Shown here: in pieces, positions 1 through 28,955 of the stretch
Layout of the letters: the number at the start of each line of letters is the position of its first letter
Position numbering within the stretch: position 1 is the first letter of the stretch
Virus record (IMG/VR): IMGVR_UViG_3300049170_000041
Coordinates: 1-28,955 of that record
Reading direction: 5' to 3' (one strand)
Length of the DNA: 28,955 bases
Source: a virus
Taxonomy: Duplodnaviria; Caudoviricetes
Program-made: the position numbers and the translations under genes
Notes under the pieces: model-generated
What the model saw: only the letters and a program-made list of their open reading frames with translations
Database searches by the model: none
What the model was told of the DNA's origin: nothing

Positions 1-46
1 GGTAGGCCGTGTGGGACTCGAACCCACAACCAACGGATTAAAAGTC
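1..46 (-). other. Prophage att core: duplicated 3' half of a tRNA-Lys(TTT) gene, not a complete tRNA
   Basis: Reverse complement reads GA-CTTTTAA-TCCGT-TGGTT-GTGGG-TTCGAGT-CCCAC-ACGGCCTACC: anticodon loop with TTT, T-arm and acceptor 3' strand. Similarity stops within the 5' anticodon stem and no D-arm follows. Confidence 0.9.
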
Positions 47-63
47 TGAACAGGGCTCAACGC

Positions 64-177
64 GTCTCGCCCCGGCTCACCCCGGGACTCCCTGCATCCC
101 CCTCTCCGTCCCTGGTCAGGCGCCCTTCGCGCCGCTCGACGGTGGACCCTTCGCCCTGCCTCACCCTGTCTCACCCC
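64..177 (+). repeat. 10-bp-phased repeats in the att arm (candidate Xis/accessory-factor sites)
   Basis: gtctcgcccc (64-73), ggctcacccc (74-83), ccttcgccct (148-157), gcctcaccct (158-167), gtctcacccc (168-177). Confidence 0.5.
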
Positions 178-195
178 GGGTAGTTGCGTGGCTCC

Positions 196-217
196 CGGGC
201 CAGCAGCGGGCCAGCAG
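196..217 (+). repeat. Tandem 11-bp direct repeat, candidate integrase arm-type binding sites
   Basis: CGGGCCAGCAG twice (196-206, 207-217), about 150 bp from the att core. Confidence 0.6.
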
Positions 218-251
218 GAAGGGCCCCTGACCCGCAGGTCAGAGGCCCTTC
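218..251. terminator. Stem-loop downstream of the integrase (probable terminator)
   Basis: gaagggcc-c-ctgacc / cgca / ggtcag-a-ggcccttc, 26 bp past the int stop codon. Confidence 0.6.
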
Positions 252-277
252 GCGAAGCGCAGTACGTGCCGTCGATT

Positions 278-1876
278 CTACTCCGCCGGGGCCGCCTCGT
301 CACGGGCCGCCGAGCTCTTCCGGGCCCGCGGTACCGCTGCCGCCGCCCGCTCGACAAGGCCCTCCTCGTACTCCCGGAAGAGGCTCATGTACGTGTCCGC
401 TGTCAGGACGATCGTGGAGTGCCGCAGCTTCTTGCTCGCGTCGTCGATGTCACCGCCGCCGGCCTTCACGAGCGCCGCCGCCCCGTGCCGCAGATCGCGC
501 AGGTTGATCGGCGGCAGACCTGCCCGCTCCCGAATCGCCTGGAACTCGGCCGAGACGACGTCCGGGTGTAGCCACGAACCGTCGAGCTGGGTCCAGATCT
601 TCCCTGTGTCGATCCAGTCGTATGCCTTCTCTCCGCGGGCACGGAGCTCGGCCGCCCTCTCGTTCCAGGCGTCGCGCTCAAGGAGCTGCTGCCGCCGGCG
701 CTCGCGAAGGACGTTGACCGTCTCGCGGTCGAGCATCACCGCGGCCGTGCTGCTGTCCGTCTTCGGGGACGTCTCTGTAGGCGTCCGGTCGTGAAGGACG
801 ATCTCCGTCAGAACCTCGATGCGCGGCGGGGAGGCGTCGAGGTGCGCGTCCGTCCAGCCCGCCCCTACGCCCTCCCCCCGACGGAGGCCGTGATGGGCGA
901 TCGTGTGGAAGTAGCTGTAGAGCCGGTGGTCCTCGGCCGCGTCGAGGAACGCGCCGAGTTGCTCGGGGGTCCACACCATGACCGGGCTCGGGACGGCGCC
1001 CGTCGCTCGCCAGTGCTCCACACGCTCGTCGGTCCACAGGAGTCCTTTCGGACGGCTGTAGGAGTCCAGCTCGACGAAGGCGGCAGGGTTGAAGGTGAGG
1101 AGCTGCTCGCGGATCGCTGCGTTCAGCGCGGCGCGCAGGGTCCGGCGGATCGCATGACGCGTGGCCAGCCCAGTGACCTTCCGGAAGGGCTTCATCTCCG
1201 CCAGCTTCGCCCGCTCGACCGCCAGGCGCTCGCGCTCGGCCGCCGGGGGCCGGCCGGGCCGCTTCCATTTCGCGCGTTCGATCTGCTCGCGGCGGGCGGT
1301 GTTCTCCGCGTGGACGACGTCGGCCTCGTCGGCAATGGAGGCGAACATCTCCCGCAGGTGTCCGACGCTGAGGCGGTCCAGCCGGTGGTGCCCGATGCGG
1401 GGCTTCAGGTGTACCCGGATGTGGGAGGCGTAGCCGGTCGTGGTGTTGGCGCGCGTCTTCCGGCTCGCTACCCACCGGTCAAGCCACTCCCCCACGAGCG
1501 TCCGCCCGTCAAGGGGTACGCCGACCCCGAGGCGACGCTGCACCTCTGCCACTTCGGGGATGTCCGCGCGGCGGGCGGAGATATCGGCGAGGAAGTCTCC
1601 CACCCGGGCGAGGTCGGCCTCGTCGTCGCCCGCGAGGTCGAGGATGGACTGCACGCGGGAGAGGTCGGTCTGCGCGTCGTCCACACGCGTGTACCCGACG
1701 CGCCGGAACGCACGTCGGGTGACGGTGCCGGCCGCCGGGGGCAGTTCCTGCCGGATGGCGTAGGCGCCGTGGTTCTTTCTCTTCAACTTCGGACAGGACG
1801 TGCCGAGGAGTTTCCCGTCAGGCCCTCGGCACTCGCAGCGCCGGGTGATGCTTCCCGACCGGCGCGCAGCGGGCAT
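278..1876 (-). CDS. int: Tyrosine recombinase (phage integrase), 532 aa
   Basis: Motifs GLRRGE (R), PKT (K), LRDLRH (HxxR position), LRHS..LTADTY (H, Y). RBS GAAGGAG upstream. Adjacent to att. Confidence 0.95.
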   Translation of the reverse strand: MPAARRSGSITRRCECRGPDGKLLGTSCPKLKRKNHGAYAIRQELPPAAGTVTRRAFRRVGYTRVDDAQTDLSRVQSILDLAGDDEADLARVGDFLADISARRADIPEVAEVQRRLGVGVPLDGRTLVGEWLDRWVASRKTRANTTTGYASHIRVHLKPRIGHHRLDRLSVGHLREMFASIADEADVVHAENTARREQIERAKWKRPGRPPAAERERLAVERAKLAEMKPFRKVTGLATRHAIRRTLRAALNAAIREQLLTFNPAAFVELDSYSRPKGLLWTDERVEHWRATGAVPSPVMVWTPEQLGAFLDAAEDHRLYSYFHTIAHHGLRRGEGVGAGWTDAHLDASPPRIEVLTEIVLHDRTPTETSPKTDSSTAAVMLDRETVNVLRERRRQQLLERDAWNERAAELRARGEKAYDWIDTGKIWTQLDGSWLHPDVVSAEFQAIRERAGLPPINLRDLRHGAAALVKAGGGDIDDASKKLRHSTIVLTADTYMSLFREYEEGLVERAAAAVPRARKSSAARDEAAPAE

Positions 1877-1892
1877 GGGTGTACTCCTTCGG

Positions 1893-2147
1893 TCAGGGCT
1901 CCGGCGGCGGGGCCTGGTGCGGCAGCTGAATCGACGCCAGGCCGAGGCCGAGCAGGAGGTCGGCCGCCTGATTCAGCGCGTCAAGGGCCTCCTGAGGGAT
2001 GGCTTTCGTGCGTACCGCGAAGGCGATGCCGTGGTCCCCCACGATCGGCACCAGGAGCTCGCCGTCGGGGATGTCGTCCGTGAAGAAGTACCAGGCGCGC
2101 GGCGCCTTTGCCGCTGCGGCGGTCTCCTCCCCAGTCGGTATCGTCAC
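1893..2147 (-). CDS. Hypothetical protein, 84 aa, probably co-transcribed with int (candidate antirepressor/induction factor)
   Basis: GTG start with purine-rich RBS (GAGAGGGG); ends 16 bp before the int start; protein-like composition. Confidence 0.7.
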   Translation of the reverse strand: MTIPTGEETAAAAKAPRAWYFFTDDIPDGELLVPIVGDHGIAFAVRTKAIPQEALDALNQAADLLLGLGLASIQLPHQAPPPEP

Positions 2148-2158
2148 AGCCGCCCCTC

Positions 2159-2220
2159 TCGTTCACACGTTCGAACTCGATCCTAGACCTGCGTCCTCAT
2201 CGTCGCAGGGGGTGCTGACA
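2159..2220 (-). promoter_or_regulatory. Putative promoter/operator region for the 84-aa gene-int operon
   Basis: Minus strand has TGTCAG-N10-GACGAT (2220-2199), -10-like TAGGAT (2185-2180) and SOS-box-like TCGAAC-GTGT-GAACGA (2174-2159). The plus strand 2160-2177 reads CGTTC-N8-GAACT. Confidence 0.5.
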
Positions 2221-2295
2221 TGATCGCACCGCGCATCCGGAATCTCCATGCCTAATGCATATGCACGCAGAGTGAAGCGCTGGGGAACGACCTGG

Positions 2296-2724
2296 TCAGC
2301 CCTCATCGACATCCGGGGGCACGAGGGAGTCGATGAGCCGGAGGAGCCGTTCGCGCTGGTCAGCAGGGATCTTGTCCAGCTTGTGGACGTAGGCTCTCGC
2401 CTCGCCGCTCTCGGTCCAGACCGCATCGACCCCGAAGAACTGGGCGCCGGCCGCATCCTGGAGGACGGTGAGCGGAAGCTCGCACGCCGCCGCCAACGCG
2501 CGTAGCTCCTCGACCTGAGGGGGGGTGACCGTCTCCCCCGCCTCCAGGCGATGGATCCATCCGCGGGTGACCCTCTTCCCCTTCACCGGGTCAATCGCCT
2601 TAGAGGCGAAGTCCGTTAGGGACTCCCCGAGGTCGAGACGTCGATTTCGGATGAGGTCGCGGAACTGCGTTCTCTGTTCAGGATCCGGCGTGACCGGAGC
2701 CGGTTGATCTTGATACGCCGCCAT
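2296..2724 (-). CDS. XRE-family HTH immunity repressor, ~142 aa (alternative start at 2733)
   Basis: HTH_XRE pattern FRDLIRNRRLDLGESLTDFASK..VTRGWIHRLEAGE..P; divergent from cro/xis. Extended -10 TGGCAGGAT 7 nt upstream of ATG 2724 suggests a leaderless start; AGGAG precedes ATG 2733. Confidence 0.85.
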   Translation of the reverse strand: MAAYQDQPAPVTPDPEQRTQFRDLIRNRRLDLGESLTDFASKAIDPVKGKRVTRGWIHRLEAGETVTPPQVEELRALAAACELPLTVLQDAAGAQFFGVDAVWTESGEARAYVHKLDKIPADQRERLLRLIDSLVPPDVDEG

Positions 2725-2811
2725 GGGGCACATCCTGCCACTCCTGTGGGGTGAAGCATCGGCGAGGTGTTCAGGTTTCGCACGGTCGCGCACGCTGAGC
2801 AACTGGCTGTT

Positions 2812-2993
2812 CATTCCGTTCACTGAACGGATTGTTCAGCACGTAGGCAACGGTCCGCCAGTCGGGCGCCTGTATTGGCCGATTCCCTCCACCGGAACCC
2901 CACATTCAGTGAGCTGGACATTCCGTTCAGCGCATGGAACGCTGTCGCCACAGGCGTTCAGCGAACTGAACGTACCGTTCTCTCGAAGGAACG
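2812..2993. promoter_or_regulatory. Immunity-region operators, consensus CGTTC-N8-GAACG
   Basis: Perfect copies at 2924-2941, 2955-2972, 2976-2993; degenerate copies at 2812-2829 and 2903-2920. Candidate rightward promoter TGGACA-N17-AACGCT overlaps them. Confidence 0.75.
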
Positions 2994-2996
2994 CGT

Positions 2997-3284
2997 ATGC
3001 GTAAACCCGCATCTCCCACCGTCTACGCGGTGGCCAGCCCGGAACGGCTGCGGATGCTCATGGAGCGCACCGGGACCGGCGAGCCGGTGACCAGCCGCCA
3101 GCTGGCCGCCGCCACCGGCATCTCCCACGGCACCATCGGCGCCCTCATGGCCGGCACCCAGCACACCGTGCCCGAACCGAAGGCCAAGGCCATCGCCGCC
3201 GCCCTCGGCATCGACCTCCTCGTTCTCTGGGTCCCCATGGAACGCTCCGGCCGCGTCTTCATCCCCCGGCAGGTCGCCGTATGA
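2997..3284 (+). CDS. Cro-like HTH DNA-binding protein, 95 aa
   Basis: VTSRQLAAATGISHGTIGALMAG HTH; first gene divergent from the repressor. Confidence 0.85.
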   Translation: MRKPASPTVYAVASPERLRMLMERTGTGEPVTSRQLAAATGISHGTIGALMAGTQHTVPEPKAKAIAAALGIDLLVLWVPMERSGRVFIPRQVAV

Positions 3285-3568
3285 GCCGCAAAGTCACTCC
3301 CCTCACCCCGGCAGAGGTCCTGGCCCTGCCCGCCATGCCCTCCGTACAGCAGGCGTTCGCCTCGCTGAATGTGGGCGAATCGCTCGGCTACGAGCTGATC
3401 AAGAACGACGAGTTCCCCATCGAGGTCCTGCGCTTCGGCCGCACGCTCCGCGTCCGCAAGGCCGACCTGCTCGACTTCCTCCGCCTCGCCGAGGCCGCGA
3501 ACGACGACGCCCCCGGATGCGAGCCGGGGGCGGTGTCGGCGCAGCCGCCCGAAGGAGCCGCAGCGTGA
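3281..3568 (+). CDS. Excisionase-like (winged HTH) DNA-binding protein, 95 aa
   Basis: LPAMPSVQQAFASLNVGESLGYELIKNDEFPIEVLRFGRTLRVRKADLLDFL is typical of Xis/HTH_17; ATGA overlap with cro. Confidence 0.8.
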   Translation: MSRKVTPLTPAEVLALPAMPSVQQAFASLNVGESLGYELIKNDEFPIEVLRFGRTLRVRKADLLDFLRLAEAANDDAPGCEPGAVSAQPPEGAAA

Positions 3569-3867
3569 GCATCATCGCAGCCACCACTGACACCGCCAAG
3601 CCGACCACCGGCCACCCCGGTTCGGCCAGCACTCCGCCCCCGTTCGACGGCGCGCTGCGTGTGGACCTGGAGGGACAGCGTGCTTGGTACGAGTGCCTCC
3701 GTCCCGCCTGCCCGCACCGGATAGAGGGCCCGGTCTGCTCGACCGACCGTGTGCGGGGCCCCAACGGCGACCTCGTCCGCGGGGGGCCGCTCCGCGTCGC
3801 CGCGTTCGTCGAGCACGTCAAGGACTACCACCTCACCCAGTACCACCCTGGAGAGATCAGCCAGTGA
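3565..3867 (+). CDS. Hypothetical protein, ~100 aa, possible Zn-binding (CxxxxC...HxxxxH)
   Basis: GTG start overlapping the previous stop, RBS GAAGGAG; its stop overlaps the next start. Confidence 0.7.
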   Translation: MSIIAATTDTAKPTTGHPGSASTPPPFDGALRVDLEGQRAWYECLRPACPHRIEGPVCSTDRVRGPNGDLVRGGPLRVAAFVEHVKDYHLTQYHPGEISQ

Positions 3868-6515
3868 GCGACGAGCAGACCACAGACCTCCGGGCCTCCG
3901 CCCGCGAGCTGCACGACGCAGGCCTGTGCCTCCTCCCGATCAAGGCGGACGGCACCAAGGCGCCGTCCGTGCGCAGCTGGATGGGGTACAAGGTCCAGCG
4001 CAGCACCCCCGCCGACCACGACCAGTGGTTCGGCGGGGGCCGCCCCGGCGGCCTCGCCGTCGTCTACGGCGCCGTCTCCGGAGCCGTCGAGATGTTGGAA
4101 TTCGAGGGCCTGGCCGTCCGCGAGGGCGTCCTCGACGAGGTCACCGAGATCATGGACGCGTCCGGCCTCGGCGAGGTGTGGACCACGATCCGCACCGGCT
4201 GGGCCACCGAGTCACCGTCCGGCGGCGTCCACTACCGCGTCCGCCTCGACGGCGCCCCGGTCCCGCCGAACACCAAGCTCGCCCAACGCCTCGCCCGGCC
4301 GGAGGAATACACCCCGGTGGAGCGCCAGCGCCTCGCCGAGAAGCCGAACAGCAAGATCATTCGAGAGCTCATCGAGACTCGCGGCGAGGGCGGATACGGC
4401 CTCGTCGAGCCGTCCGGGGGGACAGTCCACGCCTCCGGCCGCCCGTATACCCGCCTCGCCGGCGGGCCCGGCACCATTCCCACCATCCCGGCCGACGTCA
4501 TGGACGCGGTCCGGAACGTGTGCCGGATGCTCGACGCCCTGCCGAAGGCGGAGAGCCCCAAGTCCGCGCCCCGGGATCCTCGTCCGCCACTGCCTGACGG
4601 CGGCCTCCGCCCGGGCGAGGACTACGAGGCTCGGGCGTCCTGGGAGGAGATCCTCACCGGCATCTTTCGCCCCGTAATCACCAGGGGCTCCACCACCTAC
4701 TGGGGGTGGGCCGATGGGCAGGGCGGTGTCAAGGCGACTACCGGCCGTGACCAGGCGGCTGACCGTCTGTACGTCTTCACCACGTCCAGCGAGTTCGCTC
4801 CTGAGGTGCCCTACACCAAGTTCGGCGCCTACGCGTTGCTCCACCACGGCGGCAACCACAAGGCCGCTGCGTCCGCGCTCCGCCGGGACGGCTACGGCTC
4901 TGAGCCCACCCGCCGGCGCCTGAACGTGGCCAGCCGCCCGCAGCACTTCACCGACGGGTCGACGGCCCTCGACGTCGAGCCCGAGCCCCAGGAGACGCCC
5001 AGCGATGTACCGCACCTGCGAGCCGTACCTGACCGTCCCGAACTCGACATCACCAACGAGGCCGACGCCATCGACGGGATTCTCGCGCTCATGAAAGCCG
5101 GGCGCCTGCCGGACCTCTACAAGCGGTCCGGCGGACCGTGTTGGGTGTACCGCGACGACAACGACGACCCGGTCATTCAGCAGCTCGGCACGGACAACCT
5201 GCGTGCGTACTTGGCCGATCACGTCACCACTTTCGTGGTGAAGAAGGACGCGGATGGCGTCCTGACCGAGGCGCGCGAGCTCCTCATGCCGAAGAGTTGC
5301 GGGACGATCCTCGGCCGCAAGGACTGGGACCTCCCTGCACTGCGGGGCATCGTCACCTCCCCGGTGATCCGCCCTGACGGCACGCTCCTGGAGGCGCCCG
5401 GGTACGACGCACCGACGGGCCTGTACCTGGATCCGCGGGTACCGCTGCGACGGCTGCAGGCGACCGTGACCACCGAGAGCCTGGAGCGGGCCAAGGAGAT
5501 CGTCCTCGGCCAACTGCTCGCCGACTTCCCTTGGGTCGGGCCGAGCGATCGAGCTCACTACGTCGGCGCTCTGCTGACGCCGATCCTCCGCCCGTACTTC
5601 CACGGCCCGACGCCAATGTTCGTCATCACCGCCACGGCGCCCGGCTCCGGCAAGAGCCTGCTCAAGGACGTGTTCAAGTACGGCTACGGCATCGCGGACA
5701 CGGCTTGGCCTGAGAACGACACCGAGCTCCGCAAGAGCATCACGACCCAGCTGTACACCACGGGTCAGCCGGTCGTCGTCCTCGACAACCTGCCCTCTGG
5801 GCACGTGATCAAGAGCCCTGTCCTGTCCGCGCTGCTTACCAACGAGCACTGGGGCGACCGCATCCTCGGCGCCACCGGCAAAATCACCATGCGCAACGAC
5901 CGCTTGTGGATCGTCACCGGCAACAACCTGCGCACGGGCGGCGACAACCTTCGCCGTGTCCTGTGGGTGCGGCTCAACCCGGACTGCCCCGACCCTGACC
6001 AGCGGGACGGTTTCACGGTCGGCGACCTCCGCCCGTGGCTCCGCGCCAACGCCTCTACCGTCGTCGCCGCCCTGGTGACCATGGTCCGCGCGTGGCTCGC
6101 CGCCGGCGGCCCGCTCGTCCGCGTCCGCAAGGGCGACTACAGCGAGTGGGCCTCCATGCTGGCCGGTCTCCTGCAGTACCTCGGCATCGAGGGATGGATG
6201 GCCGACCGGGACGAGGCCCGCGACCAGGACGACGAGACCGCCGAGTGGACCGCCCTCCTGGAGGTCTGGCGCGAGAAGTTCGGCGCCGAGCCCGTGCAGA
6301 CCGGGGCCGTCCTGCAGCACCTCGCCGAGCACGTCCCGCGCCTAAACGACGGCGAACTCCCGTCCGCGCAGAAGCTCGGGCACTGGCTCAAGGCCCGCGA
6401 CGGCAAATATTTCGGCACCCACAAGGCCACCAAGGTCTACGACAGCCACCGTCGCCAGAACCTGTGGCGGGTCGACGTCCACGCCGCCCGCGGCACGGCC
6501 ACGCACGAGGCCTGA
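3864..6515 (+). CDS. Bifunctional DNA primase-polymerase fused to a P-loop helicase, ~883 aa
   Basis: N-terminal prim-pol motifs (LLPIKADGTKAP, SPSGGVHY, IETRGEGGY); C-terminal Walker A ATAPGSGKS, Walker B VVVLDN, sensor VTGNN. GTG start after GGAGAG. Confidence 0.9.
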   Translation: MSDEQTTDLRASARELHDAGLCLLPIKADGTKAPSVRSWMGYKVQRSTPADHDQWFGGGRPGGLAVVYGAVSGAVEMLEFEGLAVREGVLDEVTEIMDASGLGEVWTTIRTGWATESPSGGVHYRVRLDGAPVPPNTKLAQRLARPEEYTPVERQRLAEKPNSKIIRELIETRGEGGYGLVEPSGGTVHASGRPYTRLAGGPGTIPTIPADVMDAVRNVCRMLDALPKAESPKSAPRDPRPPLPDGGLRPGEDYEARASWEEILTGIFRPVITRGSTTYWGWADGQGGVKATTGRDQAADRLYVFTTSSEFAPEVPYTKFGAYALLHHGGNHKAAASALRRDGYGSEPTRRRLNVASRPQHFTDGSTALDVEPEPQETPSDVPHLRAVPDRPELDITNEADAIDGILALMKAGRLPDLYKRSGGPCWVYRDDNDDPVIQQLGTDNLRAYLADHVTTFVVKKDADGVLTEARELLMPKSCGTILGRKDWDLPALRGIVTSPVIRPDGTLLEAPGYDAPTGLYLDPRVPLRRLQATVTTESLERAKEIVLGQLLADFPWVGPSDRAHYVGALLTPILRPYFHGPTPMFVITATAPGSGKSLLKDVFKYGYGIADTAWPENDTELRKSITTQLYTTGQPVVVLDNLPSGHVIKSPVLSALLTNEHWGDRILGATGKITMRNDRLWIVTGNNLRTGGDNLRRVLWVRLNPDCPDPDQRDGFTVGDLRPWLRANASTVVAALVTMVRAWLAAGGPLVRVRKGDYSEWASMLAGLLQYLGIEGWMADRDEARDQDDETAEWTALLEVWREKFGAEPVQTGAVLQHLAEHVPRLNDGELPSAQKLGHWLKARDGKYFGTHKATKVYDSHRRQNLWRVDVHAARGTATHEA

Positions 6516-6527
6516 CGTGTCGGCCGG

Positions 6528-6856
6528 TGCAGGGATCTGCAGGGATTCCGCAGGGGCTCGCGGGGATTCCCGCAGACATCCCGCACCGGCCGCCACCAGC
6601 ACAGACGCGGGGAGGCAGGGACTTGCGGGAAGTCTGCACCGCCGCTCATACCGCACACGCACAACACGTGTACCGCGCAACACACATGTGTTGAAGCGAT
6701 CACGAATCCGAGAGAAGCCCCGACATGAGGGCCCATAGCTACATCCCTGCACATCCCTGCATCCCTGCAAACCGGCTGGTCAGCCGCGTCGAGCGGCTCA
6801 CCCGGCATCCCTGCGGTCAGGCACCGACATCCCCGCAGTCCCTGCAAATCCCCAGC
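6528..6856. repeat. Putative replication origin: convergent iteron arrays around a lower-GC palindromic core
   Basis: GC(A/G)GGGAT-type repeats at 6528-6567 and 6606-6632. Inverted ATCCC(T/C)GC repeats at 6741-6769 and 6807-6856. Central palindromes ACACGTGT (6664-6671) and CAACACA-ca-TGTGTTG (6678-6693). Lies directly after the primase-helicase. Confidence 0.75.
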
Positions 6857-6874
6857 ACCCCGAACGAGGTGACC

Positions 6875-8488
6875 ATGACCGAGACCTTTGCCCCTCGCCC
6901 GTACCAGCGCGACGCGATCACCACTCTCCGCGCCGGCTGGGCCACGGGCACCAACCGGCTGGCCGTCGTCCTTCCGACCGGCGCCGGAAAGACCGTGGTC
7001 TTCAGCAACTTGGTGCATCAGATGCACCCCTCCCTCGGCGGCCTCCGGACGCTCGTCATTGCGCACCGGGAGGAGCTCATCGAGCAGGCCGCGGCCAAGC
7101 TGCTCGCCGTCGCCCCCGGCCTCCGTGTCGGCATCGTCAAGGCCGAGCGCAACGAGCACCAGGACGTAGACGTGATCGTGGCCAGCGTTCAGACGCTCGC
7201 CGTGGAGAAGCGCCGCCAGGCCATCCGCGACATCGGCCTCGTCATCGTCGACGAGTGCCACCACGCCGCCGCCCGCTCCTACATGGAGGTCCTGGAGCAC
7301 TTCGGCGCCTGGCGCGGCGTACCCGTGGCCGGTTTCACCGCCACCATGACCCGCACCGACGGCGGCCTCGCCGAGGTCTGGCAGGACGTCGTGTTCACCC
7401 TCGACATCCTCGACATGATCAGCGACGGCTACCTCTGTGACGTCCGGGGCAAGCGAATCACCGTCGACACCCTCGACCTCGACAAGGTCCGCACCCGGGG
7501 CGGCGACCTCGTCGACGGACAGCTCGGCCAGGCCCTGGAGGACTCCGGAGCTCTCGACGCCATCGCGAAGGCCTACGTGGACCACGCCCCGGACCGGCCC
7601 GGGGTCGTCTTCACCCCGACCGTCGCGACGGCACAGGCCGCCGCCGAAGCTCTCCGCGCCGCTGGCATCAAGGCCGCCCCGGTGTGGGGCGCCATGAACC
7701 GCGACGAGCGCCGCGAGACCCTCTCCCGCTACAACGCGGGAGACGTCCAGGTCCTCACCAACTGCATGGTGCTCACCGAGGGTTTCGACGCCCCGCACAC
7801 CAGCTGCATCGTCGTCGCCCGCCCGACCAAGTCACCCGGCCTCTACGTCCAGATGGTCGGCCGGGGCCTTCGGCCGGCACCCGGGAAGACCGACGCGCTG
7901 CTCCTGGACGTGATGGGCTCCGCGACCCGTCACAAGCTGGCAAGCATGGTGGACCTCACCGCCCGCGAGCTCGCACCGGCCGAGGAAGGGAAGAGCCTGC
8001 GGGAGGTGGCCGAGGAGGCCGCCGCCGTCCAGGAGCGCCGCACCCTCGTCGCCCGCGTCGAGGCCGAGGAGATCAACCTGTTCGGTTCCTCGGCCGTGCG
8101 CTGGCTCCGGACCCCGGCCGGTATCTGGTTCATCCGGCTCACCTCGGCACAGGTCCTGTTCCTCGTCCGCGTGCCCGACACCCGGCTCTACCGAATGCGC
8201 CGCTGGACGGCGCTCGGCGGAGTGGAGCCACCGCGCGACGACACGGCGCGTCCGCTGCCCGAGGCGCTCGCGTGGCTGGAGGAGCAGGCCCGCCGCATGG
8301 CGCCAGGCGCGTTCGTTGCTCGCCAGGCCCGGTGGCGGAGCGGGCCGCCGTCATCGAAGCAGCTCGGGCTGTGCCGGCGCCTCGGGCTCAAGGTCGCCCA
8401 GGGCAGTACCGCGGGCGACGTCGCCGACCTGATCGATACGGACAGGGTCTCGTCCGTCCTCGGCTCGTTGATCTTGCCCGCCGCATGA
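6875..8488 (+). CDS. SF2 DEAD/DEAH-box DNA helicase, ~537 aa
   Basis: Motifs PRPYQ, LPTGAGKT, DECHH, TAT, LTEGFD, QMVGRGLR; RBS GAGGTG. Confidence 0.93.
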   Translation: MTETFAPRPYQRDAITTLRAGWATGTNRLAVVLPTGAGKTVVFSNLVHQMHPSLGGLRTLVIAHREELIEQAAAKLLAVAPGLRVGIVKAERNEHQDVDVIVASVQTLAVEKRRQAIRDIGLVIVDECHHAAARSYMEVLEHFGAWRGVPVAGFTATMTRTDGGLAEVWQDVVFTLDILDMISDGYLCDVRGKRITVDTLDLDKVRTRGGDLVDGQLGQALEDSGALDAIAKAYVDHAPDRPGVVFTPTVATAQAAAEALRAAGIKAAPVWGAMNRDERRETLSRYNAGDVQVLTNCMVLTEGFDAPHTSCIVVARPTKSPGLYVQMVGRGLRPAPGKTDALLLDVMGSATRHKLASMVDLTARELAPAEEGKSLREVAEEAAAVQERRTLVARVEAEEINLFGSSAVRWLRTPAGIWFIRLTSAQVLFLVRVPDTRLYRMRRWTALGGVEPPRDDTARPLPEALAWLEEQARRMAPGAFVARQARWRSGPPSSKQLGLCRRLGLKVAQGSTAGDVADLIDTDRVSSVLGSLILPAA

Positions 8489-8521
8489 ACGCCCGGGCCT
8501 GTCGCTATCAGGCCCGGGCGT
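8489..8521. terminator. 13-bp perfect stem-loop after the helicase
   Basis: acgcccgggcctg / tcgctat / caggcccgggcgt; no U-tract. Confidence 0.55.
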
Positions 8522-8552
8522 CCCTCCCGACCCTACCCAGAGGAGCAACACC

Positions 8553-9209
8553 ATGAGCGACCGACTTCGCGCCGCCGCCGAGCGCGCCCTTGACGCCCTC
8601 AACGACCTGATCCGCAACACCTTCGACCCCGGGGCCGAGGCCCTCGGCGCCCGGTACGAGCTGGCCGCCGCCCTCACGAACACAACCGCCGCCGACCCGA
8701 CCACCGCCGATGACCCCGTCCAACTCCGCTGGGGCCTCAACGACATCCTCCACGGCGACGACGACACCACGACCATCTGCCTGTCCGGACCCGACCGCGA
8801 GCCGTACTGGCTGGAGCTGACCCCCGACCAGGCCGCCGTACTGCGCGACGACCTCGCCGGACCCTGCGAGGAGACCCGGTGCGCGCACTGCGGCCTGGAG
8901 ATCGAGGACCGAGGTCACCCGGTCGTCCAGGAGCACAGCACCTGGTATTCGATCTGGGTCCACGTGCCCGGCGGATACAGCGTCTGCTTCCCGCAGAAGG
9001 GCGCCGACAGCCCGCGTGCCATCCCCGCCGTCGGGGGGCAGGACGCCGGACAGCCGGCCACCACGCCGCTCGCGCCCGCCGAGCGCCAGTTCCTCACCTT
9101 TGCCCTGGAGCTCGCCGCCGACCAGATGGCCAGCTGCGGTGACGAGTTCGACGACGAGGACGAGGCCGCGCTCGCCCGCCTCCGCCGCATCGCCGAGGAT
9201 CCGCGGTGA
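8553..9209 (+). CDS. Hypothetical phage protein, 218 aa (contains CAHC)
   Basis: Strong RBS AGAGGAG; GC3-rich codon usage. Confidence 0.8.
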   Translation: MSDRLRAAAERALDALNDLIRNTFDPGAEALGARYELAAALTNTTAADPTTADDPVQLRWGLNDILHGDDDTTTICLSGPDREPYWLELTPDQAAVLRDDLAGPCEETRCAHCGLEIEDRGHPVVQEHSTWYSIWVHVPGGYSVCFPQKGADSPRAIPAVGGQDAGQPATTPLAPAERQFLTFALELAADQMASCGDEFDDEDEAALARLRRIAEDPR

Positions 9210-9313
9210 GCGCCTGGGCCTGGCTCGCCCTCGGCTGGGCCACCTTCATCGCCGCATTCGTCCCCGCATGGTCCGCCCTCCGCGCCCACGAGAAAGCCCA
9301 AGAGGACCGATGA
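9206..9313 (+). CDS. Small single-pass membrane protein, 35 aa
   Basis: VSAWAWLALGWATFIAAFVPAWSALRAHEKAQEDR; GTGA and ATGA overlaps with both neighbours. Not in the ORF track (too short). Confidence 0.6.
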   Translation: MSAWAWLALGWATFIAAFVPAWSALRAHEKAQEDR

Positions 9314-9702
9314 GCAACCGCCACTCTGCCGGGCGCACCGCCCGGACCCGCGAGCGCGGCGAGCGCCGCGAGACCTTCCTCGTCCTGCTCAACCGACTCG
9401 ACCGCCTGTCCGCCGCCGAGGCCGCCCTGCTCCTGGAGTACGCGCACGCCGAGCTCGCCGCCTCCGACGCGCTGCGCTCCACGCAGGTTGGCCTGGAACG
9501 CGCGCTCCAGGAGCGCACCGAGCAGCTGCGCGCGGCCGAGGCCGCGATCGTCGAGGCCGAGGGCGACCGCGACCGCCTCGGCGTCGTCCTGAACGCCATC
9601 CGGCGCGAGCTCGGCGGCGTCCTCTGGCCCGACCTCCCTCAAGCCGTCCGCCAGCTGGTCGCTGAGCGCGACCAGGCCCGAAACCACCCGGAGGAGCCGT
9701 GA
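9310..9702 (+). CDS. Hypothetical coiled-coil protein, 130 aa
   Basis: ATG after AGAGGA; helical E/R/A/L-rich sequence; translationally coupled on both sides. Confidence 0.75.
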   Translation: MSNRHSAGRTARTRERGERRETFLVLLNRLDRLSAAEAALLLEYAHAELAASDALRSTQVGLERALQERTEQLRAAEAAIVEAEGDRDRLGVVLNAIRRELGGVLWPDLPQAVRQLVAERDQARNHPEEP

Positions 9703-10364
9703 CCACCTGCCAGCTGTGCGAGCACCACGAGACCGACGGCTACCTCTGCCCCGGGTGCGTCCGCACCCTTGCCGAGCAGCTGCTCCGCATGCCCGCCCTC
9801 TACCGCGCGCTCGCCGCTTTCCTGCATCCGGCCGCCCGGGGCACCCAGCACGGCAGCCAAGCGCCGGCCGTGGAGGCGCCCCTCCCAGTCGCCGAGCACG
9901 TCCTCGACCTTCGAGGGCCCGGCGGCATGGTCGGCATCCTGGAGACCCAGCGCGCCGCCATGCACACCGCTCGCGGCTGGGCCGCGCCCGTCCTCGGCGT
10001 CGGCATTCTGAACCGCGTCACCCTGGCGGCGGGGGCGCTGGCCCACTCCCTCGACTGGGCCGCCGAGTCCTGGCCCGACGTCGGCGAGCTGGCCCGCACG
10101 ATTCGAGACCTCCACGGGTCGGCCGCGAGCGTCGTGCACCCGCGGCTGGCCGAGGAGCGCGGCACCCGGCTCGGGATGTGCCCGCAGCTGGTGAGCGAGG
10201 ACGAGGGCGAGGGTGTCTGTGGCGCGGTCCTGCGGCACTACCCCGGAGACCGGGCGGTGACGTGCCGGTGGTGCGGCACCGTGTACGAGCCGCACGCGTG
10301 GGGGGCGCTGCGCGAGTGGATCGACTACGAGGAGTCGAACGCCGCCATCGCACACGCCAGTTGA
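9699..10364 (+). CDS. Zn-ribbon protein, 221 aa (candidate late-transcription regulator, N-terminal part)
   Basis: CxxC..CxxC at the N-terminus and CP..C..CxxC at the C-terminus; RBS GGAGGAG; last gene of the early cluster. Confidence 0.75.
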   Translation: MTTCQLCEHHETDGYLCPGCVRTLAEQLLRMPALYRALAAFLHPAARGTQHGSQAPAVEAPLPVAEHVLDLRGPGGMVGILETQRAAMHTARGWAAPVLGVGILNRVTLAAGALAHSLDWAAESWPDVGELARTIRDLHGSAASVVHPRLAEERGTRLGMCPQLVSEDEGEGVCGAVLRHYPGDRAVTCRWCGTVYEPHAWGALREWIDYEESNAAIAHAS

Positions 10365-10376
10365 GCCGAAGGACAC

Positions 10377-10412
10377 TCGACTATCACACCCCCCTGTGAT
10401 AGCGTCTGCGAC
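10377..10412 (+). promoter_or_regulatory. Sigma70-type promoter with overlapping palindromic operator
   Basis: -35 TCGACT (10377-10382), 17-bp spacer, -10 TAGCGT (10400-10405), GTG 7 nt later (leaderless). Inverted repeat CTATCACA-C6-TGTGATAG (10381-10402). Confidence 0.75.
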
Positions 10413-10625
10413 GTGAACAACGAGCCCTGGCGGGCCAGGTTCGCGAGGGAGGACGAGCTGGTGGAACAGCTCCAATCCCAGTTGCTGGAGGCCGCCGTGC
10501 GCCGCGCTCAGGCACTCGCCGAAGGCGTGGCCGAGCTCGGCAGCGTCTACGCGGTCGCGAAGGCCACCGGCAGGAGCTGGACCGCCGTGAACAACGCGAT
10601 CAAGAAGCACACCACAACCACATAA
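10413..10625 (+). CDS. Small HTH protein, 70 aa (candidate Kor-like autorepressor of the accessory operon)
   Basis: N-terminal helix followed by HTH GSVYAVAKATGRSWTAVNNAIKK; leaderless start under the operator. Confidence 0.75.
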   Translation: MNNEPWRARFAREDELVEQLQSQLLEAAVRRAQALAEGVAELGSVYAVAKATGRSWTAVNNAIKKHTTTT

Positions 10626-10628
10626 AGC

Positions 10629-10690
10629 GAGGGCCGGGCGACAGCTCCCGGGTGGTGGAACACCCGGAGCGGCCGCGTCGCCCGACCCTC
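10629..10690 (+). promoter_or_regulatory. Long structured intergenic RNA hairpin (attenuator or processing site?)
   Basis: Outer stem gagggccgggcgac/gtcgcccgaccctc (one mismatch); inner stem gctcc-c-gggtg/caccc-ggagc; GTGGAA loop. Confidence 0.6.
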
Positions 10691-10728
10691 CGACCAGCCC
10701 ATCCTGACCTAACCAGGAGGACACGGCC

Positions 10729-11031
10729 ATGGCCGATGATGTCATGCGCGCCCCCGCGCCCGTACCCCCGGTGGAGCTCTCCCAGGAGACCCGGGGACTT
10801 CTCGTCGAGCTCGCCGACAAGCTCGATGCGCTCCGCCCGAACACCGACATGAGCGAGGGCATCCGCCTCGGCCAGGCCCTCGTCCTCGCCGAACAGCTCC
10901 ACGGCCCCACCGAGGCCGCCTACGCCGCCGAGCAGGACTTCCTCGCCGCGCTCCCCCACGTCCGCGACGAGCAGACCCGCGGCGAGTACGCCGCGCAGCT
11001 CCGCCTCATCGCGCAGGGGGTCACCCCGTGA
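10729..11031 (+). CDS. Hypothetical protein, 100 aa
   Basis: RBS AGGAGG; first gene after the hairpin. Confidence 0.8.
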   Translation: MADDVMRAPAPVPPVELSQETRGLLVELADKLDALRPNTDMSEGIRLGQALVLAEQLHGPTEAAYAAEQDFLAALPHVRDEQTRGEYAAQLRLIAQGVTP

Positions 11032-11252
11032 CCACCGTGACCACCGCCAGCCTTGACCAACTGGGCGACCTGACCGGCGACGTCATCGTCGTACCGCTCG
11101 ACGTCGCCCGACGCCTCGCCCACGAGACCTTTGCCGAGGTTGCTGACTCCGACATCCACAACCACCACGCGATGCTCTCCGTCGCGGTCTCCCTCGGCAT
11201 GCGGCTCGCCTCCCTCCTCGCCGCCCTCGACGCCGAGGAGGGCGAACGGTGA
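11028..11252 (+). CDS. Hypothetical helical protein, 74 aa (paralog of the next gene)
   Basis: GTGA overlap; ends LASLLAALDAEEGER. Confidence 0.75.
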   Translation: MTTVTTASLDQLGDLTGDVIVVPLDVARRLAHETFAEVADSDIHNHHAMLSVAVSLGMRLASLLAALDAEEGER

Positions 11253-11467
11253 ACGGCTACACCCCCCTGTTCGACCCGGAGAAGGACGGCCCCGTGTACT
11301 TCCGGGACCTGGACCACGCCCTGGACCGGGCCCGCGCCACGCTCGCCGAGAAGGGCCGGGCGAACTTGCACGACAGGGACGAGACGATCCGGGCCGCTTA
11401 CGGTCTTGCCCACGTGCTCGCCGGCTTGCTCGCCGCCCTCGACGCCGAGAAGGGCCGGACGCCGTGA
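11249..11467 (+). CDS. Hypothetical helical protein, 72 aa (paralog of the previous gene)
   Basis: GTGA overlap; RBS GAGGAGGG; ends LAGLLAALDAEKGRTP. Confidence 0.75.
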   Translation: MNGYTPLFDPEKDGPVYFRDLDHALDRARATLAEKGRANLHDRDETIRAAYGLAHVLAGLLAALDAEKGRTP

Positions 11468-12603
11468 CCACCACCCGCGAACTCAGCGGCGGACAGATCG
11501 CTGTCCTCGTCGCCGCCACCGTCCCCATGGTCGCTGTCGGCGCAGGCGGCGGCTGGGCCACCTTCACCAACGTGAGTGTCGAGTTCGGCCGTGCCGAGAC
11601 CGCCGTCGGCGCCGTCGCGGCCGGGGAGGGCGTCACCCTCGTCCTGGCCCTCGTCATGGTCGGCCTGACCATGCTCGGACAGGCCGCTCCCACCCCCGTC
11701 CGCGTCGGCCTCTGGCTCGCCCCGGCTGCCGCCTCCGTCATCGGCCTCGCCGTCGCCGACACCCTCACCGAGGCCGTCGTCTACGCCGTGACCCCCATGG
11801 GCATGAGCGGCGCCGCCGAAGGCCTCGGCCTCGTCGCCCGCCGGATCGTCGTCTACCGCACCCGGGCGGACGCCGAGGTCGCCCGCCGCAACGCAGACGC
11901 TGCCCGCGCCCTCGCCTACCACCAGGCCCGTGCCCGCAGCCACCCGGACAGGGCCGTCCGCTGGATCTCCGAGCGCGCCACATGGCGCATCGCCCGCATC
12001 ATCGGCGCCGGAGACACCGCGCTCTCCGACGAGCTCCTCGACGTGCAGCGCATCCGCATCACCGAGGGCGCCGACAGCGCACTCCGCACGATGATGGGCG
12101 CGCCTGCTCCGGCCCCGGGACTGAAAGCGCCGGCGCCGACCCGGCACTCCGCGCGGGAGGTCCTGCGGCGTCGCTTCGCCGAGATGGACCCCGAGGACGC
12201 CATCCGCATCACAGGTGATGCGCACCCTGATGCGACCCCGGCCGAGCTCGCCTCTCTGCTCATCGAGCACGGGGTGACTGTGGACGCGGTCGACGTCGTC
12301 CTCGTCCTTGGCCGGCCGCCCGCCAGGGCCGTCCTGGAGCGCGAGGACGCGCATGATGCGGGCACCGATGCGGACGATGCGCCGCAGGCCCCGCCTCTGC
12401 CCGCGCCGTCCAAGGCGGCCGCGATCCTCACCGCTGCCCAGGTCCTCGGCCCGAACGCCAAGGCCGCCGACATCGTCGCCCGCGTCGACCGCATCAATGG
12501 CATCAAGACCGATGCGCCCTACGTCCGCACCGTCCTGTCCCGAGCCCGCGACCCCCGAAAGGACGGCGAGAAGCCGCGCCCGATGGAAGGCGGCTACGCG
12601 TGA
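11464..12603 (+). CDS. Polytopic membrane protein resembling Streptomyces plasmid spread/transfer (SpdB-like) proteins, ~379 aa
   Basis: About four N-terminal hydrophobic segments, an R/A-rich helical region, Pro/Ala linkers and a C-terminal HTH-like segment (YVRTVLSR). Family assignment is from memory of this architecture. Confidence 0.65.
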   Translation: MTTTRELSGGQIAVLVAATVPMVAVGAGGGWATFTNVSVEFGRAETAVGAVAAGEGVTLVLALVMVGLTMLGQAAPTPVRVGLWLAPAAASVIGLAVADTLTEAVVYAVTPMGMSGAAEGLGLVARRIVVYRTRADAEVARRNADAARALAYHQARARSHPDRAVRWISERATWRIARIIGAGDTALSDELLDVQRIRITEGADSALRTMMGAPAPAPGLKAPAPTRHSAREVLRRRFAEMDPEDAIRITGDAHPDATPAELASLLIEHGVTVDAVDVVLVLGRPPARAVLEREDAHDAGTDADDAPQAPPLPAPSKAAAILTAAQVLGPNAKAADIVARVDRINGIKTDAPYVRTVLSRARDPRKDGEKPRPMEGGYA

Positions 12604-12764
12604 TCACCTACCACGCGCTCGGCTACTACGGCCTCCTCGGCATCCCTGCGGCGCTCGTCGTCGCCCGGGTCCTGCCCGTTGGCTCCCCGGCCCGGCGCAT
12701 CACCGCCCGTGCCGCGCTCGGAGCCCTCCTCCTCGTCGCCGCGATCATCGCGCTCTCGTACTGA
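12600..12764 (+). CDS. Small two-TM membrane protein, 54 aa
   Basis: VITYHALGYYGLLGIPAALVVARVLP..RRITARAALGALLLVAAIIALSY; GTGA overlap; RBS GGAAGG. Not in the ORF track. Confidence 0.7.
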   Translation: MITYHALGYYGLLGIPAALVVARVLPVGSPARRITARAALGALLLVAAIIALSY

Positions 12765-12775
12765 AGGACCCCATC

Positions 12776-13075
12776 GTGAAGACCACCCTGCTCGCCGCCA
12801 TCGACACCGCTAGCGCGCACACCATGGCCGCCCCGGCCGCCGCCGGCGCCCCGACCGGATCCGTCCCGATCTCCGTCCTCCTGATCATCGTCCTCAGCAT
12901 CTGGGCCTGGCAGATGCACAAGCACGGCAAGGACACCAAGAAGCTGCACCTGCTCCCCGGGTTCGTCTGCCTCGGCCTCGGCCTGTCGCTCTCCGGCACC
13001 CAGCTCGGCGCGATGATCGGCCAGCTCTTCGGCAGCGTCGGCAACATGCTCGCCACCTTCGTCGGCAGCGCCTGA
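12776..13075 (+). CDS. Small membrane protein, 99 aa (2-3 hydrophobic segments, Spd-like)
   Basis: GTG after GAAGGA; hydrophobic segments VPISVLLIIVLSIWAW and LLPGFVCLGLGLSLSG. Confidence 0.75.
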   Translation: MKTTLLAAIDTASAHTMAAPAAAGAPTGSVPISVLLIIVLSIWAWQMHKHGKDTKKLHLLPGFVCLGLGLSLSGTQLGAMIGQLFGSVGNMLATFVGSA

Positions 13076-13082
13076 CCCTCCC

Positions 13083-13727
13083 GTGGCCCTCGACTCCGAG
13101 GCGGACACCCTCGAACTGCCTCCCGTGCCCACCTTCGGGCGCGGGAGGCCCCGATGGGCCGCCCAACGCATCCACCCCCGCCGCATCAGCGTCGGCCACC
13201 TCAAGCTCTACGGTCGACTCCGCGGCTGGGCCCGCGCCGAGCACCACCCGACCCGCGGCAAGGCCATCGCCGCCCGCGCGTCCGGCCTCGCGCTCGGAGC
13301 CCTGATGACCTGGCGGACGGCGAACGAGCAGCCCCAGCTCCTGGCGCTCGCCGCCGGCGCCTACGCCATCGCGGCCTGGCGCGAGGGACGCCCCGTACCG
13401 CCCACCGAGGAAGAGCTTCAACGGCGCTTCCTCGTCGGCGTCCAGGAGCTCATCGGCGACCGCACCGGCATCCACCTCCGCGAGCTGTACGACGAGTTCC
13501 AGGCCAGGCCCGCGGCCGCCCATCTCGACGACGCGCGCCTCCGGGCGCTCCTCATCCACTGCGGAGTGCCCATCCACAAGAGCCTCCGGATCGGCGACCA
13601 GACCGGCCGCAGCGGCATCAAGGCCGCCGACGTCGAGACCCTCCTCTCCCCCACGCCCGTAGACCCCCCTTCCGAGCCTGTAGACGCAGGTCAGCCGCCC
13701 ACAGAAGTGGCTGTAGACCACGCGTAG
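13083..13727 (+). CDS. Membrane-anchored winged-helix protein, 214 aa (TraB-like termini, no FtsK ATPase domain)
   Basis: Two hydrophobic segments ending AAWREGRP, directly followed by VQELIGDRTGIHLRELY..LRALLIHCGVPIHKSLRIG..GRSGIKAADV. No Walker A motif. Confidence 0.65.
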   Translation: MALDSEADTLELPPVPTFGRGRPRWAAQRIHPRRISVGHLKLYGRLRGWARAEHHPTRGKAIAARASGLALGALMTWRTANEQPQLLALAAGAYAIAAWREGRPVPPTEEELQRRFLVGVQELIGDRTGIHLRELYDEFQARPAAAHLDDARLRALLIHCGVPIHKSLRIGDQTGRSGIKAADVETLLSPTPVDPPSEPVDAGQPPTEVAVDHA

Positions 13728-13744
13728 AGCAGGCTGTAGACCAC
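13657..13744 (+). repeat. Direct-repeat array CTGTAGAC (clt-like locus)
   Basis: ccgtagac 13657, ctgtagac 13678, ctgtagac 13711, gcgtagag 13722, ctgtagac 13734. GGCTGTAGACCAC occurs twice (13709-13721, 13732-13744). Confidence 0.75.
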
Positions 13745-13756
13745 CCAGGAGACCCC

Positions 13757-13846
13757 ATGCGACAGCACCTTCACACCCTCATCCGCGCCGCCGCCGACTA
13801 CTGCGCGGCCTGCGGCTGGTGGTCCAAGCCCTTCTGCGGACACTGA
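13757..13846 (+). CDS. Cys/Trp-rich microprotein, 29 aa
   Basis: RBS CAGGAGA; MRQHLHTLIRAAADYCAACGWWSKPFCGH with CxxC..CxH. Confidence 0.6.
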   Translation: MRQHLHTLIRAAADYCAACGWWSKPFCGH

Positions 13847-13894
13847 CCGCCCAACGCCCAAGCTCCGTCCCCGACACAACGGAAGGAACCGATC

Positions 13895-14077
13895 ATGAGC
13901 ATCCACCTGGCAGGCTGCGGCGCCGACGAGGACCCCGACGGCGAGACCATGTGTGTCTGCGACGACATCGAGCGGGAGCAGACCGCTTACGACCCGCGCG
14001 AGGACGAGGAGTGCACGCCCGAGCTCGTCGACGGCCACTTCATCGGCTGCGGCGCATGCGAGGCATGCCGCAACTGA
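13895..14077 (+). CDS. Acidic Cys-rich small protein, 60 aa
   Basis: RBS GGAAGGA; seven Cys including CxC and CxxCxxC. Confidence 0.7.
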   Translation: MSIHLAGCGADEDPDGETMCVCDDIEREQTAYDPREDEECTPELVDGHFIGCGACEACRN

Positions 14078-14084
14078 CCGCCGC

Positions 14085-14106
14085 TGTCAGACCCCCGCCG
14101 TACCGT
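14085..14106 (+). promoter_or_regulatory. RecA-NDp/PafBC-type DNA-damage promoter motif
   Basis: TGTCAG (14085-14090), N10, TACCGT (14101-14106), matching TGTC(G/A)G-N10-TANNNT. Confidence 0.6.
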
Positions 14107-14154
14107 GGACGGATCAACCGTTCGATTGCGGACTGGCTGCCCGCGCGACTCGGA

Positions 14155-14195
14155 CCCTGCCCTCGTCGGGAACAGCGCCCCGACCGAGGGCAGGG
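14155..14195. terminator. Strong stem-loop
   Basis: ccctgccctcg-tcggg / aacagcgc / cccga-c-cgagggcaggg. Confidence 0.55.
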
Positions 14196-14209
14196 GCATG
14201 ATGGGGATC

Positions 14210-14431
14210 ATGGAGTACGTACAGCCGCCCGCCGGCACCCTCACCACCACCACGGCAGCGCTGTACGCCGGTGTCGCCCCCGCGACGATCCGGGACTGGG
14301 TACGGCGCGGAATCCTCACCCGCTGCGGCGGCACGCCCAAGCGGCCCGTCTACCGCGTCGGCGACGTCCAAGCCGCCCGCGTCGCCGCCAAGCCGTACAG
14401 CGGCAACCGACACAAGGCCAATGCCGCTTGA
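14210..14431 (+). CDS. MerR/HTH_17-type DNA-binding protein, ~73 aa (probably leaderless; alternative starts 14198/14201)
   Basis: LTTTTAALYAGVAPATIRDWVRRGILT..PVYRVGDV; -10-like CATGAT (14197-14202) 7 nt before the ATG. Confidence 0.8.
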   Translation: MEYVQPPAGTLTTTTAALYAGVAPATIRDWVRRGILTRCGGTPKRPVYRVGDVQAARVAAKPYSGNRHKANAA

Positions 14432-14456
14432 CGTGCGGAAACACATAGGCCACGAT
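14428..14456 (+). promoter_or_regulatory. Putative late promoter
   Basis: TTGACG-N17-CACGAT directly upstream of the packaging/structural operon. Confidence 0.65.
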
Positions 14457-14504
14457 TTGCGAGTACAGCCATGCCCGGAAACGGGCACAGCCGCGAGACT
14501 CCCG

Positions 14505-14540
14505 AGGCCCTGACCGCCACCCGGTCAGGGCCTTTCGCGT
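14505..14540 (+). terminator. Terminator-like hairpin in the late leader
   Basis: 12-bp stem aggccctgaccg/cggtcagggcct followed by TTCGCGT. A second 12-bp stem lies at 14551-14582. Confidence 0.6.
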
Positions 14541-14597
14541 ACCCCAGACCGGCCCGTCCGCGATCCCCGACGCGGACGGGCCTTCCCGTACCCGGAG

Positions 14598-14834
14598 GTG
14601 ACCGTGGCCGTCTGGACTGCCCAACACCGTCTGGCCGTCTACAGGCAGGTCGAGACGACGGCTGGCCCTGTGACCGAGCGTGGACAGGTGTGGGCCGACA
14701 CCCGGCCTACAGGGCGAGTACACCTTCTGTGCAACTGCGGCTGGAGCTCCGGATGGATTGACCACGCGGACATGCCCAGCCGCGAGCAGCTCACGGCCGA
14801 CCATGGCGTTCCTCTCATGAGCCTGAGCGTCTGA
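14598..14834 (+). CDS. Hypothetical protein, 78 aa (CxC..H); start may be 14604
   Basis: GGAGG upstream; TGATG coupling to the HNH gene. Confidence 0.65.
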   Translation: MTVAVWTAQHRLAVYRQVETTAGPVTERGQVWADTRPTGRVHLLCNCGWSSGWIDHADMPSREQLTADHGVPLMSLSV

Positions 14835-15187
14835 TGCCTCGCAAGGCCCTGCAGGTCTGCCCGACGCCTGGCTGCCCGAACCTGACCCCCCAGGGTCGAT
14901 GCCCCACCTGCCAGACCGAGGCCACCCGGACCCGCCCCCGGCACAAGGACGCAGGACGAGGCACCCGCTGGCGCAACGCCAGCACCGCATACCTCCAAGA
15001 CCATCCGTACTGCGAGTGCGACGCATGCGCCCCCCTGCCTCCCCTGCAGCGCGACCTCGCCACCGAGGTCGACCACATCGACGGCCTCGGCCCGCTCGGA
15101 CCCCGCGGCTACGACCCGTCCAACTGGCAGGCCATGAGCAAGAGACACCACGCCCGCAAGACCGCCCGGGAGACATGGGGCACGTGA
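14834..15187 (+). CDS. HNH endonuclease, packaging-associated, 117 aa
   Basis: CPTPGC..CPTC, HPYCEC, ATEVDHIDG..NWQAMSKRHHARKT; immediately upstream of terminase. Confidence 0.9.
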   Translation: MPRKALQVCPTPGCPNLTPQGRCPTCQTEATRTRPRHKDAGRGTRWRNASTAYLQDHPYCECDACAPLPPLQRDLATEVDHIDGLGPLGPRGYDPSNWQAMSKRHHARKTARETWGT

Positions 15188-15219
15188 ACTCCGAGTCTCA
15201 CTCTCCGTCGCCGGACCCA

Positions 15220-15295
15220 GGGGGGTGACCCCGCCGGCCCCGGGGGGAAACGACGCGGGGGAGGGCTCGACCTGGTCCGTCAGGTCAGAGGGTCC
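15220..15295. other. Probable cos/packaging-initiation region
   Basis: G-rich non-coding gap between HNH and terS (GGGGTGACCCC palindrome; CGCGGGGGAGGG). Position typical of HNH-assisted cos phages; the exact cut site cannot be determined. Confidence 0.4.
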
Positions 15296-15370
15296 GCCGA
15301 GGCCCCCCTGGCGTCACGCAACGTGATGCCGACGATGCTGCGCAAGGCGGCACGGTGAGGAGTGATCGCA

Positions 15371-15853
15371 ATGCCCCGAGGTGGACACGCTGCGTCTGGC
15401 CCGCCGCCGGACCCGAACGCACTGCGCCGCCGCCGGCCGTCCGACGCGGCCGGGTGGAAGACGCTGCCCGCCGAGGGTCGCACCGGTCCACTGCCCGAGT
15501 GGCCGCTGTCCGAGTCGACCGACCGCGAGTGGAACCTGTGGGCCGAGCTGTGGGAGAAGCCGCAGGCGGTGATGTGGGAGGAGATGGGCCAGGCCCTGGA
15601 GGTCGCCCTGTTCGTGCGGACTCTGGCGGAGGCCGAACGGCCGGACGCCCGGGTCGATATCAAGAAGATGATCCGCGGCTACCTCGACAGCCTCGGCCTG
15701 TCGGTCTCCGGCATGAACCGCAACCGCTGGCGGATCGCCCCCGTCATGGACACCGAGGCTGACGTGGTGCCGTTGGAGGCGGACCGCACCGAGCGGCGCC
15801 GGCCGTCGGCCCGGGACCGGCTGAAGGTCGTGCCCAGTGGCGAAGGCAGCTGA
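15371..15853 (+). CDS. terS: Terminase small subunit, ~160 aa
   Basis: Lies between HNH and terL; RBS GAGGAG; SGPPPDPNALRR..PQAVMWE..LGLS pattern. Confidence 0.8.
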   Translation: MPRGGHAASGPPPDPNALRRRRPSDAAGWKTLPAEGRTGPLPEWPLSESTDREWNLWAELWEKPQAVMWEEMGQALEVALFVRTLAEAERPDARVDIKKMIRGYLDSLGLSVSGMNRNRWRIAPVMDTEADVVPLEADRTERRRPSARDRLKVVPSGEGS

Positions 15854-17471
15854 GGCCGCCGCCGAGTTCGTCGTCGACTTCTCCACCCTCTGGATCGTCC
15901 CCGACTGGATCGAAGCCCACTGCCCGATCCCCGACGGCTTCCGCCAGGGCGAGGACCTGGAGCTGTACCCGTGGCAGCTGTGGTGCACCGTCAACCACTA
16001 CCGGGTCAAGCCCGGCGCCACCGTCGGGCAGCTCGCGCCGGCGTTCCACTACCGCCGATCCCAGATCGTCGCCCCGCAGAAGACCGGCAAGGGCCCCTGG
16101 TCCGCCACCATCACCCTGGCCGAAGCAGCTGGCCCGGTCGTCTTCAACGGCTGGGCCCGGGGCGGCGAGGTGTACCGGTGCTCTGCCCACGGCTGCAGCT
16201 GCGGCTGGTGGTACCAGTACGAGGCGGGCGAGCCGATGGGCACACCGTGGCCGACCCCGCTGATCCAGCTCGTGGCCACGGCCGAGGACCAGGTCGACAA
16301 CGTCTACCGGCCGCTGCGGAACATGGTGAAGCACGGGCCGCTGTCGGAGTTCATGCGGGTGGGCGAGGAGTTCACCCGCGTCGGCGACCAGGGCCGCATC
16401 GACACAGTGACCTCGTCGGCCATGAGCCGGCTGGGCAACCCGATCACGTTCGCCAACCAGGACGAGACGGGGCTGTGGACAACGGCGAACAAGCTGCGCC
16501 GGGTCGCCGAGACCCAGCGTCGTGGCCTGGCCGGCATGGGTGGCCGGTCGATGGAGACCACGAACGGGTGGGATCCGTCGGAGAACTCGGTGGCGCAGAC
16601 GACGTCGGAGTCCCGGGCCCGGGACATCTTCAAGTACCACCCGCAGGCGCCGAAGACCCTGTCCTACGCGAGCAAGAGGGATCGCCGGAAGATCCACACG
16701 GTGGTGTACGCCGGTTCCTCGCACGTCGACCTGGACGCGATCGAGGCCGAGGCCGCCGAGATCATGGAGAAGGACCCGGCGCAGGCCGAACGGTTCTTCG
16801 GCAACCGGTGCGTGGCCGGTTCGGCGTCCTGGATGGACGGGGCGAAGTGGGCGGCGAAGGCCGCACCACGGCACGTGCGCCCGCTGACCCGCATCGTCCT
16901 CGGGTTCGACGGCTCCGAGGTCGACGACTGGACGGCGATCCGGGCCGAGACGATGGACGGCTACCAGTTCACCCCGTTGTACGGGCCGAACGACGAGCCG
17001 ACCATCTGGAACCCGGCGGACTACGGCGGCCAGGTCCCGGCGGCCGAGGTGCACGCCGCGATGTCGCAGCTGATGGCCCGCTACGACGTGGTCCGGCTGT
17101 ACGCGGACCCGCCGTACTGGGAGACCGAGATCGACCAGTGGGTGGACCTGTACGGCGAGGAACGCGTCATCCGCTGGTACACCCGCCGCATCGTCCAGAT
17201 GCACGCCGCCTGCGAGCGGCTGAAGACGGACATCGTGCGAGGGGCCAGCGGCACCGTCACGTTCACCCACGACGGATGCCCGACCACCCAGGACCACATG
17301 GAGAACGCGCGCGCGGCCGCCCGCCCGATGGACCGCTACGTGCTGAAGAAGCCCAGCCCCAGCCAGAAGATCGACGCGGTCATTCCCAGCGTCCTGGCCC
17401 ACGAGGCGCTCGGCGACGTCATCGCCGCCGGCCTCGCGGAGAAGCAGATGAGTTTCTACTACGGCAGCTGA
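15837..17471 (+). CDS. terL: Terminase large subunit, 544 aa
   Basis: Walker A PQKTGKG, Walker B NQDE, motif III TTN, nuclease LGFDGS..DD and KIDA. Confidence 0.93.
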   Translation: MAKAAEAAAEFVVDFSTLWIVPDWIEAHCPIPDGFRQGEDLELYPWQLWCTVNHYRVKPGATVGQLAPAFHYRRSQIVAPQKTGKGPWSATITLAEAAGPVVFNGWARGGEVYRCSAHGCSCGWWYQYEAGEPMGTPWPTPLIQLVATAEDQVDNVYRPLRNMVKHGPLSEFMRVGEEFTRVGDQGRIDTVTSSAMSRLGNPITFANQDETGLWTTANKLRRVAETQRRGLAGMGGRSMETTNGWDPSENSVAQTTSESRARDIFKYHPQAPKTLSYASKRDRRKIHTVVYAGSSHVDLDAIEAEAAEIMEKDPAQAERFFGNRCVAGSASWMDGAKWAAKAAPRHVRPLTRIVLGFDGSEVDDWTAIRAETMDGYQFTPLYGPNDEPTIWNPADYGGQVPAAEVHAAMSQLMARYDVVRLYADPPYWETEIDQWVDLYGEERVIRWYTRRIVQMHAACERLKTDIVRGASGTVTFTHDGCPTTQDHMENARAAARPMDRYVLKKPSPSQKIDAVIPSVLAHEALGDVIAAGLAEKQMSFYYGS

Positions 17472-17482
17472 GAGGAGGACCG

Positions 17483-18970
17483 ATGGCGACCTACGAGCAG
17501 GCTCTCCACCTGGTGCAGCTGCTGGAGGCGGAGCTGATCGCACGCAGCGCCGGCATCACCCGGAACGACGCGTACTACCGCGGGAAGCATCCGCTGAAGT
17601 ACGCCTCCCAGGAGTTCGGGAAGTTCCACGGGGACCGCTACCGCGACTTCTCCGACAACTGGGTGCAGGTGGTAGCCGACAGTCCGGTCGAGCGGATGAC
17701 GGTGACCGGGTTTCAGGCATCGGGCGCCACGGACGCGGACAAGGACCTGTGGCGGGTGTGGCAGGTCAACGGCCTGGACGCCGACTCCCAGCTCGGGTTC
17801 CTCGGCTCGGTCGTGCACGGCCGGTCGTTCGTGCTGGTGTGGGGCGACCCGCGGAACCCGGACGTCCCGGTGGTCACGTTCGAGGATCCCGCGCAGTGCG
17901 TCATCGCCTACGAGCCGGGGTCGCGGCGGGAGCGGCGGGCCGCACTGAAGCGGTGGGAGGACGGCAACCAGGACTTCGCGACGCTGTACCTGGCCGACGA
18001 GGTGTGGAAGTTCTCCCGGCCGCGCCTGGCACAGAACAGCCTCGGCACGTCGGTACAGATGCAGGACGTGGACGAGGAGCTGAAGCGGTGGGCGCCCCGG
18101 GACATGGGCGCGGAGCCGAACCCTCAGGTGAACCCGCTCGGGGTCGTGCCGATGGTGGAGCTGCCGAACAAGCCGGTGCTGTCCGGTGATCCGATCAGCG
18201 ACGTGGCCGGTGTGGTCGCCATGCAGGACGCCATCAACCTGCTGTGGGCGCAGCTGTTCACCGCCTCCGACTACGCGTCCTTCCCGCAGCGGGTCATCAT
18301 GGGCGCCGAGCGGCCGGTCATCCCGAAGCTGAACGCGGCGGGCGAGGTAGTCGGCACCCAGCCGGTCGACCTGGAGAAGTTCGCCGTCGACCGCGTCATG
18401 ATGTTCTCCTCCAAGGACGCGAGGATCGGCGAGTGGCAGGCCGCCAACCTGGCCATGTACACCGGTCTGATCGAGGTAGCCGTCGGTCACCTCGCCGCCC
18501 AGACCCGCACCCCGCAGCACTACCTCATCGGGAAGATGGCCAACGTGGCCGAGGGGGCCCTGCTGGCCGCCGAGACCGGCCTGGTGAAGCGGGTCGAGGA
18601 GAAGCAGATCTGGTCCGGCCAGGGCCTGCGGGAGACGGCTCGGCTGATCGCCATGGCCCGGGGCGAGGACGAGAAGGCGGAGGCGCTGCGGTCCGGGCGG
18701 GTGCTGTGGAAGGACGCCGAGTCCCGCAGCCACGCGCAGATGGCCGACGCGCTGCTCAAGCTCAAGCAGTTGGGCTTCCCCTTCCAGTGGCTCGCGCTGC
18801 GCTACGGCCTCACCCCGACCGAGGTCGCCGACGTCCTGGCGATGAAGGAGGCTGAACTGGAGATGGACCCGGCCACCGAGCTGTCCCGGCAGCTGATCGG
18901 CTCCGCCCCGGGCACACAGCCGCCCGTCGTCGAGGGGGAGCCGGAGCCTGACGTCGAGGCGGCCGCATGA
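17483..18970 (+). CDS. Portal protein (SPP1 gp6-like), ~495 aa
   Basis: YYRGKH, NWVQVVADSPVERM, NGLD, GVVPMVELPN, FPQR; RBS GAGGAGG; follows terL. Confidence 0.92.
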   Translation: MATYEQALHLVQLLEAELIARSAGITRNDAYYRGKHPLKYASQEFGKFHGDRYRDFSDNWVQVVADSPVERMTVTGFQASGATDADKDLWRVWQVNGLDADSQLGFLGSVVHGRSFVLVWGDPRNPDVPVVTFEDPAQCVIAYEPGSRRERRAALKRWEDGNQDFATLYLADEVWKFSRPRLAQNSLGTSVQMQDVDEELKRWAPRDMGAEPNPQVNPLGVVPMVELPNKPVLSGDPISDVAGVVAMQDAINLLWAQLFTASDYASFPQRVIMGAERPVIPKLNAAGEVVGTQPVDLEKFAVDRVMMFSSKDARIGEWQAANLAMYTGLIEVAVGHLAAQTRTPQHYLIGKMANVAEGALLAAETGLVKRVEEKQIWSGQGLRETARLIAMARGEDEKAEALRSGRVLWKDAESRSHAQMADALLKLKQLGFPFQWLALRYGLTPTEVADVLAMKEAELEMDPATELSRQLIGSAPGTQPPVVEGEPEPDVEAAA

Positions 18971-19956
18971 GCCCCTCCCCGCAGGCCGTCGACCACCAGC
19001 GGGCCCGCGAGCGGGTCACGGAGGCCGCGGCCCGCGCCGCACAGCAGCTGTGGCGACAGGTCGACCCCCAGGACATCCGCTCCTCCTGGCTCGCGCTCCT
19101 GGTCCGCGTCCTGACGATCGTCTCCGGCGGGCAGCTCGCCGCCGCGCGCGCGACCGACCCATGGCTGTACGCGCTGCTGGAGCCGACCAGCGAGCAGGAG
19201 TCCGACGGGCAGCTCGTCCCGGGCGCGTTCGTCGGAGTGACCGGCGCCGGCGCCCCGCTGGCCGAGGCGCTCCTCGCCCCGATGTGGACGACGCTCGCCC
19301 AGGTCGCCCGGGACGTGCCCGTCGCGCACGCGCTGGCCCGCGGCGGGGCCGTCCTCGACATCGTCGCCCGCACGGCCATCGCCGACGCAGGCCGGGCCGC
19401 CGACTCGGTCGGCATGGTCGCCCGCCCGGCCGTCACCTCCTACGTCCGTGTCGTCGAGAGCGGCGCCTGCAACCGGTGCATCGTCCTGGCCGGCCGCGAG
19501 TACGGCGTCAGCAAGGCGTTCGCCCGGCATCCGCGCTGCCACTGCGGCATGGAGCCGGTGACCCGCGAGCACCGGCCCGAACCGGTCGACGCGAAGGACC
19601 TGTTCGACAAAATGTCCGCGGCCGAGAAGAAGAAGACGTTCGGCGAGGCCGCGGTCAAGGCCATCGAGGACGGCGCCGACATCGCCCAGGTCGTCAACGC
19701 GAGACGTGGCATGGCCTCGGCCGTGGTCTACGGGCAGAAGATCCTCAAGACGTCCGAGGGCGTCACCCGCCGGGGCATCGCCGGGCAGCGACTGCGCGGC
19801 TTCGAGAAGACCGGCGGGCAGCGCTTCGGCGCCGAGACCGGATCCCGCGCGCGCAGCAACCGGCCCCGGCTCATGCCCGAGGAGATCTACAAGCAGGCCG
19901 ACGGCGACCGCGACCACTCGCTGCGGCTGCTGCGCCTGCACGCCTACATCGTCTGA
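18967..19956 (+). CDS. Head morphogenesis/minor capsid protein (MuF-like), 329 aa
   Basis: Lies between portal and scaffold; ACNRCIVLAG and FARHPRCHC motifs. Confidence 0.8.
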   Translation: MSPSPQAVDHQRARERVTEAAARAAQQLWRQVDPQDIRSSWLALLVRVLTIVSGGQLAAARATDPWLYALLEPTSEQESDGQLVPGAFVGVTGAGAPLAEALLAPMWTTLAQVARDVPVAHALARGGAVLDIVARTAIADAGRAADSVGMVARPAVTSYVRVVESGACNRCIVLAGREYGVSKAFARHPRCHCGMEPVTREHRPEPVDAKDLFDKMSAAEKKKTFGEAAVKAIEDGADIAQVVNARRGMASAVVYGQKILKTSEGVTRRGIAGQRLRGFEKTGGQRFGAETGSRARSNRPRLMPEEIYKQADGDRDHSLRLLRLHAYIV

Positions 19957-20004
19957 CCCCGCCCGCGCGCAACGCACGGGCCCACACCCGCAACGGGAGA
20001 CACC

Positions 20005-20682
20005 ATGACCACGCCCAGCCCCGTCACGCCTGCCGCCGAGCCCGCCACGGACCCGGCCGCCGAGCCCGTCGAGCCGAACGAGCTGGACGACACGCTCGAC
20101 CCGGACAACGAGGCCGACCCGGAAGGCGCCGACCAGCTCGGCGACCCGGGCAAGAAGGCCCTGGACACCATGAAGGGCAAGTGGCAGGGCGAGCGCGACA
20201 AGCGCCGCGAGCTCGAGCGGCGCCTGGCCGAGCTGGAGAAGCCCGCCACCGGCGAGACACCCGACCCGGAGGCGCTCGTCCGCCAGGCCGAGCAGACCGC
20301 CATGTCCCGCGTGAACGAACGCATCGTGCGGGCCGAGGTGAAGGCCGCGGCCGCCGGGAAGCTCGCCGACCCGGCCGACGCCTACCGCTTCCTCGACCTG
20401 GCCCAGATCGAGGTGGACGCCGACGGCAACGTCGACGCCGACGAGGTCGCCGAAGCGATCGACGACCTGCTGAAGACCAAGCCCTACCTCGCCGCGCAAG
20501 GCGGCACCCAGCGGCCCCGCTTTCAGGGGACCGCTGACTCCGGCGCCCGCAAGGGGAACGCCCGGCCCACCCAGCTCACCGAGGCGGACGTCAAGCGTCT
20601 GTCCGCGGCGGGCCGCCACGCCGACATCGTCAAGGCCCAGAACGAGGGCCGCCTCGACGACTACCTCGGCCTCACCCCGTAA
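20005..20682 (+). CDS. Capsid scaffolding protein, 225 aa
   Basis: Acidic Pro-rich N-terminus, LGDPGKKAL, coiled coil, KPYLAA; precedes the capsid gene. Confidence 0.85.
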   Translation: MTTPSPVTPAAEPATDPAAEPVEPNELDDTLDPDNEADPEGADQLGDPGKKALDTMKGKWQGERDKRRELERRLAELEKPATGETPDPEALVRQAEQTAMSRVNERIVRAEVKAAAAGKLADPADAYRFLDLAQIEVDADGNVDADEVAEAIDDLLKTKPYLAAQGGTQRPRFQGTADSGARKGNARPTQLTEADVKRLSAAGRHADIVKAQNEGRLDDYLGLTP

Positions 20683-20703
20683 CCCCCTTTCGAGGAGAAC
20701 CCG

Positions 20704-21555
20704 ATGGCCATCAGTGCCTTCAAGCCGGAAGTCTGGAACGCCAATCTCCTGGTCACCCTGGAGAAGTCCCACGTCTACGCCGCCCCCGGCATCGTGAACC
20801 GCGACTACGAGGGCGACATCGCCAACTACGGCGACACCGTCCACATCGTCGGGCTCGCCGAGCCGACGATCGGCACCTACACCCCCCACGTCGACATCAC
20901 CATCGAGGACGTCGACGACACCGACGCCACCCTCGTCATCGACCAGTCGAAGTATTTCGCGTTCGAGGTCGACGACGTCGAGAAGCGGCAGGCGTTCAAC
21001 GGCGGCCGCGTCCTGACCGAGCAGGCCCGCAAGGCCGCGTACAAGCTCCGCGACACCGCCGACGCCTACGTGGCCGGCCTCATGGCCGCCGGGGTCGACG
21101 CGGGCAACTTGATCGCCGAGCAGACCCTGGCCGCCGCCAGCGACGCCTACGACCTGCTCGTCGACCTCGGCACGATCCTCGACGAGGACAACGTCCCGGA
21201 CGAAGGCCGCTGGGTTGTCGTCACGCCCGGGTTCTACGGCCTGCTCCTGAAGGACAGCCGGTTCGTCGGCTCCGGTGACACAGCCGCAGCGATGACCCGC
21301 ACCAACGGCATCGTCGGCGAGGCCGCCGGGTTCTCCATCCGCAAGTCCAACAACGCCCCCAACGGCCCGGGCGCCGGCGCGGGCAAGCTCGTCATCGCCG
21401 GATACAACGGCGCCGTGTCCTACGCCGAGCAGATCAACAAGACCGAGGCGACCCGCAAGGAGAAGGGCTTCGCGGACATCGTGAAGGGCCTGCACCTGTA
21501 CGGCGCGAAGGTCGTCCGCCCGACCGGCCTGGCCGCTGCGGACGTGATTGTCTGA
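20704..21555 (+). CDS. Major capsid protein (P22-coat-like family), 283 aa
   Basis: FKPEVW, VNRDYEGDI..GDTVHI, IDQSKYFAFEVDD, VPDEGRWVVV, KGLHLYGAKVVRP. Confidence 0.92.
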   Translation: MAISAFKPEVWNANLLVTLEKSHVYAAPGIVNRDYEGDIANYGDTVHIVGLAEPTIGTYTPHVDITIEDVDDTDATLVIDQSKYFAFEVDDVEKRQAFNGGRVLTEQARKAAYKLRDTADAYVAGLMAAGVDAGNLIAEQTLAAASDAYDLLVDLGTILDEDNVPDEGRWVVVTPGFYGLLLKDSRFVGSGDTAAAMTRTNGIVGEAAGFSIRKSNNAPNGPGAGAGKLVIAGYNGAVSYAEQINKTEATRKEKGFADIVKGLHLYGAKVVRPTGLAAADVIV

Positions 21556-22052
21556 TGGCCGGCACCGAGCACCTGAACGACGGCGATGAGATCCGCCTCC
21601 TGGGATCCGGCGGCGCGCCCGTGCTGCTGACCGTGGGCCGCCCGTTCTCCGCCGAGCAGATCGAGCGGCGGCTGCAGTCCGGAGAATGGCGGCGCGAGGG
21701 TGACAAGGCCCCCGAGACCGAGCCCGGCGACGGCCCGCAGCCGCGCACGGAGAAGCTGTCCAAACCTTCGGACGACCCGGGCCCGGGACCGACACCCCGC
21801 ACGGAGAAGCTCTCCAAGCCGGAGGACCGGCCGGACGACGGGCCGCAGCCGCGCCGCGAGTTCCTCTCCGAGCCCGGCCACCGGCCCGACCAGGACCTCG
21901 CGGCCGACGACGACGTCCCGAGTGACCCGCAGCGTCCGGCGGACACCGCGGCCAAGAGCGAGTGGGTCAAGTACATCGCCCGCACGCACCACATGTCCCG
22001 CGAGGACGCGTCCAACTACACCAAGGCCGACCTGATCAGCATGGCCGACTGA
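21555..22052 (+). CDS. Virion-associated protein with internal repeats, 165 aa
   Basis: TGATG coupling to the capsid gene; repeats PRTEKLSKP x2 and DGPQPR x2; C-terminal RPADTAAKSEWVKY..TKADLI. Confidence 0.75.
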   Translation: MAGTEHLNDGDEIRLLGSGGAPVLLTVGRPFSAEQIERRLQSGEWRREGDKAPETEPGDGPQPRTEKLSKPSDDPGPGPTPRTEKLSKPEDRPDDGPQPRREFLSEPGHRPDQDLAADDDVPSDPQRPADTAAKSEWVKYIARTHHMSREDASNYTKADLISMAD

Positions 22053-22068
22053 CAGGAAGGGGGCCGAC

Positions 22069-22662
22069 GTGCCACTGGACCCGCTCGCAACCGTCGACGA
22101 CCTCACGGTCCGCGGCATGGCCGTGGCACCGGACGAGGCTGCCATGGCGGCCGTCTACCTGGACGTAGCCTCAACGGCCGTGCGGGACGCCGCCGGTACG
22201 GCCATCTCCCGCACTACCTCCACGGTGGCCCTCGAAGGGGGGGCCGGGCAGTGGTTGACGCTGCCCGGGATGCCCGTTCACGAGGTCTCCGTCGTCCAGC
22301 TCGACGGCCGCCCGGTCACCGACTGGAAGCTCCGTTCCGGGCGCCTGTGGCTGGCTGGCGGCTGGACGGGCTGTGAGCCCTCCGAGGTCGAGGTCACCTA
22401 CACCCACGGCCTGGTCGAGGTCCCCGCCGACATCGTCGACCTGGTGTGCCGCATGGCCGCGGCCGCCGTGGTCGCCTACCGGTCGGCGGAGGGCGGCGAG
22501 GGCATGGCCGCGTCCCGCGAGGTGACAGCCGAGCGCCTCGGCGACTGGTCAGTGTCCTACGCCAGCGACGGAAGGGTCTCCACCATGGAACTCACCCAGC
22601 ACTGGCGCGACCGTCTCGCCGCCCGCTTCGGGTCCAGCGTCACCGCGCTGAGGTCCCGATGA
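22069..22662 (+). CDS. Head-tail adaptor, 197 aa
   Basis: LATVDDL, EVTYTHG..VPADIVDLVC, ERLGDWSVSY; gene position. Confidence 0.85.
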   Translation: MPLDPLATVDDLTVRGMAVAPDEAAMAAVYLDVASTAVRDAAGTAISRTTSTVALEGGAGQWLTLPGMPVHEVSVVQLDGRPVTDWKLRSGRLWLAGGWTGCEPSEVEVTYTHGLVEVPADIVDLVCRMAAAAVVAYRSAEGGEGMAASREVTAERLGDWSVSYASDGRVSTMELTQHWRDRLAARFGSSVTALRSR

Positions 22663-23003
22663 CGGGCATCGGCCGCCTCCTCAACCGGGAGCTCACCGTG
22701 TGGCGAACACAGACCGTCCCGGACGGAGCCGGCGGCGAGGAGACCACCACGGGCCAGGTGGCCACCGTGCGGGCGAAGGTCGACCAGCCATCGCCCGCCG
22801 AACGCCTTGTCGCCGCGCAGGCCGGGTCCAAGCACTCCCACGACATCTGGCTCCTGCCCACGGCCGACGTGGAGCGCGGCGACGAGCTGCGCGGCACCGA
22901 CGCCCTGGGCACCGAGCAGGTGTTCCGCGTTCTGTCCGTCGTGCAGCCGTCCCGGCCGATCTACTCCAAGGCGTTCGCCGAGCTCGTTCAAGAGGAGAGC
23001 TGA
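22659..23003 (+). CDS. Head closure (head-tail stopper) protein, 114 aa
   Basis: DGAGG and DVERGDEL motifs; ATGA overlap; gene position. Confidence 0.85.
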   Translation: MTGIGRLLNRELTVWRTQTVPDGAGGEETTTGQVATVRAKVDQPSPAERLVAAQAGSKHSHDIWLLPTADVERGDELRGTDALGTEQVFRVLSVVQPSRPIYSKAFAELVQEES

Positions 23004-23004
23004 C

Positions 23005-23415
23005 ATGGCCAGGCGCGGCCGCCGCCGAGGCGGAACCGTGCGCGGGCAGGGCCCGATCACGATCCAGATCGAGGGCCTGGAACGGCTCACCGCCCAGCTG
23101 CAGGACCTCCCGCCCGACATCCGGCAGGCCTGCTTCAAGGCCCTGAAGGAGGCGGCCGAGGCCGTCATCACCGACGTGAAGGGCACGGTCAAGGTCGACT
23201 CCCACAACCTGCAGAACTCCGTCAAGGCCCGCTACGAGAACAACCGGCTGCAGGCTGAGATCGGATGGTGGGACGCCGACGACGGCTATGCGGTCTACCA
23301 GGAGTTCGGCACCAGCAAGATGCCTGCCAACCCGTCGCTCGGCCCCGCCCTGGAAGCCGAGCGCAACCGGATCGGCGACCGGGTCACGGCCGAAGTGAGG
23401 AAGGTGCTGCCGTGA
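23005..23415 (+). CDS. HK97 gp10-family neck/tail-completion protein, 136 aa
   Basis: IEGLERL, VDSHNLQNS, YAVYQEFGTSKMPANPSLGPA. Confidence 0.88.
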   Translation: MARRGRRRGGTVRGQGPITIQIEGLERLTAQLQDLPPDIRQACFKALKEAAEAVITDVKGTVKVDSHNLQNSVKARYENNRLQAEIGWWDADDGYAVYQEFGTSKMPANPSLGPALEAERNRIGDRVTAEVRKVLP

Positions 23416-23831
23416 CGACGTCGCCCCTGCCGTTCCTCGACGTTCAGACCGCGCTGTACGCCAAGCTCACGGGCGATCCCGCGCTCATGGGCCTGGTGAC
23501 CGGCGTGCACGATTTCGTGCCCGAGACGGCCGTCTACCCGTACATCCACCTCGGCGAGGCGATCGAGACGCCCCGCAATGCGCACGACCGGTTCGGCCGC
23601 GAGACCGTCCCGACGCTGCACGTGTGGGACCAGTACCGCGGCTACAAACGAGTGCTGCAGATCGGCGCCCGCATCAACGCACTCCTCGACCACCAGCCGC
23701 TCACGATCCCCGGCCTCAAGCACGTGGCGACCCGGTACGAGTTCGGCCAGCCGCTTACCGACCCCGAACCGCCCGGCGACATCCGGCACCTGGTGCTCCG
23801 CTACCGGATCGTCACCGAACAGACCCCCTGA
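23412..23831 (+). CDS. Tail terminator (DUF3168-like), 139 aa
   Basis: QTALYAKL..VHDFVP..YPYIHLG..LHVW..RHLVLRYR. Confidence 0.85.
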   Translation: MTTSPLPFLDVQTALYAKLTGDPALMGLVTGVHDFVPETAVYPYIHLGEAIETPRNAHDRFGRETVPTLHVWDQYRGYKRVLQIGARINALLDHQPLTIPGLKHVATRYEFGQPLTDPEPPGDIRHLVLRYRIVTEQTP

Positions 23832-23868
23832 CCCGCCCCCGCGCGGGCGCACGCAGACAGGAGCCCAC

Positions 23869-24210
23869 ATGGCCGCCCTGACCGCCACATCCGTCTCCAG
23901 CGCCGCGGGCATCGCCGACCTGGCCGCCGCCGCGACCGCTGCGGCCGGAGGCGGCGACACCGCCCCCTGCGGGCCCGGCTACGCGCTCGTCGTCTTCAAC
24001 GGCGACGCGTCCCCGCACACGGCCACGATCGCGACCCCGGGCACGAAGAACGGGTTCGCCCTCGCTGACGCCACCCTCACCGTCGCGGCTGGCGACGTCG
24101 GGATCATCGCGCTCGGCAGCGAGTTCCGCGGCGCCAACGACCGGGCCGCGATCACCTACGACGGCGTCACCTCCGTGACCGTCGCCGTCATCCACCTGAA
24201 GGGAGCCTGA
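23869..24210 (+). CDS. Small beta-rich virion protein, 113 aa
   Basis: RBS CAGGAG; Ala/Gly/Thr-rich; lies between terminator and tail tube genes. Confidence 0.75.
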   Translation: MAALTATSVSSAAGIADLAAAATAAAGGGDTAPCGPGYALVVFNGDASPHTATIATPGTKNGFALADATLTVAAGDVGIIALGSEFRGANDRAAITYDGVTSVTVAVIHLKGA

Positions 24211-24212
24211 CC

Positions 24213-24647
24213 GTGGCAGGCATAGACGCATTCGGCACACAGTTCAAGCGCGACTCCACCGGGGCCGGCGCCTTCGTTGCCATCGCCAGCGTGACCGACA
24301 TCAGCGGCCCGTCGCGGTCGCGTGAGTCGATCGAGGTCACCGCCCACGACTCCCCGAACCGATACAGGGAGTTCATCAAGGGCCTGAAGGACGGCGGCGA
24401 GGTGGAGATCACCCTGAACTACGACCCGGCCGCCGCCTCCCACGCCGCGCTGGACGCGGACTTCGAGGAGGACGACCTGCGCGACTACCAGGTCGTCATC
24501 CTGCCGGGCGACCCGGACGAACACACCTGGGAGTTCGCTGGCCTCATCACCGACATGGGCGACGAGTACCCGACCGAGGGCCAGATGGAGCGCTCGGTCA
24601 CGTTCAAGATCAGCGGCAAGCCGACCCTCACCGCGACGGGAGTCTGA
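24213..24647 (+). CDS. Major tail tube protein, 144 aa
   Basis: ISGPSRSRESIEVT..YREFIKGLKDGGEV..FKISGKP. Confidence 0.9.
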   Translation: MAGIDAFGTQFKRDSTGAGAFVAIASVTDISGPSRSRESIEVTAHDSPNRYREFIKGLKDGGEVEITLNYDPAAASHAALDADFEEDDLRDYQVVILPGDPDEHTWEFAGLITDMGDEYPTEGQMERSVTFKISGKPTLTATGV

Positions 24648-24649
24648 CC

Positions 24650-25063
24650 ATGGCATCTCTGAAGGACCTCATCCGGCAGGCGAACGACATCCGCCACCAG
24701 GACGACGTGGAGATCCCCGAGTGGGCGCCCGGCGCCCGCTTCCGCGTGACCGGCCTGCCGTCCGGCGACTGGGAGAAGTACCAGAACAGCCTCACGAAGA
24801 TGACCCGGAAGGACGAGTCATCGGGCATCGAGATGACGATCCAGTCCCGTAAGGCCGAGATCGTCGCCAAGGCGTTGTACGACCAGGAGTCCGGCGAGCT
24901 CGTCTTCCCCGACTTGCGCGAGGGCATCGCGATCCTCAGCAAGAGGAGCGGCGGCATCGTGAACGGCCTGTTCAATCTGGTCCGCCACCTGTCCGACGAG
25001 GACAAGGACTTCACGCAGAAGGTCGAGGCTGCCGAAGCGGATTTCGGCGACGGCCAGAGCTGA
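24650..25063 (+). CDS. Tail assembly chaperone (G-like), 137 aa
   Basis: Lies between tail tube and tape measure; VEIPEW motif. Confidence 0.85.
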   Translation: MASLKDLIRQANDIRHQDDVEIPEWAPGARFRVTGLPSGDWEKYQNSLTKMTRKDESSGIEMTIQSRKAEIVAKALYDQESGELVFPDLREGIAILSKRSGGIVNGLFNLVRHLSDEDKDFTQKVEAAEADFGDGQS

Positions 25064-25395
25064 GACTGCAGTACGACCTGGCCGCCGCCTTCCGGATGAC
25101 CCCGACCGAGGTCCTGGAGCGGTTCACCGAGGGGGAGCTGATCCGCCTCGTCGCCTACCAGAACCTCTACGGCCCGATCGGGCCCAAGCGGGCCGACGTC
25201 CTGTTCGCCCGCCTCGGCATGGATGTCGCCGCCCCGCACATGAAGAAGGGCCAGCGGCCGAAGCTGAAAGACCACCTCATCCAGTGGAGCCGCCGCGCCC
25301 GCCCGCGCAAGACCGGCCGCGAGCTCCTGGCCGCCGTCAAGGGCATCCAGGCCGGGTTCGACCGCCGCCCCGACCGGCGAGAAGGAGGCGCGTGA
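25039..25395 (+). CDS. Tail assembly chaperone extension (T-like), probably expressed by -1 frameshift; in-frame ATG at 25096
   Basis: The -1 frame is open from G-GAT-TTC (25039-25045), reading FRRRPELRLQYDLAAAFRMTP...; no clear RBS at 25096. Confidence 0.7.
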   Translation, partial: GFRRRPELRLQYDLAAAFRMTPTEVLERFTEGELIRLVAYQNLYGPIGPKRADVLFARLGMDVAAPHMKKGQRPKLKDHLIQWSRRARPRKTGRELLAAVKGIQAGFDRRPDRREGGA

Positions 25396-27362
25396 TGCCT
25401 GTCCTCGACGAGCTGCTCGTCCGCATCAACATGGACTCCTCCGGCGTCGAGGAAGGCGCGCAGGAAACCACCAGCCGCCTCGACAGCCTCGCCGCCCCGG
25501 CGGCCGCCGCCGGCCTCGCGGCCGGGGCCGTGTTCGCCGCGGGTATCGCCTCGGCCATGACCCTCGCCGAGGCTCAACACCAGCTGGAGAGCAGCCTCAA
25601 CCTCACCCACGCCGAGGCCGAGCGCGCCGGCGGAATCGCCGGGGAGGTGTACTCCTCCGGGTTCGGTGAGTCCCTCAGCGACGTGTCCAACGGTCTGGCC
25701 AGCGTCACCAGCGCCATGGGCAAGTTCGGCGACTTCACCGACGCCGAGCTGCAGGACATGACCAAGGGTGCCCTCGCGCTGGCCAAGACGTTCGAGATGG
25801 ATGTGGGCGAGGCCTCCACCGCAGCAGGCACCCTGATCAACACCGGGCTCGTGAAGGACGGGAAGGAAGCGTTCGACGTCCTGACCCGGGCCGCGCAGAC
25901 ACTGCCCAAGAGCATGGTCGCGGACCTTCCCTCGGTGGTGTCCGAGTACGGGCAGCACTTCAAGCGGATCGGCCTGGACGCCTCGACGTCGTTCGGCATG
26001 ATGTCGCAGTTCGTGAAGGCCGGCGGCCGCGACATCGACCAAGCCGCGGACGTGTTGCATGAGTTCGCGCGCATCACCTCGGAGGAGACCGACCGGGCGA
26101 AGGAAGGCTTCAAGTCCCTCGGCCTGGACGGCACGAAGATGCTGGCCGACATCGGCAAGGGCGGGAAGCCCGCGGCCGACGCGCTGCAGACCACGCTCGA
26201 CAAGCTGCGCGGGATCAAGGACCCGGCGAAGCGGGCCCAGCTCGGCGTCCAGCTCTTCGGCGACATGGCCGGCGAGGCGGCCGACGCGCTGCTCGCCATG
26301 AACCCGGAGACGGCGAAGGCCGCGACCGGCATGGACACCGCGGCCGGCGCGTCGAAGAAGCTCACGGAGTCCATGGAGGCCTCGCCCGCTCAGCAGATGG
26401 ACGCCGCGATGCGGACCCTGCAGATGACGCTCGGCGAGGTCTTCCTGCCGATCCTGAAGAGCGTCAGCCACTTCTTCGTCGAGCACAAGGACACCATCAA
26501 GGAGCTCGTCCCGATCGTGCTGATCCTGGTCACGACGCTGGGGCTCATGGCGGCCGCGATCTGGATCGTGAACATCGCGATGATGGCCAACCCCATCGGC
26601 TTGATCATCGCCGCGATCGTCGCCCTGATCGCGATCATCGTGATCCTGGTGCTCAAGTGGGACCAGATCAAGGCCGCCCTCCTGGCCCACTGGGAGGACA
26701 TCAAGGCCGACTGGGAACGACTCTGGGGAGCGATCTCCGGGTTCTTCACTCGCCTGTGGCAGGACATCGTCGACTCCGTCGAGGACGGCGTCCAGTTCGT
26801 CAAGGACGCGTGGGCCAGGTTCACGCCGATGAAGTGGCTGCAGGCCGGATGGGCCGGGATCACCACCTGGGTCGGCACCCAGTGGGGCAAGATCGTGAAG
26901 TCGGTGGAGGACGCCGCTGCCCGTATCCGGGGCTTCTTCAGGGGCATGTGGGACGGCGTCGTGAGCGGCCTCAAGTTCGCCCTCAACGGGGCGATCTGGA
27001 TGCTCAACAAGGGCATCGAGGCGATCAACGTCCTGATCGGCGGGGCCAACCGCATCCCCGGCGTGTCCATCGGCTACATCCCGTACATGCCCTACCTCGC
27101 CGAAGGCGGCATCACCACCGGACCCACCGTCGCCATGATCGGCGAGGGCCGCGAGCAGGAAGCCGTCCTGCCGCTGTCCAAGCTCGAAGCGCTGATCAAC
27201 ATGCCGAACGCGATGGCCGCCCCGTCTACCGGCAAGGTGCAGCCGGTGCAGGTCCTGATCACGCCCTCCGTCGACTCCGGCGCCTTCCAGGACGCGTTCC
27301 AGTACGCCGTCCGCACCCAGGCCGGCGGATCCGTCGCCCGCTACGCAGGAGAGGACGAGTAA
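25395..27362 (+). CDS. Tape measure protein, ~655 aa
   Basis: Long Ala/Gly-rich helical ORF, ANPIGLII hydrophobic block, periodic W/F repeats, LAEGG..GEGREQEAVLPL; follows the chaperones. Confidence 0.93.
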   Translation: MPVLDELLVRINMDSSGVEEGAQETTSRLDSLAAPAAAAGLAAGAVFAAGIASAMTLAEAQHQLESSLNLTHAEAERAGGIAGEVYSSGFGESLSDVSNGLASVTSAMGKFGDFTDAELQDMTKGALALAKTFEMDVGEASTAAGTLINTGLVKDGKEAFDVLTRAAQTLPKSMVADLPSVVSEYGQHFKRIGLDASTSFGMMSQFVKAGGRDIDQAADVLHEFARITSEETDRAKEGFKSLGLDGTKMLADIGKGGKPAADALQTTLDKLRGIKDPAKRAQLGVQLFGDMAGEAADALLAMNPETAKAATGMDTAAGASKKLTESMEASPAQQMDAAMRTLQMTLGEVFLPILKSVSHFFVEHKDTIKELVPIVLILVTTLGLMAAAIWIVNIAMMANPIGLIIAAIVALIAIIVILVLKWDQIKAALLAHWEDIKADWERLWGAISGFFTRLWQDIVDSVEDGVQFVKDAWARFTPMKWLQAGWAGITTWVGTQWGKIVKSVEDAAARIRGFFRGMWDGVVSGLKFALNGAIWMLNKGIEAINVLIGGANRIPGVSIGYIPYMPYLAEGGITTGPTVAMIGEGREQEAVLPLSKLEALINMPNAMAAPSTGKVQPVQVLITPSVDSGAFQDAFQYAVRTQAGGSVARYAGEDE

Positions 27363-27364
27363 CC

Positions 27365-28955
27365 ATGGTCGCCCTGCCGCCCCCGGATCTCCTGCAGCTC
27401 TTCTACGACGGGCAGTGGAACACGATCACCGGCCAGCCCCGTGCCTCGGCCGGGGTCACCATGTCGCGCGGCGTGTCGGCCGAAGGCACACGGGCAGAGC
27501 CCTCCTCGGCCGACATGCTGCTCGGCAACCGCGACGGCCGGTTCTCGCGCCGCGACCCGACCAGCGCGCTGTACGGGAAGATCGGCCCCAACACCCCGAT
27601 CCGCTACAGCGTCCAGGCCGGACACCCCTACCTCCTGCTCCCCGGGGACACCACGTCCGCGCTCACCACCCCCGACCACGCGAGCCTGGGCGTGACCGAC
27701 CTCGACCTGCGGATCGAGGTCGCACTCGACGACTACACCATCAGCCAGGAGCTCGTCTCCCGGTTCCTGACGACCGGCGACAACCGCAGCTGGTCGTTCC
27801 AACTGCCCCAGGGACAGCCGCAGCTGACCTGGTACCCCGACGGAACTTTCGCCAGCCAGAAGGTGGCCGGCACCGCCCTGCCCGTGCCCGCGAACCCGCG
27901 CCAGCGGATCGCCCTGCGCGTCGTCCTCGACGTCAACGACGGCGCGGGCGGGCACCTCGTCTCGTTCTACTGGGCCCCGTCCCTGAACGCCACCGTCTGG
28001 AACCTGCTCGACACCGACACCGCCGGTACGGGCACCACCACACTCGTCGACGGAGCCGCGGGCATCGCCCTGGGCACCAACACGGGCCTGGTCGGCAACG
28101 GCCTCGCCGGCCGCGTCTACGGCCTGCAGCTGTACGACGGAGCCACTGGCGCCCTCAAGTTCGACCTGGACTTCTCCACCGCCGAGCTCGGCGCCACCTC
28201 GTTCACCGACACCAGCGGCCTGGTGTGGACGTTGGCAGGCGCCGCGACCCTGTCCAACCGGCACGTCCGCATGGCGGGCGAGGTCCCCTCCTGGCCGCCG
28301 GAGCGCGACCGGTCCGGCCAGGACCGCACCGTGCCCATCACCCCGGCCGGGATCACCCGGCGCCTCGGCGCGGGCAACCGGCCACTGGAGAGCGCGTTGC
28401 TGCGCTACATCCGCGCCGCCTCCCCCATCGACTGCTGGCCGCTGACCGACGGGCAGCAGTCCACCGCCGCGACCTCCCTCGTCCAGGGCGCCACCATGAC
28501 GCCCGTCTTCACCACCGGGTCAGGCCCGGTGCAGTGGGCGCAGGGCAGCCTGGCCGAGTGGGTGGAGCCCGTCGCGAAGGCCCCCGCGTCGAACAGCTTC
28601 ACCATGCGCGGGACCCTGCCCGACAGCACGGCCGCGGCCTCCGGCTGGTCCGCCGAGTTCGCCATCGCGGGACTCTTGACGGGCAGCGCCGAGCTGCGGA
28701 CGTTCGACCGGGGCGCGGGCAGCGACGCCGACAACCGGATCTCCTGGCTCATCGCGTTGGACCCCTCCGCCGACGAGGTCGAGGTGCGGGTGACCTCGGC
28801 CGGGGCGACCAGCTCCTCTTTCACCGTCGTGGGCTTCTACACCGGCACCGGCGTCTTCGACTCCCAGCCTCACCACATCCGCCTCACCATCACCCCCCAG
28901 CCCGGGCCCGGCACCACCGCCTGGGCGCTGTACATCGACGGGGCCCTCATCGACA
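27365..28955 (+). CDS. Large minor tail protein, truncated by the window end
   Basis: ATG after GAGAGGA; MVALPPPDLLQLFYDGQW..LGNRDGRFS..YGKIGPNTPIR. Absent from the ORF track, consistent with no stop codon inside the window. Confidence 0.85.
   Translation, partial: MVALPPPDLLQLFYDGQWNTITGQPRASAGVTMSRGVSAEGTRAEPSSADMLLGNRDGRFSRRDPTSALYGKIGPNTPIRYSVQAGHPYLLLPGDTTSALTTPDHASLGVTDLDLRIEVALDDYTISQELVSRFLTTGDNRSWSFQLPQGQPQLTWYPDGTFASQKVAGTALPVPANPRQRIALRVVLDVNDGAGGHLVSFYWAPSLNATVWNLLDTDTAGTGTTTLVDGAAGIALGTNTGLVGNGLAGRVYGLQLYDGATGALKFDLDFSTAELGATSFTDTSGLVWTLAGAATLSNRHVRMAGEVPSWPPERDRSGQDRTVPITPAGITRRLGAGNRPLESALLRYIRAASPIDCWPLTDGQQSTAATSLVQGATMTPVFTTGSGPVQWAQGSLAEWVEPVAKAPASNSFTMRGTLPDSTAAASGWSAEFAIAGLLTGSAELRTFDRGAGSDADNRISWLIALDPSADEVEVRVTSAGATSSSFTVVGFYTGTGVFDSQPHHIRLTITPQPGPGTTAWALYIDGALID

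Follow-up and report, generated by a model that had tools for sequence, protein, structure and literature searches.

A conserved transfer-spread cassette without a TraB motor in a tailed phage of Streptomyces

In Streptomyces, the enzyme seen as central to DNA transfer is TraB. What, then, could a tailed phage do with a cassette that resembles the transfer-spread region of Streptomyces plasmids and retains the docking parts without the pump? We studied this question in a 28,955-nucleotide stretch of viral DNA (IMG/VR record IMGVR_UViG_3300049170_000041, hereafter the window), where a sequence-only reading had proposed such a module. Judged from its genes and repeats, the cassette is an intact, TraB-less form of the plasmid transfer-spread cassette, and the alignments support its descent from a plasmid or AICE cassette that lost the ATPase.

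Results

We located every listed element of the operon-like block (10377-14077) on the plus strand at its given position (Table 1), and the promoter, operator, helix-turn-helix (HTH) gene, hairpin, membrane genes, winged helix and repeats of the sequence-only reading proved to be real and conserved. The slot is equally constant: the 221-aa Cys-rich gene lies 5' of the cassette in 42/51 loci, and a terminase or portal gene lies 3' of it in 48/51. The window, a record that is about 77% complete and ends within tail genes, encodes terminase, portal, capsid and tail proteins and no TraB, and is thus not an AICE, a class defined by integrase, Rep and TraB with no virion genes. Pfam, PHROGs and NCBIfam gave no name to any membrane gene of the cassette. 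In one DNA run, possibly the source, there were no variant letters across the cassette region.

Table 1. Elements of the cassette and its flanks (window positions)
Feature	Position	Strand	Basis
221-aa Cys-rich phage protein, upstream flank, left slot edge	9699..10364	+	phrog_1467 E 3e-20
Predicted promoter: -35 TCGACT, 17 nt, -10 TAGCGT	10377..10405	+	sequence
Palindromic operator (inverted repeat) ACTATCACA-CCCCCC-TGTGATAGC	10380-10403	+	within predicted promoter
70-aa HTH protein	10413..10625	+	weak Pfam HTH match E 0.012; 34 cluster members
RNA hairpin, near-invariant TGGAAC loop, between putative repressor and cargo genes	10629..10690	+	fold z = -4.13
100-aa protein, conserved accessory gene	10729..11031	+	GC3 0.93; 38 cluster members
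74-aa protein, paralogue of 72-aa gene	11028..11252	+	GC3 0.89; same cluster as 72-aa
72-aa protein, accessory	11249..11467	+	GC3 0.96; cluster of 24
379-aa SpdB2/DUF2637-like membrane protein	11464..12603	+	model pLDDT 81; hydropathy; HHalign
Second repeat array, GATGCG x6, in 3' half of 379-aa gene	12217..12516	+	
54-aa two-helix membrane protein, core of its subtype	12600..12764	+	hydropathy 1.7, 2.3; 38 cluster members
99-aa two-helix membrane protein, directly 5' of winged-helix gene	12776..13075	+	hydropathy, alignment, synteny
214-aa protein: hydrophobic helical hairpin (~58-101), winged helix (~105-190), no ATPase	13083..13727	+	model pLDDT 82
clt-like array: (C/G)(T/C)GTAGAC repeats around central GCAGGTCA (13686-13693), spanning stop codon	13657..13741	+	
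29-aa CxxC...C-H microprotein, conserved 3' of array	13757..13846	+	cluster of 23
60-aa acidic Cys-rich ORF	13895..14077	+	GC3 0.92
MerR-like HTH, HNH, terminase small and large subunits, downstream flank	14198..17471	+	

The start codon of the 70-aa HTH gene lies 7 nt 3' of the -10 box, and its transcript would be leaderless. A generic sigma-70 scan detected no promoter at 10377-10405, so the promoter call rests on conservation; an inverted repeat occupies the operator position in 20/23 distinct HTH loci, its two arms varying together, and the window holds a single copy of the operator. The 70-aa protein probably acts as an autorepressor in a Kor-like role, and not as a member of the GntR type: the GntR-type repressor TraR/KorA is absent from the phage form, which has the 70-aa HTH only, and is encoded by plasmid and AICE-like forms. 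Of the Kor repression first proposed, the HTH gene and operator therefore stand and a GntR/TraR-type repressor does not. The RNA hairpin matched no Rfam family at gathering score. Across 28 sequences, 7/18 of its pairs changed on both sides, a count reached by 0/500 shuffles, and one additional pair alternated between U-G and U-A; it may be an attenuator or a processing site.

Three small genes had been taken as soluble, a description that fails for the 74-aa protein, which has one hydrophobic stretch (hydropathy 1.84). Similarly, only the shorter of two reported Cys-rich microproteins is conserved. Annotated zinc-ribbon or rubredoxin-like microproteins also occur shortly 3' of the winged-helix gene in two plasmid versions, while none of 69 loci contained a homologue of the 60-aa ORF, which for that reason probably lies outside the cassette core.

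The model of the 379-aa protein comprised a four-helix membrane bundle, a helical stalk and two small C-terminal helical (HTH-like) domains. Its family (823 homologues) aligned with the DUF2637 set at an HHalign probability of 48-56% (E 1-2e-4), compared with at most 0.7% for unrelated membrane controls, and its ESM Atlas neighbours included a "conjugal transfer protein" (0.98) and HTH_SpdB_C/DUF2637 (0.94). The protein did not match Pfam PF10935, for which one family member reached E 0.003, under the cut-off, and a direct HHalign of the family against pJV1 SpdB2 or pIJ101 SpdB gave 0.2%. By these profile comparisons it is a remote SpdB2/DUF2637 relative, linked transitively only, and the membrane proteins are not devoid of Spd/Tra similarity, as they would be had the module been misread. 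Proteins of at least three families fill the SpdB2-like slot, and in 12/51 cassettes the gene is replaced by one for a soluble protein (10 with one HTH family, 2 with another family), so the putative channel is dispensable. The 54-aa gene belongs to one subtype; in other subtypes a membrane gene of 130-200 aa sits at the position of the 99-aa gene.

The GATGCG array within the 379-aa gene had been overlooked in the sequence-only reading. Six of the 11 plus-strand GATGCG matches in the window lie in 310 nt, which 0/20,000 random placements equalled, and Asp is encoded by GAT in 6/16 cases in the array region vs 0/8 in the 5' half of the gene. The array was found in 12/12 genes with the same HTH type and in 0/21 with other types, and is a candidate site for the C-terminal HTH of the 379-aa protein.

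We then compared the 214-aa protein with TraB. Its winged helix aligned with TraB C-termini at 92.6% (HHalign, E 4.6e-7), supporting homology with the TraB C-terminal domain, but its N-terminal half had no detectable homology with TraB N-termini (1%); the label miniTraB thus fits one end of the protein and not the other. In the reciprocal profile search, VWB gp26 was matched at E 4.5e-5 and the window protein was not. The model gave winged-helix fold matches at Z 5-7, and Foldseek against the PDB returned no match at E <= 0.001 for the 214-aa or the 379-aa model. DUF3631 domains are structurally similar to the winged helix as well (TM 0.66-0.70 vs 0.72 for FtsK/TraB), although HHalign with the DUF3631 C-terminus, against two DUF3631 sequences only, gave 0.1%. 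Family members measured 92-516 aa among the best 150 of 297 profile matches, and a word search, which is weak evidence, found no longer fused forms. As for the membrane segment, the hairpin of the window protein is weak, with a maximum 19-residue hydropathy of 0.87; values of at least 1.5 were reached by 84/133 broad-family members vs 4/58 close relatives of the window protein.

The 8-bp repeats reported near this gene are clt-like direct repeats overlapping its 3' end. The window has seven plus-strand GTAGA[C/G] matches, five of which cluster in 110 nt at 13657-13741, a density equalled by 0/20,000 random placements. Across 99 loci, repeat class tracked winged-helix clade (16 changes vs 55.6 when shuffled); array and protein pass down together in a single gene, however, so that this covariation does not demonstrate binding. 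We rejected a KOPS-like role for GCAGGTCA: in two chromosomes (complete lists, longer patterns) both strands were interspersed, and the counts, 345/346, were near the control, 321/321.

Using a TraB profile, we found no FtsK/TraB ATPase across the window, within the limits of its completeness, and none in 37/37 phage records with the winged-helix gene, complete records included. This profile recovered a held-out sequence at E 9e-13 and was chosen since Pfam PF01580 misses the annotated FtsK of TP1604. The absence of a DNA motor was thereby borne out beyond the cassette, and the same synteny without an FtsK domain recurs in many Streptomyces phages. Hosts, in turn, carried TraB/FtsK-type ATPases in 5/5 genomes tested (four with matches at E <= 1e-33), and a TraB plasmid is present in strain NBC_01335.

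The 214-aa family is encoded in 97/401 sampled Streptomyces genomes, mostly within prophages, and in 4/301 genomes phylum-wide, all four belonging to the Streptomyces set; it forms 125 clusters with open frames at 90% identity, and 297 at 50%. Among isolated phages, VWB encodes a homologue of the 214-aa protein (gp26), a DUF2637 protein (gp24, E 1e-35) and a relative of the 100-aa protein (gp22), and has no match to the TraB profile; the array that accompanies gp26 is inverted. tblastn of the 214-aa protein, one distant relative and a 168-aa partner against isolated phages left all three unmatched, yet VWB carries genes of the 214-aa and 168-aa types; single-sequence searches are therefore too weak for this family. 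Nor is the cassette confined to virion-forming phages, given that plasmids and AICE-like elements carry it too. In four complete plasmids, where no TraB was found, the winged-helix gene lies in an operon divergent from a GntR gene. Conversely, the sister prophage L008/G004 has the same slot, HTH gene and hairpin, but an AICE-type cassette with Pycsar-effector-like and NUDIX genes and a full, 726-aa TraB.

Discussion

The reading that we prefer, at a probability of roughly 45%, is that the cassette encodes a membrane tether that spreads phage DNA across hyphal compartments and cross-walls, with the motor supplied in trans. The 70-aa HTH protein would repress its own leaderless promoter, such that the operon fires once the DNA enters a repressor-free compartment, and the hairpin would curb read-through into the membrane genes. 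Alongside the 99- and 54-aa proteins, the 214-aa protein would be a membrane component that binds the GTAGAC array at the end of its own gene, as TraB binds clt, while the 379-aa protein would bind the GATGCG array and oligomerise into a channel, like SpdB2. With the phage's own DNA clamped to this complex through two arrays, excised, docked circles could be moved into neighbouring compartments, the motor being either a co-resident TraB or an FtsK/SpoIIIE-type translocase of the host, and the phage would colonise or lysogenise the mycelium ahead of lysis.

Several observations favor this proposal: the TraB-bearing cassette in the same slot of the sister prophage, the TraB-type winged helix with an array overlapping the gene end in the geometry described for pWTY27 clt (PMC3583192), the match between repeat class and winged-helix clade, the SpdB2-like families sharing one slot, the TraB-less plasmids, the breadth of the family and the ATPases on hand in hosts. 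In pSVH1, moreover, SpdB2 is described as pore-forming and required for spreading, but the same model has TraB itself participating in that process (PMC4447253). The cassettes without an SpdB2-like gene, the transitive SpdB2 link, the weak membrane anchor and the resemblance to DUF3631 also weigh against it. TraB-like genes occur in at least 57/121 Streptomyces genomes, so co-residence is unspecific. A broader version, possible but doubtful on our evidence, is a second, TraB-independent DNA-traffic system in Streptomyces, in which a membrane-anchored winged-helix adaptor and its own array couple element DNA to the host septal translocase; about a quarter of species would then carry such motorless spreaders of naked DNA (between compartments or between hyphae), mostly tailed prophages.

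The tether might instead serve retention or positioning, carrying excised or replicating circles into branches and spores with neither crossing nor motor. We consider this rather unlikely, although it would account for a dispensable channel and for the missing ATPase in every kind of carrier (phages, plasmids and AICE-like elements), and for one phage with the cassette the assembly was a free circle of 34.5 kb. It also has a precedent in pIJ101 SpdA2, whose binding repeats lie within its own gene and which is reported to affect stability, not pocks (PMC4170104). Integrated prophages and AICEs, however, segregate with the chromosome, some cassette carriers already encode ParA, and most cassettes keep the SpdB2-like gene.

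Exclusion seems to us distinctly unlikely; here the ATPase-less protein, together with its Spd-like partners, would disable or tie up the TraB/Spd machines of rivals, or would stop superinfecting DNA from getting past the membrane. A motorless subunit with membrane and DNA-binding ends would be the expected dominant-negative form, TraB is described as having N- and C-terminal parts that interact (PMC4447253), and fast exchange of parts would fit conflict; yet a matched array at its own gene end would be superfluous in a protein that inhibits other elements, and the N-terminus lacks TraB homology. A lytic-cycle role, as pores or as a DNA anchor for replication or packaging in productive infection, is more improbable still: the fixed place 5' of HNH and terminase and the reported permeabilisation of membranes by SpdB2 (PMC4447253) would suit it, but non-phage plasmids and AICE-like elements carry the cassette too, and the sister phage holds a full TraB in the slot. 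That the cassette is what is left of a plasmid transfer region that was captured and is now decaying without function, as higher dN/dS in module genes (0.36-0.75 vs 0.26 for terminase and helicase) and an interrupted array in two close relatives (L011, L012) might suggest, is largely refuted by the open frames across its many clusters and genomes, by the conserved arrays, operator and hairpin, and by its family's presence in the isolated phage VWB.

If the cassette does spread DNA, either an adaptor recruits a host motor or DNA crosses cross-walls motorless, and either outcome bears on how intramycelial spreading works. It would also change the view of how temperate phages colonise a multicellular host, and the isolated S. 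venezuelae phage VWB offers a system in which this can be tested.

Comparison with known systems

As described in PMC4447253, the tra-spd region of pSVH1 (TraR, SpdB3-Spd79-SpdB2, TraB, clt) shares with the cassette a repressed operon of overlapping small genes, a four-helix SpdB2-like membrane protein with small membrane partners, and a winged-helix protein beside short direct repeats. The cassette differs in lacking the FtsK ATPase, in having a small HTH protein and an RNA hairpin in place of GntR, and in being borne by a tailed temperate phage.

That Spd proteins help phage DNA to spread has already been suggested in print: SpdB2 homologues of phiC31 and VWB, likewise SpdB2-like genes on virion-forming temperate phages, were proposed to aid such spread (PMC4447253, citing Smith 1999, Van Dessel 2005). 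The passage there on these phages names SpdB2 only and mentions neither VWB gp26, the array, the small membrane partners nor the cassette as a unit. What was a one-line speculation on phage SpdB2 can now be restated in terms of a specific operon whose binding sites are predicted.

Other phage genomes with plasmid-type transfer genes are those of TP1604 and Mischief19, each with an annotated FtsK-like translocase, and of L008/G004; TP1604, Mischief19 and L008 share the 379-aa family, and all retain the ATPase, unlike the window cassette. The same presumably applies to pZL12 and pFP4, which we take to be TraB-bearing plasmid-phages with plasmid-type transfer genes. pIJ101 SpdA2/sps is alike in pairing a DNA-binding protein with repeats inside its own gene; SpdA2 is described as soluble with palindromic sites (PMC4170104), whereas a membrane anchor is predicted for the window proteins, and their repeats are direct.

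The TraB-less plasmid cassette, for which our literature search found no description, is exemplified by pEN2701 (NC_004931) and three other complete plasmids. Like the window cassette, these combine two membrane genes, a winged-helix gene and repeats, here with TGACCTGCGG, together with GntR and an SpdB/DUF2637-type membrane protein, and have no TraB match; they differ in their plasmid backbones and repeat word, and pEN2701 in addition encodes a relaxase.

A conserved TraB-less cassette in a fixed phage slot

The cassette is a genuine, conserved, TraB-less form of the Streptomyces transfer-spread cassette. The window, a whole virus record of 28,955 nt that is ~77% complete, carries phage genes (tyrosine integrase, primase-polymerase, helicase, HNH, terminase, portal, capsid, tail tube and tape measure), and its named relatives are from Streptomyces. 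The cassette lies between a 221-aa Cys-rich gene on one side and MerR-like, HNH and terminase genes on the other; its genes are coding-like in composition, and their stops overlap the next starts. Two GC-rich hairpin-like inverted repeats occupy the interval between the MerR-like and HNH genes, which Actinomyces-1 in Rfam matched weakly (E 0.35, under the cut-off). Among the first 51 distinct loci, terminase or portal was downstream in 48 and the Cys-rich gene upstream in 42. Across the flanks of loci L001-L069, the slot is fixed, while head modules and replication genes swap among several types. The sequence-only reading had proposed a kor-spd-miniTraB-clt module without a DNA motor; operator, covarying hairpin, fixed slot and arrays kept across loci bear it out as a real conserved cassette.

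A motor profile built from eight TraB proteins was run on 40 records; Pfam PF01580 was dropped as a motor test, having missed the positive control. The TraB profile matched three records, two of them used to build it and the third a plasmid kept out of training (E 9e-13). It matched no record among the 37 that carry the 214-aa family; these take in VWB, the complete NZ_CP108372 circle (34,477 bp) and 20 virus records with a completeness of 90% or more. The proposed absence of a motor holds in these records. In the sister provirus L008, the flanks, HTH gene, hairpin and 379-aa family are as in the window and the slot is filled by a 726-aa TraB, so that motorless and TraB forms share one position. 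This 37-kb provirus has full virion genes, and the slot holds an AICE-type cassette (DUF6907, Pycsar-effector-like, NUDIX and TraB).

The TraB-less cassette is common in prophages and is also present on plasmids and AICE-like elements. A broad winged-helix profile matched 97 of 401 genomes in a genus sample and 4 of 301 in a phylum sample, all four belonging to the genus set. We chose 40 wider regions by hand across the genus-survey score range: 27 had packaging genes within ~9 kb (26 via profiles, one via Pfam), none matched TraB, and the remainder include plasmid-like contigs as well as L114 and L120, AICE-like elements that have a Rep and an integrase. The latter two are integrated and carry GntR, membrane genes, the winged-helix gene, a DnaB-N/DUF3987 Rep and an integrase, with TraB unmatched. 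Four of 12 matched complete plasmid records were inspected; in each, the winged-helix gene was accompanied by GntR, two membrane genes and TGACCTGCGG-containing repeats, and none matched TraB. The synteny without FtsK was recovered, with no TraB match in any of the 40 regions, and it extends beyond prophages to plasmids and AICE-like elements. Two small plasmids (pEN2701 and L156) join the motorless cassette to a MobA/VirD2-type relaxase, which suggests mobilisation by another system. Median dN/dS against the window was 0.36-0.75 for cassette genes and 0.26-0.31 for core genes, using only pairs at ≥65% identity, a simple counting method and high-GC sequence.

In VWB the cassette is gp22-gp26; the annotated gp25 and gp26 starts appear too far upstream, and an unannotated membrane gene lies between gp24 and gp25. 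The 34.5-kb circular plasmid record NZ_CP108372 is in fact a complete temperate phage that carries the cassette; its strain also has a linear plasmid of 15.7 kb (NZ_CP108373) with TraB and a homologue of the 379-aa protein. A 41-kb linear plasmid record (NZ_CP108035) is a ~20 kb inverted duplication, possibly an assembly artefact.

Locations of features in the window and compared loci
Feature	Record	Position
Promoter-like TCGACT-17 nt-TAGCGT, enclosing 9-bp inverted repeat	window	7 nt 5' of 70-aa HTH gene start
Hairpin-like inverted repeats	window	14480-14600
GCAGGTCA/TGACCTGC sites	window	234, 13686, 17761
GCAGGTCA/TGACCTGC sites	L070 (VWB)	17664, 19506, 49212
GCAGGTCA/TGACCTGC sites	L008 (sister provirus)	9422, 13189
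gp25 and gp26	L070 (VWB)	17668-18918
Provirus with TraB	L008 (G004:C1)	1-37128
Interrupted GTAGAC array	L011, L012	10570-11000 in each

Control region

An inverted repeat at the promoter position recurs in 20 of the 23 distinct HTH loci anchorable by script, with arm sequences of several kinds; a generic promoter scan called no promoter at the window site. The hairpin 3' of the HTH gene has a folding z of -4.13. In 28 sequences, both sides changed in 7 of 18 pairs, a level reached by 0 of 500 shuffles; this count is not a probability, since the structure came from these same, mutually related sequences. In slid controls, pairing fell to 29-49%. One pair alternates between U-G and U-A, which favours action as RNA, and no Rfam family reached its gathering score. 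We infer autorepression by the 70-aa HTH protein and attenuation by the hairpin.

Membrane and winged-helix proteins

The 379-aa protein, unnamed by Pfam and NCBIfam families, is a remote SpdB2-type protein outside Pfam membership, because its family aligned with six DUF2637 proteins in HHalign (48-56%, E 1-2e-4, 115 columns) and its ESM Atlas neighbours include HTH_SpdB_C, DUF2637 and SpdB clusters (0.91-0.94). Membrane controls gave at most 0.7%. The DUF2637 set in turn aligned at 92.5% with a 371-aa pJV1 protein, labelled hypothetical in its record, whose gene we take to be spdB2. The supposed likeness to Spd is thus upheld through DUF2637 but not directly, the pJV1 and pIJ101 proteins giving 0.2%. 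In the model, four N-terminal helices are followed by a stalk, also helical, and by two small domains of helices. Many of the 823 homologues are annotated "conjugal transfer protein"; residues 1-212 matched 15 phage and 36 plasmid records by tblastn (one plasmid match being to the C-terminal half), and in TP1604 and Mischief19 a homologue is two genes away from an annotated FtsK-like translocase. The large membrane gene slot accepts at least three interchangeable families, and in 12 of 51 loci a small soluble protein replaces it.

The 214-aa family comprises 125 clusters at 90% identity and 297 at 50%, with lengths of 92-516 aa in the best 150 of the 297. Its model combines a helical hairpin with a winged helix. 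The latter aligned with the C-termini of 37 AICE-type TraB proteins, six more divergent TraBs being left out (HHalign 92.6%, E 4.6e-7), but no homology to TraB was detected for the N-terminal half (1%); the name "mini-TraB" suits domain and position and is unproven for the whole protein. Sequence-level matches were weak (3 of 44 TraB frames at E ≤ 0.004 among 3,369 frames, two being the same gene), and a profile of TraB C-terminal halves matched VWB gp26 (E 4.5e-5) and not the window protein. In structure, DUF3631 domains come nearly as close to the winged helix as FtsK/TraB does (TM 0.66-0.70 versus 0.72); the sequence comparison used two DUF3631 rows. The window protein has weak hydropathy (0.87), as do its close relatives, of which 4 of 58 reach 1.5, versus 84 of 133 members of the broad family. 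At L016 and L036, the winged-helix frame continues into the downstream Cys-rich gene, giving 301-304-aa fusions.

Repeat arrays

Four repeat classes, drawn by eye, accommodate 78 of 99 distinct loci, and 21 fall in none. On a winged-helix-only tree the repeat labels take 16 changes versus 55.6 when shuffled, which shows co-inheritance, not binding, because kin share labels and the array belongs to the same gene. GCAGGTCA lies inside the array at 70 of 99 loci, reverses whenever the repeats do in the three purine-rich classes (56 of 56 cases), and also follows one full-length TraB gene; no strand polarity of it was found on chromosomes. GCAGGTCA/TGACCTGC recurs at cassette-gene ends and near element ends. 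Within the 379-aa gene lies a second array, which 12 of 12 genes encoding this C-terminal domain share and 0 of 21 genes encoding another type have; other C-terminal types carry other repeated words. In two close relatives (L011, L012), other sequence breaks the GTAGAC array directly 3' of the winged helix.

Discussion

The cassette keeps its DNA-recognising and membrane parts, and the pump is absent. Our tentative reading (probability about 0.45) is that the membrane complex would dock the element's own DNA, that the docked DNA would pass from one hyphal compartment to another, and that either the host or a co-resident element would lend a motor through a putative coupling; candidate motors are available. 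Retention, in which tethering holds the element DNA, accounts more simply than docking and spreading for a missing motor and a dispensable channel, and we regard it as a less likely alternative. Exclusion of competitors agrees with the truncated architecture but not with the matched array, and seems improbable.

Phage Spd proteins have been suggested before: PMC4447253, in its accessible part, notes that certain actinophages have SpdB2 homologues (it cites phiC31 and VWB), possibly aiding phage DNA spreading, and the accessible part of PMC11302927 leaves Spd unmentioned. The motorless adaptor, its arrays and its breadth were not found in the literature searchable; within it, few subscription papers being covered, no paper was found to describe a TraB-type protein that lacks the ATPase and has an array of its own. 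The GTAGAC array, which straddles the stop codon of the 214-aa gene, resembles the clt of pWTY27, whose repeats likewise span a gene end as described in the accessible part of PMC3583192.

Follow-up and report, generated by a model that had tools for sequence, protein, structure and literature searches.

The phage gene described here encodes a motor-less relative of the DNA-recognition domain of AICE-type TraB, carried on a predicted membrane hairpin. The gene, which we call mini-TraB, is accompanied by an array of short repeats at its own 3' end and by a conserved cassette of membrane-protein genes. We give about even chances to the interpretation that its product is an adaptor that docks the DNA of its element on a Spd membrane complex for spread within the mycelium; the TraB-domain ancestry, the adjacent array and the Spd-like neighbours all point to it. 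According to this scenario, the winged helix of mini-TraB likely binds the array, whereby phage or linear-plasmid DNA would be tethered to an SpdB-type membrane complex, and this complex would likely aid the passage of the element between hyphal compartments. The driving force might be diffusion, or a motor acting in trans, either a TraB of another element in the cell or an FtsK-family protein of the host. More tentative, and in our estimate rather doubtful, is a fuller version in which a clt-like address specific to each element is recognised by mini-TraB, which then passes the DNA on to a Spd channel, so that phage genomes cross compartments naked, with neither virions nor a pump of their own, by a mechanism shared by widespread temperate Streptomyces phages and giant linear plasmids.

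The window, i.e., the whole stretch of 28,955 nucleotides that was analysed, is a record of a temperate Streptomyces-type phage that is about 77% complete and encodes an integrase, a primase-polymerase, a helicase, an HNH protein and a terminase. Its prophage context is given by a tyrosine integrase (278..1876, minus strand) and by the terminase large subunit (15837..17471, plus strand), at which the virion genes start. The mini-TraB gene (13083..13727, plus strand; GTG start, GC3 0.89) is the last in a run of coupled genes for membrane proteins of 379, 54 and 99 aa, and this cassette lies behind the replication genes and is oriented as they are. Its 214-aa open reading frame is a real, conserved gene, laid out as an N-terminal helix, a helical hairpin, a TraB-type winged helix and a tail overprinted with the repeat array. 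The motifs quoted in the preliminary description of this DNA are present in the intact frame. Its report of a missing FtsK motor also held, as the frame is open throughout and the FtsK motor family PF01580 has no match anywhere in the record (~77% of the genome). Pfam, PHROGs and NCBIfam assigned the protein to no family, a sequence search of the PDB returned nothing meaningful, and an ESM Atlas search yielded two actinomycete clusters; no RNA holder was among the entries listed. Directly after the array, a 29-aa ORF rich in Cys and His starts (13757..13846, plus strand), which recurs in close relatives. At some other loci (L004, L006, L020, L025) and in some relatives (P0004, P0016, P0058, P0079, P0103), the mini-TraB frame runs through the array into the downstream Cys-rich ORF, giving proteins of 295–330 aa.

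The AlphaFold2 model of the protein (mean pLDDT 82.5) places a helix at residues 109–124, a strand at 129–131, helices at 132–141 and 150–159, strands at 165–170 and 173–180 and a helix at 181–188. Residues 109–188 (13407..13646, plus strand), with a net charge of −2, are thus modelled as a winged helix. The VIA-align rows for the model were nearly all winged-helix domains, and the best of them was the LOTUS domain of Marf1 (Z 7.4, rmsd 2.8, 67 aligned residues). An RNA-binding reading of this match was dropped, its score lying within the range of common arrangements. Foldseek gave no match in the PDB at E ≤ 1e-3. FtsK-gamma chains were not among the structure matches listed, which does not by itself rule this family out.

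Profile comparisons support the homology of this domain to the C-terminal domain of AICE-type TraB. The family profile matched AICE-type TraB C-termini with a probability of 97.3% (E 2.7e-11, 75 columns), and a comparison by the tool's own method gave 90.3%. As a control, 40 block shuffles reached at most 26.5 bits (top probability 50.8%) and a reversed profile 15.4 bits, against 61 bits for the real one. Reciprocally, a TraB-tip profile matched 71 of the 150 family representatives listed (iE < 0.01 in that set), at best with 3.9e-9. Four TraB subclades aligned in register with the family (95.8, 93.8, 85.9 and 35.9%). The broad family profile scored best, with low single scores, in the last 45 residues of 70 of 82 TraBs (28 of 37 non-redundant). 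When modelled, the AICE TraB tip showed a helix and strand order identical to that of the window's domain, and it likewise matched generic winged helices only. Thus, the TraB-type winged helix that had been recognised in the C-terminal half is borne out both by the model and by the reciprocal profile match.

The same domain had also been proposed for comparison with FtsK-gamma and with TraB in general, and here the outcome was mixed: the shared order of elements holds for the AICE-type tip, but no profile match was obtained with FtsK-gamma (PF09397; no Pfam match at E ≤ 1, profile–profile 0.5–0.7%) or with the TraB tips of pSVH1 and pIJ101 (0.2% and 0.35%, from shallow alignments of 5 and 4 sequences). 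The AICE TraB tip did not match these two tips either. DUF3631 (PF12307), for which the family has no Pfam match, scored 33.6% against the family and 96.5% against the AICE TraB tip in profile–profile comparison; since the AICE tip matches it as well, the family, the tip and DUF3631 form one winged-helix clan. Still, DUF3631 resembles the family less than do three of the four TraB subclades of similar depth, and it carries the domain on longer proteins. A quick tree of 83 columns put the family on one side (SH-aLRT 96) together with two TraB tips on a flagged long branch, and it gives neither the donor nor the direction of descent. The TraB tip closest to the family belongs to the full-length TraB of locus L177 (iE 1.5e-7). 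That protein (L177:1856-4582, minus strand) and the one encoded at L268:4353-6935 (minus strand) have FtsK-gamma at the N-terminus (Pfam E 2e-19) and a family-like winged helix at the C-terminus, and their genes sit in a GntR-spd-traB element.

The helical hairpin (residues 58–101; 13254..13385, plus strand) is the predicted membrane anchor. Two hydrophobic segments had been described in this half of the protein, and the AlphaFold2 model indeed has helices at residues 58–82 and 84–101; their hydrophobicity, however, is weak in the window's protein, where the best 19-residue Kyte–Doolittle mean is 0.87; the median for 139 remoter relatives of more than 150 aa is 1.79. Membrane insertion of the window's protein is accordingly a prediction drawn from the wider family. 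Profile–profile comparison of the N-terminal half with TraB N-termini detected no homology (probability ≤4.4%), and therefore the earlier picture of a TraB with its middle deleted is not supported.

Among proteins of 117–375 aa, 125 homologs were found at E ≤ 1e-3. The 120 of them that were listed span 184–305 aa, and those with names are all hypothetical proteins of Streptomyces. A search of proteins of 376–2000 aa found no family members, which is weak evidence. With a profile of the C-terminal domain built from 28 sequences, 242 clusters were matched at E ≤ 1e-3 (clusters at 50% identity; 1.84 billion representatives searched). Among the 150 clusters listed, the median length is 233 aa; three of them reach at least 450 aa, and the extra length there consists of repeats of the winged-helix domain, not of a motor. 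The Pfam FtsK family was found in none of these 150 relatives, and the sole Walker-A-like word among them sits in a 257-aa protein. A one-off deletion is excluded by the lack of a motor in every listed relative, and the motor-less form is supported as a stable family. As for domain architecture, P0192 (906 aa), P0174 (472 aa) and P0225 (316 aa) carry three to six or more tandem winged-helix copies and no membrane segment, while P0209, P0249 and P0251 combine the hairpin with two winged-helix copies.

A survey of 401 Streptomyces genomes gave 47 matches in 44 genomes (E ≤ 1.2e-6), one of which is the genome that served as centre. About 11% of the sampled genomes thus have the cassette, in most cases with an SpdB-like gene at its head. 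Of nine weaker matches (E 4.8e-5 to 1.9e-3), eight were inspected: six were a recurring non-family frame, one was a family member and one was a true TraB. The terminase cluster of the window was found in 47 of the first 57 loci. The family also includes gp26 of phage VWB (Foldseek E 3e-5; profile E 1.7e-13) and gp85 of phage Kromp, and the gene is intact in both of these isolated phages.

Base-composition-corrected divergence at second positions relative to fourfold sites, computed over 31 genes, was 0.24 for the winged helix, 0.27 for the hairpin, 0.85 for residues 2–57 and 1.75 for the tail. The value for the hairpin indicates purifying selection. An uncorrected NG86 dN/dS of 0.65 (38 genes) was set aside in favour of these ratios, as saturation at GC3 inflates it.

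At the 3' end of the gene, overlapping its last codons and the stop, lies the clt-like array (13659..13741, plus strand). GTAGAC occurs at 13659, 13680, 13713 and 13736, GTAGAG at 13724 and GCAGGTCA at 13686; the repeats are direct and helically phased, with spacings of 21, 33, 11 and 12 bp. At least three GTAGAY words within 120 nt of the domain end were counted in 36 of 40 non-redundant close loci, compared with 1 of 6506 other windows, and that lone background window is the displaced array of locus L001. The core GTAGACGCAGGTCA is invariant across 13 aligned loci, and GTA is the codon of 97 of the 108 valines in the tail, compared with 28 of the 399 valines in the gene body. At loci L001 and L002, an HNH-like ORF stands between the domain and the array, and the array is kept, out of frame, about 480 bp further on. 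Since it survives there out of frame, the array is a DNA element, and the array adjacent to the gene is under selection at the DNA level. The inserted HNH-like ORF (L001:10590-11030; same place in L002) gives the protein a new tail and is possibly a homing endonuclease that targets the array site. Outside the array, 16 of the 17 GTAGAC words of the window lie on the minus strand; this bias was rejected as a signal, being likely due to GTC-TAC codons in plus-strand genes.

Other clades of the family have different repeat words, some in the opposite orientation. At least three copies of one of five motif classes were present in 74 of 92 non-redundant loci versus 46 of 4596 background windows, a figure that is partly circular because the classes were picked from these same tails; the other 18 loci have no array of these classes. 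The motif classes track the tree clades of the mini-protein, for which kinship alone can be sufficient. GCAGGTC/GACCTGC was found within 250 nt at 72 of 94 loci (587 of 4982 background windows), and the full GACCTGC word lies behind 28 of 80 traB genes. The word (T)GACCTGC recurs in clt-type regions of unrelated TraB elements (L110:8142-8370, L111, L219, L225, L268 and others) as well as in the family arrays. Possibly, a host factor common to these elements acts at this word; a literature text search for it returned no useful paper.

When the same repeat scan was run on traB genes as positive controls, it returned repeats directly 3' of them, including CCGCACA in pJV1 and GACCCGG(A) in pSVH1, the latter of which we take to be the published clt site. 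Judged by sequence, the layout of the mini-TraB array matches that of the clt of real traB genes. According to PMC3583192, CCGCACA is the repeat of pJV1, and the clt of pWTY27, to which the Tra protein binds specifically, comprises 16 bp of the 3' end of the tra gene together with the 159 bp next to it. For the AICE-type tip, we infer clt binding itself from the adjacent repeats, because the tips that have been studied, those of pSVH1 and pIJ101, do not match the family. Overall, the role of a DNA–membrane tether, already entertained in the preliminary description, has gained a candidate cis site in the array. The weak hydrophobicity of the hairpin in this clade, the net charge of −2 on the winged helix and the 18 loci that lack an array of the five classes count against the adaptor reading.

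Upstream of mini-TraB, the cassette consists of a 379-aa four-helix membrane protein in the SpdB position (11464..12603, plus strand; phrog_16651), a 54-aa two-helix membrane protein translationally coupled to it (12600..12764, plus strand) and, directly before mini-TraB, a 99-aa membrane protein (12776..13075, plus strand). The cluster profile of the 379-aa protein matches an SpdB2 homolog of pFP11 at E 5.7e-8, and the SpdB2 and DUF2637 profiles had no direct match to the window's protein, which we therefore call SpdB-like by its cluster, not by direct match. Proteins with DUF2637 occur in the cassettes of relatives (VWB gp24, L029, pFRL5, pSCL3). The 99-aa family, or one of two other membrane families, lies directly upstream at 101 of the 109 loci with an upstream ORF called; profile–profile comparison of the 99-aa protein with the small membrane gene behind AICE traB gave at most 5%. 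An SpdB-like gene lies upstream in 58 of the 88 loci with at least three upstream ORFs called, and in 20 of these 88 the slot is filled by a small HTH protein, so a pore is not a constant component. Just upstream of the cassette at L048:6572-8038 and in Kromp (gp79, L278:1103-2614), there is a membrane glycosyltransferase gene.

The cassette resembles Spd operons (spdB3-spd79-spdB2 of pSVH1; DUF2637/PF10935) in that its small membrane genes are coupled and the first of the series encodes an SpdB-like protein with four helices. According to PMC4447253, spdB3, spd79 and spdB2 are required for spread, SpdB2 forms pores, and its C-terminal domain interacts with the C-terminal domain of TraB in two-hybrid tests. 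The same source holds that the spread of pSVH1 is thought to depend on the TraB motor, and a cassette without a motor thus counts against the adaptor reading. The family profile matched neither the Spd proteins of pSVH1 nor the ten phiC31 genes around gp25; Spd198 and other proteins of pSVH1 and pSG5 were considered as homologs and rejected, none of them being homologous.

The cassettes of pFRL5 and pSCL3 run in the order GntR (divergent), WhiB-like, DUF2637, two or three membrane genes, mini-gene and array, and this GntR-led order is the layout of plasmid traR-spd operons. Of 17 plasmid matches, 13 span 80% or more of the protein of pFRL5; these are on large plasmids, and 12 of the 13 are located 5.5–7.9 kb from the end of the record (topology and gene order were examined for pFRL5 and pSCL3). 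In both of the latter (L284:6995-8100 in pSCL3, L279:4455-5580 in pFRL5), about 7 kb separate the cassette from the end of a giant linear plasmid, towards which it is transcribed, and its repeats flank TGACCTGC on both sides. A 34.5-kb circular record filed as a plasmid (L058, NZ_CP108372.1) proved to be the whole genome of a temperate phage, cassette included. Searches for a TraB motor found none in the window (~77% of its genome), in VWB, in Kromp, in the NBC_01335 phage circle or in pFRL5; for pFRL5, this means not found with three queries, because PF01580 scores many TraB proteins weakly and a set of 83 TraBs missed the TraB of pJV1. TraB relatives were detected in 112 of 301 Streptomyces genomes with one query.

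Among other explanations, a tether for replication or inheritance, whereby an array-bound excised circle or linear-plasmid end is held at the membrane, either to be copied there or to have its copies delivered to branches and spores, seems to us unlikely but worth keeping in mind. It requires no motor and agrees with the position of the cassette behind the replication genes, with the excised phage circle assembled as a plasmid, with the nearness of the gene to plasmid ends and with the dispensable SpdB slot. On the other hand, spread is favoured by the origin of the domain in a transfer protein and by the SpdB-like genes that accompany it after a GntR regulator, and an integrated prophage is inherited without any tether. 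The small membrane-anchored DNA-binding protein p16.7 of phage phi29 is an analog for a tether role; to our knowledge, its DNA binding is not sequence-specific and no repeat array is cognate to it. We consider it more improbable that TraB pumps of AICEs in the same host read the array and that the mini-protein would join or block their rings, as in the adaptor and dominant-negative roles put forward in the preliminary description. TraB relatives are indeed common in the genus, the closest match of the C-terminal domain lies on a full TraB, and similar words stand behind some full-length TraB genes (GTAGAG five times in L268 and four times in L233). Yet the N-terminal part, the region expected to co-assemble, has no TraB homology, and the repeat motif tracks the clades of the mini-protein itself, as for a cognate pair. 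A purely inhibitory role is disfavoured because the element carries its own cognate array.

The winged-helix fold, together with phased repeats at the end of an operon shortly upstream of the packaging genes, could also suit a membrane-bound transcription regulator, the repeats being operators for the downstream genes towards the HNH-terminase block and the TraB ancestry incidental. We regard this as quite improbable, given that the same array layout lies behind traB genes, where it is the transfer site, that the orientation of the array flips between clades and that the array is kept on linear plasmids with other downstream genes. Finally, a decayed traB remnant with no current function would fit the uncorrected dN/dS and a frameshifted copy of the gene on plasmid NZ_CP109179.1, the one such copy seen; against 242 clusters, the low corrected ratios of the winged helix and hairpin and the intact genes of VWB and Kromp, this explanation is largely refuted by conservation and strikes us as very improbable indeed.

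The adaptor reading places mini-TraB next to the TraB/Tra proteins of actinomycete ICEs and Streptomyces plasmids. Shared features are the homologous C-terminal winged helix (AICE type) and the predicted membrane hairpin that precedes it; in addition, the 3' end of the gene contains or is followed by short repeats, and SpdB-like genes are found in the vicinity. Unlike these proteins, mini-TraB lacks the FtsK ATPase (214 aa versus ~550–860), its N-terminal part has no detectable homology to theirs and its winged helix does not match the pSVH1 and pIJ101 tips; moreover, its genes sit in tailed phages and near the ends of giant linear plasmids. The Streptomyces plasmid-phage pZL12, as cited in PMC3583192, is likewise a virion-making element with plasmid-type transfer or spread genes, but it has a full-length pump, of which no trace was found in Kromp, VWB, the NBC_01335 circle or the window. 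It has been suggested since at least 2015 that the homologues of SpdB2 in phiC31 and VWB help the spread of phage DNA (PMC4447253); the part of that paper available makes no mention of the TraB-type winged helix of VWB gp26 and its clt-like array, two genes past gp24. In the open literature, which covers Streptomyces conjugation and the VWB genome incompletely, we found no phage or linear plasmid described as having a TraB-type gene that lacks the motor and is accompanied by a clt-like array.

Overall, mini-TraB with its own array is a real and conserved addition to the TraB-clt-Spd systems. To the open question of how giant linear plasmids and the DNA of phages travel within a multicellular mycelium, this adds a candidate specificity protein and a candidate DNA site with clade-specific motifs, which are found together in two phages that can be cultured (VWB gp26 and Kromp gp85). 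With the protein, the site and these two carriers named, the idea that actinophages spread by means of Spd proteins becomes directly testable. If the system works without an ATPase of its own, DNA recognition would be separated from pumping in the TraB/Spd machine. The family also offers many natural pairs of protein and repeat from which to learn how this winged helix reads DNA.
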